Source: an uncultured virus (IMG/VR IMGVR_UViG_3300044695_008744)
Taxonomy: Duplodnaviria > Heunggongvirae > Uroviricota > Caudoviricetes
Reading direction: 5' to 3' (one strand)
DNA: 64,000 nt
Virus record (IMG/VR): IMGVR_UViG_3300044695_008744
Made by a program: the position numbers and the translations under genes. How positions within the stretch are numbered: the first letter of the stretch is position 1; each line of letters begins with the position of its first letter. Positions 1 through 64,000 of the stretch are shown here, piece by piece. A model generated the notes under the pieces. It ran no database searches. It was not told where the DNA came from and saw nothing but the letters and a program-made list of their open reading frames with translations.

Positions 1-108
1 GAAATTGCTTTTAGAAATAATTGGATTACACAATCTGAATTATATAAATTGATTGACTCTTATGGCAAAAGTTTGTATTCAAAACAATTGAAATTGAGTT
101 TATTGTAA
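1..108 (+). CDS. rmlA: 3' end of glucose-1-phosphate thymidylyltransferase (RmlA/RfbA-like), truncated by window start
   Basis: Frame 1 reads EIAFRNNWITQSELYKLIDSYGKSLYSKQLKLSLL*, resembling the RmlA C-terminus (EIAxxxGWI...GKSxYGxYL); only 35 aa visible. Confidence 0.6.
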   Translation, partial: EIAFRNNWITQSELYKLIDSYGKSLYSKQLKLSLL

Positions 109-381
109 GCCAAAGATTTTCTTTGCGATGGCTAATGATTTTTCAAAAGCATGTCTTTCTGATAATGCTAAGTCATAATCTTCATCATTGTATTTAATTG
201 AATCTAAATAAACTTGTATTTTTTGTATTTCTGATTCCAAAGCACTAACTAATTCTTGTGCTGAAGAGCTAATGTTATTTTCTAACTTTGGTTTTGATTG
301 TTGGGGTTTGTAATCTTCAATTCCTTGACTAACAACACTTCGAACAATTGGTGTAACAGATGCTTTTTTAAATACAGGCAT
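100..381 (-). CDS. hypothetical protein
   Basis: 93 aa ORF with typical phage composition; N-terminus MPVFKKAS. Confidence 0.6.
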   Translation of the reverse strand: MPVFKKASVTPIVRSVVSQGIEDYKPQQSKPKLENNISSSAQELVSALESEIQKIQVYLDSIKYNDEDYDLALSERHAFEKSLAIAKKIFGLQ

Positions 382-387
382 GTTTAT

Positions 388-834
388 TTATTTCTTCTCA
401 GATTGTTTTGTTTCCTGTTTCATATTTACAGTAATGCACACCACTTGATAGTAGTTTTTTTTGCCCACTTTACTTACTGTGATTACGCAATCACCAAAAA
501 CTACATGGATTTGACGCTTACCAAAAACATACTTTTCTGGTTTGCCCAACTTTTGAATAACAGTTTTGAAATCTGAAGTTAAGCTAATATCTTTGTATTT
601 GACAGACTTGTTTACGCCATAAACCTGCAATCTTAGCACTCTGCTTGCATTATCAGTGTGTGCGGTTAGCAAATATGAATCTCTAGTAAAAGTAAACGCC
701 TGAAAAGTTTTATCTTCAGACTCTTCGATAGTCATAGGATTACCAAATCTTTTTGTTAAATCCAACAGGGATGGATTTTGCCCAAATCCTAAAAATCCAG
801 GAAAAGTTGATAATGTTAATAAAGTTGCCCACAT
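388..834 (-). CDS. putative secreted/periplasmic protein
   Basis: Hydrophobic N-terminus (MWATLLTLSTFPGFLGFG); internal repeat L/VxxxF/LGxP. Confidence 0.6.
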   Translation of the reverse strand: MWATLLTLSTFPGFLGFGQNPSLLDLTKRFGNPMTIEESEDKTFQAFTFTRDSYLLTAHTDNASRVLRLQVYGVNKSVKYKDISLTSDFKTVIQKLGKPEKYVFGKRQIHVVFGDCVITVSKVGKKNYYQVVCITVNMKQETKQSEKK

Positions 835-868
835 AGGTTTTTATACGAATATTGTATAAAATAATTAC

Positions 869-1108
869 ATGCCAATAGACAGATGGACAATGGCAGCTGT
901 TGCCCAAGAGGAAGCAGCTAGAGCTTTACAACAATATAAAATTGATGACAAAATCAAATCAATCATTGAAGCTGAGCTCGAAGTGAAAATTAAACAAGAA
1001 ATAGATGTGCAATTTGCTGATATGAGAAAGGCTGTTAAAATCATGAATGAGCAAATTTTAATTTTGAAAGATGCAGTGGAAACTCTCAGTAAAAAATACA
1101 ATAGCTAA
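869..1108 (+). CDS. small coiled-coil hypothetical protein
   Basis: 79 aa helical ORF preceded by the recurrent WAGG-N22-AATA motif. Confidence 0.6.
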   Translation: MPIDRWTMAAVAQEEAARALQQYKIDDKIKSIIEAELEVKIKQEIDVQFADMRKAVKIMNEQILILKDAVETLSKKYNS

Positions 1109-1547
1109 AATACTTTTTTCAAGCCCTATAGCATTTTTTTTAGGTGTAGGTGTATTTGTTGCCACAGACATTTTACAACCAAGTTATTTCAAAAATATCC
1201 CAATTTACTTTCCATATTTTGCCGCTGCTATGTTTGTTGGATATTTAGCTGTCTTTTTAGCTTCATCATATATTTCCACAACTAAATCAAAATTTAGAGC
1301 AATTTTTTTCATGATTGTATTTATGATCATAGAAGGTTTATTTTCTTTGTTGGCAGTTTCCACTTATTATGGAAACGAAAGCATTCCAATTTTAAGGCTA
1401 ATTGCATCTTTGTGCTTGCCTCTTGTTTTTAGTTTATTTTACTTTTTGAAATTAATAGAAACAGAAAAAAATGTAAAAGAATTAATAGATGAAAGAATTC
1501 TTTTCAAAAATTTTGATGAGCTTGAGTGTAGCAAGCCTAATTTCTAG
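1071..1547 (+). CDS. membrane protein (about 4 TM helices)
   Basis: Four long hydrophobic segments; overlaps both neighbours; exact start uncertain. Confidence 0.65.
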   Translation: MQWKLSVKNTIAKILFSSPIAFFLGVGVFVATDILQPSYFKNIPIYFPYFAAAMFVGYLAVFLASSYISTTKSKFRAIFFMIVFMIIEGLFSLLAVSTYYGNESIPILRLIASLCLPLVFSLFYFLKLIETEKNVKELIDERILFKNFDELECSKPNF

Positions 1548-2025
1548 TTGCTCTAGTCCAAAGCAAAGTAAATTGATTTTAATTGATATATCTGGCTCAA
1601 ATGCTTCGAATATTTCTAAAACTCTAAACAAAGTGAATGAGATTTATTTAGAAAGTGGACCCAATGATTATTTTGATATTTATTTTTTTTCAAGTGTCAA
1701 GTATTTAGCTTACACTGGAAACAAATTTAATAAAGACCGCGATTTTCTTCCATTTCTTAGGCTGGGATATGAAAAAACCGCGCAAATTAAAGTGAAAGAA
1801 GGAACATCTTTTGAGCTATGTAAATCAATTTTTGAAAATAATAAAATTTATAATCAAGCTTTTCTTTTGACAGATGGTTTTTTTGAAGACTCAAAAATCA
1901 CCAAAATAAATAATTCATCCAATATGCAAATAAATATTGTTGGATTAAATATTCAGAATAATGAGATTGTGTTAAAAGCATTTGAAAATCCAAATCAAGT
2001 GAAAATTGACTTTCAAGGTAATTGA
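1489..2025 (+). CDS. lipoprotein with von Willebrand factor A (vWA) domain
   Basis: Signal peptide with lipobox LISS-C; MIDAS-like IDISGS, GTS and LLTDG. Confidence 0.7.
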   Translation: MKEFFSKILMSLSVASLISSCSSPKQSKLILIDISGSNASNISKTLNKVNEIYLESGPNDYFDIYFFSSVKYLAYTGNKFNKDRDFLPFLRLGYEKTAQIKVKEGTSFELCKSIFENNKIYNQAFLLTDGFFEDSKITKINNSSNMQINIVGLNIQNNEIVLKAFENPNQVKIDFQGN

Positions 2026-2049
2026 TCATTTTAAAGAGAAAATAAAGAT

Positions 2050-2586
2050 ATGTTTGATCTTTATTTGTTTGAAATAGAGTGTGCTGAAAAAATAGGAGCA
2101 TATAAAATTGCAGACAATTTGCAAGATAAATTAGTGAAGATTGCATCAAAAGATCATAAAGAAGTGATTAAAAAAATCAAAAAAAAATTTGATAAATCAT
2201 CTGGCTTTAATGATATTTCTTACATGCAACATCTCGATAAGCTAGAGATAAATGTTGATCCGTCAATTAAGAAATCTGTCAAAGATAAAATTAAAGATAT
2301 GGCAGATCCATTTAAAGTTTCTTTCAGGTATAGCAGTGCTAAAAATATTGACGAATTAATGTCTGAATCAAGCATTGATCCCATTGACAAACATATAAGC
2401 AGATTGAAAAAATTAAGAAAAGAAAATCCAAGTTTTGATATATTCAAAGAAGAGCCATCTGATGAAGAATTAAAAGAAACTAGTGAATTTCCTGATGATG
2501 AAGAATTATCTGATTCAATTATGTCACTTGATCAGTTTCTTTTTTTAATTGCATTAGAAGATATTAACAAAAAAACTGAATCTTAA
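2050..2586 (+). CDS. hypothetical protein, possible head-associated protein
   Basis: 178 aa; N-terminal segment GAYKIADNLQDKLVKIAS; acidic C-terminus. Confidence 0.6.
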   Translation: MFDLYLFEIECAEKIGAYKIADNLQDKLVKIASKDHKEVIKKIKKKFDKSSGFNDISYMQHLDKLEINVDPSIKKSVKDKIKDMADPFKVSFRYSSAKNIDELMSESSIDPIDKHISRLKKLRKENPSFDIFKEEPSDEELKETSEFPDDEELSDSIMSLDQFLFLIALEDINKKTES

Positions 2587-2861
2587 AAGTTTTTGTTGAA
2601 GAATTCTTTTTCAAAAGGAGGTTCTTCTAAATTCATTTTATTTTCAATTGTGCCTAAATTGTAAAATTTTACTTTATATGCTTGTAGCAATGGTGTAAAG
2701 GTGGCTAGATTGTGTAGAAGCTCATAATATCTTTCACAAATCATCAAAAGCATTAATTTGTATTGCTCTTCCGAAAACTCAGAAGTTTTTACTTTTTCAA
2801 TAAAATTTTCAAGCAATTCAGCTTGCCTTAAATATACTGCAGCCACTTCTTCTGGTGTCAT
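2583..2861 (-). CDS. hypothetical protein
   Basis: 92 aa ORF at the end of the minus-strand gene block. Confidence 0.6.
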   Translation of the reverse strand: MTPEEVAAVYLRQAELLENFIEKVKTSEFSEEQYKLMLLMICERYYELLHNLATFTPLLQAYKVKFYNLGTIENKMNLEEPPFEKEFFNKNF

Positions 2862-2882
2862 AATATTTCTTTCTTAATTTAT

Positions 2883-3347
2883 TTAATTCTCACTTGTTTC
2901 ATTTAAAATTTTCAAAGCAATTTGTATTTTTTCATAACTTTTCATTTCGAGGTTTGAAAACTCAGTGAGATTGTATGACAGAGTTTTATTATTGATTTGA
3001 TAAGCTAGCATCAATTCATAGGGTATTTTTGAATTTTTATTTTGAATGAAATCAAGACAAGAATTAGCAAAACTTTTTGCTTCTGTTTCTGATAAACTTA
3101 AACTACTTTTGATTGTTTTAACCACTTGATTGCAAACACTGAAATGTAAGTTTTTAAAATCATGTTTTTCAGCATCAAACACAATCTGATCATCATAAAA
3201 AATTTTTATATTCAAAATTTTAAAAAATAGTTCTATTTCAGAAAAATGATCAAATGAATTACAATCAATCTTTGAAACTTTCTCAACAGTTAGATTGTCC
3301 AACTTTACTTTAAATTGATTACCATCATACTCTACAAAAAAAATCAT
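2883..3347 (-). CDS. hypothetical protein (possible tail assembly chaperone)
   Basis: Start overlaps the stop of the upstream tube-like gene (ATGA); function from position only. Confidence 0.45.
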   Translation of the reverse strand: MIFFVEYDGNQFKVKLDNLTVEKVSKIDCNSFDHFSEIELFFKILNIKIFYDDQIVFDAEKHDFKNLHFSVCNQVVKTIKSSLSLSETEAKSFANSCLDFIQNKNSKIPYELMLAYQINNKTLSYNLTEFSNLEMKSYEKIQIALKILNETSEN

Positions 3348-4501
3348 TGTGGCTCTGTGTATATTGTGGCTTCTACGGGGGCATATAAACCAGCTCTATT
3401 TATATCGAATTCATTTTGATTATAATACTCTTTACTATCAGGATCTGAAGCCTGTAATAATGCTATGAACTCTACAACGTGTACAAAACTTGCACTTGAA
3501 GCGTCAACTTTTACATCAAATGATTGCAAAGTAACATTTGACATAGGAAAATAAAAGGGTCCCCCAAAATAAAGTATAAATTGTTTGTGATTGCCAGCTG
3601 AGAAGTAAATTGAAAGATTTTCAGATGAAATAAACTTAAAACTACCAGTTACTTTACGTTTTTTATAAGATAAAAACTTAATGCCATCTGATAAAAATTT
3701 ATTTACACCATCATTGGCTGTATAAACTTGAGTAAAAGAATTTGAAATACTCAAATTCATTGATAGAATATTTATGCCTTCTGCAACAAAATAAGATTGT
3801 AAAGATTGTGTGGAAGTGCTAATATCTGAAGAATTTTGTGCTACATTTAAGCTTAAAATACAATCATAATTTTTTGCTGTTCTGTAAGTTTGCCTATAAC
3901 TGTTTATATCATAATTTGGCAACTCACTAGGTGGTAAAATTTGACTGCCACCTTCAAAATCTATAGTCACAGAAACGTCTCCTCCTTCTGCTAAACTTAT
4001 ATCAAATTTTTCAACAAATAAAGGACCTCCTAAATTTTTTGGGTTTACATCAACATTTAAAAAGAAAGGCACAAATTGATATACTGCCAATCTCCACAAT
4101 AACTGCTGAAAATAAGAATTTTGGTCATTCTCTACATAAGGAACTAGTACATTAGTAGTTAAACTGCCAGCTGTTTTAATCTTATCACTTCTAGCAAGAG
4201 CAATAAAATCTGAATATGTAAATGTATTTACTGGTTGGAACAAATCAATTTTATTAATAGTTACACTGTTAATCATCCCCAAATAATAATTTGTGTTATC
4301 ATGTGCTGTTTGTTTTAAAGAGCCTTTTTGAGCTTGATCAAAAAAATCTAATGATGGTGTGTAAACTTTTACTAAATCTTTGTTTATCAAATTCTTGAAA
4401 ACATTCAAAAAGGGAATATAAGAAAAATTTTGAGTGTAAAAGTATGGATCTTTATGAATGGCAATTGCTACCTTTTTAAGCGATGAAGGATTAATTATCA
4501 T
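3344..4501 (-). CDS. tail tube-like structural protein
   Basis: C-terminal pattern SMNLSISNSF...KRKVTGSFKF...LYFGG resembles phage tail tube folds; apparent paralog of 4872-6164. Confidence 0.5.
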   Translation of the reverse strand: MIINPSSLKKVAIAIHKDPYFYTQNFSYIPFLNVFKNLINKDLVKVYTPSLDFFDQAQKGSLKQTAHDNTNYYLGMINSVTINKIDLFQPVNTFTYSDFIALARSDKIKTAGSLTTNVLVPYVENDQNSYFQQLLWRLAVYQFVPFFLNVDVNPKNLGGPLFVEKFDISLAEGGDVSVTIDFEGGSQILPPSELPNYDINSYRQTYRTAKNYDCILSLNVAQNSSDISTSTQSLQSYFVAEGINILSMNLSISNSFTQVYTANDGVNKFLSDGIKFLSYKKRKVTGSFKFISSENLSIYFSAGNHKQFILYFGGPFYFPMSNVTLQSFDVKVDASSASFVHVVEFIALLQASDPDSKEYYNQNEFDINRAGLYAPVEATIYTEPQ

Positions 4502-4872
4502 ATCACTGTTTTAATCCACTCCTTGCAAACAAGCTTTATTAAGTTGTAATTTAATTTATTGATATCAACTTGATTAATAATAATTGGATCCAAATTTAGT
4601 TCTTCCGAAAACTGTAAATTATTTATTGCAGAAAGAAAAATATTTCTGTAAAGAATTGAAGTTCTTACAAAAGGCTTTCCAGTAATATGATTTATGAAAG
4701 TTGCCTCCTCTAAGGCTTCACTTATAATGTCAAATCTTGGTCCTTTTGCATGAAAATGTATTTTATGTTTATTGTTTTCTTTTGGATAGTCAACAATTAA
4801 TAATCCATTATCTAGTTTCACCACACTACATTCGGTTTCAAATTCATACAAGTCATTGTTCAAAATAATCAT
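4498..4872 (-). CDS. hypothetical protein (possible tail assembly chaperone)
   Basis: Lies between the two tube-like genes with overlapping start/stop codons. Confidence 0.45.
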   Translation of the reverse strand: MIILNNDLYEFETECSVVKLDNGLLIVDYPKENNKHKIHFHAKGPRFDIISEALEEATFINHITGKPFVRTSILYRNIFLSAINNLQFSEELNLDPIIINQVDINKLNYNLIKLVCKEWIKTVI

Positions 4873-6164
4873 TAATCATATTCTCCTTCCATTTCAAAAA
4901 TTGGTTGACCATTTCTCACTCTAGTAATTGCAAACCAATCAAAATCTAATGATACAAAACTACCTTGATCATTATTTATTTTAGTTGGTTGCCATATCGT
5001 GTAAGGTATATTTAAAACTTGGTTTCCAAAATAAATTTGCAAGCTTTTGTTATTTGCACCTGTCAAGGCTGGATATTTATTAAATGTTGGCTGTGAAGAT
5101 CTTAACGCTAACACTGACATTTTTCCATTAACTTTTCTGCTTTGGGAATAATAACCCTTAACAAATCTTCGTGGCATCTTTTCATAATTATTTCCATAAA
5201 AAGGATTAAGATTATTTTGAATGTTAATTGAAATTTCTTTTATTGGCGTGGGAATGAAACTTTGAGTAAATAATCCGCTTAATTGATCCAACGTTTTTAA
5301 GTCTGTAATATTAAAATCAGATTGTACATCATTTACATAATCTGAAATTTTAATTCTTGATTTGTGTAAAGGTATAATTGGGAGAAATTCAAATTTTCTT
5401 TGAGATGAGTTAATAAAATTGAATCTTGTTGATGCATCATAATTTATTGCAACAATTTTGCAGCCTAATTTGATATAATCTTCTTGGATAGTAAAATTTA
5501 TTGAATCTACCATACAAGGATAAAAACTACCTTCCGAAGTATCCATTCTGAACATTGGCTCATTAAAGATTGGGTATGTTGGGTCTGTTGAAGAACCATA
5601 AATAAAAACTTCAAGCCAATAGCCATTGAGCCATTCTTGGTCAGTGGGAAAAGATTGTAACCCAACAACATTATAACCATTCGTCAGAAAGTACAAAAAT
5701 TTTGGCGCACTTGCTGGAGGTTCAGGATTAAACAAAGCTTGATACATCAAAGTCTCGTTCACAGGTGGACTATTTCCAGGATTGTGTGTGAATTTATATG
5801 ATGTGGATGTGCCTTGAAAAGCCCAAGCTGAAACGTTTAGTAGCAAGTCAATCGCTGGGTCTAAGCATCCAATTAGACTGTTAGCAAATAGAAAATTTAC
5901 GTCAATACTAATTTGTCTATTTTCAAAACTAAAATGTGATTGTTGGTTAAAGCCACCGAAAGATAAATTATCTTGCGACGCAACGCTGACATCAACACTA
6001 AACTTATCCACTAATGCTATTCTTGGAATAGGGGTGTTATTTCTATCTTTTTGGGCTAACCAAGGTTGAGACACGCCCACTGTAATACCATTTCCGAAAT
6101 AGTCGCATTTATAAAGCTCTACTTTACCAAAATTACTAGGATATGAGAAAAGGTTAAAAATCAT
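4872..6164 (-). CDS. tail tube-like structural protein
   Basis: CMVDSINFTI, EISINIQNNLNPFY, RKVNGKM, LQIYFG patterns typical of tail tube proteins. Confidence 0.5.
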   Translation of the reverse strand: MIFNLFSYPSNFGKVELYKCDYFGNGITVGVSQPWLAQKDRNNTPIPRIALVDKFSVDVSVASQDNLSFGGFNQQSHFSFENRQISIDVNFLFANSLIGCLDPAIDLLLNVSAWAFQGTSTSYKFTHNPGNSPPVNETLMYQALFNPEPPASAPKFLYFLTNGYNVVGLQSFPTDQEWLNGYWLEVFIYGSSTDPTYPIFNEPMFRMDTSEGSFYPCMVDSINFTIQEDYIKLGCKIVAINYDASTRFNFINSSQRKFEFLPIIPLHKSRIKISDYVNDVQSDFNITDLKTLDQLSGLFTQSFIPTPIKEISINIQNNLNPFYGNNYEKMPRRFVKGYYSQSRKVNGKMSVLALRSSQPTFNKYPALTGANNKSLQIYFGNQVLNIPYTIWQPTKINNDQGSFVSLDFDWFAITRVRNGQPIFEMEGEYD

Positions 6165-8740
6165 GGTACACTGTCTATGGTAATGGTATCATATATAGTC
6201 CAATTAATTATTGATGTATTTGCTACAAAGTTTACTCCAAGCGTTAAATCAGGCTCAATAAAAACATCTACTACTTGATCAAAAAGATCATCTACGTTAC
6301 CGAGCAAAATAGTTGCACCTCTTTCTGTGCCTTGTGGTACTGAACCAGATAAAGTGGTTTGATATCCAGTGGTTGAATTTTCAGCTAAAACATAAACTGT
6401 CATTGAATTTTGAATCGGAGAAGTAGATGAGTATGTTTGCCCTAATACTGTTAAATTATTCCCTGCATCGTTAAAATTCATACTACTTAGGTCCAAATAT
6501 GGGACAAAAATCTGAACTCTAGCTGGATAAGCTGATTTATCATTTGTAAGGTAAACCCCTCTTGATGAAGTTACGGTTCCTGTGCTACCCTGATCTAAAA
6601 ATCCAAGTTTTGCTATTTGAGATTGTGTGATAGATGTATTGAATGACGTAAAATCATTTGTTGTAGCAAAATATGTTGTAAATCCTTGGGTATCGATAAA
6701 TTTTAATTTTTGACTTGCTGAAAGGCTGTAAGGGGTGTTCATTGAAAAAACTGCCCAATAATTTGTGTTAGATTGCAATCCAACAAAATTAGTATTATCC
6801 ACTGGTAAATTCATTATGTAAGCTGAAGATATTGAGGCAATTGGCATTGATTGTAAAGGATAAATCTCTGGTTCTATTGGATTGTAATTTGTGCCACTAT
6901 AAATTCCACAACTTAACTGTGACACAATCGGAAATAACTGGGCTCCAGCACCTCCAGAGCTTGTTTGTGCATCAAATATTGTGATAGTAGGCGTCTCTGT
7001 GTATCCACTACCGAAAGATGTAACTAATGCCGAACTAATGCCACCCCCAGCTGATGTAGATAATGATATCGCGGCTCCATATCCATTTCCTGAAATAATT
7101 GCATATGGAGAAATATAATTGGATCCAGCATTAACGATTAAACAGCTTTGAATTCCTGTTAAAGCCGAATTATCTGATATAAAAGCATTAAAGGCTAAAC
7201 CACCAATTGCTCCTGAAATTGCATCTGCATCTTTAATTTTGAAAGCAAATTTAGAAGATGAAATTCCAAAAGAAGAATTAAGTGAAGGCAGAATAGTGTC
7301 ATTTAAAGTGTAACCGCTCAATTGAAATGGGTCTGTTAATCTCTGTTGCTGGAAACCATTTTGCTCTTTGATATTTTTGTAAACATGAAAGAAAATTAAA
7401 TTAGATATTGTCGGAGAAGTGTAACTTAAATAATTATTTACTTTTTTATCAAAATAAAAATTTGAAGCAGAATTAACTTTAGGTGCATACTCTCCATCTG
7501 AAGTGACCGCTGATAAACCATAAGCATGCGTACCATTATAAATTGTTGAGTTTCCTGTAAAGTCCACTAAGTTTAACACTGATGTACTTCCAGGGAACGT
7601 ACCTAAACTTTGTCCTACTAAGGCATTGCCTCCAAAAATATCTCCTCTAAAAATCGCAAATGTTCTAGTCAAATCAACATTTTTGTAATAATAATAAAAA
7701 TCTTTAAACCTAGAATCAAAATCGGTTTTTTGCAAGCCATTGAATCCTAATCCATATTGAAATAAGACAGTGGGCTTAAAAGGCTGATTTCTCCAATATT
7801 GATCAAACCCCACTGAGTTAGAAGAAATATTTGTTGTGTATGTAATAAAACTGTTTACTAGATTTGATTCGATTGTGTATTTTTGTAAAGTGTTATATAC
7901 CTTAACAGAATTATTGACAGAATTTAAGAATGCATTGTATGCTTGCTGATTAGGGAAAAAACTTGCTGGATTACTGTATTCAGGATAAGATTCATATAAA
8001 GCAATTACTCCAAGTGGGCAACTATATGTAAGAGAGGAAGTGCCAGTAATATTTACTGTGGCTGAAGCTAAAATAATTCCTGAAGATGGAACTTCTATGT
8101 CAGGTGGCGTTCCATTAGCGGCAAACGTAGTAATATACTTAATTACTGGTTGAAAAATCAAATTAGCATTGAATCCAGTGGAAGCATAAGCGCTCACGTC
8201 TTGATTCAACACAATTGTGTTTGTATTTGAATTTATTGAAGCTACACCAAAAAGATAATTATTAATATTTATTGTTTTGAAATTATTCAAATATCCTACA
8301 CTTGGAAGTTGATCTACTGTAATGATATTTGATGAAATTGCAGTGATTGTGCAAGAAAAAATTGTAGATGCTAAATTAAAATCATTATAATCTAAATAAA
8401 ATTTGAAAAGTTTAGTACCTTGATAATCCACATCATTTTTCACTGGAATAGATTGTGAAGGAACAACAATTTTATTTCTTTGATAAAAAACTATTCCTTG
8501 GCTAAACTGAAATTCAATTTGCTCAATATTATTTACAAAATCCATATTTGCAAATGAATCTGCATCTTCAAACACACCAAATACTGGTTTGCCATAAGTT
8601 AATATAGATGCAATCTGAGACACGTTAAATAAAGCTGAATTAGGACTAGTGGTACTGCCTAATACATTCTTTTTGAGATCATAAGAAATCCCAACAGATT
8701 GTGAAAGATTAACTAAAAAAGAATCGTTTATATTTGCCAC
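6161..8740 (-). CDS. virion structural protein (baseplate/fibre-like)
   Basis: 859 aa, beta-rich; two copies of the IxxxGSGYTxxPTITI-type repeat seen in large myophage virion proteins; GTG start. Confidence 0.55.
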   Translation of the reverse strand: MANINDSFLVNLSQSVGISYDLKKNVLGSTTSPNSALFNVSQIASILTYGKPVFGVFEDADSFANMDFVNNIEQIEFQFSQGIVFYQRNKIVVPSQSIPVKNDVDYQGTKLFKFYLDYNDFNLASTIFSCTITAISSNIITVDQLPSVGYLNNFKTININNYLFGVASINSNTNTIVLNQDVSAYASTGFNANLIFQPVIKYITTFAANGTPPDIEVPSSGIILASATVNITGTSSLTYSCPLGVIALYESYPEYSNPASFFPNQQAYNAFLNSVNNSVKVYNTLQKYTIESNLVNSFITYTTNISSNSVGFDQYWRNQPFKPTVLFQYGLGFNGLQKTDFDSRFKDFYYYYKNVDLTRTFAIFRGDIFGGNALVGQSLGTFPGSTSVLNLVDFTGNSTIYNGTHAYGLSAVTSDGEYAPKVNSASNFYFDKKVNNYLSYTSPTISNLIFFHVYKNIKEQNGFQQQRLTDPFQLSGYTLNDTILPSLNSSFGISSSKFAFKIKDADAISGAIGGLAFNAFISDNSALTGIQSCLIVNAGSNYISPYAIISGNGYGAAISLSTSAGGGISSALVTSFGSGYTETPTITIFDAQTSSGGAGAQLFPIVSQLSCGIYSGTNYNPIEPEIYPLQSMPIASISSAYIMNLPVDNTNFVGLQSNTNYWAVFSMNTPYSLSASQKLKFIDTQGFTTYFATTNDFTSFNTSITQSQIAKLGFLDQGSTGTVTSSRGVYLTNDKSAYPARVQIFVPYLDLSSMNFNDAGNNLTVLGQTYSSTSPIQNSMTVYVLAENSTTGYQTTLSGSVPQGTERGATILLGNVDDLFDQVVDVFIEPDLTLGVNFVANTSIINWTIYDTITIDSVP

Positions 8741-8774
8741 TTATGATATTTTTATGAATTCGTAGCGTCTATGC

Positions 8775-9608
8775 CTAGCTTACACCAAAATAGTCATTTA
8801 AAAATTCTTGAACAAAAAAAGGAACTTCTGATTTATTCAAACTATACCAACTAATAAAATTTGGATTCCAACTTAATAAGTTTGCCCAATTATAAACATT
8901 CATATAAGTGCTATTAAATAAATTGTTATAAATAGTATAATCTACTTGAGTGTTAAATTTAATAAATGCATCATTTGCGTTCAAAGAATAAAATTGACCA
9001 TATCCATTGTTATATCTGAAACTTTTTAAGCTTATTGAATACAATGAAGTGGGTAATGATTGCCAACTAGTATTAATTCCTGAAATTGTGACATCTTCCA
9101 AGCGAGTCAAAACTAAAATAGATAAATTTGGATCATTAATTAAATCAGATTCAAAATCTCTTATTATGTTGGCATCTAAATCTTCATTTGAATCATAGGG
9201 TACTCCATAAGTTTTAAAGTTAGAAGCAATACCTACGATTGAAGCCCCATTTTGCTGAATAGATATTTTCAAAGGAAGTGTTTTGTTTACATAATTAATT
9301 GTACTTAAACCAGATGCTGGTAAGTCTTGAAGAGAAATCAAATTTTGTACTTGTATAGTTGTGTCATTATTTAAGTCTGGCAAAACTTGATACACAGAAT
9401 TATATGTAAACACACCTGGTTGAATCTTAATGTTGTTTAAATCGAATGGCTGGTAAAGCTCAAATCCATAATTGAGAGAAAAAGATGTTGAAAATCCATA
9501 ATTTCGCAAAGTGTTTATATTTGCATTTTCAATTTCTAATGACTTTTTATATTTATAAAAAAGCTCACACATAGATCCTAATAAATTTGTTATAATCGAA
9601 GTTGTCAT
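8775..9608 (-). CDS. probable virion structural protein
   Basis: 277 aa, translationally coupled within the structural block. Confidence 0.5.
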   Translation of the reverse strand: MTTSIITNLLGSMCELFYKYKKSLEIENANINTLRNYGFSTSFSLNYGFELYQPFDLNNIKIQPGVFTYNSVYQVLPDLNNDTTIQVQNLISLQDLPASGLSTINYVNKTLPLKISIQQNGASIVGIASNFKTYGVPYDSNEDLDANIIRDFESDLINDPNLSILVLTRLEDVTISGINTSWQSLPTSLYSISLKSFRYNNGYGQFYSLNANDAFIKFNTQVDYTIYNNLFNSTYMNVYNWANLLSWNPNFISWYSLNKSEVPFFVQEFLNDYFGVS

Positions 9609-12600
9609 GATGATCTAATAACGAAAGAGTCTCCTGGTGGATATCCACTATTCACTGATTCTGCATCTTCTAGTGTTTTAGAAACATTAAAAAATACAAT
9701 ATTGTCGATTGGTGCGCCAGAATTTAAACTCACAGGATTTGGAGTAATTCCAGATGATATTGAATTATAGTTAATTAATGTGTTTCCTGCTCCTACATTC
9801 CAATTCACTTGAATCATGGAAGTAGATAAAGAGAAATAATATACCTTAAAATACACAGGCAAAGATCTTTCAGAAACACTTAAACTTGAAGATGAAACAA
9901 TGATGCCTGTTGAAATTGTGCTAAATGTATCAATCAAAGGTTGAGAATTATTGTTGATGTATAGCTGGACACCAGCAGATGTACCTATAGTGATTGAAAC
10001 TGGAACGGTTGATGCCAAGTTCCCAGATGGTTGAAAAGTACCTTCAAATATCCCCGATTTTACTCCAGTAGAAATTCCTATTATTGTGTTAGCAGAACCC
10101 TGTAAATAATTTATTGAATCCACATAGGATTGCTGAATAACATTGAAGATTGAAAAGTTTTTATAATTAGAAGTGGTTCTATCCATCCAAGTCACTTTCC
10201 ATTTTGGATAAGCATTTAAGGTAATTGTTTCTTGATTATAAATTCCATTTGAATTATATCCAATATTAACATAAATATCATGAGAATATCCCAAATACTG
10301 ATAAACAGGTAAACTCGTACCAATTACACTTGTATTATTCAAAAATGCTCTTGGATAAATTGATAATGGTTGATTTACAAGATCTGATTTATATGACCAG
10401 TAACCATCTACCACATTTACAGGATCTGACTCTCTCAATCTATTTGGTTTTGCCAAACCAAATTGTGATTTATCTGTGTAATTGAAAGCTCCATAAATAT
10501 CTGGACTTACTTGATTAAAAAGTTTATTGAACACAAAATTGAAATTAACAGAAGTGTTAGACAGCCCAATCTGGCTCAAAGTAGACATGCCCAAAAGCAC
10601 ACCATCATATTGTGAAAGAGATCTACTCGCAAATGCTTGATTAATAAATAAAGGATTTGCTGATATTAAACTTGCTGAGTTAATAATTGTTCCAGAATAT
10701 AGTGTACTATTGAAAGTAAATGCCACTCCAGTAAAAGTGCTTGAAAGAGATGCAACATTAACCAAATTACTAAAAATTATTCCTGTTTCAGAATTATAAG
10801 TGGTAGATATTTTTAAAGACAAATTATTGGCGCCTTCATATTCACTATTTTTTCTTAAGTTAATATTGGCTCCAATCGTATCACTAATTAATAAATCAGA
10901 GCCAAAAATATTTGATAAATTTATTGGAGCTTTGGCAATATCTAAATCATAACCATTTGTGGAAATTCCACCAGCTATAATAAAGTAATTTGGGTCATTG
11001 TAAATATCTGATGACAGTATAGAATAATCAGAAGTTGAAATCCCAGTAAATGATCCTTTTATGCTTAAAAAACAATTAGTCAAATTTTGTTTTATCGAAA
11101 CATAGTATACTGATTGTGAGAGTGACACTAAAGTATTAGCAAAATTAAAATATATTGGAATGTTTAGATCTGAATAACTATTTCTACTAATTTCAGTTAT
11201 AGATATTCTATCTGAACTTGCCACTTCAGTTTTTATATTATCCTCTAGCGCATAAATTTTAAATTGTATATCTCCACTTGGATTTTTGCCATTCAATTCA
11301 ATTAATTTACAGCTTATTGTAACAAAACTAATTTGTTTGTTGCCGAAAGAATATGGCACAGTAATTGAATTGAATATTTCATCTTCATATAAAAGATAAG
11401 TTTGCGAACCAGCTGTATAGTTTAGATTGGACAAGTTTGTGTTAGGTGTAGAAAAATTATTAATGTTTTCTAAATCACCTGGCTGTAAATTCAAAGGGGC
11501 TATTAAGAATGAATCAATGGTAGGGGCATTATTTATTTTTATATCAATGTCAGCAAAAGAAGTGTAACCTAAGCCAACTAATGCTCTAGGGTTGAATTTA
11601 AAACCAGCATTGTAGCCTATAGCTGGAGGTTTAGTTTGTGTGAAACTTGTTATAATTTTGCTTGTATTTACGGTTGCTGAAAACTCAGAAACATTATCCA
11701 TAACCAAAGTTATAGAAGCGCTAGATGTTCCAATGCCTGTAGAAGTAAACCCAACATTCAGAAAAGTACTAAAACCGAAGTAAAAATTACTTCCTGGATT
11801 TAGAATTTTTATTGAGCTTGGATCTAAAATACCACTTGATAAAATACTAAATTCAATTTGAGCAGGTTGTTCGTCTGATTTTTGATTATCTGGAGGTAAA
11901 AACCATGCAGTGTATCCTCCAGGTATTTGTGAGCTTCCAAAAGAATTTACAGTAACAGATTTCAATCTACAATTGTAACCTACAGGAATATTTGAGATTG
12001 TGTATGGGGGTGAACCAACAAAAGCTGTAGCAATGCCACTTAAAATATTTGCCGTCAGATTAGTAAACCCTGTATCATCAATTTGAGCTGGCTCTAAGAA
12101 TTTTTCATCAAATCCTTCGTTCCAATATTTAGGTTGATTGACAACATAATTAGCAGCACATATTGAAATACTCGTGAGCGCATTGAAGTTGTTTGAAAAC
12201 TTATCTAAATTAATAGTGTAAAAAGAATTTCCAGCATCAAGATAATCTTGTATGGCTTCGTTGATGTCATCAGAATTAGTTATGCCCTGACTTCTTAAAT
12301 AATCTATAAACTCTTCGTAGGTATATTTTGTAGAATCTTTAGGTGAAAAAGATTTAGTAAGTATTGGGACAACAGATCCATCTTTTAAATTTGGAATAAG
12401 ACCAGAGTATCCATACAATCTGAATTCATTTATGCTTGAAACACTATAGTCGCTGTAATCCGTAGAATCTGGATTTGCTAAATAATAATATCCAATAGTA
12501 TCTTGGTTGTTAAAAATCCTGTTGTTGTAATCACTTTCAGAGATCAGATATTTAGATGCCATCAAATATAAAATTTTATTTAAATAATTTTGATTGTTGT

Positions 12601-14329
12601 ATCCGAATTTCAAATTTAATGTGTAATCCAGTGCTAATCCTTGCCCTTGACTGTAAGGATCAATTCCATTGCAAACTAAGCTAATTGGTTTATAGATTTC
12701 GAAAGCAGTGTCGGAGGGTAAATTATAATCGTTATATAAGGTTAATCTACCCTGATCAAAAATCAAAAACTCTTTACTTGAGACTATATGCACCGCTTCA
12801 TAAATGGATTTTTCTTCATATTCAGAAAAATTCAATGGTGGAGTGTCAGTGGTTCCATAAGGTTGTGTGAAATTTTTCAAGGTGTTCCTTGAAATTATTA
12901 AATTTTCGCCAGCAAAGTATTCATCGACATTATTGAAATTTACTCCAAAAAACAAATCAGCTATAAAATTATCTAAAGTGTTTAGATATAATGATTTCAA
13001 TTCATTTAATGCTAAAGAATAATTCTTTGCTGCTGGTAAATATTCAGCAAAAGCTATCCACAAATTTTCATCTGGAATTACTTTAACAAAAGCTGAAGGC
13101 ACAATTTGTGTATTGTAAACAATGCTGTAATCATTTTGTAAATTTATTTTTTTAGGATTTTTTTCAAAAATAAAAATATTAGCTGGAACATTTCTGTTAT
13201 ATAATTTTTCTAAACTTTTAATATTTAAAGAACTAGCAAAATTTGATTCAAAAAGATTTTTCAAATCATAGCTTGCATTTGCTGAAGTATTTTGTTTTGT
13301 ACCCGATGTAATAAAATCTCCATAAAAATACACATAATTTTGATTTGAACTTAATATATTATTGAAGTTAACATTTTCATAAGCAAAATATCTTGTTGGC
13401 TGGCTTTGTTCTGAAAATACTCCATCAATTAGAGTTTCATTTATTCTGTCTGGAGCCCATAAATATGGATCACTTTCAACAAAACACTGTGTTGTGAACC
13501 CGATAGAATATGGGGTAGTATTTGACCAAAAATTCTTTCTGCCTGAAATTGAAGTGATATTTGTTTGAATTGAAGATGTTGTTAAAATACCTAATTTATT
13601 TATGAAATTTTGAGTACCAACATATTTAATTGATGAGTTGGTGTTTGAATTTGTGGAAATAAAACTTGAATCATTATTTCCCCAATAAAAAGTTAGATTG
13701 TAATTAGATATTGAAGAATTAATATAGTTTAGTTTTATGAGTAAATTTGTTTGTGGCTGAGCATAAGACCATGCATAATCAAATCTTATCAAATTAGAAT
13801 TTACATACCCACTAGAAATATTAAAATTATCATTGCCATATACTGCAAAGTCTATTGGAGCATCAAAGAGATGAGAATTAAATTGATTTCCAGATAAATC
13901 AAAACTTGAATAAGGAATGGATATTACAGAAGTTTTATTTATACCCACTGCACTAAATGAGTAAATTTCTCCAGACAAAAAAGTACTGCTAAAGCCAAAA
14001 TTGTAATTTAAGATTGTGGTTGAAATATGTGTACATAAATTAAATGAAGGATAATTTTCAGTGTTTGTTAATCCTATTTTGACATTTTGCAGGCTTTGAA
14101 GCAAATAGTCTGTTTGGTTAGATTGTATCTCTGATTGATACGGTGCAAGAATAGAAGCCAAATCATAATTTTCTGTTACCGTGGATCCTATTATTTCCGA
14201 AGCTGATTCAAAAAAATGAGCACTTACACCAATATTTTTATTCATGTCACCAATTGTTTCATCCAACACTTGATAAGTGATTGCATTAGAGTGAACAATA
14301 TTTGTGAAGAATTTTTGTATCGTTGTCAT
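9605..14329 (-). CDS. large virion structural protein
   Basis: 1574 aa, N/S/T-rich beta-strand composition, one IKILNPGSNF-type repeat. Confidence 0.55.
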   Translation of the reverse strand: MTTIQKFFTNIVHSNAITYQVLDETIGDMNKNIGVSAHFFESASEIIGSTVTENYDLASILAPYQSEIQSNQTDYLLQSLQNVKIGLTNTENYPSFNLCTHISTTILNYNFGFSSTFLSGEIYSFSAVGINKTSVISIPYSSFDLSGNQFNSHLFDAPIDFAVYGNDNFNISSGYVNSNLIRFDYAWSYAQPQTNLLIKLNYINSSISNYNLTFYWGNNDSSFISTNSNTNSSIKYVGTQNFINKLGILTTSSIQTNITSISGRKNFWSNTTPYSIGFTTQCFVESDPYLWAPDRINETLIDGVFSEQSQPTRYFAYENVNFNNILSSNQNYVYFYGDFITSGTKQNTSANASYDLKNLFESNFASSLNIKSLEKLYNRNVPANIFIFEKNPKKINLQNDYSIVYNTQIVPSAFVKVIPDENLWIAFAEYLPAAKNYSLALNELKSLYLNTLDNFIADLFFGVNFNNVDEYFAGENLIISRNTLKNFTQPYGTTDTPPLNFSEYEEKSIYEAVHIVSSKEFLIFDQGRLTLYNDYNLPSDTAFEIYKPISLVCNGIDPYSQGQGLALDYTLNLKFGYNNQNYLNKILYLMASKYLISESDYNNRIFNNQDTIGYYYLANPDSTDYSDYSVSSINEFRLYGYSGLIPNLKDGSVVPILTKSFSPKDSTKYTYEEFIDYLRSQGITNSDDINEAIQDYLDAGNSFYTINLDKFSNNFNALTSISICAANYVVNQPKYWNEGFDEKFLEPAQIDDTGFTNLTANILSGIATAFVGSPPYTISNIPVGYNCRLKSVTVNSFGSSQIPGGYTAWFLPPDNQKSDEQPAQIEFSILSSGILDPSSIKILNPGSNFYFGFSTFLNVGFTSTGIGTSSASITLVMDNVSEFSATVNTSKIITSFTQTKPPAIGYNAGFKFNPRALVGLGYTSFADIDIKINNAPTIDSFLIAPLNLQPGDLENINNFSTPNTNLSNLNYTAGSQTYLLYEDEIFNSITVPYSFGNKQISFVTISCKLIELNGKNPSGDIQFKIYALEDNIKTEVASSDRISITEISRNSYSDLNIPIYFNFANTLVSLSQSVYYVSIKQNLTNCFLSIKGSFTGISTSDYSILSSDIYNDPNYFIIAGGISTNGYDLDIAKAPINLSNIFGSDLLISDTIGANINLRKNSEYEGANNLSLKISTTYNSETGIIFSNLVNVASLSSTFTGVAFTFNSTLYSGTIINSASLISANPLFINQAFASRSLSQYDGVLLGMSTLSQIGLSNTSVNFNFVFNKLFNQVSPDIYGAFNYTDKSQFGLAKPNRLRESDPVNVVDGYWSYKSDLVNQPLSIYPRAFLNNTSVIGTSLPVYQYLGYSHDIYVNIGYNSNGIYNQETITLNAYPKWKVTWMDRTTSNYKNFSIFNVIQQSYVDSINYLQGSANTIIGISTGVKSGIFEGTFQPSGNLASTVPVSITIGTSAGVQLYINNNSQPLIDTFSTISTGIIVSSSSLSVSERSLPVYFKVYYFSLSTSMIQVNWNVGAGNTLINYNSISSGITPNPVSLNSGAPIDNIVFFNVSKTLEDAESVNSGYPPGDSFVIRSS

Positions 14330-15360
14330 TACACTGCATTTACGTTAACATTATTTGGTCCAAATTGATCTACACTTATAATTTCCTTCGCCTTCAAGGT
14401 AAATTCTGCAGAATGAAGAAAAGCCGCGCTCATTCCATCGTTTGATGGTTTTATGTCGCCCACTTGTATATCTTGTAAAAATCTCATCAAATCTGCCTTA
14501 TTGGTTGAAATAGAATTTAAGTTGGTATTCCATTTTGAATTAGATGTAATTGTTGATGGCTTGATGCCAGACTCCCAATCAGAAATGAATGCTTGCACTG
14601 CTTGATATGCCACGCCTGCCCAATCATAGTAAGGTGGACTTCCTGAGGCGTGTGTTTCTAGCCAAAAATTGTTTATGTTTGTGATAATGTTATTAACATA
14701 ACTATTTAAAACTGTTGTCGCAGCACCTACATGTCCAGAGCCTCCAGAAATAGTTAATGTACCTGAAGAATATGGATTAGAAAAAGTGGTGGCTGAAATG
14801 CCAATGCCTGAAGACAATATTTCCGCAACATTAACATTGCCTGATATTCCTTTAGAAAGTCTTATGTAGGCGTTTGGATTACTAAAACCTGATCCTGACA
14901 CGCTGAAGATAAATCCTGTAGTTAAACCTGCTGGTAAGCTTGCGCTTGTGATACCAACATTTGTTATTACACCTGTGTCAATGTAGTGAATTGGGCTCAA
15001 AGGTAGTTTTCCGCAAAATGGACATAAATCACAAACCCACATACTTCTGTGATTTTTCAAAATATTATGGGCTACTCTGGCAGCTTCTAAAACCACTCTT
15101 TCAGAAGTTTCTTTATCATCATTTGAAGAATAAATTGTAACCCCGATTGTATATTCTATTTCTCTTAAACCAAAGCCAATATCTTTTAAATTACTTGAAG
15201 TGTTTCTTAGCACAACACCTAGAGGGGAAGGTAAAATTTGCCTGTCTCCAAAAAACCATTGCTCAATTACTCGATCATAAATTTCTGGATATCCTTGGGA
15301 ATTTTTAGGAAAATCAGTGTACAAAATTGCCTTTATTGTATCATAGATTTTTTCTACCAT
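14329..15360 (-). CDS. putative tail completion/terminator-like protein with insertion
   Basis: Directly downstream of the DUF1320-like gene; EYTIGVTIY and HSAEFTLKA flank a CDLCPFC-containing insert. Confidence 0.4.
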   Translation of the reverse strand: MVEKIYDTIKAILYTDFPKNSQGYPEIYDRVIEQWFFGDRQILPSPLGVVLRNTSSNLKDIGFGLREIEYTIGVTIYSSNDDKETSERVVLEAARVAHNILKNHRSMWVCDLCPFCGKLPLSPIHYIDTGVITNVGITSASLPAGLTTGFIFSVSGSGFSNPNAYIRLSKGISGNVNVAEILSSGIGISATTFSNPYSSGTLTISGGSGHVGAATTVLNSYVNNIITNINNFWLETHASGSPPYYDWAGVAYQAVQAFISDWESGIKPSTITSNSKWNTNLNSISTNKADLMRFLQDIQVGDIKPSNDGMSAAFLHSAEFTLKAKEIISVDQFGPNNVNVNAV

Positions 15361-15363
15361 TTA

Positions 15364-15855
15364 TTATGAACCACCCTTGCTTCTGCCACCCTCTGCAGGA
15401 TTTCTAGGTACTCCTTGAAGAGGTGATCTAACAAATCTACTCCCCCTTGTATTTCTGTTACCATAAATCCTTAATTCACCATTTTGCAACTTGTAAAGTT
15501 GCTCGTATGCCCATTTCACACGATCTTTTATTGCATCAGACATTTGCCTATCAGCGCCTTGTAATTTTTGTTCAAAAATTCTAGATGCAGCTAAAATGGC
15601 GACAATTTCCAAAATTGGCTTAGGATAATTTATTTCACCATCAAAATTTACTTTTTTCAAAGGAACATCGTATTGAGTAGCCAAAGAGCCATCAACTTCA
15701 TCAGAAGCTTGTTCAATAAAATAATCTAAATCAATATTAAATACAGATTCTGGGGTTGGATTCCTATAGCTAGGCGATGGATTGTCTCCTTCAACGACAA
15801 TGTTAGGTGGTAAGTATTTCTTTACGTCTTCTTTTGAACAATATAATCTAGCCAT
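15364..15855 (-). CDS. head-tail connector/neck protein, DUF1320 (Mu gp36-like)
   Basis: YCSKEDV...IEQASDEVDGSLATQYDVPL...ILAASRI...LYKLQNGE matches the family pattern. Confidence 0.7.
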   Translation of the reverse strand: MARLYCSKEDVKKYLPPNIVVEGDNPSPSYRNPTPESVFNIDLDYFIEQASDEVDGSLATQYDVPLKKVNFDGEINYPKPILEIVAILAASRIFEQKLQGADRQMSDAIKDRVKWAYEQLYKLQNGELRIYGNRNTRGSRFVRSPLQGVPRNPAEGGRSKGGS

Positions 15856-16522
15856 TTGGTTGCCCCTCTATTTTTTCTAAGTATTTTGGCACATAATCAG
15901 CGCCCTCATCTTCTCCAATTAAACCAAAACTATTTAAAGTTTTTCTGGATATTTCTGTATACACTGGGATATCTTCTAACTCAGATCCCGATCTTGCTGC
16001 TGATGAAATTACTCTTGGATAATCAATATCTAAATCTTTGAACGCTTTAGAATGAGCATTGTATATTTCAACAAAATCTGGTTCATAAGGTGTGCTTTGC
16101 CAATTTGATATTTCTCTGGCTAAGCTTTTTGATAAATCATACAATAAAACTTTACCTTGTTGTTTCTTGCATAATTGAATAGCTTGTTGTATTGGTAAGC
16201 CTGGTTTGATATTTTGTGTAATATTGTAAAATACAGCTTTGACACCATCAGAGCTCAAGTAATCTTGTCCTGGAATTACTTTAAGATCAATTCCAGATTG
16301 TTCAGCTTGCTTTTTTGCTATGTATCCAGGTTGCACTCCAAATCTGGACACAATTCCAATTACATCTAACCCCTTGACTATTGCCGAAGACAAAATAGAT
16401 TTAATTTTTGATTCGATCTCTGATTGGTTTTGCGCTTCCAGCTCTTCACCAAGATAGACACGAAGATCCATCCTCAAATTGTGTTTTCTTAAAGCTGTTT
16501 TTAAAAATACGGAATACCACAC
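15848..16522 (-). CDS. PHP-fold protein, metal-binding residues apparently degenerate
   Basis: AIVKGLDVIGI, LKVIPGQD, AIQLCKKQQG and DFVEIYNAH follow the PHP layout; DLHxH is replaced by DLRVY. Confidence 0.6.
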   Translation of the reverse strand: MWYSVFLKTALRKHNLRMDLRVYLGEELEAQNQSEIESKIKSILSSAIVKGLDVIGIVSRFGVQPGYIAKKQAEQSGIDLKVIPGQDYLSSDGVKAVFYNITQNIKPGLPIQQAIQLCKKQQGKVLLYDLSKSLAREISNWQSTPYEPDFVEIYNAHSKAFKDLDIDYPRVISSAARSGSELEDIPVYTEISRKTLNSFGLIGEDEGADYVPKYLEKIEGQPNG

Positions 16523-16556
16523 ACAATCTATTTAAAGAAAAATGACCTATTAGCCT

Positions 16557-17231
16557 TCAAATTCTTTTATTACCGCAGCCGCCACAGAAGTTATCAGTAG
16601 TTAAGTATTTGCTTCCGCATGAACGACAAAATGAGTCTTTTGCTGAAGGGGGGGCGGTGATGAGGGGGTTTTTCCAAGGCATTGCTATAGGATGACTAGA
16701 AGATGGTTGTCCTGGCTCGAATATATTTTCTGTTACTATATTTTCTCTTTTTTTATAAGGATTTATTTCAGGCTCAATTACTCTTTGGGGTAATCTATTT
16801 CCATTTTCATCAAATCTTAAAGCTAAATTAACCATTGCTGATCTGTAACCTAAATGTTGATTCAAATTTTTAATCACTTCTTCTTCTGATAGATCATCAA
16901 GCATATCTGTGCTCCAATCTGGAACTTCATCTAAATCAACTGTGTCTTCAGCGTCACATTCTAATGAAATATGTCCAATGAATTGATTTTCAGTTTCTTC
17001 AGTTTGTTCTGGCAATATCCCTAAAGAAATACCCAGCTTCTCTAGATTTTCGTTAAATAATGATGAAGAGTTAACTGAAACCCTACCAGGTCCTATTATA
17101 TTACCTGTAATTTTAGCCTTAGGTTCAATTGAACTATCGCTTGTACCAGTGATGCCACTTGATCCTTTTTTATATTCGCCTATCTTATCTTTAGAAAAAG
17201 AGATTCTTGTTTCTTTTGTATTGTCATTCAT
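16557..17231 (-). CDS. protein with C-terminal zinc ribbon
   Basis: FCRSCG...NFCGGCG at the C-terminus. Confidence 0.65.
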   Translation of the reverse strand: MNDNTKETRISFSKDKIGEYKKGSSGITGTSDSSIEPKAKITGNIIGPGRVSVNSSSLFNENLEKLGISLGILPEQTEETENQFIGHISLECDAEDTVDLDEVPDWSTDMLDDLSEEEVIKNLNQHLGYRSAMVNLALRFDENGNRLPQRVIEPEINPYKKRENIVTENIFEPGQPSSSHPIAMPWKNPLITAPPSAKDSFCRSCGSKYLTTDNFCGGCGNKRI

Positions 17232-17232
17232 A

Positions 17233-17565
17233 TTAAGATTGTGTAAATTGATAGCCCTTCAGTTCTAATTCTTGATTTGAATCATCCATCTGCTTTAATG
17301 TCGGCAAAAGAGTGTTCATTATTTCTAACTCACCCCACTCTGGTGGAACTGCAACTGTAAAAGTGACTTTATGAACTTTTTTTTCAGGTGTCTGAGTGGA
17401 TGGTGTTGCAAAATTCTTAATGTTTGGGTTGAGGTTTAAATTTTGTTCAGTTCCAGTATTTACAGAAGTAGATAGCTCTTGTGCTATTTTTATCAATTCC
17501 TCAGATAACAAAGGCTCAGTATTTCTGATCAAAGATGCAGCTTTAAATAATTTTTCAAAGTTCAT
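17233..17565 (-). CDS. hypothetical protein, possible head-associated protein
   Basis: 110 aa; N-terminal segment ends in EELIKIAQ. Confidence 0.6.
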   Translation of the reverse strand: MNFEKLFKAASLIRNTEPLLSEELIKIAQELSTSVNTGTEQNLNLNPNIKNFATPSTQTPEKKVHKVTFTVAVPPEWGELEIMNTLLPTLKQMDDSNQELELKGYQFTQS

Positions 17566-17791
17566 ATTACTATTTTACAAAAAACTTCCAAAAAACCTTA
17601 AAAAAAATGACCTTTACTGTGTAGGAAAAGTATATATAATTAATACTAATTAAAAACTAAATTAGAACTAAGGTTTTTTTTTAAATTTATGTATAATGTT
17701 AATGAGAATGCCGTCAATTCAAGGAAAAGGGCGTAAATATTCTCACACAATCTGCAAGGGTTTTAAATTTATATTTTAGAAAAAAATTAGT

Positions 17792-17992
17792 ATGAAGAGT
17801 GCTTACAAGAAAATTAAAAATATAATTGACGATACTTGTCACATATCTTTGAATGAAGATCATGGAGATTGTGATGATAAAATATCAAAATTTTTAATTG
17901 AAGAAGCAAAACTTCAGTGTATTATTAAAGTTTTAATTGAACACAATTATATTGATTCAAATCATAGAACTTTTCCTGAATACACATCATAA
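17792..17992 (+). CDS. small hypothetical protein
   Basis: 66 aa ORF ending 8 nt before the ribonuclease gene. Confidence 0.5.
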   Translation: MKSAYKKIKNIIDDTCHISLNEDHGDCDDKISKFLIEEAKLQCIIKVLIEHNYIDSNHRTFPEYTS

Positions 17993-18000
17993 GGAAAAAA

Positions 18001-18423
18001 ATGAATAAAAACATATCTACAAAAATTGTATCAGCTCTTTCGATCTTTGCTCTGGCAACCACTTCTTTTGCACAATCTACTTTCGGGAGACCTCACATTA
18101 ATTCAGTGACTGGTAGAGTTAATGTTTTACCAAATGTAAGAGTTATTGATTTTGGAAGACTCATTTATCAAGGAAGAATGGACGTAAATTCTACTATTGA
18201 TAGAATCAGATTGGGTAGAAAGCTAAATCATAAAAATGACGGATCATTTTTTTCAAATTTTCAACGAAGACTTCCAGCAAGCCCAGACACACAATACTAC
18301 AGAGAGTTTGTTCATCAAATGAATGGTTTTCCTTTTCCTGGACCACAAAGAGTGGTAATTGGCAAAAGAGGAGAAGTGTGGTATACAGGTGATCATTACA
18401 GTTCTTTTTTCAAAGTAAGATAA
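18001..18423 (+). CDS. secreted guanyl-specific ribonuclease (barnase/RNase Sa family)
   Basis: Sec signal peptide ending TTSFA; FSNFQRRLP, YYREF, GPQRVVIG, WYTGDHYSSF with catalytic E, R and H; SD AAGGA. Confidence 0.85.
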   Translation: MNKNISTKIVSALSIFALATTSFAQSTFGRPHINSVTGRVNVLPNVRVIDFGRLIYQGRMDVNSTIDRIRLGRKLNHKNDGSFFSNFQRRLPASPDTQYYREFVHQMNGFPFPGPQRVVIGKRGEVWYTGDHYSSFFKVR

Positions 18424-18442
18424 GATTGTGTATAATTAATAC

Positions 18443-19462
18443 ATGAGTAAGATTGAATCCGACAAAGAAAAAAAACAATCTATAAAACCTATTGCTAAAA
18501 AAACTGATTTTAATGGTGATAAAATAACACATTCTGAAACCGAAAAAACCAGAGGTGTTGTTGTATTTTTATCATCTGACTTAAGTGGTGCACCAGAAGT
18601 AATAGATGTTCACGACGGTACAGTAGATTTGGATGCTACCAACTCTCTAAAGAATGACACCGAATCAGAAAACTTGGTATTACAAAGCTTATATTTTGAT
18701 TCAATTTCGCCTGAAATCAATTGTAAACAACAAAAAATGTATCTAAAAGGCTCAGGTTTAAATTCAAAATTACCTGAGATTAAATGCAAAACAACACTCA
18801 GGGAGCGAATAGAAGATAAAAAAAACTCAATGCTGTCTAGAACTATTTTTTTGATAAATTTGTTCTTTTTGAAGAAAAAGTACACAAATTTCTTTACAAA
18901 TATTTATTCAGAAATAATACCAGAAGATGTTTTCCAAGCAAAGGTTTTGAATTTGACTAAGTTCAATCGCAATAGATTGATGAAAAAGTATGGTATCAGT
19001 GAAGATGAGCTCAATTTTATTGCTTTTGCAAGATTCTCGTACCCATTTATAACTAGAGGTGAAAAAGAATGGAGCAAAATCGAAAAAAATGCTGATGCGT
19101 TCATTGCAAGAAAATGGATAACAGAAGACATTAAAGGTAATTTCAAAATAAATGTTAGCAAAGTTTATACATTCAGGGAAAAAATTATTTTTCCTAATCA
19201 ATTTAAAGACATTGTTATCAAAAAAGCTTTTAATTGGAAAATCTTAAATAAGATTCTGAGAAAAGTTGAAAGAAGTGCAAAAACTCAAGTGCACGTTTAT
19301 ACTATTTCTCAAATTAGCAAACTTCCTTTTACCCAATTTGGAAATAGTAATATTGCCACTCATCCTCCTATTAGTAAAAATGATGAACAAATAAGTAGTT
19401 TGATCAAGAAAAAACCAATTGAAGCAATGAGTAGCATTAATAAAAAAAATTTTTTAAAATAA
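18443..19462 (+). CDS. hypothetical basic protein
   Basis: 339 aa Lys-rich ORF directly upstream of tRNA array 1; TATAAT just before the ATG. Confidence 0.6.
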   Translation: MSKIESDKEKKQSIKPIAKKTDFNGDKITHSETEKTRGVVVFLSSDLSGAPEVIDVHDGTVDLDATNSLKNDTESENLVLQSLYFDSISPEINCKQQKMYLKGSGLNSKLPEIKCKTTLRERIEDKKNSMLSRTIFLINLFFLKKKYTNFFTNIYSEIIPEDVFQAKVLNLTKFNRNRLMKKYGISEDELNFIAFARFSYPFITRGEKEWSKIEKNADAFIARKWITEDIKGNFKINVSKVYTFREKIIFPNQFKDIVIKKAFNWKILNKILRKVERSAKTQVHVYTISQISKLPFTQFGNSNIATHPPISKNDEQISSLIKKKPIEAMSSINKKNFLK

Positions 19463-19484
19463 AATAAAATAAGAAACTTTTTTA

Positions 19485-19513
19485 AAGGAAAAACCGTCTA
19501 AGATTGTGTAATA
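19485..19513 (+). promoter_or_regulatory. putative promoter of tRNA array 1 (AAGG-N21-AATA)
   Basis: Matches the motif recurring upstream of many genes in the window. Confidence 0.5.
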
Positions 19514-19529
19514 TAAAAAAGGAACTAAA

Positions 19530-19583
19530 ATGACAAATTCGCTACTCCATTCATATCCAGCCTACGCACCCTCATCGGGGTAG
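19530..19583 (+). CDS. attenuator leader peptide of tRNA array 1 (MTNSLLHSYPAYAPSSG)
   Basis: SD AAGGA 19519-19523, ATG 19530, TAG 19581-19583; codons CTA, CAT, TAT, TAC, CCA and GCA match the five downstream anticodons. Confidence 0.85.
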   Translation: MTNSLLHSYPAYAPSSG

Positions 19584-19612
19584 TGGCTCGTTGCGTATTT
19601 GACAAGCTACAG

Positions 19613-19646
19613 AACCCCGAAGGACTCAAATCTTTCGGGGTTTTTT
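19613..19646 (+). terminator. intrinsic terminator (attenuator) upstream of tRNA array 1
   Basis: AACCCCGAAGGA-ctcaaa-TCTTTCGGGGTT 12-bp stem followed by a T tract. Confidence 0.9.
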
Positions 19647-19652
19647 ATTTTT

Positions 19653-19664
19653 GAACATTGACAA
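19653..19664 (+). promoter_or_regulatory. boxA-like antitermination element
   Basis: GAACATTGACAA resembles rrn boxA; 11 nt before the first tRNA, same spacing as array 2. Confidence 0.55.
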
Positions 19665-19675
19665 TTTAATAAAAT

Positions 19676-19754
19676 CTATGCGTTGAGGAGTTTGGCTTAC
19701 CTCGCGTCCCTTGGGAGGACGAGTACGCAGGTTCAAATCCTGCCGCATAGACCA
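19676..19754 (+). tRNA. tRNA-Pro(TGG)
   Basis: Acceptor CTATGCG/CGCATAG, anticodon arm CGTCC-CT TGG GA-GGACG, GGTTCAAATCC, CCA end. Confidence 0.92.
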
Positions 19755-19758
19755 ATTT

Positions 19759-19843
19759 GGGGGCATCGCATAGTGGCAATTGCTGGAGACTGTAAATCTC
19801 CCCTCGCGAGAGTTCGTAGGTTCGAGTCCTTCTGCCCCCACCA
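19759..19843 (+). tRNA. tRNA-Tyr(GTA)
   Basis: Acceptor GGGGGCA/TGCCCCC, GGAGA-CT GTA AA-TCTCC, long variable arm, CCA end. Confidence 0.92.
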
Positions 19844-19850
19844 AAATTTT

Positions 19851-19930
19851 GCCGAAGTGGTGGAATGCATACACGCTAGTCTTAGAAACTAGTGCCTTAG
19901 GGCATGTGGGTTCAAATCCCACCTTCGGTA
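19851..19930 (+). tRNA. tRNA-Leu(TAG)
   Basis: Acceptor GCCGAAG/CTTCGGT, CTAGT-CT TAG AA-ACTAG, variable arm; followed by TCA rather than CCA. Confidence 0.9.
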
Positions 19931-19936
19931 TCAAAT

Positions 19937-20010
19937 AAGCAAGTAGCTCAATTGGTAGAGCCTTTTGGTTGTGACCCAGAAGCGTGTGAGTTCAAATCTC
20001 ACCTTGCTGA
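19937..20010 (+). tRNA. tRNA-His(GTG), atypical ends
   Basis: TAGCTCAATTGGTAGAGC D arm, TTTGG-TT GTG AC-CCAGA, GTGAG-TTCAAAT-CTCAC; 1:72 mismatch, no G-1/C73, no encoded CCA. Confidence 0.75.
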
Positions 20011-20019
20011 CTCAGTTTA

Positions 20020-20096
20020 GGGGCTGAAGCTTATTAGGGAAAGCGTCTGATTTGCAATCAGAAGTCTTGCGGGTTCGAAACCCGTCAGCTCCACCA
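20020..20096 (+). tRNA. tRNA-Ala(TGC)
   Basis: Acceptor GGGGCTG/CAGCTCC with G3:U70, TCTGA-TT TGC AA-TCAGA, CCA end. Confidence 0.92.
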
Positions 20097-20097
20097 A

Positions 20098-20415
20098 TTA
20101 CAAATCATAAAATCTCTTTGGAGTGTAAATATATTTCATAGGCTGAACACCTACCTCGTCAGGTTGAGTTGTAGGTTCTTCAGCTAATTCGCCTAATACC
20201 GCTGGTGGCTCAGGAATAGGGGGATTAATTTGTGCTGGTTCGTTAACAACATTATTTTGTTTACGATTATATTCTCTTGCCAATTCTTTACAAGTTTCGC
20301 AAGCTCTTTCATCAAATTGCCAGATTGTGTTTCCGCCAGGAAGTTGTTCAATGAAGCATCTACACCCTTCATGCACAGGAGGTAAGATTTGTTGTTGTGA
20401 ATATTTATACCACAC
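20098..20415 (-). CDS. small Cys/His protein with Mu gpF/SPP1 gp7-like PPxHxxCRC motif (GTG start MWYKYSQ; shorter than the ORF-track call)
   Basis: PPVHEGCRC and ACETC motifs; GTG at 20415 follows TAGG-N22-AATC; the longer start would run into the array 2 promoter/leader. Confidence 0.6.
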   Translation of the reverse strand: MWYKYSQQQILPPVHEGCRCFIEQLPGGNTIWQFDERACETCKELAREYNRKQNNVVNEPAQINPPIPEPPAVLGELAEEPTTQPDEVGVQPMKYIYTPKRFYDL

Positions 20416-20465
20416 AATCTGATTTTCAAGAAAAAAAACAAAAAAACCTAATTTTATAGAACAAA

Positions 20466-20493
20466 AAGGAGATTGTGTCGTATAATCATAATA
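20466..20493 (+). promoter_or_regulatory. putative promoter of tRNA array 2 (AAGG-N20-AATA, with TATAAT at 20481-20486)
   Basis: Recurrent motif plus a perfect sigma70-type -10 hexamer. Confidence 0.55.
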
Positions 20494-20504
20494 AGGAATT
20501 AACA

Positions 20505-20573
20505 ATGAAATTAAATTTGCAGGGCAGTATGGTGGGATGTTTTATTTGGTCAACCCAAGGGGGTAGTGGCTAG
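20505..20573 (+). CDS. attenuator leader peptide of tRNA array 2 (MKLNLQGSMVGCFIWSTQGGSG)
   Basis: SD AAGGA 20493-20497, ATG 20505, TAG 20571-20573; the run AGT ATG GTG GGA TGT TTT ATT TGG TCA plus CAG/CAA matches all ten canonical downstream tRNAs. Confidence 0.88.
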   Translation: MKLNLQGSMVGCFIWSTQGGSG

Positions 20574-20601
20574 AAACCTGCTGTTAGCAAAAATTTCAAC
20601 C

Positions 20602-20638
20602 AAAATCCCTGAAGGCAAAATCTTCAGGGATTTTTTTT
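20602..20638 (+). terminator. intrinsic terminator (attenuator) upstream of tRNA array 2
   Basis: AAAATCCCTGAAGG-caaaa-TCTTCAGGGATTTT stem followed by a T8 tract. Confidence 0.9.
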
Positions 20639-20640
20639 AT

Positions 20641-20652
20641 GTTCTTTGACAA
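20641..20652 (+). promoter_or_regulatory. boxA-like antitermination element
   Basis: GTTCTTTGACAA closely matches rrn boxA (GYTCTTTRAMAA); 11 nt before the first tRNA. Confidence 0.65.
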
Positions 20653-20663
20653 TTAAATAGTGA

Positions 20664-20739
20664 GCGATATTGGTGTTAATGGTTAGCATCACTGCCTTCC
20701 AAGCAGAGGGTGCCAGTTCGAATCTGGCATATCGCTCCA
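20664..20739 (+). tRNA. tRNA-Gly(TCC)
   Basis: Acceptor GCGATAT/ATATCGC, loop CT TCC AA, U73, CCA end. Confidence 0.92.
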
Positions 20740-20747
20740 GATTATGT

Positions 20748-20823
20748 GGCTTTCAGGTGTAACTGGTGTGCACGAAGTGCTGAAAACGCTTAGGACATAG
20801 TTCAATTCTATGGGGAGCCACCA
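20748..20823 (+). tRNA. tRNA-Phe(GAA)
   Basis: Acceptor GGCTTTC/GGGAGCC, AAGTG-CT GAA AA-CGCTT, CCA end. Confidence 0.88.
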
Positions 20824-20832
20824 CAATTTTGA

Positions 20833-20919
20833 GGAAGGTAATGCTGAATGGTTTTGGCGAATGTTTGCTAAACATTTCGGGCTGAAAGGTCTCTGGTTCA
20901 ATTCCAGTGCCTTCCTCCA
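20833..20919 (+). tRNA. tRNA-Ser(GCT)
   Basis: Acceptor GGAAGGT/GCCTTCC, AATGT-TT GCT AA-ACATT, long variable arm, CCA end. Confidence 0.88.
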
Positions 20920-20924
20920 TACAA

Positions 20925-21012
20925 GGGGAATTCGCATAGTGGTCTAGTGCGGCTGTCTTGAAAACAGTAGGGCTGAAAGGTTCCGTGGGTTCGAATCCTA
21001 CATTCCCCTCCA
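20925..21012 (+). tRNA. tRNA-Ser(TGA)
   Basis: Acceptor GGGGAAT/ATTCCCC, GCTGT-CT TGA AA-ACAGT, long variable arm, CCA end. Confidence 0.92.
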
Positions 21013-21020
21013 AGTTTTGT

Positions 21021-21094
21021 GTTGTCTCTAGCTCAGTTGGTAGAGCATTCCATCGCGAGGAAAGGCGAAGGTTCAATTCCTTCGGGCAACACCA
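21021..21094 (+). tRNA. aberrant tRNA-like gene, identity undetermined (nominal anticodon CGC, Thr-like body)
   Basis: Intact D arm, T arm and ACCA end, but only a 4-bp anticodon stem TTCC-ATCGCGA-GGAA and one extra base before U8; no G3:U70. Confidence 0.6.
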
Positions 21095-21100
21095 TTTTAT

Positions 21101-21187
21101 TGAGGAATAGTGTAATTGGTAACACGCTAGGTTTTGGCCCTAGAGACAGAAATGCTCGTCCACGTTCGAATCGTGGTTCCTCAGCCA
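21101..21187 (+). tRNA. tRNA-Gln(TTG) with unusually long variable region
   Basis: Acceptor TGAGGAA/TTCCTCA, G73, CTAGG-TT TTG GC-CCTAG, 16-nt variable region, CCA end. Confidence 0.85.
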
Positions 21188-21190
21188 AGC

Positions 21191-21265
21191 ATCCGAGTAG
21201 CTCAATGGTAGAGCCCAATCTTGATAAGGTTGAGGTTTTTGGTTCAAGCCCAAACTCGGATACCA
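21191..21265 (+). tRNA. tRNA-Ile(GAT)
   Basis: Acceptor ATCCGAG/CTCGGAT, CAATC-TT GAT AA-GGTTG, CCA end. Confidence 0.9.
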
Positions 21266-21266
21266 C

Positions 21267-21341
21267 ATCCGCGTAGCTCAACGGTAGAGCAAAATCCTTA
21301 CAAGATTGAGGTTTTTGGTTCGAATCCAAACGTGGATACCA
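21267..21341 (+). tRNA. tRNA-Val(TAC)
   Basis: Acceptor ATCCGCG/CGTGGAT, loop CT TAC AA, CCA end. Confidence 0.9.
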
Positions 21342-21346
21342 ATTTC

Positions 21347-21420
21347 GGCAAATTAGCTCAATGGCAGAGCGGAGGTATCATAAGCCTTTGATAAAAGTTC
21401 GATTCTTTTATTTGCCCCCA
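21347..21420 (+). tRNA. tRNA-Met(CAT), elongator-type (Ile2 not excluded)
   Basis: Acceptor GGCAAAT/ATTTGCC fully paired (not initiator-like), GAGGT-AT CAT AA-GCCTT, CCA end. Confidence 0.8.
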
Positions 21421-21423
21421 TAA

Positions 21424-21497
21424 GCACGATTAGCTAAATGGTAAAGCAAGGGTCTGCAAAACCTTTATCGCTGGTTCGATTCCAGCATTGTGCTCCA
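21424..21497 (+). tRNA. tRNA-Cys(GCA)
   Basis: Acceptor GCACGAT/ATTGTGC, U73, AGGGT-CT GCA AA-ACCTT, CCA end. Confidence 0.92.
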
Positions 21498-21500
21498 TAC

Positions 21501-21575
21501 ACCGCTGAGAGTAGGTTGTTTCTAAAGAGTCTCCAAAACTTTTTTACCTGGGTTCAAATCCCAGCGGCGGTGCCA
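21501..21575 (+). tRNA. tRNA-Trp(CCA)
   Basis: Acceptor ACCGCTG/CGGCGGT, G73, AGAGT-CT CCA AA-ACTTT, atypical D arm, CCA end. Confidence 0.85.
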
Positions 21576-21578
21576 ATC

Positions 21579-21887
21579 TCACGACACAATCTTAATAATA
21601 TGCGGTTCTGTTTCTGAGATATTGAATATACCATCACCCAATTGATATTTTTTACCTAAATCATCAATGAAATCCTGAAATTGCGTTTCAGCATTTTCAA
21701 TCACTTCTTGGTTTTGTGCAAATTCTGCCTGTAGGGATTGCATTTGCTTTTCAGTTTTTCTCATCATATCAAATAAATCTGATCTTTTTCCTTTCAGATT
21801 AAGAATACCAGCTCTCATTTGGGTATAGTTGTTGAATTCTTCTTTGGAAAGTGCTTTTTCAGATTGTGTGTCGCTTTTGAACTTCAT
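21579..21887 (-). CDS. coiled-coil hypothetical protein
   Basis: 102 aa heptad-rich ORF downstream of the amidase, convergent on array 2. Confidence 0.6.
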   Translation of the reverse strand: MKFKSDTQSEKALSKEEFNNYTQMRAGILNLKGKRSDLFDMMRKTEKQMQSLQAEFAQNQEVIENAETQFQDFIDDLGKKYQLGDGIFNISETEPHIIKIVS

Positions 21888-21905
21888 AATATTATTTTAC
21901 AAGAT

Positions 21906-22754
21906 TTATCTTGTTCTTATTAAAACAAAAGTGGCTCCAGTTTTATCACAAACATCTCTCAAAAATATCCAAGCGCTGCCATTTTCATCTATCTCGGCTA
22001 CAGGCACAGAATAACCTTTCAAGCCATTCATCCACACAATGTTTTTGCCCATTTTTGTCAAAGCATAATTTTTGGGTTGTAATTTATTAATAAATTCTCT
22101 AGCAGGAACAATAGTTCTACTATTTACCACTCTTGTTTTACCATAAATGAAAACATTATCTCCCAATGTTATTTCAAAAACAGGATTAGTCCAAGGCGCG
22201 GCACCTTCCCCACTAAAAATTAAATATTGTTTATTTACTGCATCTACAAATTTTGTTTTGTCTACAAGTTTACCAGGGCATGTTTTATTTGTCAAAGGGT
22301 CATCTCTATGGAATTTAAGTGTAGGTGGTTGCACCTTTAGATAATCGCAAAGAAACCCACACAATTCTTGAGTGATTTCAAAAATTTCTTTTGCTCTATG
22401 TGAAGTGAAATCTGTAACAGTGTCGTAGTCACCTAGCATTTCTATACCCCAAGCATTAGCATTATAGCTTTTGGCATGTACGCCAGGTTTGTTTAATGCT
22501 TGAAAAAGAATAATTCCTTTATCATCTACAAAAAAATGTGGTGCACCGTTCCAATTCATAACATGCTCATAATAATATTTCAAATTGATGAGATGTTGAT
22601 CTGTGAAGCCATTTGGTCTTTGTGAAAGATTAGGTGAGGCTGTGTGATGTACTACAACAAATTGCGGTTTAAATGAAGTGAAATTCAAAGTTGCTAAATA
22701 AGTTTTTAGTTCTGCGATCGTTACTCTTTTGCCAACATAAGGAATAGTGCCCAT
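21906..22754 (-). CDS. N-acetylmuramoyl-L-alanine amidase (Amidase_2 endolysin) with C-terminal copper-amine-oxidase-N/stalk-like domain
   Basis: VVHHTA, HFFV, GVHAKSYN, GIEMLGDY, FHRD, KTCPG; C-terminal RTIVPAREF...GSAWIFLRDV. Confidence 0.85.
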   Translation of the reverse strand: MGTIPYVGKRVTIAELKTYLATLNFTSFKPQFVVVHHTASPNLSQRPNGFTDQHLINLKYYYEHVMNWNGAPHFFVDDKGIILFQALNKPGVHAKSYNANAWGIEMLGDYDTVTDFTSHRAKEIFEITQELCGFLCDYLKVQPPTLKFHRDDPLTNKTCPGKLVDKTKFVDAVNKQYLIFSGEGAAPWTNPVFEITLGDNVFIYGKTRVVNSRTIVPAREFINKLQPKNYALTKMGKNIVWMNGLKGYSVPVAEIDENGSAWIFLRDVCDKTGATFVLIRTR

Positions 22755-22809
22755 AACTTTATTCTTCTAAATAAAAATTAATTTTCACTTTTTCTTTTAT
22801 AACTTTAAT

Positions 22810-23355
22810 ATGACTTTGAATTGCAATATTCCACATTTTGAATGTTTTGTTAAAAAAGAATTTCTTACCAACTTTACACAATCTGATGAGTTGATAAAAG
22901 CCAAAGCTTTTGCAGTGTCGAGCACAAGAGGTCAAGTGTTACAGTTTCATGTTTTGACAGAGCATGGAGCAATGTTTTCTAAACTTCCAGTGCATGCTTT
23001 AGTTCTTAAAAAAGATTATGAAAAAATGGAATTAAATCAGCTTGTCACTTATGATACTTTTAGTTTTCATTTGTCAAACATTACTTATGATTATTTAAAA
23101 TATTTGACATGCACATACTTTGCTGGTGATAAACGCGAAAAATATGGGGCTACATATTTTACAACAGTTGATTTTTATGATTCCGAGTATGCAGATCACC
23201 CTGGTGTCACTAAATGTTGTCATATTTTGTTTTTAGATAATGGCAATATTGCGGCAGCACCAAACAATAGAATCCTATGGAACGACACAGGATTAAAGTC
23301 AGATGTAACGAAAATTGATTATAAGCCTTTAAATAAAATCTTTACAGTGGAATGA
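22810..23355 (+). CDS. conserved phage protein of unknown function
   Basis: LNCNIP...FVKKEFL...FHVLTEHGAMFSKLPVHAL...HILFLDNGNIAAAPNNRILW resembles a widespread uncharacterised aquatic-phage family. Confidence 0.6.
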   Translation: MTLNCNIPHFECFVKKEFLTNFTQSDELIKAKAFAVSSTRGQVLQFHVLTEHGAMFSKLPVHALVLKKDYEKMELNQLVTYDTFSFHLSNITYDYLKYLTCTYFAGDKREKYGATYFTTVDFYDSEYADHPGVTKCCHILFLDNGNIAAAPNNRILWNDTGLKSDVTKIDYKPLNKIFTVE

Positions 23356-24137
23356 AAATATTTTTTGATCATATTCTTTTTCAGCAAACTAATTACAATT
23401 TTAATCATACACTTGTATCTGCAATTTTTGAAGAAAATGAATATAATTATGCATTAGAAAATGGATGGTTTCCAGATAATTTTTGGATAAATTCATCTAC
23501 AAGTCATTCAATAAGATGTGAAAAATTGGGCGAATTTGTTTGGTCTCCAATAAGATCTTCTAGAATTAAAGTGGAGGATTTTGTACTTGACAAAAAAGAT
23601 AGAAGATTACTTAAAAATAATATTGATGTAGAAAAGCAAATTGTTTCGCAAATAGATACTGTAGAAGTGTTTGAAGTTTATAAAAAATATATTTGCGCAA
23701 AAGGATTCGATGATTTTAAGGATTCATTAGAAGATTTCAAACATAGTTTTTGCCGAGAAGATTTTCATTTTTTACTTTACAAACAAAACACAATCTTAAT
23801 AGGCTTTTGTATTGTGCAACCATTTGGAAATAATCTAGTGTCTTATCAATTTTGTTGGGATTATGAAAATCCAAAATTAAGTTTGGGAAAATTTTCACAA
23901 ATTCAAGAAATAGAATATGCTAAATCACTCAACATGAATTATGTTTACATAGGATGCATTGCTGAAAAAGAAGGAATGTATAAAAGTAATTTTTCTGGAT
24001 TTGAATATTTTAATGGAAGAGAATGGAGAAAGAAAGATAACTTAATCGAAAAATGGCTTTTGAATGATTCAGATTGTGTGAGTATTGACAGATTGTGTGA
24101 GTTAGAAAAGGAATACATCAAAGACTACCAGGTTTAA
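23352..24137 (+). CDS. aminoacyl-tRNA-protein transferase, Ate1/Bpt family (GNAT fold)
   Basis: ALENGW, RSSRI, VYKKYI, FCWDYENPKLSLGKFSQIQEIEYAK...YVYIG...MYKSNF match the ATE_N/ATE_C pattern. Confidence 0.8.
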   Translation: MKIFFDHILFQQTNYNFNHTLVSAIFEENEYNYALENGWFPDNFWINSSTSHSIRCEKLGEFVWSPIRSSRIKVEDFVLDKKDRRLLKNNIDVEKQIVSQIDTVEVFEVYKKYICAKGFDDFKDSLEDFKHSFCREDFHFLLYKQNTILIGFCIVQPFGNNLVSYQFCWDYENPKLSLGKFSQIQEIEYAKSLNMNYVYIGCIAEKEGMYKSNFSGFEYFNGREWRKKDNLIEKWLLNDSDCVSIDRLCELEKEYIKDYQV

Positions 24138-24158
24138 CCCATTTTAATTTAAAAATGA

Positions 24159-24548
24159 TTATTGAATTTCAGGCTCAAAATAAGAAATCATCGTGATAGC
24201 TTCTGATTTATTAGTGAACATAGGAAAAAATCTCTCTTCAGTTCTGATCACATAATTCACATTATCATCGGGAATAATTTCCGCTTTTACTAAACAATCT
24301 AAAATAGCCTTATTAATGTTATCAATGTCTGATTTTCTCGTGAAACCCCTTCCTTGCACTACTTTAATTTCTATTTCTATTGGAAAGCCATCAGGCTTAT
24401 CTAGACCATTTTTTAACAGCGGAATATTTAGTTCAAGCCAATTTCTATAATGTTTTGATTTAACCATCCCATATTTTTTAGATGGTGTATACATTTTGTT
24501 TTTAGAAATAGGTGGACCAATCGTGATTGAAGTGCGTTTTATAATCAT
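24159..24548 (-). CDS. rusA: RusA-family Holliday junction resolvase
   Basis: PPISKN, SDIDNINKAILDCLVKAEIIPDDN catalytic motif. Confidence 0.85.
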   Translation of the reverse strand: MIIKRTSITIGPPISKNKMYTPSKKYGMVKSKHYRNWLELNIPLLKNGLDKPDGFPIEIEIKVVQGRGFTRKSDIDNINKAILDCLVKAEIIPDDNVNYVIRTEERFFPMFTNKSEAITMISYFEPEIQ

Positions 24549-24565
24549 AAATTATACAGGCAAAA

Positions 24566-26614
24566 TTAAGAAGCTCCACCTTTCCATATTTGTCTGAACA
24601 TTCTTGATCTTCCACCAGGGAAAGCGTATTCTGGCACTGTGACGGTACCCATAACAGGTCGCACAGCAATTGGAAGTTTTTTGAGAAGCTCGTTGAATTC
24701 TTCTTGATACATTTTTGCCGTGTCTTTAATACTCGCCACTGCATCAAATGATCCAGACTCAGGATCCATTACTAACAATCTTCGCTCTCTTTGATTAAGC
24801 CCCACAACAAGTTGCCGTAGCAAATAATATGTGGCACCAGATACCAATGTTGCATCATAATAAAAAGGCACTGTTGCAACATTGTATATTTTATTTAAAC
24901 CTGGTTGAGCATTAATAGCTTGAAGAGCTAAATACAATGCGTTGTTTATTTGAGTGTTGGTAAACATTCTTACATAATAAGTGACAAGCAGCGTATCATA
25001 TTCTTGAATACTAACTGGGTCGCCATTAATATCAAAGAAATAAAATTTCCCTTCATTGGTAAATCTATAAAATAATCCATTTGGATAGTTATTTGTTAGT
25101 GTTGAGGGATTGTCAAATGGATCACTCAAAGATTGGTCTAAGCTATTATAAAATCCAGTGTAAGGGCTTAATACAAACATACTGGATCTTTGACCACCAT
25201 TTGTTGAACATGTAATTCTTACTTGTGGTGCAGGATCTGTAACCATATCGCCATATGCTAAAGTGGCAGAAGTTCGCTGGAAACCAAATAAAGGCTCTTC
25301 ATCGTAAACTGGTACTCTTAACAATGCGTTGAGTTCAAACAAAACGGAAGATTTCAAAAGCAATTCATCACCAATCATTGGTTGAATTGATAATGTAGAT
25401 GTAAAATCATAGTTAGTTTGTTTTATGTAATAAGTGTCTGCTGGATTACCAGAGTTATCTATAAACTCATTCAAAGGCGCAGCTACACTTGCAACAAAAT
25501 CTAGAGCAGTAGGAATATAAGTGAGCCTGTTGTTGGCATCTCCTACAATAATATTATAATCTTGATCCTCAACCACAGAATTAGGCGTGTCAAACTGTTG
25601 ATAATTCACCCCTGTAGACCCAACAGTGTTTATAATTTGCCCCTCTGTAGATGTAGAACTAGAAACAGATTCAACCGAATATCCAACGCCATTAAAACCA
25701 TAAGTAGTGGTATTAACAGTGACAGATGTTGACGCCACAACATTCACCGTGTTATTGTAAGAATCGCAAGCAACTAAAATACCAAAGTGATTGTATATTA
25801 ATGCTGACCAAACTTGATCTGATGGAGTCAATGCAAAATTCAAAGACCACTGTGAGGTTGTATTTCCAAGATTGATGTTACCATCATAAATCCATTCCGA
25901 AATATTATTATCATAATCTGCAACAGCTACTTTTGAACCATCATAATTAGATATTTTTTTAACAGCGGCATTTAGTCCATTTGAAGAATTAATTATCACA
26001 CCAGAAGAACCAGCATCTGCCACCACTGTGTTTCCGCTCATACTCACATTAGTTGCAAAAACTGAACCACTAAAGCCGCAATATAATCTATCTTTATAAA
26101 AACTAAAATCCAGATCTTGATAAAATGATGTGCTTGCACCAACAAACACAGAATATTCAATAGTGTTGTGTTTAGTGAATGTAGAGTTCGCAAAAGTGAA
26201 CACTGTCAAGTTGGACGCAAACCCAACCATTATCACTTCGCTTGTTCCAATTGTTCCAACTTTCAAATTAACAGGAGTGGCTGATCCTAAGTAACTATTG
26301 CTTGCAAAAGCTTGCGTGGTGAATGTATTGCCCACCTTTTTATAAGCAATTAACCCTGATTGATTCAAGCAATAAATGTATGTTGTGCCTGATCCTAAAG
26401 CAATTGGCAAACCCAGATTTTGTGTAGAGTTGTTAGTGTATGTAGAAACAATGAGAGGAAATCTATAGTCATTGTTAGCTACACCTTTGAAAATTAAAGA
26501 TTGGGTAGATGGGAAGTTTGTGTCAGGATCCCAAGACACATATACTCCTGGGTTACCATGACTATTATTGTATTGTCCTATTAAACCTTGTTGAAATGGC
26601 ACTGCACTAGGCAT
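24566..26614 (-). CDS. virion protein: beta-propeller/NHL-like N-terminal part, head-tail adaptor-like helical C-terminus
   Basis: FDTPNSV...IIVGDANNR repeat; C-terminal FTNTQINNALYLALQAINAQP...LVSGATYYLL. Confidence 0.5.
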   Translation of the reverse strand: MPSAVPFQQGLIGQYNNSHGNPGVYVSWDPDTNFPSTQSLIFKGVANNDYRFPLIVSTYTNNSTQNLGLPIALGSGTTYIYCLNQSGLIAYKKVGNTFTTQAFASNSYLGSATPVNLKVGTIGTSEVIMVGFASNLTVFTFANSTFTKHNTIEYSVFVGASTSFYQDLDFSFYKDRLYCGFSGSVFATNVSMSGNTVVADAGSSGVIINSSNGLNAAVKKISNYDGSKVAVADYDNNISEWIYDGNINLGNTTSQWSLNFALTPSDQVWSALIYNHFGILVACDSYNNTVNVVASTSVTVNTTTYGFNGVGYSVESVSSSTSTEGQIINTVGSTGVNYQQFDTPNSVVEDQDYNIIVGDANNRLTYIPTALDFVASVAAPLNEFIDNSGNPADTYYIKQTNYDFTSTLSIQPMIGDELLLKSSVLFELNALLRVPVYDEEPLFGFQRTSATLAYGDMVTDPAPQVRITCSTNGGQRSSMFVLSPYTGFYNSLDQSLSDPFDNPSTLTNNYPNGLFYRFTNEGKFYFFDINGDPVSIQEYDTLLVTYYVRMFTNTQINNALYLALQAINAQPGLNKIYNVATVPFYYDATLVSGATYYLLRQLVVGLNQRERRLLVMDPESGSFDAVASIKDTAKMYQEEFNELLKKLPIAVRPVMGTVTVPEYAFPGGRSRMFRQIWKGGAS

Positions 26615-26652
26615 AATATATTTTTATGGAAAAAACACATTATGCCTTTAAT

Positions 26653-27468
26653 TTATTCTTCAGAATCTAGCACAATAGCTTCTGCAAAATCTTCGTCAGA
26701 TTCATCGATGCCCATGTCGTAGTTATTTGACTCAACAATATCATCGTAACCAACTACATCTCTCAATAAATCAGCTTTCATAGCTACCTCTTCGCTGTCT
26801 ATTCCAGAATCAATTCTTGCATCTCTATTAAGGTTGGTCATTTTAGCTTGAACCACTCCAACAGAATTTGAAGTATCATTCGAAGGAACAGCATAATAAA
26901 CATTGTGATTTTTTTCTGTGGCGGCAGTTTTAGTTCTAGAAAGAAGCTTTGGTACAATACCTGGATCATTTTCTACAATTTCTGCAAATTCCTCAGCAGT
27001 CAAAACTTCTCCTCTTTCATCAGAAAGTCTACTTGCAATTTCATAAGCAGTGACATAAGACATAGGGTGGCTTGCTGAACCTGAGATGTCTAATTCTGAA
27101 TTTTTTCTTTTTCCTTTTTCAAGGTCAATAGTATCAACATCAAATTCTTTATCATCAGTTTTTAATTTATTAAGCTTTGTCTTATTTTGTTGCTCTCTCA
27201 AAAGTTGTTTTTTTTCCTTTTGATATTGCATTTCCATAGTCTTTTCATATTCTTCTGGGGAAAGTTTTCTTAAAATACCATTTCTAATTGAATCTTTTAA
27301 GTTTCTTGATCTTCTAATTACATTTTCGTCTTCCCATGTAAGATCTTTCACTTCTGTAGGGGCAAACAATAAGCCGATATCGCTCACTGAATGCCAACCC
27401 AAAGTAATATTTTGGACAATGAATGTTTCTCTTTCTGTGCTAGAGTTTGTCATAATAATCTTATACAT
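26653..27468 (-). CDS. hypothetical phage protein
   Basis: 271 aa, acidic C-terminus, coupled to the upstream zinc-ribbon gene. Confidence 0.6.
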   Translation of the reverse strand: MYKIIMTNSSTERETFIVQNITLGWHSVSDIGLLFAPTEVKDLTWEDENVIRRSRNLKDSIRNGILRKLSPEEYEKTMEMQYQKEKKQLLREQQNKTKLNKLKTDDKEFDVDTIDLEKGKRKNSELDISGSASHPMSYVTAYEIASRLSDERGEVLTAEEFAEIVENDPGIVPKLLSRTKTAATEKNHNVYYAVPSNDTSNSVGVVQAKMTNLNRDARIDSGIDSEEVAMKADLLRDVVGYDDIVESNNYDMGIDESDEDFAEAIVLDSEE

Positions 27469-27797
27469 TAAAAATCAGAAAGTTTTTTGTCACCATTTTT
27501 AAATTCATTGCCTAACCAATATTCATTTGACACAGATTCTCTGGAATCAGGTGGCGCATCTTTTTTTCTTTTAAGTGTTTCATCTTTCATCCATTTTCCT
27601 GAATCAATTCTTTTTTCTGTTGCGCCAAGTTTTTTTTGGTTTGCGGTTCGTCCTTCCTTAGTAGCAAAAGAATCAAAAATTCTTTTCATTGTACCTTCCC
27701 CACAAGGACATTCCATTTCTGCTTTATAATCATTTATAGTAAGGTGAATTTCATGAATCGAATTATTACAAGTGCATCTGAATCTGAAAAGCGGCAT
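27468..27797 (-). CDS. FmdB-family zinc-ribbon protein (start revised to MPLFRFRC)
   Basis: MPLFRFRCTC...ECPCGEGTMKRIF matches the MPxYxYxC...CPxCG...xR pattern. Confidence 0.7.
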   Translation of the reverse strand: MPLFRFRCTCNNSIHEIHLTINDYKAEMECPCGEGTMKRIFDSFATKEGRTANQKKLGATEKRIDSGKWMKDETLKRKKDAPPDSRESVSNEYWLGNEFKNGDKKLSDF

Positions 27798-27949
27798 AAA
27801 AAATTTGTACATTTTTATTGCGTGAAAGCAAGGGATCATTTCAAAACAAATATATATGAAGAGGTAGTTTTTAAAAATGGTAAAAAAGCTTTGAAGGCAG
27901 TGAATCCTTCAAATAATGTTGTGTCATATTTAATTGTTAAGGAGTTTTA

Positions 27950-28855
27950 ATGGCAGATATAGGAACAGCAGTAAAAACAGTTGGTGGTTTTTTGGGCGTT
28001 AAAGAAATATTTGACCAAATAGTTAATAATTTTTTTGGTAAAGAAAAAACAGATACTACATTGGTAAAAGATAAGTTTGAACAATCAAAATTATTCAATC
28101 AACTCGCTGAATCATTGAAATCTATAAACTTCACAGAAGCTCAATTACCACCAGAATTGCAAAATGAATCTATAGGATTTCCAGAAAGATTACAAGCATT
28201 TTTATCTAATCGTTCGATAAGATTTTTCAATAACACTAATACTTTAGAGTTTGTAAAATCAATGATTAATTTTATTTCATCTACAAAGAATTTTGTAAAC
28301 TATGATCCAAATTACGGACAAGACTTTATAAATTACATAAAAAAATCTTTAAGCGTAGGCAAAACATTAACTGAAATTGATTCAGATTTGAATGCAATGT
28401 TAGAAAAAATTATGTTTCCTTCTTATATAATTCTAAGGTTAAGGGGTGAGACAAATAGCGCAAAATTAGTTTTAATTTTGCAAAATTTTGGAAAATTAGA
28501 CCAAAATACACTCAAAGATTTTGCAAATATTGAAAAAGAATCAACTTTACTATATGGTGAACATTCTTCAGATTTTGATTTAAAAATAGAAAATGAACAA
28601 GCTTTAGAAACTTTCATGTTTTACAGAAATTTAGCAGAAAACAAAATTTATAATTTACAAGTTGATACTAACATTAGCTATATAGAAGATTTTAAAAGAA
28701 ACATTGCAAATTTATATAACTGTAAAGATGAAACATGTATTTCAAAATACATTGGATCAGCAATCAATTTTGCTAAAATAAGAGAACAGGTGGGCATTGC
28801 ACTTAATACATACAATCCTGCTGAGGCATATCAGCCAAATATAGGTAGTAAATAA
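27950..28855 (+). CDS. hypothetical protein
   Basis: 301 aa; strong SD AAGGAG upstream. Confidence 0.65.
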   Translation: MADIGTAVKTVGGFLGVKEIFDQIVNNFFGKEKTDTTLVKDKFEQSKLFNQLAESLKSINFTEAQLPPELQNESIGFPERLQAFLSNRSIRFFNNTNTLEFVKSMINFISSTKNFVNYDPNYGQDFINYIKKSLSVGKTLTEIDSDLNAMLEKIMFPSYIILRLRGETNSAKLVLILQNFGKLDQNTLKDFANIEKESTLLYGEHSSDFDLKIENEQALETFMFYRNLAENKIYNLQVDTNISYIEDFKRNIANLYNCKDETCISKYIGSAINFAKIREQVGIALNTYNPAEAYQPNIGSK

Positions 28856-28856
28856 A

Positions 28857-29717
28857 ATGAGCAAAATATTTAAAAAAATTGCACAAGGAGATTTTAATTT
28901 TAACACTCAAACAAATTCTGCTCAACAGCCATTGGTGTCTGAGTCTAATAAAGATAATGAAGCACAAATCTTGTTTGATAAATTAACAGCTCTATCAAGC
29001 AAATTGGAAAAACAAAAAGCACAAGCTTCAACTCTGAAATCTAATTATGAGTTATTTAAAACAAGCACTCCATTTGATGATTCTGAAGTGCCCTCTGCGA
29101 TTTCTCCATGTTCATCAATAATAAAATTTAATAAATTTATTTCAAGTGATGATTATATTCAAAAAAATACTGAATATATATCTGGGCTGCAAGAATTATT
29201 AAATATATTGAAAGTAATTTTAACTGAAGCCAGTACATTAAAAACAAGTTATGATTCAGCTATTTCAGCAGCTGGAATTAAAACAAGTGAGTTTGAAAAG
29301 GCTAATCCTGAAACTTTGATTCAATCAATCAAAAATGAAGAAACAAAAACACAAACAGAAGTAATAATTGCAAACAAAACTTTAAAAATGTTTCAAATTA
29401 CATTACCTTTCAAACAAAGATATGTAAAAGTATTAGCTCGTTTATGCAGAGCGCAAAACATAAAGAAAAAACATGATGCTTTAAACTTAAAGTACGTGAG
29501 TGATCTTAGGAACTTAAAACTAGGCTATGATGACGCTATAAAAATCATAAAACAATGGCAGGCAGCTTTTCTTTCACAAGTGCCAAAACAAAAAATCACT
29601 TCTAAAGAGCAAGCAGAACTAATGTCAGAAAGTTTTGTTCAAGCTATATTAGAAATAGAAACAGAAAAAAGAAAACTTGTTTTTGAAAGATTTAAATCTA
29701 CATTTGGAAGAAAATGA
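28857..29717 (+). CDS. helical hypothetical protein, possible head-associated protein
   Basis: 286 aa; N-terminus MSKIFKKIAQ. Confidence 0.6.
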   Translation: MSKIFKKIAQGDFNFNTQTNSAQQPLVSESNKDNEAQILFDKLTALSSKLEKQKAQASTLKSNYELFKTSTPFDDSEVPSAISPCSSIIKFNKFISSDDYIQKNTEYISGLQELLNILKVILTEASTLKTSYDSAISAAGIKTSEFEKANPETLIQSIKNEETKTQTEVIIANKTLKMFQITLPFKQRYVKVLARLCRAQNIKKKHDALNLKYVSDLRNLKLGYDDAIKIIKQWQAAFLSQVPKQKITSKEQAELMSESFVQAILEIETEKRKLVFERFKSTFGRK

Positions 29718-30229
29718 CACAATCTGAAGCCTTCTTAGAATTTGAAGATTTGGGTATAAATGATTATATTTTTGAATCAGATAATATTTACTGTGAAAAG
29801 CATATGCCTGATTTTAAATATACTGCAGGCGATTTAATAAAGATTAAAAAACCAACAACACAATCTTACAAAAAAATTTACAAAGATGTTGATTATTATA
29901 TTGCAAAACAAGAAAAAGTGGTCAAAGAAATAAAATTCACCGAACCTAAAGAAGAAAAAATTGAAAAAATATCAAACGATGTAAATGAAAAAATAAATAA
30001 CATCACAAATCACATAAATAAGCAGTTAGACAAATCTAACAAAATGAACGAAGAACAAATTAAAGAGCTCGAAAAAAATATTGGTAGTTTGTCACAAAGT
30101 AAATATATTTCTGATTTTGATTTAAAAAAATTAGAAAATAGAATTATTGATTCAACACAGGACATAGTGGATGATTTACAAGAAAAGATAAGTAAACAAA
30201 CAAAATTTATTGAAAATTTTTTGAAATGA
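29714..30229 (+). CDS. coiled-coil hypothetical protein
   Basis: 171 aa, ATGA overlap with the upstream gene. Confidence 0.6.
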   Translation: MTQSEAFLEFEDLGINDYIFESDNIYCEKHMPDFKYTAGDLIKIKKPTTQSYKKIYKDVDYYIAKQEKVVKEIKFTEPKEEKIEKISNDVNEKINNITNHINKQLDKSNKMNEEQIKELEKNIGSLSQSKYISDFDLKKLENRIIDSTQDIVDDLQEKISKQTKFIENFLK

Positions 30230-30233
30230 AACT

Positions 30234-33200
30234 ATGCCAGATCAATATGTAAATCCTACTGTCAAACCATGCACAGGAAGTTATACTTGGGTTCCTTCTG
30301 TTCCGCCAAACATTGGTGGAATAAATCCATTAATTGGATTCAAAAATTTAATTATCGATAAAGGATCATTTCGCAATTATTTTGTATCACCAAAAACAAA
30401 TCCTGATGCAAATGCGCCTGTAATTTTATTGGGAAAAAATACTAACACTGGAAATAGATATTCGCCAATTATAAATGCCACAAGACCACTAGATTTAAAC
30501 AATAGAGTGCTTGTGGCTAATGACGATAATGTAGTGTGCAACTACACCTCTGATAAAAATCTGATTGAGTTTGAGTTTTCTGCAAGTGAATCCGTAAAAC
30601 CATTATCTTGTATTCAAATTACTTATGATCTTTCAGCATTTGATCCAAACATCAAGGCAGATGATTCTATTATTGAAATTTATGGAGTAGATTCCGCTGG
30701 AAAAGAGACAAAAATCACTGACAAAATTTATCTCACAAGGCAAAGAGATTCGGAAACCGAAATCAATCTGGAATATGCTCAACAGTTGGATGATACTAAT
30801 GTAAAATTTACCACAAAATATTTCAAAACAGCTAGTGAAATTTTAAATAGAGATAACTTCCCGAAGTTTAAAAAAATAATTTTTAGGGCTGTTTCAACAT
30901 ACAAAGATTCTTTTATTATTTTTGTATTGAAAAAAATAATGTTTTTCACTGCAGATCGTGTGAATTTTAGATATGATTTAGATGAGAAGCAATTACCATG
31001 TAATGCAATTGGCTATTCAATGTTTGTGAATGGTAGTTTTTATCCTGAGATTGGATATCAAAGTGTTACAGGCGTAATTGGTGGAACAATTGGTGCTACA
31101 GGATCTCCTACAGTTTCAAAAGGAGCTGAATCTTGGCCGCCAGGTAATAGATTTACCTCTAATATACATGTAAAATTATTTAACCCAGAGTTTAGAACAA
31201 ATTCTCCAGGATTTGCACATTCGTTAAATCTTCATTTATTAATTGTATCTTTTCCTGCTTTTGGAGAATTTGGTAATTCAGTGCTACCAGGAGTTTTACA
31301 TCCTTATTTTGCTGTCATTGTAGGACCAACCCCTTTCACGCAGCAGATGATTTTTTATGGAAATTCAGTGGTTCAGGTTGGAAAAAAAACTTTAGCTGTA
31401 ATTCCTTCTGCCACCTACAAGGGTATCACTGGTCAAATTGAAGTGAGTCGTATTCCTGGGAGTAAAAAAATACTCACTTATGAAAAGGGTGCAAATTTTG
31501 TTTTCAAAAATCAATTTTACTATGAAAGTTTGGGAATAACAACAGCAGAAATTTTTACAAATAGTTATTTGGATGAGCTGGGAATTCCATCTAATTCAGA
31601 GGCATACAATGGTTCACTACCTAGAGGGTCATCTACTCTACAGGCGCAGGAAGCAACTGTTGCTTTAAGAAATGTTAAACCTTATACTTTTTCATACACA
31701 ACATATCTTACTAACAAGCCAAATTTGTATGAAATTTTTACTAAAAGTGAACCTTGTTTAATTTTTAAATGTTCAAATTCAGCTGGATTTACTGCAAGTA
31801 CGTTTCAGCAACCTGGGTTTTTTAGCGCGGCTATAAAAGGTAGAGTTCTTGATACGCCAGGTTTGTTTGATACAAAGCTTATATTTAGAGTATTTACTGA
31901 AAGAAAAAGCGCGGAAAAAGTAGATTTTACATCCCCTTATCTATTAAATCACAGTTTCAAAATTATAGATTCTGGCACACAGGATTCAAAATTGATTCTT
32001 GATCAATTTAATTCTTCATGGGATTTTACAAATGTTTTGGTTTCTGGTAATTTATCTGCAAATGAGCAAAGAATTGAAGTGTCGCAAATTATTAACCCAT
32101 CTGAGCAAGATTTAAAAAATTTCGTTATAGATCAAAATCCAGAATATGACATTTATTGTGCAATTTATGCTTTTTCTACTCCAAATGATGTTTTTGCTAA
32201 TTATGATTTGAAAAAGTATACATCTTTGGACTTGCCATTAGTTTCATTTACAATTGCAGCAGATTTTGTTTTAACATTGCCAATTTATTATCAAAAGTCA
32301 TTTTCAAATGGAGGATTTTTAGAAGCTCAAAATGATCAAGGGGCATATGGGTCATATACACCTGATACTTCAGCGTACACAGCAGTGACTAATTTATATA
32401 ATGGGAAACCTGTTAAGGTTGATAGATTTTATAATAATGTATTAAATGAAGTAAGTGGATATTCGCAGCTTTTTACCTTAGATAGCGAAACTGAAGGGAA
32501 ATCCACTGAATTCTTTTTAGAATTTTTTAATTCAACAGTCAGTAGAGCAGATTTTTTAATATTGTTTGACGAAACATCAAGAGCTAAAATTAATTCAGGA
32601 AACTGGAAATTAGAAATAGATTTTGAAATCAATGACATTTCTTATTTGGATAATACTTTTATGAAATTTGAAATAGATTTGATTAATTCTATCACTTCAA
32701 ATTTAGTTTTAAAAATTGCTTCATCACCTTATCAAAAGATCGCACCTAAATCTATAATTGAAGATATTGAAATACCATTCTTTTTGCCTTTTTCTGAAAA
32801 TAAGATTGTGTTGAAGTTGTTTATAAAAAATAATAAAAATAATGGTTTTTTGAAAATAAATAAACTTTCACTTACTCAGCAAACATTAGAATACTTTGAT
32901 TACACAAGACGACTACCACAAACTGCTCCTTTAAATTTCTACGAAGACTTGCCAATACAACCTTCGTCCTATGTCGGGGGTTGCTCATCATTTGCTTTGT
33001 ATTTAGATTTGCCTTCTTCGGGGACAATTCTATATGATCCTAGTCCCAGTGGTTCAGGCTTGCCAATCAGTGGAGCAATTTACAGTCCGACATGGGTAGT
33101 CGAATTACCTGAACAAATGGAATTAAATTATAGAGGAAATATTAATGATAGTTTATTTCCCACAAGGGCTAGAGGTATCCAGCCTTACAAAATATTTTTC

Positions 33201-34469
33201 AGAACTGGAATTGCGAATAAAACAAGAACTGTTGACACAAAAAGACACAGACTAAGCGGATTAATTAACACAGTTTACAATTTTCCAAGCTCTTCGTCTG
33301 ACACATCAATTAAACAACTTGTTTCTGAAAGTTTTTTCAGATTTTCTTTATATCAAAATTATGTTTATACCCTTAATGCAAACACAAACTTAGTGTTATT
33401 GAATTTAGAAAACCCAATGTTATCAAAATCTTCAACTTTATTCTTAGAAGGTCAGAAAACAGTATTTGATAAAACAACAACTATTCTTACTGAAAGTCCA
33501 TTTCCTGGTTACATGAACCTACAACCAGCGCAAGGTGATACATTTTACCCAATCACAGATGATGCATACATCAAAGCTAAAATGCAACAATCACAGATTG
33601 TGGTTTTTGATTATAAAGATTTTAAAACTTTCACCTTGGGAGTCACCCCAATAGGAAATCTAATTTACTCAGAAGATCAATTTAATACTACAAATGCTTT
33701 TCCACCTTACGCTTTAATTGAAGGTGATCCTAATAATGTAAACTCTAATGCAGAATTAAATAATTTCAAGAATCTAACTAAAAACACAAACTATGTTGGT
33801 CCTGTTCAAACCACATATCCTGGCTTATTTGTCAATAAAAACGATTCTGTCATATTGTATGTATACAATCAACAAAATGGAAACAAATCAATTACAAGAA
33901 ATAATGTTACCATTTATTTTGGCACTGCAATTTATGCCAGAACATTGAATACTGCTGGTCCATCCAATCCCACCTTATTTTTTGATTTCAAAGCGTTTTT
34001 GAGCAAAGTGGATTCAAGTGTCAATAGTTGGGCAGATTTTCCTGTAATAGAGCACATCACTGTTTGCAAACATGATATATATACATTTGGAAATGAGTTT
34101 TATGTTGCGTTTGTTTGTGCTTCAAAAGTATTCATGCTTAAAGCAATTTATGATGCGTATGGTTTTTTTGTTCCCTCAGTTGCTTTTATTGCAGGCAATC
34201 TAAATAAAACAACTAACCCAAGCGAGCAAAAATTTATTGACATTCTGAACAATGCTTTCGAGCGTTCTACTATTTATAAACTCACCTACCCTAAAGGTTC
34301 TAACAATCCATATTCTAAGAATTTGGAATCTTCACAAAGAGTGGGGTTTATTGATTATGATGGAAAATATGTTGGAATACAATTTTTTGAGACAGACTTT
34401 TTAATGGAAGTGGTCTTTGAAAAATCATTTGCAATCGAAGCAGACTTTAGAAAAATAGGATCTGCTTAG
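30234..34469 (+). CDS. large virion structural protein
   Basis: 1411 aa beta-rich ORF opening the large-protein block. Confidence 0.55.
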   Translation: MPDQYVNPTVKPCTGSYTWVPSVPPNIGGINPLIGFKNLIIDKGSFRNYFVSPKTNPDANAPVILLGKNTNTGNRYSPIINATRPLDLNNRVLVANDDNVVCNYTSDKNLIEFEFSASESVKPLSCIQITYDLSAFDPNIKADDSIIEIYGVDSAGKETKITDKIYLTRQRDSETEINLEYAQQLDDTNVKFTTKYFKTASEILNRDNFPKFKKIIFRAVSTYKDSFIIFVLKKIMFFTADRVNFRYDLDEKQLPCNAIGYSMFVNGSFYPEIGYQSVTGVIGGTIGATGSPTVSKGAESWPPGNRFTSNIHVKLFNPEFRTNSPGFAHSLNLHLLIVSFPAFGEFGNSVLPGVLHPYFAVIVGPTPFTQQMIFYGNSVVQVGKKTLAVIPSATYKGITGQIEVSRIPGSKKILTYEKGANFVFKNQFYYESLGITTAEIFTNSYLDELGIPSNSEAYNGSLPRGSSTLQAQEATVALRNVKPYTFSYTTYLTNKPNLYEIFTKSEPCLIFKCSNSAGFTASTFQQPGFFSAAIKGRVLDTPGLFDTKLIFRVFTERKSAEKVDFTSPYLLNHSFKIIDSGTQDSKLILDQFNSSWDFTNVLVSGNLSANEQRIEVSQIINPSEQDLKNFVIDQNPEYDIYCAIYAFSTPNDVFANYDLKKYTSLDLPLVSFTIAADFVLTLPIYYQKSFSNGGFLEAQNDQGAYGSYTPDTSAYTAVTNLYNGKPVKVDRFYNNVLNEVSGYSQLFTLDSETEGKSTEFFLEFFNSTVSRADFLILFDETSRAKINSGNWKLEIDFEINDISYLDNTFMKFEIDLINSITSNLVLKIASSPYQKIAPKSIIEDIEIPFFLPFSENKIVLKLFIKNNKNNGFLKINKLSLTQQTLEYFDYTRRLPQTAPLNFYEDLPIQPSSYVGGCSSFALYLDLPSSGTILYDPSPSGSGLPISGAIYSPTWVVELPEQMELNYRGNINDSLFPTRARGIQPYKIFFRTGIANKTRTVDTKRHRLSGLINTVYNFPSSSSDTSIKQLVSESFFRFSLYQNYVYTLNANTNLVLLNLENPMLSKSSTLFLEGQKTVFDKTTTILTESPFPGYMNLQPAQGDTFYPITDDAYIKAKMQQSQIVVFDYKDFKTFTLGVTPIGNLIYSEDQFNTTNAFPPYALIEGDPNNVNSNAELNNFKNLTKNTNYVGPVQTTYPGLFVNKNDSVILYVYNQQNGNKSITRNNVTIYFGTAIYARTLNTAGPSNPTLFFDFKAFLSKVDSSVNSWADFPVIEHITVCKHDIYTFGNEFYVAFVCASKVFMLKAIYDAYGFFVPSVAFIAGNLNKTTNPSEQKFIDILNNAFERSTIYKLTYPKGSNNPYSKNLESSQRVGFIDYDGKYVGIQFFETDFLMEVVFEKSFAIEADFRKIGSA

Positions 34470-34505
34470 GTGAGGACACAACAAGTGTATAAAATAATAA
34501 AGTAA

Positions 34506-37500
34506 ATGGCAATTGGCACTTCTATTAATTTAAATACTCCAGAAAATTTTGAATTTCTCAACAATCTTGATACTAAACAACAATTAAAGATATTAGTTGA
34601 GTTGGGATATTTTGATATAAAATCTAGATCAAATTTTGCCGCAGGATATATTTCCGAAAATGTTAATAATCCTTATTTTCCTAATCCAGGAGGAAAACAA
34701 GGCGAATCTTTTGTAAAGAACACTGAACTTAAAAAGGTTAAATCACGAAAACTTAATGTTATTACAAATGGATTAATGCCTCCGCATGTAGAGATTTCTG
34801 GCGCTCCTTATTCTACGTTTGTTGAAGGAACTATTTTACCAGGAGAAACGCATCCTTTTTATGATTTAATTGTCGGTCCAACTCAGCCATTTCCTGCACC
34901 TATTATATCAGATGGTAACAACACTTCATTAGATTATTTATTTAGAAATCCTGAAATTTTAGATCAATTTTTTAATGCAGTAAGTAATGTCACCACTCAA
35001 GCTTTTAATAAATTAGGAACGCCATTTGTTCCTGGAACAACAAAAACATCTTATGCAGTTAAGGCAAAAAAAGATAACAAAAATATTGAAGCTTTGCCTA
35101 CATATAATATATGGCAGGTAGATAATTTACCAGGAGCAGTAAATGGTAATAAACTCATAAACTTTTCTTTTGAAAACTATTTAGGCTTCTTACCAAAAAC
35201 AACTGTTGATACTAAAGATATACAACCTTATGCTCAAACATGGTCATTCACTGATACGGCACAAATTCAAGTTTATGCTTCTAATTCACAGGTATCAATG
35301 ACCAGAATATATCCAATGTTTTATGACTACACATGGAATAGCAAAGCAAAATATTTAATTTATAACAATGCAACCTTGGATAAGCAACTTGAAGATGTTA
35401 GTGTTGGTTTTTCTACTACAATTAACAAGCCAGTAGGTTTTAGTATAAGATTTTCAAGTGTTGTGTTAAGCAATAATCCACCAACACAAGCTTCAACAAA
35501 CGCTGCTGTTTTATCTGAATCTCGCTTGATTATTTCATGGGGGTATTTACCTAACTCCCCTATTACTACACAAGCAGATTGTGATAATTTAGTTTCTAAC
35601 GATAAGGTGTTTTTATATACTTTAGAAATTAGCCCAAATGATTCTCCAAGATTATTTTTTAACTTGTCAAATTTAAATATGCAAAATATAAATGCGGCAG
35701 CAAATTATAAATCCGTTGAATTAAATAATCTTAAACGAATTACATCTCCTAACAAAAACTCTGGAGACAAAACTCCAAATGATTATGAATTGTATGTTTT
35801 CTATTCTGGTCAATATTTGTATATTGGAAATGAAAAAGATCCTTCCTCATGGCAAGTGATTAAAAAACCAACAATTCCTTTGAGTAATGAACCAGGTAAT
35901 GCTTTTGCAACAAAAACTTTCGAACACTATTTAGATGAAAAATCATACGTTAACATTCAGGCTCAATACATGAATTTCACGTTTTGCTATGGTCCTCCAC
36001 TTTTTGACCCCCATGACGATCAAAATATTCCAGCTCTGGGCGCAGATAAGCTTGCTAATACTTTAAACTTTGCTCAATTTAATACACCGTATGATAATAA
36101 ATCATCAATACCAACAAAAGAACAAGTGCTTAAATCATTAAAAGAAAACACTGCGCTTACATTTGAAAACACAAACCCTAATCAACAAATTGGCGGAGCA
36201 ACAGTTTATCATGATATTAGAACTGGTCCAGTTGAAAATTTATATGATGTTTTAATTGAGGATTTAAATAAAGATAGCACTAAAGGAACTTATGCCACAA
36301 AAATTACTTTTCCTAAAACTTTAGGTGGTGATGTATTTAATAAATACACTCCTTCAATAGATATTCCTGAGCCAGATATTTTAGAAAATTATGTTAAATA
36401 TGATCTTACGACAAAAGACGGCGTGTCTAATATTTCACAAATCTTAACGGAAACTGTAAGCAATGTTTCTGTTACAAAAAGTTTAGAGCAAGGCACATCT
36501 AACTATGTAAAATCAACTTTAAGTATCACTTTTCAAAATTTAAACGAGTCTGAAGCTGGATTAAAAATTTTGCAGTTCATGAGACATAATGTATGTGTGC
36601 TTCGCGTGTCTGCTGGATATGATACTTTATACCCATACTTCGAAGGGATGGTTTTTAAGATTACTGCTAATGAAAGCCTAGATAAAACTGAAATTATTGT
36701 TGAAGCTCATGATTTGATTGATTCGCTTTTTGAAAGAGATAAAACATTAATTGTCTCCAAAGTGGCTATGCATTTTCCAGGTATGAGACTTAAAAAAATT
36801 ATTAACTCTTTGGTTTATTTTTCGGAGCTCCACAATCACTTCAAATATGATCTAGGAGATGTAACAAACGAAAACACAATTGCATATTACTTAGAAAATA
36901 ACCCTGAAGCTGGTCTTCCGCGAATAGCTGATGCTCTTCCAATTCCAAACTTAGGAAAGTTTTTTGTCTCCCCTTACAGTGCTCAAAACACATATTTCAA
37001 AGTTTTGAAACAATGTCGTGATTTATTGATACAAGTAAATATTAACAAAGACGACAGAAAAAGATTTGATGTCCCTGTGTACTATTGGTTTACAAGTGGT
37101 GTGGAAGGATTAAATAATCGGGGCAGATTTGGTATATCTACAGATGTCAATGGCATAGTTATGAGCTCACGAACTTTGCCCAAAGATAAAGACACATTTT
37201 TCTTGAGAAAAAAAAGCATCAAGCAAATTATGCTAGATGATGTTAATGAACTTCATGGTTATTTATCAGCTGAAAACGCATTTACATCTTCTTCTAATGC
37301 AGATAACCTATTTTACAGAGGGTTATTTAGATTTTTAGACATTGATACAGAATTCCAACTTGTTCAAGAAGTATTTCCAAACGCTATTTCACCTTTCCAG
37401 ACTATTGAAGATGCAAACCAATATATAGGTTATGAAAAAATAGTAATGTTCGATGATCCTGATAGCGATCCTGACACACAAACAACTATTGCTGGAATCC

Positions 37501-37814
37501 ATTTGCCAGATAGAAAATTAGCTGAAAATTTTGTCAAAAAATGGATGAATGCCAACTATAACATTGTTTATGAATCCATTAATTTAAGTGCTTATGTTAC
37601 AAAGCCTTTAAATGAATGGGGTTGGTTTACGGTTTGTATTGAAAATGAACTTCAAAAAAATCCTAAAGTAGAAGTAATTAATGATGTTAGTTTTGAATCC
37701 ACAGAAATTCCTGAGCAATTTTTATATTCTAACATAACATATAAATTCAAACTAGACGAAAATTTAATTATTGCAGAAATAAATGGATCTAAAAGCCCGA
37801 TTCAAAACATTTAA
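34506..37814 (+). CDS. putative baseplate hub/tail-tip protein
   Basis: C-terminal half STLSITFQN...LRVSAGY...YFEGMV...IIVEAHDL resembles phage hub proteins. Confidence 0.5.
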   Translation: MAIGTSINLNTPENFEFLNNLDTKQQLKILVELGYFDIKSRSNFAAGYISENVNNPYFPNPGGKQGESFVKNTELKKVKSRKLNVITNGLMPPHVEISGAPYSTFVEGTILPGETHPFYDLIVGPTQPFPAPIISDGNNTSLDYLFRNPEILDQFFNAVSNVTTQAFNKLGTPFVPGTTKTSYAVKAKKDNKNIEALPTYNIWQVDNLPGAVNGNKLINFSFENYLGFLPKTTVDTKDIQPYAQTWSFTDTAQIQVYASNSQVSMTRIYPMFYDYTWNSKAKYLIYNNATLDKQLEDVSVGFSTTINKPVGFSIRFSSVVLSNNPPTQASTNAAVLSESRLIISWGYLPNSPITTQADCDNLVSNDKVFLYTLEISPNDSPRLFFNLSNLNMQNINAAANYKSVELNNLKRITSPNKNSGDKTPNDYELYVFYSGQYLYIGNEKDPSSWQVIKKPTIPLSNEPGNAFATKTFEHYLDEKSYVNIQAQYMNFTFCYGPPLFDPHDDQNIPALGADKLANTLNFAQFNTPYDNKSSIPTKEQVLKSLKENTALTFENTNPNQQIGGATVYHDIRTGPVENLYDVLIEDLNKDSTKGTYATKITFPKTLGGDVFNKYTPSIDIPEPDILENYVKYDLTTKDGVSNISQILTETVSNVSVTKSLEQGTSNYVKSTLSITFQNLNESEAGLKILQFMRHNVCVLRVSAGYDTLYPYFEGMVFKITANESLDKTEIIVEAHDLIDSLFERDKTLIVSKVAMHFPGMRLKKIINSLVYFSELHNHFKYDLGDVTNENTIAYYLENNPEAGLPRIADALPIPNLGKFFVSPYSAQNTYFKVLKQCRDLLIQVNINKDDRKRFDVPVYYWFTSGVEGLNNRGRFGISTDVNGIVMSSRTLPKDKDTFFLRKKSIKQIMLDDVNELHGYLSAENAFTSSSNADNLFYRGLFRFLDIDTEFQLVQEVFPNAISPFQTIEDANQYIGYEKIVMFDDPDSDPDTQTTIAGIHLPDRKLAENFVKKWMNANYNIVYESINLSAYVTKPLNEWGWFTVCIENELQKNPKVEVINDVSFESTEIPEQFLYSNITYKFKLDENLIIAEINGSKSPIQNI

Positions 37815-37853
37815 TTTCAAGGATTTGCCTTGTGAAAACACCAATAACTATAT

Positions 37854-38072
37854 ATGCGTTTTAGTAGTTTATCAGAAGCAATAAAATATCACACACAAGT
37901 TACAAGCAAAACTGATAACATTGCACCTTATGGTTCTCTTGCTGCTGAATTATCTCAAATTCCAGTGTTGAACACAAACTATATAACGCCACAATCTCCT
38001 AATGCAATTACCTATGGTGTTACAATCTGGGGCTTAGGTAAAATCACAGAAGTAAATAAACCAGAAGTATGA
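37854..38072 (+). CDS. small virion-associated protein
   Basis: 72 aa, coupled to the next gene; preceded by the recurrent motif. Confidence 0.55.
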   Translation: MRFSSLSEAIKYHTQVTSKTDNIAPYGSLAAELSQIPVLNTNYITPQSPNAITYGVTIWGLGKITEVNKPEV

Positions 38073-41000
38073 ATCAAACACCCATTTACCAATTAGGTTA
38101 TTTCATTCCCAATATGACAATTGGGAATGATTTAGATTTAGATAAAAATCGTTTTACAACGATTGAAAATCAATTATATAATGTTTATAACATTTTCGGC
38201 AATGGTGTTTTAACCAAATTTGATGAAAATGGAAAGCAAATCCCCTCTTGGAATTTGTCCGCTGTTCCATCACAAAAAACAATTAGAGTAAGTGATGGAA
38301 AGGGACATGTAAATTATAAATATGCAGAAACTTCAGATTTTGTAGATGTGAATTTGATCTTACCAGGAAGTGCCACTTCTGGAACTTTTATTTATTATTT
38401 TTATGCAGTTCAAAATGTAAACACGCCTGTTGATAAATCAGTAAATTTTACTTTTTCGCTTACACAAATTAATGACCCAACAAATTACATAGGCTTAGGC
38501 GCAGCTGAGTTAACTTTGAATACAGATGGATCATTTACACTTGTCGCTTATAATGATGTTGAACATGGAAGACAAGAAATATCATTATTCAGTTCATTAA
38601 CAGGTTTAGTAAAAAATCACAAGCACATTGGTGGTTTAAATAACCCATCGCCAATTGATTTATCTAAACATGTTACAGGATTTCTTTCAGCAGATAATAT
38701 TGAAGGTTTAGATCTAAGCAGAGTTACCTCTGGAACATTAAGTGCAAATCGATTACCTGTAATAGATCACAATACTTTAACAAACATTGGAACTTTAACA
38801 CATGAACAAATTGATGCATTGTTAGCATCTTTGCAATATCCAGATCAAAATTATAGCTTATCTGATTATGGAATTGTTAACAGGCTTCAGATTGTGTTAG
38901 CTCTGAAAAAACAATCTGGATTTTTTAACATTGATGGTGAGCAAATTAATTCAATATTTTATGTGCCATATGCTCAAATGGATAAATTTGTTGATTACAC
39001 AAATACCACTGCATTGATAAACACAGAGTTGCACAGAGTGTATGGAACCACTGGGCTTGCAAGACAATCAAATGTTATAAAAGTAGACACTACGCAGGAT
39101 TTTAAAACAGCATTATTTTATGCAGAAGATTCAATACCCAACCCTACTGTTTCAAATATTGAAGTGACAGGCGTTACTACCACTCCTGTTGCTGGGACAT
39201 TGAATATTCCATATGGTTTAACTGGCTCCGCAAACACAATCTATATTTCAAGTGCCCAAGATTCATTTGTTTCTTCTTTCTCAACTACTGGTGTTTATAG
39301 AAACAGAAGAATAGATTTTGATTCTAACTTGAATTTGAATTCACCATTAGGATTGTGGTTTGATAATGTCAAAAACTATTTATATATCGCTGATACATAC
39401 AATCATAGAATAATTGTAACAGATAGTAATTTTTCTTCAGTGATTGCAAAAGTAGGCGCAAATAATGCTTCTGGAGTTCCTGGAAGTGGAAATGGCGTTG
39501 GCTTCAATTACCCAAAAGGTGTATTTGGGCTAGGGAACACATTTTATGTTGCAGACTCAGGCAATAATCAAATACAAAAATATTCATGGAGCGGAGGGGT
39601 TCCTGTTTATCAAAGAACTTATAAATATTCAGATAGTACAATTCTTGGATTAAACCAATCATTGAATGATCCAAGAGGCTTAATTGCTACATCATTCAGA
39701 GGTAACAACTATCTTTTTGTTTCTGATTACAACAATCACAGAGTTTTATGTGGTATAGAAACAAACAATAAGTATTCTGTTTATCAAATACTTGGAGGAA
39801 ATAGTGGTGGATTTGGAATTTTTAATACTAGCTTAATCACATACAATGCGTCTTCTAGTGTCACTGGTATTGGTGCTTCATTTACTTTTAATTCATCTTT
39901 CAATGGAGTAATTAGATCTATTGGTGTTTCTTCTTCTGGAGCTGGATATAGCAACAATGATAGTTTTATACTTAAATACAATGGAAATCAAAATGGGCTT
40001 TTTAACGTTCTCACAGATGGTGCTGGTAGAATAACTACAGCTTTTGTTTCTTATGGAATAAACACTGCAAATATTTTTGGTTTTGATCATCCACAAGGTT
40101 TAGCTATTAATGGTATTGGATCCAGATTGGACATGCTAATCACTGACACTGACAATAACAGAATAATTAATTATAGAAGCGTTGTTGGTGTAGGCACTAC
40201 TTCAGGGCAGTTTGTGTATAGTTATAATATTGGAACATCTGGCTCTCTTGGTATTTCATCACTATCAATTTATATGCAAAGACCCGCTGGTGTATATGCA
40301 CAGCAAGGGTTCAGCACAATTTTTGTTGCTGATAGCTTAAATAACAGGGTGCATAGTTTAGCAACATCTTTTGCAAATAATAGTATAGGCGGAATCACCA
40401 CTTTTACTTTTGGCATTGGAGACACATCATTAACTAGCGGTGGCATTACTCTTACCAAGCCAATATCTTATTTAGGCATTTCTACACCGTCTGTTGCTGG
40501 TTCTGCTACGGCAGGTTGGTTTGTAGGTGAACAAATTGCTCAGGGTACACAATTCCAATCGGACTCCATAGACAGATATTCATATGTAACTTTTTCCACT
40601 AAAACACTCACAATACAAGACACAATCGCCGTGTCAATTGCAACATTAAATGAGACAACTGAAAGAACTTTAGGACAAATAAGTTGTTATTTAATTTTCG
40701 CTGATAACTTTTCAGGTGGAACATTAATACCTTTTAGTTTGAGTAACAATACGAACAGAAACTCAATTAAAATCTCAGAAAAGATATACACTATAAGGCT
40801 GAATGGATCTACAACCAGTCAGTTTTATGATTTTGCGGATTTGACATTATTCACTGAGCAACCAAATCCTTCGATAATTGGTTTTGGGTTTAAGTGGTCT
40901 ACATCAACAGGATGGACAAACAATGATAGTTATCAGCTTGGATGGTATTTGCCGCAGTTTAGCACACAACTTTTGCAGACAAATTATCCAAAAGTTTTAG

Positions 41001-43114
41001 CGTATAGACAAGCGAATGGTTTGCAAAATTCTATCTTTGCATTTAACGCAAACAGATACGCAGGCACAGGAACATTTGTATTTAGGTTTGATTCTGGCGT
41101 GGCAGGTAATGCAACTTTTGATAATGTCATCTATTCATTTGCCACTCCATACTCACCAAAAGGAACATCAAGTATACAATTTTATTACAGAGTTGATGAT
41201 ACACTAGATCAATTGAATTTAGATTCTTATACTTTGAATCCATTGTATCCTATCTCAGGTGGAAGTTATAACATTAATAAAACTGGGCGATATATTGACT
41301 TGGTGTTTATTCTTAATGCAGCAAGTGTGGATCAGCTTGCAGCCCCTGTAATTAGCAGTATAGCTTTGAATTATAGTGTTTATGGAAAAGCCACTGGAAT
41401 TATTTACGATACCAATGTAAATAATGCACCACAAGGTTTGTATCCGAGATTGAAATGGACACAAGGTGAAAGTTCAAACATCAGCATAGTGCCAGTGCCA
41501 AATGATAACAATCAATCATATCAAATTGAGATAGAAGACACAGCTAACATTGGCAAATACATTTATTTATCCACAAACAACCTAGAACTAACAGATTCTT
41601 CAGACACAACAGGATTCGTAGACATCAACAACAATCTTTACTTGTCGCCTTATCAAGCTTTCGCAGAACTAGATGCTGGTCTTTTGAATCCACAGCATTT
41701 CTATTCAAATGGACAATCTGGATATTTCATTGCTGACACTGACAATGATAGAGTTATTGAAGTGGATTCAACTGGAGCGGCTACAAGAGCTATTCAAGGG
41801 AATATTAAGCTTCCAAGATGTGATCGCGCTTTTGCTATTTTAGGGGTTTTTTATAACACAAATACACGTCAGCTTTATGCCACTTTTAGCCAATATTTAA
41901 TATTTGCTGCTGACTACTTACAATCTTTATCGGTTTCTATAAATGGTGTTTCTTATTCTTTAACAAATTCTGCTTATTTTGATCAAAATAATGTTGGACT
42001 GTTTTCTGTAAATTCTAATAATCAATCGGCAACATTCTATGTCACTGTTACTAGAACAATGGATGCTTTACTTACAGAGAATCCATATGATGCAAGATTT
42101 GAAATACAAAACCCTGCAACTAATCCTCCATTTTTGTTACCAACCACAGGCAGAAGTGATGGAAATCAACCTGAAAATGAAACTTTAACTTACACCACTT
42201 CTCAGTTTGATGAGTTTACATCGAACAGCGCTCTTGGCTTAGGAACTATTCTAGACTACACATCTAATGTTGTAGTGAATGTAGTTGATCCAGTGACATT
42301 TGGTACAGCTACAGAAACATCAACAGAACTTTGGAGTTATTGGCAAGGCACAAATCAATTCCCTAATTACTCAAACTTTTATTCTATACCAATACAAGTT
42401 TTTCCAATTTACTTTGATAACATATTTAAGCCTTTACATGTTGATTACACAGAAGCTGGTGCTTTAGTGATTTCTACCGTTGGAAACAATGCAATTAGAG
42501 CGTATAACGAAAACTTTGTTCTGGGATACAAGATTAGCCTTTCAAGTTTTACTTTTAACGAAAAACTTGGAGGCTCCACTGTTGTATTAGATAGAGCCGC
42601 AGATGAAAGCGGAAATGTATTGCTTGTGGCACAACCAGGTATTTCCACAGACAACATCACTGGAAAAGCAATCATTTATAATCGAAATTCTGGTTCATTA
42701 GTGAATCAATATACTTTCAGTAATTTTGATGCTGTTAAAGCATACTCTGAAGATGATGGATATTTGATATTGCTTAATGATAGATTAGGCGGAATTAGAT
42801 CTAAATTGGTAAAAGTTGGTCAAGATGGCTCTAATCAATATACATTAAGTAATGCATTTTCTAGACCTGTCTCATTAGAAATAAAAGAAAATGGATATTA
42901 TTATGTTACAGATTTAACTGGTCAATATGGAACTATTTTCTTTAGAACATTCGTTGCCGATGGTTCAGGAAATTCTACTGGCTCAAGTTCTTCGGGAGGT
43001 GGCGGTTCAACAGGTGGAGGAAACGCAGGTGGTGGAATTATCGGTGGCACAACAGGAGGAACATCAGGAGGCTCAACAGGCGGAGGCAACATTATAGGTG
43101 GTGGTGGTGGTTAA
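38069..43114 (+). CDS. large virion protein with NHL-repeat beta-propeller and Gly-rich tail
   Basis: Repeated LNSPLGL..YIADTYNHRI, FNYPKGV..YVADSGNNQI, LNDPRGL..VSDYNNHRV, FDHPQGL..TDTDNNRI, RPAGV..VADSLNNRV. Confidence 0.7.
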   Translation: MNQTPIYQLGYFIPNMTIGNDLDLDKNRFTTIENQLYNVYNIFGNGVLTKFDENGKQIPSWNLSAVPSQKTIRVSDGKGHVNYKYAETSDFVDVNLILPGSATSGTFIYYFYAVQNVNTPVDKSVNFTFSLTQINDPTNYIGLGAAELTLNTDGSFTLVAYNDVEHGRQEISLFSSLTGLVKNHKHIGGLNNPSPIDLSKHVTGFLSADNIEGLDLSRVTSGTLSANRLPVIDHNTLTNIGTLTHEQIDALLASLQYPDQNYSLSDYGIVNRLQIVLALKKQSGFFNIDGEQINSIFYVPYAQMDKFVDYTNTTALINTELHRVYGTTGLARQSNVIKVDTTQDFKTALFYAEDSIPNPTVSNIEVTGVTTTPVAGTLNIPYGLTGSANTIYISSAQDSFVSSFSTTGVYRNRRIDFDSNLNLNSPLGLWFDNVKNYLYIADTYNHRIIVTDSNFSSVIAKVGANNASGVPGSGNGVGFNYPKGVFGLGNTFYVADSGNNQIQKYSWSGGVPVYQRTYKYSDSTILGLNQSLNDPRGLIATSFRGNNYLFVSDYNNHRVLCGIETNNKYSVYQILGGNSGGFGIFNTSLITYNASSSVTGIGASFTFNSSFNGVIRSIGVSSSGAGYSNNDSFILKYNGNQNGLFNVLTDGAGRITTAFVSYGINTANIFGFDHPQGLAINGIGSRLDMLITDTDNNRIINYRSVVGVGTTSGQFVYSYNIGTSGSLGISSLSIYMQRPAGVYAQQGFSTIFVADSLNNRVHSLATSFANNSIGGITTFTFGIGDTSLTSGGITLTKPISYLGISTPSVAGSATAGWFVGEQIAQGTQFQSDSIDRYSYVTFSTKTLTIQDTIAVSIATLNETTERTLGQISCYLIFADNFSGGTLIPFSLSNNTNRNSIKISEKIYTIRLNGSTTSQFYDFADLTLFTEQPNPSIIGFGFKWSTSTGWTNNDSYQLGWYLPQFSTQLLQTNYPKVLAYRQANGLQNSIFAFNANRYAGTGTFVFRFDSGVAGNATFDNVIYSFATPYSPKGTSSIQFYYRVDDTLDQLNLDSYTLNPLYPISGGSYNINKTGRYIDLVFILNAASVDQLAAPVISSIALNYSVYGKATGIIYDTNVNNAPQGLYPRLKWTQGESSNISIVPVPNDNNQSYQIEIEDTANIGKYIYLSTNNLELTDSSDTTGFVDINNNLYLSPYQAFAELDAGLLNPQHFYSNGQSGYFIADTDNDRVIEVDSTGAATRAIQGNIKLPRCDRAFAILGVFYNTNTRQLYATFSQYLIFAADYLQSLSVSINGVSYSLTNSAYFDQNNVGLFSVNSNNQSATFYVTVTRTMDALLTENPYDARFEIQNPATNPPFLLPTTGRSDGNQPENETLTYTTSQFDEFTSNSALGLGTILDYTSNVVVNVVDPVTFGTATETSTELWSYWQGTNQFPNYSNFYSIPIQVFPIYFDNIFKPLHVDYTEAGALVISTVGNNAIRAYNENFVLGYKISLSSFTFNEKLGGSTVVLDRAADESGNVLLVAQPGISTDNITGKAIIYNRNSGSLVNQYTFSNFDAVKAYSEDDGYLILLNDRLGGIRSKLVKVGQDGSNQYTLSNAFSRPVSLEIKENGYYYVTDLTGQYGTIFFRTFVADGSGNSTGSSSSGGGGSTGGGNAGGGIIGGTTGGTSGGSTGGGNIIGGGGG

Positions 43115-44960
43115 TTTCATTTATCCAAAAAAAAATAATGTTTTTAAAGCCTCGCAATATTCAACCCAATCAGTGTTTAATGATTTGCCGAAGTATTCAA
43201 TATCCGTATATGATGATGCAAATTTCATTTACAAAAGACAATCACAAAATGGAAATCAAATCCTTTCTAACATAATCTCAGATGATTTATTCCCTGATGA
43301 TTCTAATCAAGAATCAAAAACAAGATACTTAACAGGCAGAGGCACAAATTCTAAAATATTTTATCTTAAAGTGCTTGTAAATAAACCTGTGCCACAAGAC
43401 ACTCCTGGAAACTATTCAACTATTTTTTATTTAGCTAAAACACAAATATTTGGCGCGGTTTCTACAGTATATTATTCATTAAGATGTATTGAAAAGAATC
43501 AAAACTACACTGCTTACACATCAGTGATAACAATTAAAAAATCAGATTTTATTTCTCAATTTGATGGAAAAATATTTCTTAATCTTGTTGGTGATTATGA
43601 TGTTTCTGTAAAATTTCCAATTGATTTACAAATTAATAATTCAGCTTCTACTTCAATAAGCCAAATAAGTAGTGCAACACCTCAAACTTTAAGCTCCACT
43701 ACAAATAATTCAGCATATTTTCAGACATACCCAGTGAGCTTTTCTTACTACGAATATTCTGATAGTCAAGATTTTAATTTTACTTACACAAACTTAGTGC
43801 TTACAAATAGTTTATTTTCCACTGCTAACACAATAATTAATTCAAATGTAAGCACAGGTATCTCACTTAGGTTTACTTTTTCAGGCGTATATAATATTTC
43901 TGACTTTAGTTATTTTGGCTTGACCATTCAAAATACCGATCCATCTTATAATCCCAACGTTGACACAATCTTCAAAATTGTTTTTAGAACAGTGGAAGAC
44001 GAAGTGATAAGTGTAGAAGATTGCTCTATCTTGAATAATCTTAATTCTGGATATTACAATGTAGTGTTCAAACTCAAAAATATAGACACAAATCTTAATA
44101 ATCTAAATTACATGCTGATACAAATAATAAGCACAAGAACATTAACACAAAACTACAGTATTACATATATCAATTTTATGACAGCTATCACTGCTGGTGC
44201 TTTTTCTGTAAAATCGCTGCAAAACAATACACAAGAGGAAAATTTTACTAAAGATCCATTCGATAAAATACAATATATTGATAATTTAAAAAATCAAGAA
44301 TTAATTAAAAGCACTGCTTTATTTACCACTGTCGAAAGCTTAATTGAAATAGGGGATGAAGTAGTTTATGAAATAACAACACAATCTGGAAAAATTTATT
44401 TACCAGAAAATGCTATGATATTTACTAGCAATGATTTTTTACCAGCATATTCTTTGGAGCAAGACGTTTTAATTTTAGAAAATGATTCTTTCATGCCTAT
44501 CACTTCAATAAAAATAATGCCTCCAAGAAAAGTGAAAATGATAGATATTTATGAGAATGCTGATTATATTTTGAATGGATTTTATGTTAAGAACCCACTG
44601 TTTATAAAAAGTTTTCAAAGAATTTTTCTTGAAAGAATTGAAACTAGAAAACAAAATAAAAGTTTTTCAATAAATGATGAAAAATACTTTTTATTAGAAT
44701 CAGAAGATTTTCAATATTTTTCAAATGAAATTGTTTTGAAAAAAGGCAATCATATAATTGAGTTTTCTCCTTCGACAATTTATGCATCGATTTTAATTAG
44801 TGGTAATTCTGAAATTGTTGTTCAATCAAAAATTAAACAAAAAGTAGTGGGACAAAATCAAAAATTGCAATTAGATATAGATAATAAAAATTTTTTAATA
44901 TATCTAAAAAGTAATAGCACAATAACTATACACAAACTAATATGTAAACATGAGAGTTAA
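43098..44960 (+). CDS. virion protein with degenerate Hint-like domain
   Basis: VYEITTQSG...ITSIKI...YILNGFYVKN (about 44184-44594); GTG start after GGAGG. Confidence 0.55.
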   Translation: MVVVVNFIYPKKNNVFKASQYSTQSVFNDLPKYSISVYDDANFIYKRQSQNGNQILSNIISDDLFPDDSNQESKTRYLTGRGTNSKIFYLKVLVNKPVPQDTPGNYSTIFYLAKTQIFGAVSTVYYSLRCIEKNQNYTAYTSVITIKKSDFISQFDGKIFLNLVGDYDVSVKFPIDLQINNSASTSISQISSATPQTLSSTTNNSAYFQTYPVSFSYYEYSDSQDFNFTYTNLVLTNSLFSTANTIINSNVSTGISLRFTFSGVYNISDFSYFGLTIQNTDPSYNPNVDTIFKIVFRTVEDEVISVEDCSILNNLNSGYYNVVFKLKNIDTNLNNLNYMLIQIISTRTLTQNYSITYINFMTAITAGAFSVKSLQNNTQEENFTKDPFDKIQYIDNLKNQELIKSTALFTTVESLIEIGDEVVYEITTQSGKIYLPENAMIFTSNDFLPAYSLEQDVLILENDSFMPITSIKIMPPRKVKMIDIYENADYILNGFYVKNPLFIKSFQRIFLERIETRKQNKSFSINDEKYFLLESEDFQYFSNEIVLKKGNHIIEFSPSTIYASILISGNSEIVVQSKIKQKVVGQNQKLQLDIDNKNFLIYLKSNSTITIHKLICKHES

Positions 44961-47900
44961 TTTTCAAGCAAACAAAAATGATGTCAATCTTCTGATTAAT
45001 GATCAGATTGTGTGTTCGTTTGTTAATTCAAAAATTTTATCAGAAAATACCATTCAATCTGGTGAAATATCAATCACTTTTGATGTGTCTCAAAATATTA
45101 TTAATTTCAATTTAGAAAGCAAAAATTTTGAAATTTTATCAATGAAATTTGATTCAATTAAACTTTTAAAATCAAACAGATACTATTGTGATTTTGGAAA
45201 TTCTTTAATAGAAATAGATTGTGAAAAAGCTACTTTAATAGCCAATACAAATCTTGTGATAGGTTTTTCTGGATTTCATAAATTTTCTTACGAAGTAAAA
45301 GAGTCATTTTATACATCTAGCTACAGACAACTTTCAGCATCAAGCGATTTAGTTTACAGTAAAGAAGCCCCTAGTTTTTCAATTACATTTTATAGAGATT
45401 TTCAAAACAACAACTTTAGCACTTTGTTTGACTCTTATAAAGACATTCAAATATTGTCGCTTGCTAATGCAAACTCCACAGAACAACCAAATAGCGCAGT
45501 AATTTATGTCAAAATTATATCTTCGAAAATAGATACTTATCCTGCAGTTTCTTTTCCTTTAACACCTCAACAGGCAAGCCCAGTTTACACTCTTGCTGTA
45601 TATTCTGAATATTACACTAATAAAAATAATAAACGTGTTGTACCTATCTATAAACTTTATAACACAAACGAAGGAAGTGTATATTTAGCTGAATTTACAT
45701 TAGAAAATTCTAATTACATTAATTTATTTGATGGAACCAGGCAATTTTTTGTTGAAGTTACAAAGTTCATTTACAATGGTTATTTGAATGTGAAAACAGA
45801 AATTAACGGAGGAACTCAAACAACTTCACCACAATCTAGCATCACTTCTAGTTCATCTACATTATCTAGTATTCCATCTCAAAATTGTTGTTTTCAGTTT
45901 TACACTGGCTCATTGCCATACTATACCGCAAACTGGAGCAATACAACCTACACTTATGATATAGGTCGTTTATTGTGTGATTTTTCAATTCCAGAAACAA
46001 CCACTTATCAAAGCACAAGTTTTGCCACGTCTTCAAACACACTTTTCTATAATGGATCTAATTTTATAGGCATCAATGCTAAATATGATTTTTCCAATTT
46101 TTCATATAAAAATTATGAATGGATTTCATTATTTTTTGTCTCTTTAGATGATTTAACTAACGCCACTATTAATAAAAATCTTTACTATTTAGAGGTACTA
46201 TATTATTATGTGGAAATAAATCAACCAGATAAATTTGTTTTTTGTATGGACGACGCAAATATAATCAATTTTGGGTCAAACTATGGATTACAAGCTTTCT
46301 TTGATTTCAATAAATATCTCAGAAAAAATGCAGCTAGTCCAGTTACTTTAAAAACAATTGAAATACAATTGCAAAAATCAACTAATGTATTTCCGAATGA
46401 GTTTAGGTTATATGATTTTAAGCTATTTACAATTTATTGTGGTGGTCTGCCTAAAAAATATGATATTGCTGTTAATGCGTTTGATAAAAATAGCTTAGAT
46501 GAATTAGAAGCTTTAATCACCAATAGTCCTGCAGATAACAATTTAAATTCTTCTGGGCTTACGCCTTTCACAAGAAATTTTAATAATGCAACTAATGCTT
46601 CATTTACGGCATCAAGCGGACTATGGAAAAACTTAACAGACGGAATTTCTAGAAATTACACATTTGAATATTGGGTACTCAACAATATTACAGATAACAA
46701 AATTTATCAAAACACTTACACAATTGGAGTAAATGCTGATTATATGCTAAGTGCATATTTTTCTTTGCAATCAGATTCTTCTAGTAGTTCATCTAGTAGC
46801 TCATGTGTAGTTTATGGAACAAAAATACACACATCAATAAATGAAACTATTAATGTTGAAAACTTGAAAGTTGGAGATTACGTATTAGGACTAAATGGTT
46901 CAAATAATTTTACAAAATATAAAATTACAAAAATTTCAGAATCTCACTCTGAGCAAATTTATAAATTATCTTTTTCTAATAATACATTAGAGTGTTCTGA
47001 ATCACATTGCGTATTTAGCCCATTAGATTCTGGTTTTAAACAATCGCTTGAACTTAACACAAACAAAATTTTAAAATGCATTGATAAAAATCATAAAATT
47101 GATACAATTGAAATTTTGCCACCTAAAAAAGTAGTGAAACTAGAATTACAAAACAATGGTTGTTATTTTGCAAATGGTGTGTTATCTCATTCACAAGATA
47201 AACATCCAGATTTTGTTGCTTTTGCTAAAAATCAATATAGAGCGATGAGCAATACTTATGTTGAATTTTTGAAATATGGAGATACAACCTGGATCCCACC
47301 AAGTGGAATTAATTATTTGAAAATTGAATGTATAGGTGCAGGAGGCTTTTCAAGTTCTACAGCTGGAGGCGATGGTGGAGACTACTCCATGATTGAGTTT
47401 AATAATATATTCCCTGAATTTCCTACATTTGCATCAATTACATTTACAATAGGAGAAAATCCTTATGCAATTCCAACATCCTTTATAGCTACATGGGACA
47501 TAGGTTCTGGTCTTAATCAGTTTTGGGTAGCAGCAAGTTCAGGAGGTGGTATTGGAGGAGATACTGGCTACTATGGAAGTCCGCCCAATTTAATGTCTTT
47601 AGCAAATGGCAAAAGACATTTTGGAGGAAAAGGGGCAACTTTAGATTCTGGCACAGGCTTAGGTGGGGGTGGCGCAGCTGGCAAAAATGGAAATGGTGAA
47701 AGCGGGGGAGATTCTGTTAACTTTAATACTTGGTGGGGTGGTGCTTCAGGGGGAGGAGCATCAACTCAAACACAAAGACTTCCTGGAAATCCAGGTGTGG
47801 AATACACCGCAAATGCTGGAAAATATGCTGGAGAACAAGCAGGATCTGGTGGAGGCGGAGCAGGTCTAATTCAAGGATTATCTTATGGAGGACTTTATGG

Positions 47901-48795
47901 AGGGGGGCAAGGTAGTTATCCACCATCTGGAATTCCAACGCTAAGCTCATACGGGATCATAATCATTACATATAGAATTGGAAGTGAATCTAGTAGCTCT
48001 TCATCAACTAAGTCTTCAACTAGCAGTTCAAGCACGTCTGGCTCTACAGGGTCTTCAACTTTTTCTACACCAAGTAGCTCATCTACAAGTGGCTCATCTA
48101 CAAGTGGATCATCTACAAGCGGTTCATCTACAAGCGGTTCATCTACAAGCGGTTCATCCACAAGTAGTTCGCCTCCAAGTAGTTCTTCCAGCTCAAGCTC
48201 CGCAACCACGTCTAGTTCTAGTTCAAGTGAGACATCGGTTACATCCCCTAGCACACCTCCAAGCTCAACCACTAGTTCAGATACTGGATCTTCCACTACT
48301 TCAAGTGCAACCAGTAGCATAACAGATTCTGGTTCTGGTTCAATGCCGCCTCCATCTATTCTTGCATTAAAATCTGAAAATCAAGTAATGTTTAGTGCTT
48401 CAAATAATTATCAAACGCTTTGGAAATATTTAATTTCAAGTGTTTGGAAAAAACCTTTACTTTTTTCAACCGCAAGCCTTGATTCATTTAATGGCTATGT
48501 GTTTGATAATGAATCAAAAATAATGTTCAAATTTATAATTGATATTGAAAGTTATACTGACATTATAAACTTTGTTATTATATCTGAAAAAGACAACTTT
48601 AATATTGAAAATCAAAATTTCACAACAAAAGATACAATCTCAACAAACAACAAAAATGTAAAAATTATATGTTGCCCAAAAAATCCAGAAATTATATTTA
48701 CACTTCACTCAGAAGAGCCAAACACAATCTATGGTTTTTTTGCCTTGGATGATTCAGAATTAGATTCATTCATACTAAATCTTCAAGGTAATTGA
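44950..48795 (+). CDS. virion protein with internal Hint (intein-like) domain, Gly-rich domain and Ser/Thr-rich linker
   Basis: CVVYGTKI...VENLKVGDYVL...LECSESH...YFANGVLSHS; IECIGAGG Gly-rich domain; poly-Ser tracts. Confidence 0.7.
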   Translation: MRVNFQANKNDVNLLINDQIVCSFVNSKILSENTIQSGEISITFDVSQNIINFNLESKNFEILSMKFDSIKLLKSNRYYCDFGNSLIEIDCEKATLIANTNLVIGFSGFHKFSYEVKESFYTSSYRQLSASSDLVYSKEAPSFSITFYRDFQNNNFSTLFDSYKDIQILSLANANSTEQPNSAVIYVKIISSKIDTYPAVSFPLTPQQASPVYTLAVYSEYYTNKNNKRVVPIYKLYNTNEGSVYLAEFTLENSNYINLFDGTRQFFVEVTKFIYNGYLNVKTEINGGTQTTSPQSSITSSSSTLSSIPSQNCCFQFYTGSLPYYTANWSNTTYTYDIGRLLCDFSIPETTTYQSTSFATSSNTLFYNGSNFIGINAKYDFSNFSYKNYEWISLFFVSLDDLTNATINKNLYYLEVLYYYVEINQPDKFVFCMDDANIINFGSNYGLQAFFDFNKYLRKNAASPVTLKTIEIQLQKSTNVFPNEFRLYDFKLFTIYCGGLPKKYDIAVNAFDKNSLDELEALITNSPADNNLNSSGLTPFTRNFNNATNASFTASSGLWKNLTDGISRNYTFEYWVLNNITDNKIYQNTYTIGVNADYMLSAYFSLQSDSSSSSSSSSCVVYGTKIHTSINETINVENLKVGDYVLGLNGSNNFTKYKITKISESHSEQIYKLSFSNNTLECSESHCVFSPLDSGFKQSLELNTNKILKCIDKNHKIDTIEILPPKKVVKLELQNNGCYFANGVLSHSQDKHPDFVAFAKNQYRAMSNTYVEFLKYGDTTWIPPSGINYLKIECIGAGGFSSSTAGGDGGDYSMIEFNNIFPEFPTFASITFTIGENPYAIPTSFIATWDIGSGLNQFWVAASSGGGIGGDTGYYGSPPNLMSLANGKRHFGGKGATLDSGTGLGGGGAAGKNGNGESGGDSVNFNTWWGGASGGGASTQTQRLPGNPGVEYTANAGKYAGEQAGSGGGGAGLIQGLSYGGLYGGGQGSYPPSGIPTLSSYGIIIITYRIGSESSSSSSTKSSTSSSSTSGSTGSSTFSTPSSSSTSGSSTSGSSTSGSSTSGSSTSGSSTSSSPPSSSSSSSSATTSSSSSSETSVTSPSTPPSSTTSSDTGSSTTSSATSSITDSGSGSMPPPSILALKSENQVMFSASNNYQTLWKYLISSVWKKPLLFSTASLDSFNGYVFDNESKIMFKFIIDIESYTDIINFVIISEKDNFNIENQNFTTKDTISTNNKNVKIICCPKNPEIIFTLHSEEPNTIYGFFALDDSELDSFILNLQGN
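46804..47193 (+). other. Hint/BIL-like autoprocessing domain, no endonuclease
   Basis: Cys1, block B-like SxxH, block F/G ending His-Ser instead of His-Asn; about 130 aa. Confidence 0.75.
48076..48165 (+). repeat. six tandem 15-bp repeats encoding (G/S)SSTS
   Basis: AGCTCATCTACAAGT, GGCTCATCTACAAGT, GGATCATCTACAAGC, GGTTCATCTACAAGC x2, GGTTCATCCACAAGT. Confidence 0.9.
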
Positions 48796-48823
48796 TTGAG
48801 CAACTAGGAATATTTTTATATCA

Positions 48824-51800
48824 ATGTCGTGGAATTTGCAAATTGTCCCAAAAGGACTCCTATTAAGTAGATATATTAAAAACGTTATTTTGTTAAATCC
48901 AAATAATGTTAAAAATGTCGAGAACAATCCATTGATTCTTGATCAATATCAAACTTATAATGCGGCAAATAACACAGCAAATATTGTTTTTCAGCTCGCA
49001 GTTTATAACACAAATCCACAAAATCAAGCTAGTGAGCCGACAATCACTTCTATAAATTTCATTCAAATCTCTAACGATCCTTTGTTTAATGAAGTTTATT
49101 ACTTAATTCCAGCTAAGTTTTCACAAGCCTATAATCTGCAAACTGATTATGAAGTAGACTTAAGCGCTTACTCATTTACACAAACTGCGTTGCCTGCTTC
49201 CCAATCAGTAACTTTCACTGAAAGCAGTGGCACAGGAAATATTTCGATTAAAAACTGGGCTCTTTCAGGCTCTTCTGGCGCTAAAAAAGTATACTTCAGC
49301 ATAAATGCCAATTTAAGTGATGGCACAAATGCCACATATCCAGAGGGGCTTGATGTGTATGATGAAATCATTGTATGTTCAAGTTTTATTTCGTCCCCTG
49401 GAGTTCCACAAACTTTAGCTAAATCTAAACAAAATTATTCATCTTCTCCATTATATTTTGAAGCAGACGTGGCAAGCAATTCTGGAATTAATCAAATTGA
49501 TGATTATGGAGTTGCATCTTATTTTTGGGATGGATTAATTCTCAAAACCACTGATAATGTTTATAGAAATAATTATTCACAAGAAAATATTCAATTGTTT
49601 AATTCTATTTCGCCAAAAGCATCAAATTTAAATCAAGAAAAACTTCCAGTGGTTTTTTCTACTACTTTAACAACAACTAATTGGTCATCTTCTGCATATA
49701 AAAAATATATAACAGCAAATGCTTTTACTTTGACAGCTTCTGATAATGTTTATTTCTTTGAATGTTATGTTAACAATTACTCTAACACATTAAATTATGT
49801 TAGTGGGAAGAGTTTTTTTTATGAATTTAATGTTGTAAACAGCACAGGCTCCACTAAGTATTTGAGACAGCAATTGGTTTTTGATGAACAGTTTAACACA
49901 TTGGTGATCTATATTTCAATTGATGATACAACATGGTCTAGTGATTCAAGCTATGTCCCTTCTGCATTATATAAAACGATCACAATCACAAACCCAGATG
50001 TAATTGGTCAAATTACACAATCTGGAAGCTTCATTACATTTATTGAACTTTTAGATTCTGCAAATAAAATCTTACAATCTAAAATCATATTCAAGCCTCA
50101 AAATTCCACTGATAGTTTTGTGGTATCAGAAACACTTTTCACTTCTAATACTTTTAATTTAGCAAATGCCTACGGTGAATTCAGATTCTTTTTACAGAAC
50201 TCAACATACACTACCGTTCTTGAATCAGTGCAATATGGATTATGCCAGGGGGCAATTTCGGCTGCAGTAATGCCTAATGATAAAATCATTACAGATTATA
50301 GTAGTAAAGTAGAAAATTCGATTTACAATTTCAATGACTCTGCAAAACTTAATACTTGGTTTACAATTTCTAACTCTCCAGCCTCAGGTGTTGTTAATAC
50401 GACAACATCTACTGTGCAGCTTTTTAATAATCAAGAAAATGATGGAATAAATAATTTATCTGCTATTGAAATACAATCTTCAGTGCCAACTTTTTCAGTG
50501 GATTCCACGCTGATTTCTCGCTTTAGAGTTTCAAGTGCCAATTCTGCTGTATTAAAAACTGCTTATTCGTTTGATAGCAATTTAAATTATGAAAATTTTG
50601 TTTTTAATGATTTACTCCAAACCTCTAGTGGAGTATATTTACCGCAAAACAACGCATTATATGAATACACCACTTCTCTAAGCTGGACTGGATCAAGCAG
50701 ATTTGATTTAAATGTTTTTAATGTTGGTCTTGGGCAAACTTGTTCAATTACCACAACAAAAACTAACAACTTATTTTTCTATTCTCAATCAAACAATAGT
50801 GGAACATTAACACCACCAACAATCATTAAAACTGTATCAAATATTTCTAGTACAAATATTTTTAATGCTTGGATTAGTACAAATGGCATTTCCACAGCTT
50901 TCATTGTTCAAAGTTCTTTATCTGTCAAAAATAAAGGGTTAGTTCCTATTACAATCACTTCATCGGCAGGATTAAGTACAATTTTACCTGGTCAACCTTT
51001 TGTAAATTCAATTTCTACTAATTCTTTGCAACCAACACAAATTATTGTATCTGCTCCTTCAAGTTCTATATCTAATAGTCTAAATTTCTTATACGATTTT
51101 GGCAAGATTGGGACAATCACTGATTTAAGTTTAAAAATTCAGATTGCAACACCACCTGAGTGTCCATCTACTTTACCATCCTTCCAATACTCAGTGGAGG
51201 TTTCGGACGATTTTATCAATTGGACTTTTGTTTCATCACTCACTGCCACTGATACTTTTTATCCATCAACAGGCGATTTGCTGTTGAGTTTTAGTGATAT
51301 TGATCAAGAAAATGTTAGATATGCAAGAGTGAGATTGTATTATAATATTGCTGTAACTTTTGATCCAAGAACAATCTATAGATATTCAAGTTTGCAAGGG
51401 ACAATCTCTTCCTCTTCTTCAATTACAAATACTGGAAAACTCATCTTTGGATTTACTGATACTAGTGCTAAAAATTCATCTTTAAATCAACTTTACAATC
51501 AGCCAACATATTTGAGAAAATATGTGACAAATTCAAGTGTTGTAAATGGAATAATTTTTGATTTCTCAGAATATTCAACAACAATCGGTGGACCAGTTTA
51601 TTTAAGTTTACTCACTGAAACTGAAGAAAAAAGATTTTACACAATCGCTAACAATTTCTCATTAAGCACAGACTATACATTCTCATTTAGTGTGCAGAGG
51701 ACAAATTCTGATAATGCTTTTCATTTGAAACCATTTTTTACTCTAAGTGGGGGAAATCTAAATGAACTATCATTAAGTCTTGATGATATTCTCACAGAAC

Positions 51801-54800
51801 CTTTAGATACACAATCTCTTACTTTTGGATTTTATCCATTTATATCTTTGATTGGTAATGGCAACGCCACTGTATCTTACTCCGTGTTTAGAGGCACTTA
51901 TAATCATGGGCTAAGTTACCAAAAAGATAAAACATATTTTTCATTGTTATCAAGTGAAAACCCTGACTATACTTCTCAGTATGGAAAAAATGTTATTGCT
52001 CAAAATACATACGGAATTACCACTTCAGCATTTCCGCAGATAGACACATACTTTTCTAATAACTCTATAAAGCAATTTAAATACGAAAATGTTACTTTTA
52101 CAGTTAAAGCAGCATCAACTAGTCCAGTAGGTCTGTATGGACAAACTTATATAGACGGCATATATTTAGATTTTTGTGATTATGTTTTGGTTGCTGGTCA
52201 AGTTGATAAAACAACAAATGGTGTATATCAAGTTCAAAGCCAAAGATGGGTTAAACAATCTGCATTGCCTTCAGGTAGTAATTTATCTGAGCCTACAGTG
52301 TTAGTAAGCCAGGGAAATATTTTTGAAAATACACTTTGGATGCTAGATAAAACCTCATCTGAATGGATTAGCAATGTGATTAGTTGCCCAGTCGTAATTG
52401 AGGACAATAATCTTCTTTTCACAGGAGTATCATCTTCTTATAAATATCCACAATATATTAAACTTGCATGTTCAGTAAATGGAATTGCCAGCCAAAGCAC
52501 CAGCAACCAAGTACAGATAAAATTGGCGAATTCTCCCACAGAAATTATTCAGGAAACTGATCAGATTACACAATGGGTTGGATTATTGCAAAATGGACAA
52601 CTTTACAATATTCAAGAAAAAAGCAATTCTAATAACACTGTATTTATGAATTTTGGAATTTCAAGTTCTCAAATTTCAGGAATTACAACAAATAGTTTTC
52701 CAGCAGTTTACAATATTTTAACAAGTTATGCTGGTAATTTTGCACCAGCAATATCAAATAATTCAGATTTTGTTCTTCCAGCTTACGGTTCTGAATATAG
52801 AATTTTCAAAAATGCTAGTTTAATTTATCAGCTATTTTCAACCTATGATTCGGTGAGTTTGAGTTCTTTGTCCACTGCAGTTGTAAACTCTTCAGTGTAT
52901 GCACTTAATTTTGCAAATCTTAAATCACCACAATCTGGTTATAGTACAGATATATTCATTGATAATGTTGCACCAACTATAGGAATTGTTTCTGTTTTAA
53001 ATGATCAAACAAAATCTGTAACTCTTGGTGTATCCACTGCATTAGACGCTGGGTCTGGTTTATATATAGCAAGAATTGTTCAAAGAAATCCATCCAATGA
53101 ATTAATATATGGATCTTGGTTTGGTTTTAATACAAACAGTTTTTATGGCTTATCAACCTTTACTGCATATCCTTCATATGTATCGAATGTAAATGGAATT
53201 TCCACTGGAGAACCTCTTTCAGGTTATTATAGATATAGCTTGCAAGTGGCAGACTCTGTAGGAAATGTAGCACAAACAAATCAAGTAGAAAGTTTTTATT
53301 ATGAATCTGCTCTTGTTGACACACAAGGTCCAGGATGTTCTGTTCAGTTTGTCAACTCACAAACATTTGAACCGATTTCAATTTCTTCATCTACAATCTT
53401 AACTGCTCAGATGTTTGCAACAGACACATTATCTCAGGTCAAAGCTTTTAGATATAGAATTCTACCTGATGGAGAATTCGGCAATTGGATTGACTATAAT
53501 GAATATGCTAACATTTATCTTCCTGAAAATATTTTAGACGGCACACTATCTGTCCAATTTCAGTTTAAAGATTTTGGCAATAATGTGTTGTATTCAAATT
53601 CTACAATCATAAATGATCAAGTTTATGTTTATTCATGGAACATTGTATCAAAACTTATAAACAATACTCTTTTCACTGTCACTGAAGTTACGAAATACAA
53701 TAATAACTCAGTTCTTTTGATTGGTGCATCTAAGCAAAATGCTGCTACACTTTTTGTGTGGGACAACAACAAACTGATTGAATTACAATATTCTGGCTTT
53801 ACAGGATGTAAAGCTGTTACCGCATTGATAAAAGTGGGAACACAAGTTTTAATTGGAACTGACAATGGTTCTATATTCACATACAGAAATGGTGTGGTGG
53901 CAGGTCCATTCGCTACTTTGAGTTGGGGCGATACACCTTTGCCAATTTCTAAATTTGAAATTCACTCTTACCCAGAAGACAACACAAGTTTTGTTTACGC
54001 AACAACATTAAATATTCCAAGAATTTTTAGAACTCCAACTGATAGCTTGAGATCTACTTCTTGGGAAGTAATTCAACCACCATTTATTTCTCTGGAGAAA
54101 ATTAATGTATTGAATTCGGGGCTTTGGTCAGGTACACAAATTTCATACACAATCTCATCAAGTTATATACCAGCCACATTATCACCAAACTATAGTTATG
54201 GTATTTCAAGTGTTATTGTTGCCAGCTCTGGTTCTAATTTACCAAGTGCGCCTACAATTACTGTTGGTGGACCCATTACAAACCTTGGATTACAGCCAGT
54301 AATGCAAGGAAGTATTGGTCAAATTATTTTAATTGCAAGTGGTCAAGGGTATTCGTCTGGAGCCACAGTAACAATTGCATCACCAGCAACAGGAGGATCA
54401 TCAGTACAAGCCACTGGTGTTGCAGTAACAAATTCACTTGGTCAGATTGTGTCGATAGTTTTGACTGCTGCAGGCTATGGATATACTGCACAGTACCCAG
54501 CTGTAACAATCACAGGAAATTCTGGAAATGGAAGCCAAGCTACCGCTACAGCAATAACACAATTTGATTCGATTTATTCTGTTACTGTCACTTCAACAGG
54601 TATTGCTACAACATCTAACATTACACTGACTACATCAGGTGGCGCGGTTTTAATTCCTACATTCTTGTATAGAGTGCCATCTATTACATTGACAAGCCCA
54701 GGCTTTGGTTATACATCAAGCCCAATTGTTTCAATTAATGGTTTAACAACCTTAGCAAGTTCAGTGGCACAATATGGTTCAATACAATCTATCACAGTGA

Positions 54801-57800
54801 GTGAGCCAGATGTAGAATTTCCAATCACTCTTTCTCCTAGTATATCTTTTATTGGTGGAGCATCCACTTCGTTTACCGCTAGTTTATCAACCACATCAAT
54901 TTCTTTTTCTACAGGTTCGACCGATAGTTTCTTAGGATTTGTATTAAGCTCAGCAAGTATCACAACAAGTTCTGTTGGTTTTGGGACTATTCCTCAGATT
55001 GTGTTTACAGGAACTGGAACTACAAATATTTTCTTACCACAGCTAGAATATGTTTTATCTGATGACATTCTTTTATATACAAAATCTGGTTCAATTTATG
55101 ATATTAAATCTTTTGATAATAAACTTTTTGTTTCAAGTTCATCAGGCGATATTGTAGAAATTGGTTATTCAAGCGGAATATTCAGCGCAGAGAGACATAA
55201 ACTTAATGTCAATAGCAATACTTTTTCTAATATTATTCCTGTTAATTTGGCAAAATATAATGATGGTATAAGCACTAATCTTTATTTTAGCACAAAAGAA
55301 GAGCCTTATATTGGAAAGTTAACAAAAAATCTAAACAGTTTTATTTTTGATTCTTATCGTGATAACATTTTACTTTTCAAACCTTTTAATTTTGATATTC
55401 TTTCAAACTGGCAACTTAAGAAAATTATCAATGATAATGGTTTTGCAAACGTTTCTTATGGAGATTCAAACAATAGTTCTGTTGACATCACAACATTTAA
55501 TGCTCAAGCTTTTTATGAAACTACAAAAGAGAACACATGGTTCAACAGATGTATTACTAATAATGACTATTTAGTGTTGTTTGATTTCCAGGCAGTTATT
55601 GGAACACAATCTTTTGAAATTTCAACTTTTAATTCTACACTTAAAGTAGCATTTACAGTTTTAAATAACACTCTACAGATTGCTTTTGGAAACAATAACT
55701 ATTCTACTATTGAAATTGATCTTTCATCTAATTACAATATTTATTTTGCAAAGAGTTCACAAAATTTATACATTTACAATGATTCTAACTTAATTTACAG
55801 TGAAATAGGATTTTTTGTAACCGTGAGTGCACAACCAGTTATTAAGTTTGGTTACATATTCGAACCACAAACTGTTTCAGCCAATGGTGACACTCTGTAC
55901 ATATTTGGTTTACCTTCTAATGCTGAATCTTCACAATTTATTTGGAGACAAATTAAATTCTCATTTAATAGCAGCACTAATGTATTACCAACTGATTATT
56001 ATAGTTTAAGTTTACCTTATGTAATGGCTAATTCTAGCTCTGTAAGAGCACTTAGAAATATAAACAATAGTTTGTTTGCCGCAACAAAATCAATTTTAGA
56101 TAGAAGAAGTACAACAAATCTTCCAGATGTTGGCACTAAAGTTTTTAGATTAGATAATGATTACTGGAGTGATGTTACAGGTAACTTTGATACATATACA
56201 GCAAGTGTAAGCACCTCTTATGTAATAACTTCACCAAACGACATTAACGCTTTAGACAATTCGTATTTTGTTACAGGTTTGGTTAAATCAATTCCAACAA
56301 GACAAGCAGCAAACACAATTATTCTTGGTCTTACATCGAACACAATTTATGAAGAACAAAATGGTCTTATATTAACAATTATTTACCCATATAATATTGA
56401 ACCTTCAGGCAAATTCTTGTTTATTTCAAGCACAAATAGTAATGTAACAGTTCCTTCTTCTGTCTTCTTTAGTTCAAGCGATCAAGTTCAAACTGTTGCT
56501 GTGGGAATTGGATCTACATCAGTAAACTCAAATGTCACCTTAACTGTAACTGATGGTGATATTTCCCAATCTGTTACAGCTAATATTTTGCCAATTGGAA
56601 TTTCTACTCTTGGATTCAATACAAATCTTTTTGTTGGATATTCTCAAGATTCTGTAATTGCAAATATAAGATTGACATCAGTTCCTAAAACAAACAGAAC
56701 AATTTTATTATCTAGCAATAATAGTTCAGTGCTGGCAGCACCAACAAATGGAATTGCTACAATTACAGCGGGTAATATTGGAATCTTTACTTCATTCTCA
56801 GTTGGCACAGCTGTAGCATCTAACACTAGCGTGACTATTGCTGCGTCTTACAGATCAACATTTGGGATAGCTACAGTTGTTGCATCTCCATTTGTTTTGT
56901 CATTAGGCGTAAATACAAATACTTTTGTTGGCAATGAATCCACAAGAAAAGTATTTGTAACATCCAGCGTTCAAAAATCCCCAATTGGCGTATTAACAGT
57001 GAATTACACCTCAAGTAGTAGTGCTATATTAAGTATACAGCCATCCGCTGTAATATCTCCAGCTTCTTTCAGCACAACTACTCAATTAACAATTGGAAAT
57101 GCTGTCACTACCAACACTCAAGTCAATTTGACAGGAAGATTTACTGGATCAATTTCCACTGGAATTTCTACTGCCACTCCGTTTGTTGTGACTACAGCGA
57201 CCACTGACTTATCAAGTCCAGTTTTAGGTTTACAAACTTCTAACGTTACATTTACAATTAATACTACACCTCTTACTAATGTGTCGGTTAGAAACATTGT
57301 GAGTTCACCTTCTTTTGTTAATATGGTGTTCCCTACATTCTCAACAGTCCTTGCTGGTACTTTATCTACCACTTTTGCAATATCTACTACAATTCAAACA
57401 TCAGCAGGATTAGCTATTACAATCAAAGGTGCGCCATTTGGATTCAACACTTCTCCAACTCAAGGTTTAATACTTTCTTCTGACGTTTGGAAGATTACAG
57501 GGTTTTCTATTTCCCCAACTTCAATTGTTGGAAATGGGCTTTTCGCAAATGGCATAGGTCAATCATATATTCTAAATGTTTCACTTAATATTGGTTTGCA
57601 AACAACAATTCTTATTACATCAAGTACAGGCTTTGTTAGCACAAGAAACATTAATTTCTTGACCACAAGCACAGGCTCAGCATCATCTATTGGATATGCC
57701 ACTGGATTTTCTACTTCTGCAATAACAAACGTAACTATAACAGCCACTGGTCCTAATTCTATATCTAGTTCAGTAAGTGGCTTGTTCTTAAATCCACTGT

Positions 57801-60800
57801 TAATTTCAAGTTTTTCGACAGCTTATGTATGGAATGACATTGCAACATTGTCTCCTAATTATACTATAGGAGGTCTAGGGGCAACAGTGATTGGCACTGT
57901 TGTGCTTAATTCTTATGTAGCCACAGGTGTTCAAACTATTCTTGTAAGAGCAAGCAATGTAACCACTCCTATAAGAATTTATGGTCAATCTTCTTCATCG
58001 GAAATTATAGGCTTAGCAACAGTATATACAGGTAGCAACACTACAAGTATTAATTTTGGGGCAAATTTTGTTTCTGTAAATACATCAGAGCCAATTACAG
58101 CTAGAATAATTTCTTCTGGTAGTGGTGTAGCAACAACGCCTATCAATGTTTACACCTATCCATCTTACAGTGCAATTTTCTATCCTGTTTACAGTGGTCG
58201 AGAAAACTATTTTGCACTTTCTGTTGGAACAAGTTTGCCAGTGAGCATTGGTTTTGCTGTAACTTTTAATAGTGGAGCTGGAATTGCTATAACAGCCACT
58301 CTTTTTGCGCAACAAAATCAAGTGTTGGCAAGCGTAAATCTTGGAACATTTAACACAGATAAGGTAATTTTAGCAGAAGTTGTGGCTTTAGGCTCAATGC
58401 AAACCTATTATGTGACAGGATATGCAAAAACAGGGGACGTTTTTGGTATGGGCTACAATTACTACGGGGAACTTTCATATAATTATCCTGTTTTAGGTCC
58501 AACAAATGGTTCGGCAGATAAGATTGCAATGAATCTTGGAAACATTGTTAAAACTGTATCAGGCTATCATCATAATTTAGCTCTTGATTCATATGGATAT
58601 GTTTATGGTATTGGTTATAATGCATATAATCAAATAGATTCTACTGGTATATCCACAAATGCTTTCAAACTCATCAACACAAATAACACATATGTCAGAG
58701 ACATTTTTGCTCAAGGTAACTCTTCTTACTTTATAACTGCCGATAACAAACTATATGGTTTTGGAGAAAATAATTCATATAGTTTGGGTACTTCAGGGTT
58801 TGCAAGCACAAGTGCTCCTTATCTTATAGCTTCTAATGTTGTTTTAGCTAGTATTATTTATGATAGAGGTGCTTACGTAACCTATGACAACAGGCAAGGA
58901 ATACAATCAGTGTATGAGTTTGGTAATGGAGCAGCTGGAATAACAAGTAAGCCCATCACTACATTGACAGATCAAGGCGTAACAATTCCCATTAGTAATT
59001 TGAGAATTTCAAATATTGATAATGGTCAGTATCATACAGTGGCGTGTGGCATATGGTCAAATCAAACTTTAGGTTTTTCTTCTAGTGGTGTTTTTGCTTG
59101 GGGAAGCAATGCATATTATCAAATAGGAACTTCTATTTCTATTGGCTATATAACAGTGCCTAATATTCTTCATAGATTTACCCAAGGAGGGGTTGATCAT
59201 GTTACACAATCTAATAACATTTACGCTGTTGATAGATTATCTGGTGTTGTTGAAAGTTATATACCTCAGGATCAATACTTTGTAGGCTCTGTAACAATGA
59301 ATACTCAAGGAATTGGATATACAGCAGGAGCAACTGTAACGTTTTCTGCTCCTCCTGTAACCCCATCTTCCGTTACAGCAACAGGTTACGCAGTCACTAA
59401 CGCGATTGGAATTGTTTCATCAGTCCTAATTACTAATCAAGGAGCAGGTTATAATCTTGGAGCAGCTGTTACGTTTTCTCCTCCACCAGCAGGAATAAAT
59501 ACTCGAAATGCTACTGGTACTGTTATTGTAAGCGCCAATAAAGTGGATTCAATTGTTATCACTGATTCTGGTAATGGTTATACTGAAGCCCCAACAGTAT
59601 TTATTTCACCAATAGCTGGTGGCTCAGGAGCGGCAGGAATTTCTTCAATGGCGTATAGCCAAATCACACAAATTATCGTCAGCAATTCTGGTTTTGGTTA
59701 TACAAACGCTCCAACAATAACAATTTCGTCTGTTGTGGGTTCAGGTGCAACAGCCACAGCAAATATCGAAACTATTGCTGAGCCAATTAACATTATTTAT
59801 CAAGTTGGAGTCAGCGTGACTTCGAACGCTACTGGATTTGGTTTAGCTCAAACATCTATCGCTGCTCCTTTATATGTAACAATACCTCAAGTATTACAGC
59901 GTATTTCTAAAAACTCTCAACATTTTGTTTGGACTATGCAATCTGGTTTAGTTTATGTCTCAGGCGGATCAGTGGGTCCGATACCTCTTACACAGTTAAC
60001 AACCACATTTACACAATCTGTTAGGCTGTTTGCACAAAATGAACCTCTCTCTACAAATGAACTTTATAGTTATGTGTGGTCAGCTGGCTCAAACATAACA
60101 ATTTCACTATTTGCTGGGGAAATTGTTCAAACTCTGAGTCAAGTTCCTGTAAAAATCAGTAGCCAAAACCAATGGGGTCCAACTAGTAACAATGAGTGGG
60201 GCTGGGCTTTAACACTCAAAACTGATGGTTCAATCGATTTCTTTAGACAACACCCAACGATTGTTCCTAAGTATGTTCAGAATTATCTACAAAATATTTA
60301 TGGAAATACTTTTGTTGATGTTTGTGCTACAAGCTATTTCAAGCCTACTAGACTTTATGGTGATTCAAACTATGCACCTGTAGCTCTTTCTTATTCAGGA
60401 GGCAACGTATTTGTTATAAGAACTCAAGGCGTAAGCAGTTACAATGTTTACCTTTCTAAGGCATCATCTGTTGCCCCTGTCCTAATTGATTCTGGCTATT
60501 TAAGTTATGAATATGCTAGTTTAAGAACTTATGCAAACTTCGCTGTGGCATACGCTGATGGTACAATTGAGCTTTATGTCCAAACATCTTTTGGGTTTGG
60601 TCATAGCCTTCTCACTTCTTGGAATCCAGATGGATCTCAGATTTCTATTTTAAAGAGTTTAATTAATGCAACCACTGATACGATTGTAAATGTTACATCT
60701 TCAAGTTCAAATTTTGTGTATCTTTATGTTGGAACGCAAAATAGATTACTAAATTGTTATTATGCATGGAATACCAGCTTCTCGGCTTTAGGCTCTTCTG

Positions 60801-61240
60801 CTTCACCAACATTATTGAATTCTGTAACAATAAGTTCAGTGTATGGATATGTAAAATATATTGAATCATTTGTTGATGGCGTAATAATTGCTGCAACATC
60901 AAATAATTATCTGTTAGTCATGGGTGCAACGAATTTAGTTGTTTTTGGCGCAACACTTGTCCCTGGTGAGATCACATCTATTACGTCAAGTTATCCTGAA
61001 TACGGAGTAGCTCCATCTGGTAAACCAACTATTTTTGTTACAACTACATATAATGTTTATGCATATGAAATTAATATCACGCCAAACTATGAAATAGGTT
61101 TGAATTATTATAACATCACTGGAGACTATCAGCTTATGACTCAGAATGGATTCCAAACTGGATCTCCAGTTACAAATATCATAAACACATCAACAAATGA
61201 TACATTCACGCTTTTATTGCGCGAACCAACAAGTTCTTAA
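48824..61240 (+). CDS. giant (4138 aa) tail fibre/baseplate-associated protein with RCC1-like repeats and GxGYTxAPTxTI repeats
   Basis: VLVAGQVDKTTNGVY fibre-type motif; repeats such as ITDSGNGYTEAPTVFI; GDVFGMGYNYYGEL, SGYHHNLAL..GYVYGIGYN, VFAWGSNAYYQIG. Confidence 0.7.
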   Translation: MSWNLQIVPKGLLLSRYIKNVILLNPNNVKNVENNPLILDQYQTYNAANNTANIVFQLAVYNTNPQNQASEPTITSINFIQISNDPLFNEVYYLIPAKFSQAYNLQTDYEVDLSAYSFTQTALPASQSVTFTESSGTGNISIKNWALSGSSGAKKVYFSINANLSDGTNATYPEGLDVYDEIIVCSSFISSPGVPQTLAKSKQNYSSSPLYFEADVASNSGINQIDDYGVASYFWDGLILKTTDNVYRNNYSQENIQLFNSISPKASNLNQEKLPVVFSTTLTTTNWSSSAYKKYITANAFTLTASDNVYFFECYVNNYSNTLNYVSGKSFFYEFNVVNSTGSTKYLRQQLVFDEQFNTLVIYISIDDTTWSSDSSYVPSALYKTITITNPDVIGQITQSGSFITFIELLDSANKILQSKIIFKPQNSTDSFVVSETLFTSNTFNLANAYGEFRFFLQNSTYTTVLESVQYGLCQGAISAAVMPNDKIITDYSSKVENSIYNFNDSAKLNTWFTISNSPASGVVNTTTSTVQLFNNQENDGINNLSAIEIQSSVPTFSVDSTLISRFRVSSANSAVLKTAYSFDSNLNYENFVFNDLLQTSSGVYLPQNNALYEYTTSLSWTGSSRFDLNVFNVGLGQTCSITTTKTNNLFFYSQSNNSGTLTPPTIIKTVSNISSTNIFNAWISTNGISTAFIVQSSLSVKNKGLVPITITSSAGLSTILPGQPFVNSISTNSLQPTQIIVSAPSSSISNSLNFLYDFGKIGTITDLSLKIQIATPPECPSTLPSFQYSVEVSDDFINWTFVSSLTATDTFYPSTGDLLLSFSDIDQENVRYARVRLYYNIAVTFDPRTIYRYSSLQGTISSSSSITNTGKLIFGFTDTSAKNSSLNQLYNQPTYLRKYVTNSSVVNGIIFDFSEYSTTIGGPVYLSLLTETEEKRFYTIANNFSLSTDYTFSFSVQRTNSDNAFHLKPFFTLSGGNLNELSLSLDDILTEPLDTQSLTFGFYPFISLIGNGNATVSYSVFRGTYNHGLSYQKDKTYFSLLSSENPDYTSQYGKNVIAQNTYGITTSAFPQIDTYFSNNSIKQFKYENVTFTVKAASTSPVGLYGQTYIDGIYLDFCDYVLVAGQVDKTTNGVYQVQSQRWVKQSALPSGSNLSEPTVLVSQGNIFENTLWMLDKTSSEWISNVISCPVVIEDNNLLFTGVSSSYKYPQYIKLACSVNGIASQSTSNQVQIKLANSPTEIIQETDQITQWVGLLQNGQLYNIQEKSNSNNTVFMNFGISSSQISGITTNSFPAVYNILTSYAGNFAPAISNNSDFVLPAYGSEYRIFKNASLIYQLFSTYDSVSLSSLSTAVVNSSVYALNFANLKSPQSGYSTDIFIDNVAPTIGIVSVLNDQTKSVTLGVSTALDAGSGLYIARIVQRNPSNELIYGSWFGFNTNSFYGLSTFTAYPSYVSNVNGISTGEPLSGYYRYSLQVADSVGNVAQTNQVESFYYESALVDTQGPGCSVQFVNSQTFEPISISSSTILTAQMFATDTLSQVKAFRYRILPDGEFGNWIDYNEYANIYLPENILDGTLSVQFQFKDFGNNVLYSNSTIINDQVYVYSWNIVSKLINNTLFTVTEVTKYNNNSVLLIGASKQNAATLFVWDNNKLIELQYSGFTGCKAVTALIKVGTQVLIGTDNGSIFTYRNGVVAGPFATLSWGDTPLPISKFEIHSYPEDNTSFVYATTLNIPRIFRTPTDSLRSTSWEVIQPPFISLEKINVLNSGLWSGTQISYTISSSYIPATLSPNYSYGISSVIVASSGSNLPSAPTITVGGPITNLGLQPVMQGSIGQIILIASGQGYSSGATVTIASPATGGSSVQATGVAVTNSLGQIVSIVLTAAGYGYTAQYPAVTITGNSGNGSQATATAITQFDSIYSVTVTSTGIATTSNITLTTSGGAVLIPTFLYRVPSITLTSPGFGYTSSPIVSINGLTTLASSVAQYGSIQSITVSEPDVEFPITLSPSISFIGGASTSFTASLSTTSISFSTGSTDSFLGFVLSSASITTSSVGFGTIPQIVFTGTGTTNIFLPQLEYVLSDDILLYTKSGSIYDIKSFDNKLFVSSSSGDIVEIGYSSGIFSAERHKLNVNSNTFSNIIPVNLAKYNDGISTNLYFSTKEEPYIGKLTKNLNSFIFDSYRDNILLFKPFNFDILSNWQLKKIINDNGFANVSYGDSNNSSVDITTFNAQAFYETTKENTWFNRCITNNDYLVLFDFQAVIGTQSFEISTFNSTLKVAFTVLNNTLQIAFGNNNYSTIEIDLSSNYNIYFAKSSQNLYIYNDSNLIYSEIGFFVTVSAQPVIKFGYIFEPQTVSANGDTLYIFGLPSNAESSQFIWRQIKFSFNSSTNVLPTDYYSLSLPYVMANSSSVRALRNINNSLFAATKSILDRRSTTNLPDVGTKVFRLDNDYWSDVTGNFDTYTASVSTSYVITSPNDINALDNSYFVTGLVKSIPTRQAANTIILGLTSNTIYEEQNGLILTIIYPYNIEPSGKFLFISSTNSNVTVPSSVFFSSSDQVQTVAVGIGSTSVNSNVTLTVTDGDISQSVTANILPIGISTLGFNTNLFVGYSQDSVIANIRLTSVPKTNRTILLSSNNSSVLAAPTNGIATITAGNIGIFTSFSVGTAVASNTSVTIAASYRSTFGIATVVASPFVLSLGVNTNTFVGNESTRKVFVTSSVQKSPIGVLTVNYTSSSSAILSIQPSAVISPASFSTTTQLTIGNAVTTNTQVNLTGRFTGSISTGISTATPFVVTTATTDLSSPVLGLQTSNVTFTINTTPLTNVSVRNIVSSPSFVNMVFPTFSTVLAGTLSTTFAISTTIQTSAGLAITIKGAPFGFNTSPTQGLILSSDVWKITGFSISPTSIVGNGLFANGIGQSYILNVSLNIGLQTTILITSSTGFVSTRNINFLTTSTGSASSIGYATGFSTSAITNVTITATGPNSISSSVSGLFLNPLLISSFSTAYVWNDIATLSPNYTIGGLGATVIGTVVLNSYVATGVQTILVRASNVTTPIRIYGQSSSSEIIGLATVYTGSNTTSINFGANFVSVNTSEPITARIISSGSGVATTPINVYTYPSYSAIFYPVYSGRENYFALSVGTSLPVSIGFAVTFNSGAGIAITATLFAQQNQVLASVNLGTFNTDKVILAEVVALGSMQTYYVTGYAKTGDVFGMGYNYYGELSYNYPVLGPTNGSADKIAMNLGNIVKTVSGYHHNLALDSYGYVYGIGYNAYNQIDSTGISTNAFKLINTNNTYVRDIFAQGNSSYFITADNKLYGFGENNSYSLGTSGFASTSAPYLIASNVVLASIIYDRGAYVTYDNRQGIQSVYEFGNGAAGITSKPITTLTDQGVTIPISNLRISNIDNGQYHTVACGIWSNQTLGFSSSGVFAWGSNAYYQIGTSISIGYITVPNILHRFTQGGVDHVTQSNNIYAVDRLSGVVESYIPQDQYFVGSVTMNTQGIGYTAGATVTFSAPPVTPSSVTATGYAVTNAIGIVSSVLITNQGAGYNLGAAVTFSPPPAGINTRNATGTVIVSANKVDSIVITDSGNGYTEAPTVFISPIAGGSGAAGISSMAYSQITQIIVSNSGFGYTNAPTITISSVVGSGATATANIETIAEPINIIYQVGVSVTSNATGFGLAQTSIAAPLYVTIPQVLQRISKNSQHFVWTMQSGLVYVSGGSVGPIPLTQLTTTFTQSVRLFAQNEPLSTNELYSYVWSAGSNITISLFAGEIVQTLSQVPVKISSQNQWGPTSNNEWGWALTLKTDGSIDFFRQHPTIVPKYVQNYLQNIYGNTFVDVCATSYFKPTRLYGDSNYAPVALSYSGGNVFVIRTQGVSSYNVYLSKASSVAPVLIDSGYLSYEYASLRTYANFAVAYADGTIELYVQTSFGFGHSLLTSWNPDGSQISILKSLINATTDTIVNVTSSSSNFVYLYVGTQNRLLNCYYAWNTSFSALGSSASPTLLNSVTISSVYGYVKYIESFVDGVIIAATSNNYLLVMGATNLVVFGATLVPGEITSITSSYPEYGVAPSGKPTIFVTTTYNVYAYEINITPNYEIGLNYYNITGDYQLMTQNGFQTGSPVTNIINTSTNDTFTLLLREPTSS

Positions 61241-61279
61241 TCTAGGCAAAACCAGTTTAGATCAAGAAAAATAGAATGA

Positions 61280-64000
61280 ATGTTCACCGCAGTTGCCTCA
61301 AATACAAGTTTAACAATTTATTTTCCAGCTACAATCACTGGTGTAAATACAAATCTGATTTATGTATTTGATAATAATGTTTTTAGATCAATTTCATCGT
61401 ATGGAATTGCTTCATCTCAAGTAAATTTTACTTTAAATAAATCTGTAACAGTGGGCGGAACTACCAAAATAAATCTTTATAGGGGTGGAATAAGTTCAGC
61501 AACAGGTTTGTTTACCACATCAGTGATATTTGCCACAAATTCAACAATATATGTTGATAATAATGAGCCATCATTAATTGAAATGATTGAACAAGGCAAT
61601 TATAATTTTACCAGTTATGTTTATTCTAATTTTATCACTGGTATTTCTACAGAAGCTAATTTTCCATCTGCTAACCTCACTTTGAAAAGACAACCACCGT
61701 CTGGTAAAATAACAATTAATGAGGGATATTTAGGGAGCATGAAAGTGCACAGATTTGCCGCATTATCTTCAACAATATTTACAGTGAATGAAGCCAGTTT
61801 TTTTTATGCACCTAAAAACTTTGCGTTTGATTATAATGTTTTTGGAAATCAAACTTTATATTCAATAACTTTAAGTTTTGCTCCAGCTAATGCTTTTGCA
61901 ACAAATTCGAAAGGATATTTCACATTAAATGAAGATTATTTTGATTCACCTTCGCAAGTTGCGCTAGGAATTACAACAATTGTTGATTTAACAGGAATAA
62001 CACAATCTGCTGTTAGATTTACTTTCACTGATCCAGTAGTGCTTTCTGAAGGAAAATATTGGTTTGTTTTCAAGCCCACTCCAAGTGCGAGTTTTGGCTC
62101 TGGAAATCAAATGCAATTAAAACAATCTGTAGCTGACAATTTATATACTACCACTTTCTTAGATTCAGATGATGGTGTTGTTTTTACTTCCACAGAATAC
62201 AACGGTGTTGGTTTTACTGTTATTACAGAACGAGGAATTGTTTTGCCATCTGAAGACGCAATTTATAATCAGTTGAATCAACCTCAAGCAGAAGAAGTGA
62301 TTTATGGAGATGAGTCAAATTTAAATGTTTATGTATCTTTAGCAGTTCCGACATCTGCACACTCAATAAAGAAAAATTTATTAGATGATTCACAGGTGTA
62401 TGCAATCGAAACTCTCATTGACTCTTTAGGTCAAAATCAATACGAAGTGGTTGGAGTAAATTCATCATATTATTCAATGATTGCAAATGCTTTGACACCA
62501 AACATTGTAAGATATGATTTTTACTCTCCTCAAAATATTTATCAAATTAACTTGAATAGCTTGGGGGATTATTACGCTAAAGGAAATCAAGGAACAGTGT
62601 TAGTGTCAGCTTCTGACTTTATTGGTTTGTCAACAATTGAAATTTCCACTTCTCCAAATTTTCCATCTAGTGGTACCACTTCAATCACACTATCTGGCAA
62701 TCCGCAGTTATATTTAGAAAATTTAGATTTTGATTTTGGTGATTTAGGCAAACAATTTGTAGCAGTGCAATACGAAACAGGTAATCCTATTCGAGCAATT
62801 TTTGCAGTGGCAATCAATGGGGTATTTAATTATCTTTTAATTTCTGATTCTGATCTTTATACATATGATCAAACTACTATAACAAATGTCTACACCCTTT
62901 CTAATTCAATCTTTACCACATATTGTGTTGGAACAGAGGGCATTTTATTGGCAGACACAAATGGTGTAATTTATAATTTCAATAATAATGCCATCACAAC
63001 CATTGGTAATGTTGCTAATATTCCTACAGCTTCATCTACGCAAACTACAAACTCATATATTGGTGTTTCTACTTTGTTAGACACATCTTCAGCGCAAAGT
63101 AGAAAAAGAATCTATAAACTTAATAACAATACATTATCTCACTTGTCGTGGTCTACACAAATTCCAGAACCTGAAATTACATTTATTTATTCCACATCAT
63201 TTGGATTAATTATTGGTGCTTTTGAACAAAACAGATCTGTTGGTAAAATATACATTTACTACAATTCTATCCTCACGCTCCAGTATCAAACTTATCTCAG
63301 ACCTGATGTTGCTTTCTTTTCAACTACAACAAATAAACTTTATGTAGCGTTTGCTGGTTCTCAAATTTTATATGCTTCTTACAGCTCAAATAAACTTGGT
63401 AATTTTGAAGATTCAGGTGTTCCAGTTTCAGGAACAGTTGCAAAACAACTTACTGCAACTAAAGACTCTGGATATATTTCAGTGATAACAGATTTTTCAG
63501 CTTATATTTTCAATGAAACTAATTACACAGCTTCTCAGATTACTTCACCAGGTTACTCATCTGATGACCAGAGGGGATTGTTAGTTAGCGTAGAAAATCA
63601 AAATCTTAACCTTTCTTATTATAAATCAAGCTACAAAACACAATCTTTTAGCAATGTACAATTTGATCCTCTTTTAAATGGATATACATCAGCATTTGTT
63701 TACAACGCAAATGGATATATAGTTTTTGATACAATCTCAACTAGTTACACCACTGATTTCTTTTTGCAGTATCCTAATAATTCTTCCATTCAATACATAA
63801 AATTTGATGGGCAAAATTTAAGTTTAGACAATAACACATTTACTCAAACCTTTGAGCCATCTATTCCAAGACAATTCTCATTTGAAATAGTTGGATTAGC
63901 TGTAACAGGCATTGGAACAATTGCGCTCTACAATGGGCTTAATTCTTCCTCTCCTGTGGTGGGGCTATCAAGCTTTGTTGCACCAAAAACAATAAACTGG
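61280..64000 (+). CDS. large virion structural protein, truncated by window end (absent from the ORF track)
   Basis: ATG 61280 (MFTAVASNTSLTIYFPATITG...) after TAGG-N23-AATA; frame spot-checked as open through ...APKTINW at 64000. Confidence 0.7.
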   Translation, partial: MFTAVASNTSLTIYFPATITGVNTNLIYVFDNNVFRSISSYGIASSQVNFTLNKSVTVGGTTKINLYRGGISSATGLFTTSVIFATNSTIYVDNNEPSLIEMIEQGNYNFTSYVYSNFITGISTEANFPSANLTLKRQPPSGKITINEGYLGSMKVHRFAALSSTIFTVNEASFFYAPKNFAFDYNVFGNQTLYSITLSFAPANAFATNSKGYFTLNEDYFDSPSQVALGITTIVDLTGITQSAVRFTFTDPVVLSEGKYWFVFKPTPSASFGSGNQMQLKQSVADNLYTTTFLDSDDGVVFTSTEYNGVGFTVITERGIVLPSEDAIYNQLNQPQAEEVIYGDESNLNVYVSLAVPTSAHSIKKNLLDDSQVYAIETLIDSLGQNQYEVVGVNSSYYSMIANALTPNIVRYDFYSPQNIYQINLNSLGDYYAKGNQGTVLVSASDFIGLSTIEISTSPNFPSSGTTSITLSGNPQLYLENLDFDFGDLGKQFVAVQYETGNPIRAIFAVAINGVFNYLLISDSDLYTYDQTTITNVYTLSNSIFTTYCVGTEGILLADTNGVIYNFNNNAITTIGNVANIPTASSTQTTNSYIGVSTLLDTSSAQSRKRIYKLNNNTLSHLSWSTQIPEPEITFIYSTSFGLIIGAFEQNRSVGKIYIYYNSILTLQYQTYLRPDVAFFSTTTNKLYVAFAGSQILYASYSSNKLGNFEDSGVPVSGTVAKQLTATKDSGYISVITDFSAYIFNETNYTASQITSPGYSSDDQRGLLVSVENQNLNLSYYKSSYKTQSFSNVQFDPLLNGYTSAFVYNANGYIVFDTISTSYTTDFFLQYPNNSSIQYIKFDGQNLSLDNNTFTQTFEPSIPRQFSFEIVGLAVTGIGTIALYNGLNSSSPVVGLSSFVAPKTINW

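What the first reader, a model, noticed from the sequence alone, without database searches (positions are those of the whole stretch)
20505..20573. Leader 2 lists its array: nine consecutive codons each read by a different downstream tRNA
Codons 8-16 (20526-20552) are AGT ATG GTG GGA TGT TTT ATT TGG TCA. They are decoded by Ser(GCT), Met(CAT), Val(TAC, wobble), Gly(TCC), Cys(GCA), Phe(GAA), Ile(GAT), Trp(CCA) and Ser(TGA), nine different tRNAs of array 2 with no repeats. Gln(TTG) is covered by CAG (codon 6) and CAA (codon 18). Both Ser isoacceptor boxes appear separately, which points to sensing of tRNA species rather than amino acids. The internal ATG and absence of ATA favour the CAT tRNA being elongator Met rather than Ile2. 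Rare residues C, W and M together in a 9-codon window are unlikely by chance.
Basis: seen in the sequence. Interest (0 to 1): 0.93.

Follow-up and report, generated by a model that had tools for sequence, protein, structure and literature searches.

The report
Leader-peptide attenuator gating phage tRNA array
In front of a block of tRNA genes in a large lake-water phage sits a tiny reading frame spelled in the codons those tRNAs read, followed by a switchable transcription stop, so the phage probably makes these tRNAs only when ribosomes decode those codons slowly.

Summary
Codons 8-16 of the 22-codon ORF 20505-20573 are each read by a different tRNA of the downstream array.

Chance is an unlikely cause. 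All 10 were covered in 113 of 4,000,000 random ORFs. The leader ranks first of 2389 small ORFs in the 347-kb genome.

The ORF is part of a full attenuator layout: a -10 box, an AGGAA box, the ORF, a conserved 12-mer overlapping the stop codon, a 14-bp terminator with a T8 run, then the tRNAs. A paralogous leader (19530-19583) precedes array 1 (Pro, Tyr, Leu, His, Ala) and is rich in exactly those codons.

Sixteen distinct leaders from related phages keep this composition through synonymous changes, residue swaps and in-frame indels. In folding, an antiterminator forms only when a ribosome stalls at codons 7-15.

Weak points:
- there is no RNA evidence;
- there is no base-pair covariation;
- the terminator wins at equilibrium;
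- array losses in relatives are not mirrored in the leaders.

I found no published account. This scan's earlier notes report the same design in other phages. I rate it a new variant of leader-peptide attenuation.

The parts
20470..20486 (+). Promoter-like element of leader 2: AGATTGTGT, two bases, then TATAAT (-10 box at 20481-20486)
   Evidence: Read. The same arrangement stands before leader 1 and before the divergent gene 20098-20505(-). The sigma-70 scan did not list it, because there is no -35 match. Not shown to be active.
20493..20498 (+). AAGGAA box 6 nt before the start codon (possible ribosome-binding site)
   Evidence: An AGGAA box is present before all 16 distinct leaders. Only 47 of 219 long ORFs of the genome have an SD-like 4-mer, against 12% background, so the box stands out.
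20505..20573 (+). Leader 2 ORF, 22 codons plus TAG: MKLNLQGSMVGCFIWSTQGGSG
   Evidence: Length differences among relatives inside the ORF are 3 and 6 nt, so the frame is kept; indels outside it are 1-2 nt. The stop is kept as TAG or TAA at the same place.
20526..20552 (+). Codons 8-16, each read by a different tRNA of array 2; overlaps the stall-sensitive window (A-site codons 7-15)
20545..20556 (+). Region 1: 5' strand of the 1:2 hairpin (UUUGGUCAACCC)
   Evidence: MFE folds. 96% of cells are paired across 9 leader-2 variants (helix 3).
20560..20571 (+). Region 2: conserved 12-mer GGGGTAGTGGCT, which pairs either with region 1 or with region 3 and abuts the stop codon
   Evidence: Identical in leader 1 (19577-19588), where it is read in another frame. 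These are its only two copies in the 347-kb genome.
20600..20610 (+). Region 3: CCAAAAUCCCU, 3' strand of the antiterminator and base of the terminator's 5' arm
   Evidence: Folds of the transcript before the 3' arm emerges. 97.5% of cells are paired in helix 1.
20602..20638 (+). Intrinsic terminator: 14-bp stem, 5-nt loop, T8 run
   Evidence: Terminator scan and folds. There is one compensatory U-A to C-G change in the G001 copy (pair 120/138).
20646..20658 (+). TTGACAATTAAAT motif between the terminator and the first tRNA; role unknown
   Evidence: Present after both terminators and in all relatives. A one-mismatch copy precedes the Leu(UAA)-like tRNA elsewhere in the genome. No -10 box lies at promoter distance.
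20664..21575 (+). Array 2: Gly(TCC) Phe(GAA) Ser(GCT) Ser(TGA) X(CGC) Gln(TTG) Ile(GAT) Val(TAC) Met(CAT) Cys(GCA) Trp(CCA)
19501..19670 (+). Paralogous leader 1: AGATTGTGT/-10 box, ORF 19530-19583 (MTNSLLHSYPAYAPSSG), 12-mer 19577-19588 with the stop TAG inside it, terminator 19611-19644, TTGACAATTTAAT 19658-19670
19676..20096 (+). Array 1: Pro(TGG) Tyr(GTA) Leu(TAG) His(GTG) Ala(TGC)

Best explanation
Leader 2, like its paralogue leader 1, is a ribosome-mediated transcription attenuator that gates a phage tRNA array.

Proposed mechanism. Transcription starts a few bases after the TATAAT box, and a ribosome loads on the short ORF. If it decodes the ORF quickly, it reaches codons 16-22 or the stop and covers the conserved 12-mer (region 2). 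The 14-bp terminator then forms and RNA polymerase stops before the tRNAs. If instead the ribosome stalls with one of codons about 7-15 in its A site, it melts the region 1:2 hairpin while leaving region 2 free. Region 2 pairs with the base of the terminator's 5' arm (region 3). The base of the terminator stem cannot form in time, and polymerase reads into the array.

Consequence. The stall-sensitive codons are those read by the array's own tRNAs. The array would therefore be transcribed when those decoders are scarce and shut off as they accumulate. That is a negative feedback on tRNA supply, codon by codon.

What is shown in sequence: the layout, the codon-tRNA match and its improbability, conservation of codon composition, and the predicted alternative pairings. 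What is inferred: promoter activity, translation of the ORF, stalling, and kinetic antitermination.
For: 1. Codon match. The leader covers 10 of 11 array tRNAs. The leader ranks 1 of 2389 small ORFs.

2. Paralogue. Leader 1 covers 5 of 5 tRNAs of array 1 (P 8.3e-4 strict, 7.6e-3 loose). Codons decodable by either array sort by own array: leader 1 has 9 for its own array against 5 for the other, and leader 2 has 0 for the other against 16 for its own (Fisher P 1.4e-4 loose, 0.0034 strict).

3. Layout. Both leaders share the -10 box, the AGGAA box, a stop codon placed on the shared 12-mer (read in different frames), a strong terminator and T-run, with the tRNAs 10-11 nt after the TTGACAAT motif.

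4. Internal control. The other tRNA units of the same genome (Asp-Asn-Thr, Lys, Arg, Met-Glu, Leu(UAA)-like and Met) follow a -10 box directly, with no ORF or terminator.

5. Relatives. There are 7 distinct leader-1 and 9 distinct leader-2 sequences.
- All 7 leader-1 variants keep exactly 9 of 16 own-set residues, although positions 6, 8 and 12 change (LLHS, LRHL, LRHP, LSHL).
- Leader-2 variants keep 14-16 of 19-21.
- One lineage swaps Met and Ile (..SMVGCFIW.. to ..SIGCFMW..).
- The G001 leader replaces QGSMV by SQFSQ, and every new residue is still in the array's set.
- Synonymous changes occur at cognate codons (GTG/GTA, TGT/TGC, CTA/CTT/CTC, CCA/CCG, GCC/GCT/GCA).
- Indels inside the ORF are 3 and 6 nt.

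6. Folding. With RNA up to the ribosome's leading edge blocked and the 3' arm not yet made, the summed probability of region 2:3 pairs in the window's leader 2 is 0-0.5 for A-site codons 2-5, 1.2 for codon 6, 2.9-3.9 for codons 7-10, 4.8-5.8 for codons 11-15, and 0-0.19 from codon 16 to the stop. Leader 1 and the G001 leaders behave alike.

7. Pairing across variants. The proposed pairs are standard in 91-97% of cells, against 29-63% when the partners are slid.
Against: 1. No expression data were obtained.

2. At equilibrium the complete leader always folds into the terminator, whatever the ribosome position: the 2:3 pairing sum is 0.0-0.02. Antitermination would have to be kinetic.

3. The relatives are too close for covariation. 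There are 0 pairs with changes on both sides in the antiterminators. The terminator-state structures have 1 and 3 such pairs, no better than shuffles.

4. Leaders and arrays do not co-vary tightly among relatives.
- Three differences agree: G001 lacks the Ile tRNA and the Ile codon; L073 lacks the Val tRNA and the Val codon; G001 gains Leu(GAG) and a second CTC codon.
- Five disagree: L066 and G001 have the Val tRNA but no Val codon; L072/L052 lost the Gly tRNA but keep 5 Gly codons; L053 lost Gln through Trp to an HNH-type ORF but keeps the codons; L066/L070 keep only Pro and Tyr in array 1 but keep Leu, His and Ala codons.

5. The CGC/TGC tRNA of array 2 has no codon in any leader 2.

6. Codons 15-22 also form regions 1 and 2, so part of the codon content is constrained by RNA structure.

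7. In the strict-footprint model, which leaves RNA behind the ribosome free to pair, the window's own leader 2 shows only partial antiterminator formation.

8. The promoter scan did not call the promoter.
Confidence: 0.72

Rival explanations
1. It is the same attenuator, but it reports general translational capacity or amino-acid charging rather than the supply of particular tRNA species. The many different codons would simply make it a broad sensor of slow decoding.
For: The layout is that of classical amino-acid-sensing leaders. A sub-threshold whole-length match of 20486-20640 to Rfam His_leader (26.9 bits against a 49-bit threshold, E 0.1) fits that architecture only loosely. Leaders stay unchanged when arrays lose tRNAs, as expected if the pooled decoding rate is what matters.
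Against: Each leader is sorted to its own array (Fisher P 1.4e-4). The isoacceptor-level choices (CTN against TTR Leu codons, both Ser boxes) would not be needed by a general sensor.
Confidence: 0.12
2. The ORF is not translated. The segment is a constitutive partial terminator, a processing element or a protein-binding element, with the 12-mer and TTGACAATTAAAT as binding sites. The codon match would then be coincidence or a by-product of RNA-structure constraints.
For: The 12-mer is conserved in two reading frames, so it is an RNA or DNA element. TTGACAATTAAAT is unexplained by the attenuator model. The terminator wins at equilibrium. There is no proof of translation.
Against: The leader ranks 1 of 2389 ORFs. 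The match is replicated in leader 1 and in G001. Swaps preserve composition, synonymous changes occur at cognate codons, only in-frame indels occur inside the ORF, and the stop is conserved as TAG or TAA.
Confidence: 0.1
3. It is a direct RNA-tRNA sensor of the T-box type: uncharged tRNAs pair with the displayed codons and stabilise an antiterminator without a ribosome.
For: The codons cognate to the downstream tRNAs sit in a row, and GGGUAGUGGCU contains UGG, which could in principle meet an NCCA end (by eye only).
Against: No T-box or other riboswitch family matches at the gathering threshold or at E<=1. There is no specifier-loop architecture. A start codon, the AGGAA box, frame conservation and stop placement are all unnecessary for such a sensor.
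Confidence: 0.03
4. The ORF encodes a functional micropeptide, and its position before the array is incidental.
For: The C-terminal half (GCF[IM]WST) is conserved.
Against: The N-terminal half is replaced between G001 and the window while composition is kept. The conserved C-terminal codons coincide with RNA regions 1 and 2. Leader 1 has an unrelated peptide but the same RNA layout.
Confidence: 0.03

Closest known systems
Multivalent leader-peptide transcription attenuators of enterobacterial amino-acid operons (thrL, ilvL of ilvGMEDA; also trpL, hisL, pheL, leuL).
   Same: A promoter, a short ORF carrying regulatory codons cognate to the operon's product, alternative hairpins, an intrinsic terminator before the structural genes, and a stop codon placed so that a terminating ribosome blocks the antiterminator.
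   Different: The controlled genes are tRNAs, not enzymes. Up to ten different tRNA species are represented once or twice each, rather than runs of one to three amino acids. The terminator is far more stable than the antiterminator. The Rfam His_leader and Thr_leader matches fall well below threshold (26.9 against 49 bits; 21.4 against 55 bits on the opposite strand).
pheM leader of the pheST operon (phenylalanyl-tRNA synthetase).
   Same: A leader-peptide attenuator that controls a component of the decoding machinery for the very codons in the leader.
   Different: It controls a synthetase, senses one amino acid, and is chromosomal.
T-box riboswitches
   Same: They sense tRNA status and act by a terminator/antiterminator choice upstream of translation-related genes.
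   Different: They bind tRNA directly without a ribosome, and they regulate synthetase and amino-acid genes. No T-box match was found here.
The inducible long tRNA array (trn operon) of Anabaena sp. PCC 7120
   Same: A supernumerary, horizontally mobile tRNA array that is silent by default and switched on when translation is impaired.
   Different: [quoted passage not shown] The words leader, attenuat* and terminator occur 0 times in the first paper, and leader, attenuat*, small ORF and uORF occur 0 times in the second.
Antibiotic-responsive leader peptides (ermBL, bmrB and the like)
   Same: Ribosome stalling on a short leader ORF switches downstream expression (listings and abstract starts).
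   Different: There the stall is caused by a drug and a nascent-peptide motif, not by scarcity of decoders.

Membership tests
Leader-peptide (ribosome-mediated) transcription attenuator | A short ORF with a start codon and ribosome-loading signal inside the 5' leader of the transcript | tested here: met
   An ATG is preceded by AGGAA at 6-9 nt in all 16 distinct leaders. The frame is preserved through 3- and 6-nt indels. Translation itself is not shown.
Leader-peptide (ribosome-mediated) transcription attenuator | Regulatory codons cognate to what the operon supplies | tested here: met
   10 of 11 array tRNAs are covered; P 2.8e-5 to 1.4e-4; rank 1 of 2389; leader 1 covers 5 of 5.
Leader-peptide (ribosome-mediated) transcription attenuator | An intrinsic terminator between the leader ORF and the structural genes | tested here: met
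   A 14-bp stem with a T8 run at 20602-20638, and a 14-bp stem at 19611-19644.
Leader-peptide (ribosome-mediated) transcription attenuator | A mutually exclusive antiterminator whose formation depends on ribosome position | tested here: inconclusive
   The antiterminator is predicted before the 3' arm is made, and only for A-site codons 7-15 (leader 2) or 2-12 (leader 1). It never forms in equilibrium folds of the full leader. No pair has changes on both sides.
Leader-peptide (ribosome-mediated) transcription attenuator | A promoter directly upstream, so that the leader is the 5' end of the operon transcript | tested here: inconclusive
   TATAAT-like boxes lie 18-20 nt before the ATG in both leaders and in relatives. 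The consensus scan did not list them. There is no transcription-start data.
Leader-peptide (ribosome-mediated) transcription attenuator | Read-through rises when the cognate charged tRNA is limiting | not testable with these tools
   This needs coupled transcription-translation assays or infected-cell RNA.
Rfam His_leader (RF00514) / Thr_leader (RF00506) | A score at or above the family's gathering threshold | tested here: not met
   26.9 bits against 49, and 21.4 bits against 55 on the wrong strand. Nothing matched at the gathering threshold.
T-box riboswitch | A match to the T-box covariance model (specifier loop and T-box bulge) | tested here: not met
   No match at the gathering threshold in 11 loci, nor at E<=1 in window 19440-21640.

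The most novel reading that the evidence does not exclude
The two leaders are codon-resolved sensors of the infected cell's decoder pool. When particular host tRNAs fall, for example through host anticodon-nuclease defences or through the phage's own RNase (a barnase-family gene lies two genes upstream), ribosomes stall at exactly those codons and the phage switches on the replacement tRNAs. That would be an on-demand counter-defence circuit and a self-limiting feedback for tRNA genes.
Probability: 0.25. Interest if true: 0.95.

Novelty: new variant of a known kind. Interest (0 to 1): 0.85.

Why it matters
Why phages carry tRNA genes, and how they time their expression, are open questions. tRNA genes are textbook examples of promoter-level, growth-rate control. 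Here the logic of the trp and his attenuators appears to be turned on the tRNAs themselves. The leader acts as a test message written in the codons of the downstream tRNAs, so supply would be matched to demand codon by codon.

If this is true, it gives three things:
- a direct, testable read-out of which decoders a phage treats as limiting;
- a possible link to tRNA-targeting defence and counter-defence;
- a compact natural part of about 170 nt for building tRNA-responsive switches.

Six literature searches found no account of such control for tRNA genes. One search, combining 'tRNA array' with 'leader peptide', returned 0 papers.

Tried and rejected
- **Cultured relatives.** blastn of 19400-21700 against 50,697 phage records found only tRNA-to-tRNA matches. 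tblastn of the 859-aa ORF found nothing. No cultured relative was identified.
- **Protein-based search for related loci.** The upstream 339-aa ORF gave 0 confirmed loci.
- **Pattern scans.**
  - Of 37 viral loci, only 2 (both on the G001 contig) carry leaders.
  - All 4 genome-contig hits are chance.
  - In the metagenome scan, 14 contigs carry true leaders and 5 are chance hits.
- **TTGACAATTAAAT as a promoter for the tRNAs.** Rejected: no -10 box lies at 16-18 nt, and the tRNA starts 5-6 nt after the motif.
- **The ~98-nt element between the leader-1 terminator and tRNA-Pro in G001 and L051.** It is not a tRNA and has no fold better than shuffles (z -0.02 and +0.26).
- **RNA evidence.** No RNA holder is listed as such; two runs are only guessed to be RNA.
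- **Identity of the CAT tRNA (Met or Ile2).** I found no usable test.
- **Earlier notes of this scan.** There were no notes for this genome or this sequence.

Full report
**Setting**

The window is bases 151736-215735 of a 347,392-base virus record (G000; IMG/VR class provirus; CheckV completeness 99). Its G+C content is 33.6%. The sequence recurs in lake-water metagenome runs: 17 runs hold at least 99% of the sampled words, though these may include the source sample. PHROGs and Pfam name few of its genes. Those named include an amidase endolysin, a ferredoxin-like protein, a barnase-family ribonuclease and an ATE_C transferase. No cultured relative was found.

The genome encodes 23 tRNAs by ARAGORN plus a tmRNA. 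It also has a Ser(GCT) tRNA and a split Leu(UAA)-like gene seen by other means. Together these cover all 20 amino acids.

**The observation**

The ORF at 20505-20573 reads MKLNLQGSMVGCFIWSTQGGSG. Codons 8-16 (20526-20552) are AGT ATG GTG GGA TGT TTT ATT TGG TCA. The array at 20664-21575 holds Gly(TCC), Phe(GAA), Ser(GCT), Ser(TGA), a tRNA with anticodon CGC, Gln(TTG), Ile(GAT), Val(TAC), Met(CAT), Cys(GCA) and Trp(CCA).

Two corrections are needed:
- The array has 11 tRNAs, and the CGC one has no codon in the leader.
- Two calls are weaker than the rest. Ser(GCT) is missed by ARAGORN; it scores 42.2 bits on Rfam tRNA-Sec (below the threshold of 47), and an identical copy scores 33.4 bits on the tRNA model. 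Trp(CCA) is called by ARAGORN only.

**Is it more than chance?**

I drew random ORFs from the codon usage of 167 long ORFs of the genome (75,285 codons).
- A random 21-codon ORF covered all ten tRNAs in 113 of 4,000,000 draws under strict wobble, and in 560 of 4,000,000 if U34 reads four codons.
- A run of nine consecutive codons on distinct array tRNAs appeared in 1 of 2,000,000 draws (strict) and 9 of 2,000,000 (loose).
- As an empirical null, I scored all 2389 ATG ORFs of 12-30 codons in the six frames of the genome. The leader is the only one covering ten array-2 tRNAs, and the only one with a distinct run of nine; the next best is seven.

**A second, paralogous leader**

Upstream of array 1 (Pro, Tyr, Leu(TAG), His, Ala(TGC); 19676-20096) lies the ORF 19530-19583, MTNSLLHSYPAYAPSSG. 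It covers all five tRNAs of that array (P 8.3e-4 strict, 7.6e-3 loose). Among the 2389 small ORFs, 18 (strict) or 69 (loose) do as well.

Codons decodable by either array sort by own array. Leader 1 has 9 for its own array and 5 for the other. Leader 2 has 0 for the other array and 16 for its own (Fisher P 1.4e-4 loose, 0.0034 strict).

The two leaders align over their whole length and share these features:
- AGATTGTGT, two bases, then a -10-like box;
- an AGGAA box;
- the 12-mer GGGGTAGTGGCT, whose only two copies in the genome are these;
- a 14-bp terminator with a T-run;
- TTGACAATT(T)AAAT just before the first tRNA.

The 12-mer is read in different frames. In leader 1 its TAG is the stop codon. 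In leader 2 the stop is the TAG that begins at its last T. It is therefore conserved as nucleic acid, not as peptide, and in both cases a terminating ribosome would sit on it.

The other tRNA units of the genome (Asp-Asn-Thr, Lys, Arg, Met-Glu, Leu(UAA)-like and Met) follow a -10 box directly, with no ORF or terminator. The leaders are thus specific to these two arrays.

**Relatives**

Pattern scans found one related viral contig (G001) and 14 metagenome contigs with true leaders; 5 further contigs were chance hits. All 4 genome-contig hits and 35 of 37 hits of a looser viral scan were chance.

The real hits give 7 distinct leader-1 and 9 distinct leader-2 sequences. These leaders change while keeping their composition:
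- All 7 leader-1 variants have exactly 9 of 16 residues from {P,Y,L,H,A}. Positions 6, 8 and 12 vary (LLHS.., LRHL.., LRHP.., LSHL..AL).
- Leader-2 variants have 14-16 of 19-21 residues from the array-2 set.
- One lineage turned ..S-M-V-G-C-F-I-W.. into ..S-I-G-C-F-M-W... The Val codon is lost by a 3-nt deletion, and Met and Ile swap places.
- In the G001 leader the first half is rewritten (QGSMV to SQFSQ), and every new residue is still one the array serves.
- Synonymous changes sit on cognate codons (GTG/GTA, TGT/TGC, CTA/CTT/CTC, CCA/CCG, GCC/GCT/GCA).
- Length differences inside the ORF are 3 and 6 nt, whereas indels in the spacer, loop and T-run are 1-2 nt.
- The stop codon is kept as TAG or TAA at the same place.
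- All Leu codons of leader 1 are CTN in 7 of 7 variants, matching Leu(TAG) and Leu(GAG). CTN makes up only 37% of Leu codons in phage genes. The window's leader 2 uses TTA and TTG in its first five codons.

**Leaders and arrays do not track each other closely**

Arrays in relatives are remodelled, often by HNH-type ORFs.

Three differences agree with the leaders:
- G001 has neither the Ile(GAT) tRNA nor an Ile codon.
- L073 has neither the Val(TAC) tRNA nor a Val codon.
- G001 has an extra Leu(GAG) tRNA and two CTC codons instead of one.

Five differences do not:
- L066 has the Val tRNA but no Val codon.
- G001 likewise has the Val tRNA but no Val codon.
- L072/L052 lost the Gly tRNA but keep five Gly codons.
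- L053 lost the Gln, Ile, Val, Met, Cys and Trp tRNAs to a 228-aa ORF but keeps the codons.
- L066/L070 keep only Pro and Tyr in array 1 but keep Leu, His and Ala codons.

The leader therefore looks older and more stable than the present arrays. The co-evolution test is not passed with this shallow sample.

**RNA structure**

Both leaders fold better than shuffles (z -3.6 and -3.4; 0 of 200 shuffles fold as well). Three pairings can be drawn:
- region 1 (inside the ORF) with region 2 (the 12-mer);
- region 2 with region 3 (the spacer and the base of the terminator's 5' arm);
- the terminator itself.

In leader 1 the 2:3 helix is GGGGU-A-GUGGCU-c-GUU ... GAC-a-AGCUAC-AGA-ACCCC, 14 pairs in all.

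I folded the transcript as it exists before the terminator's 3' arm is made, with RNA up to the ribosome's leading edge (A-site +13) blocked. For the window's leader 2, the summed probability of region 2:3 pairs by A-site codon is:

| A-site codon | Summed 2:3 pair probability |
|---|---|
| 2-5 | 0-0.5 |
| 6 | 1.2 |
| 7-10 | 2.9-3.9 |
| 11-15 | 4.8-5.8 |
| 16 to stop | 0-0.19 |

The non-array codons 2-5 fall outside it. Leader 1 is permissive for codons 2-12 and closed from codon 14 onward. The G001, L053 and L058 leaders behave alike.

The caveats are real:
- With a strict 28-nt footprint that leaves the RNA behind the ribosome free, the window's leader 2 gives only partial antiterminator formation.
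- In equilibrium folds of the complete leader, the terminator forms whatever the ribosome position. The switch would have to be kinetic.
- Across variants the proposed pairs are standard in 91-97% of cells, against 29-63% for slid partners. However, there are 0 double changes in the antiterminators. The terminator-state structures have 1 and 3, no better than shuffles.

**Comparison with known systems**

Rfam finds only tRNAs at gathering thresholds in 11 loci. At E<=1 the leader gives a whole-length but far sub-threshold match to His_leader (26.9 against 49 bits, E 0.1) and no T-box match. It therefore works like a leader-peptide attenuator without belonging to a curated family.

Six full-text searches returned no paper describing leader-peptide or attenuator control of tRNA genes. 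The closest regulated tRNA array, the Anabaena trn operon, is controlled at its promoter by direct repeats and the repressor TrcR. For PMC8421152 I saw passages found by term search. For PMC10272220 I saw the title and start of the abstract, plus a term search with no hits. Subscription-only papers and supplements were not searched.

Earlier AI notes of this scan describe the same design in several other phages and in one bacterial genome. I did not test those loci, and they are not independent evidence. They do mean that the scan has found this before on other DNA.

**Verdict**

The best reading is a ribosome-mediated attenuator whose test message is written in the codons of the tRNAs it gates (confidence 0.72). 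It is a new variant of a known kind of control. What is missing is any RNA or ribosome data, covariation from more distant relatives, and a cultured host.

Noticed in passing
whole genome G000; in the window e.g. 19501-19509, 20470-20478, 20427-20434 (-), 21586-21593 (-): The 8-mer AGATTGTG occurs 223 times on the + strand and 166 times on the - strand of the 347-kb genome, against about 13 in shuffles. It abuts -10 boxes in both orientations, and its inverted form (CACAATCT) follows several tRNA units. It also recurs about every 160 nt across G000 14.4-32.7 kb.
   Followed up: partly
window 18001-18423 (+) and 23352-24137 (+): A 140-aa ORF two genes upstream of array 1 matches Pfam Ribonuclease PF00545 (barnase/T1 family, E 8.5e-9). 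A 261-aa ORF downstream matches ATE_C PF04377, an aminoacyl-tRNA protein transferase (E 8.4e-14). So RNA- and tRNA-related genes flank the arrays.
   Followed up: no
window 21021-21094; L073, L064, L053: The tRNA with anticodon CGC has T3-A70 instead of the G3:U70 alanine mark (by eye). Its anticodon differs among close relatives: TGC in L073 and L064, TAC in the 3'-truncated L053 copy. It is the only array-2 tRNA with no codon in any leader.
   Followed up: partly
window 21101-21187; L011 (G001) and L072: tRNA-Gln(UUG) is 87 nt long with a 17-nt variable arm. In G001 and L072/L052 the same slot holds a different tRNA-like gene with a 20-24-nt insertion in the anticodon loop, whose anticodon is ambiguous. 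The G001 Gly tRNA also carries a 12-17-nt insertion.
   Followed up: partly
L053 oriented 4083-4769; L011 between Ser and the CGC tRNA; L066/L070 between Tyr and leader 2: ORFs of HNH homing-endonuclease type sit inside the arrays of relatives. In L053 one replaces six tRNAs, and the neighbouring tRNA is truncated at its 3' end.
   Followed up: partly
window 19658-19670 and 20646-20658; G000 13651-13663: The motif TTGACAATT(T)AAAT lies between each terminator and the first tRNA, and a one-mismatch copy precedes a third tRNA unit that has no leader. No -10 box lies at promoter distance. Its role is unexplained.
   Followed up: partly
G000 13664-13963 (outside the window): A tRNA-Leu(UAA)-like gene appears to be split by roughly 230 nt in the anticodon loop, as with the group I intron of cyanobacterial tRNA-Leu. 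This is by eye only; I ran no covariance model on it.
   Followed up: no
G000 321534-321917 (outside the window): The phage carries a tmRNA gene with tag peptide AKKNRRNGFGSAQAGFAMVA.
   Followed up: no
L011 5960-6058 (-), L051 3400-3500 (-): A conserved element of about 98 nt lies between the leader-1 terminator and tRNA-Pro in G001, L051, L064 and L073, but is absent from the window. It is not a tRNA and has no fold better than shuffles.
   Followed up: yes
G000, e.g. around 50466-50530 and many other sites: A recurring block (TTTTCCAGGTTTAACACAATCTGATTATAATAGATATG) places TATAAT only 4 nt before the ATG of dozens of genes. This suggests leaderless mRNAs. SD-like motifs precede only 47 of 219 long ORFs.
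   Followed up: no
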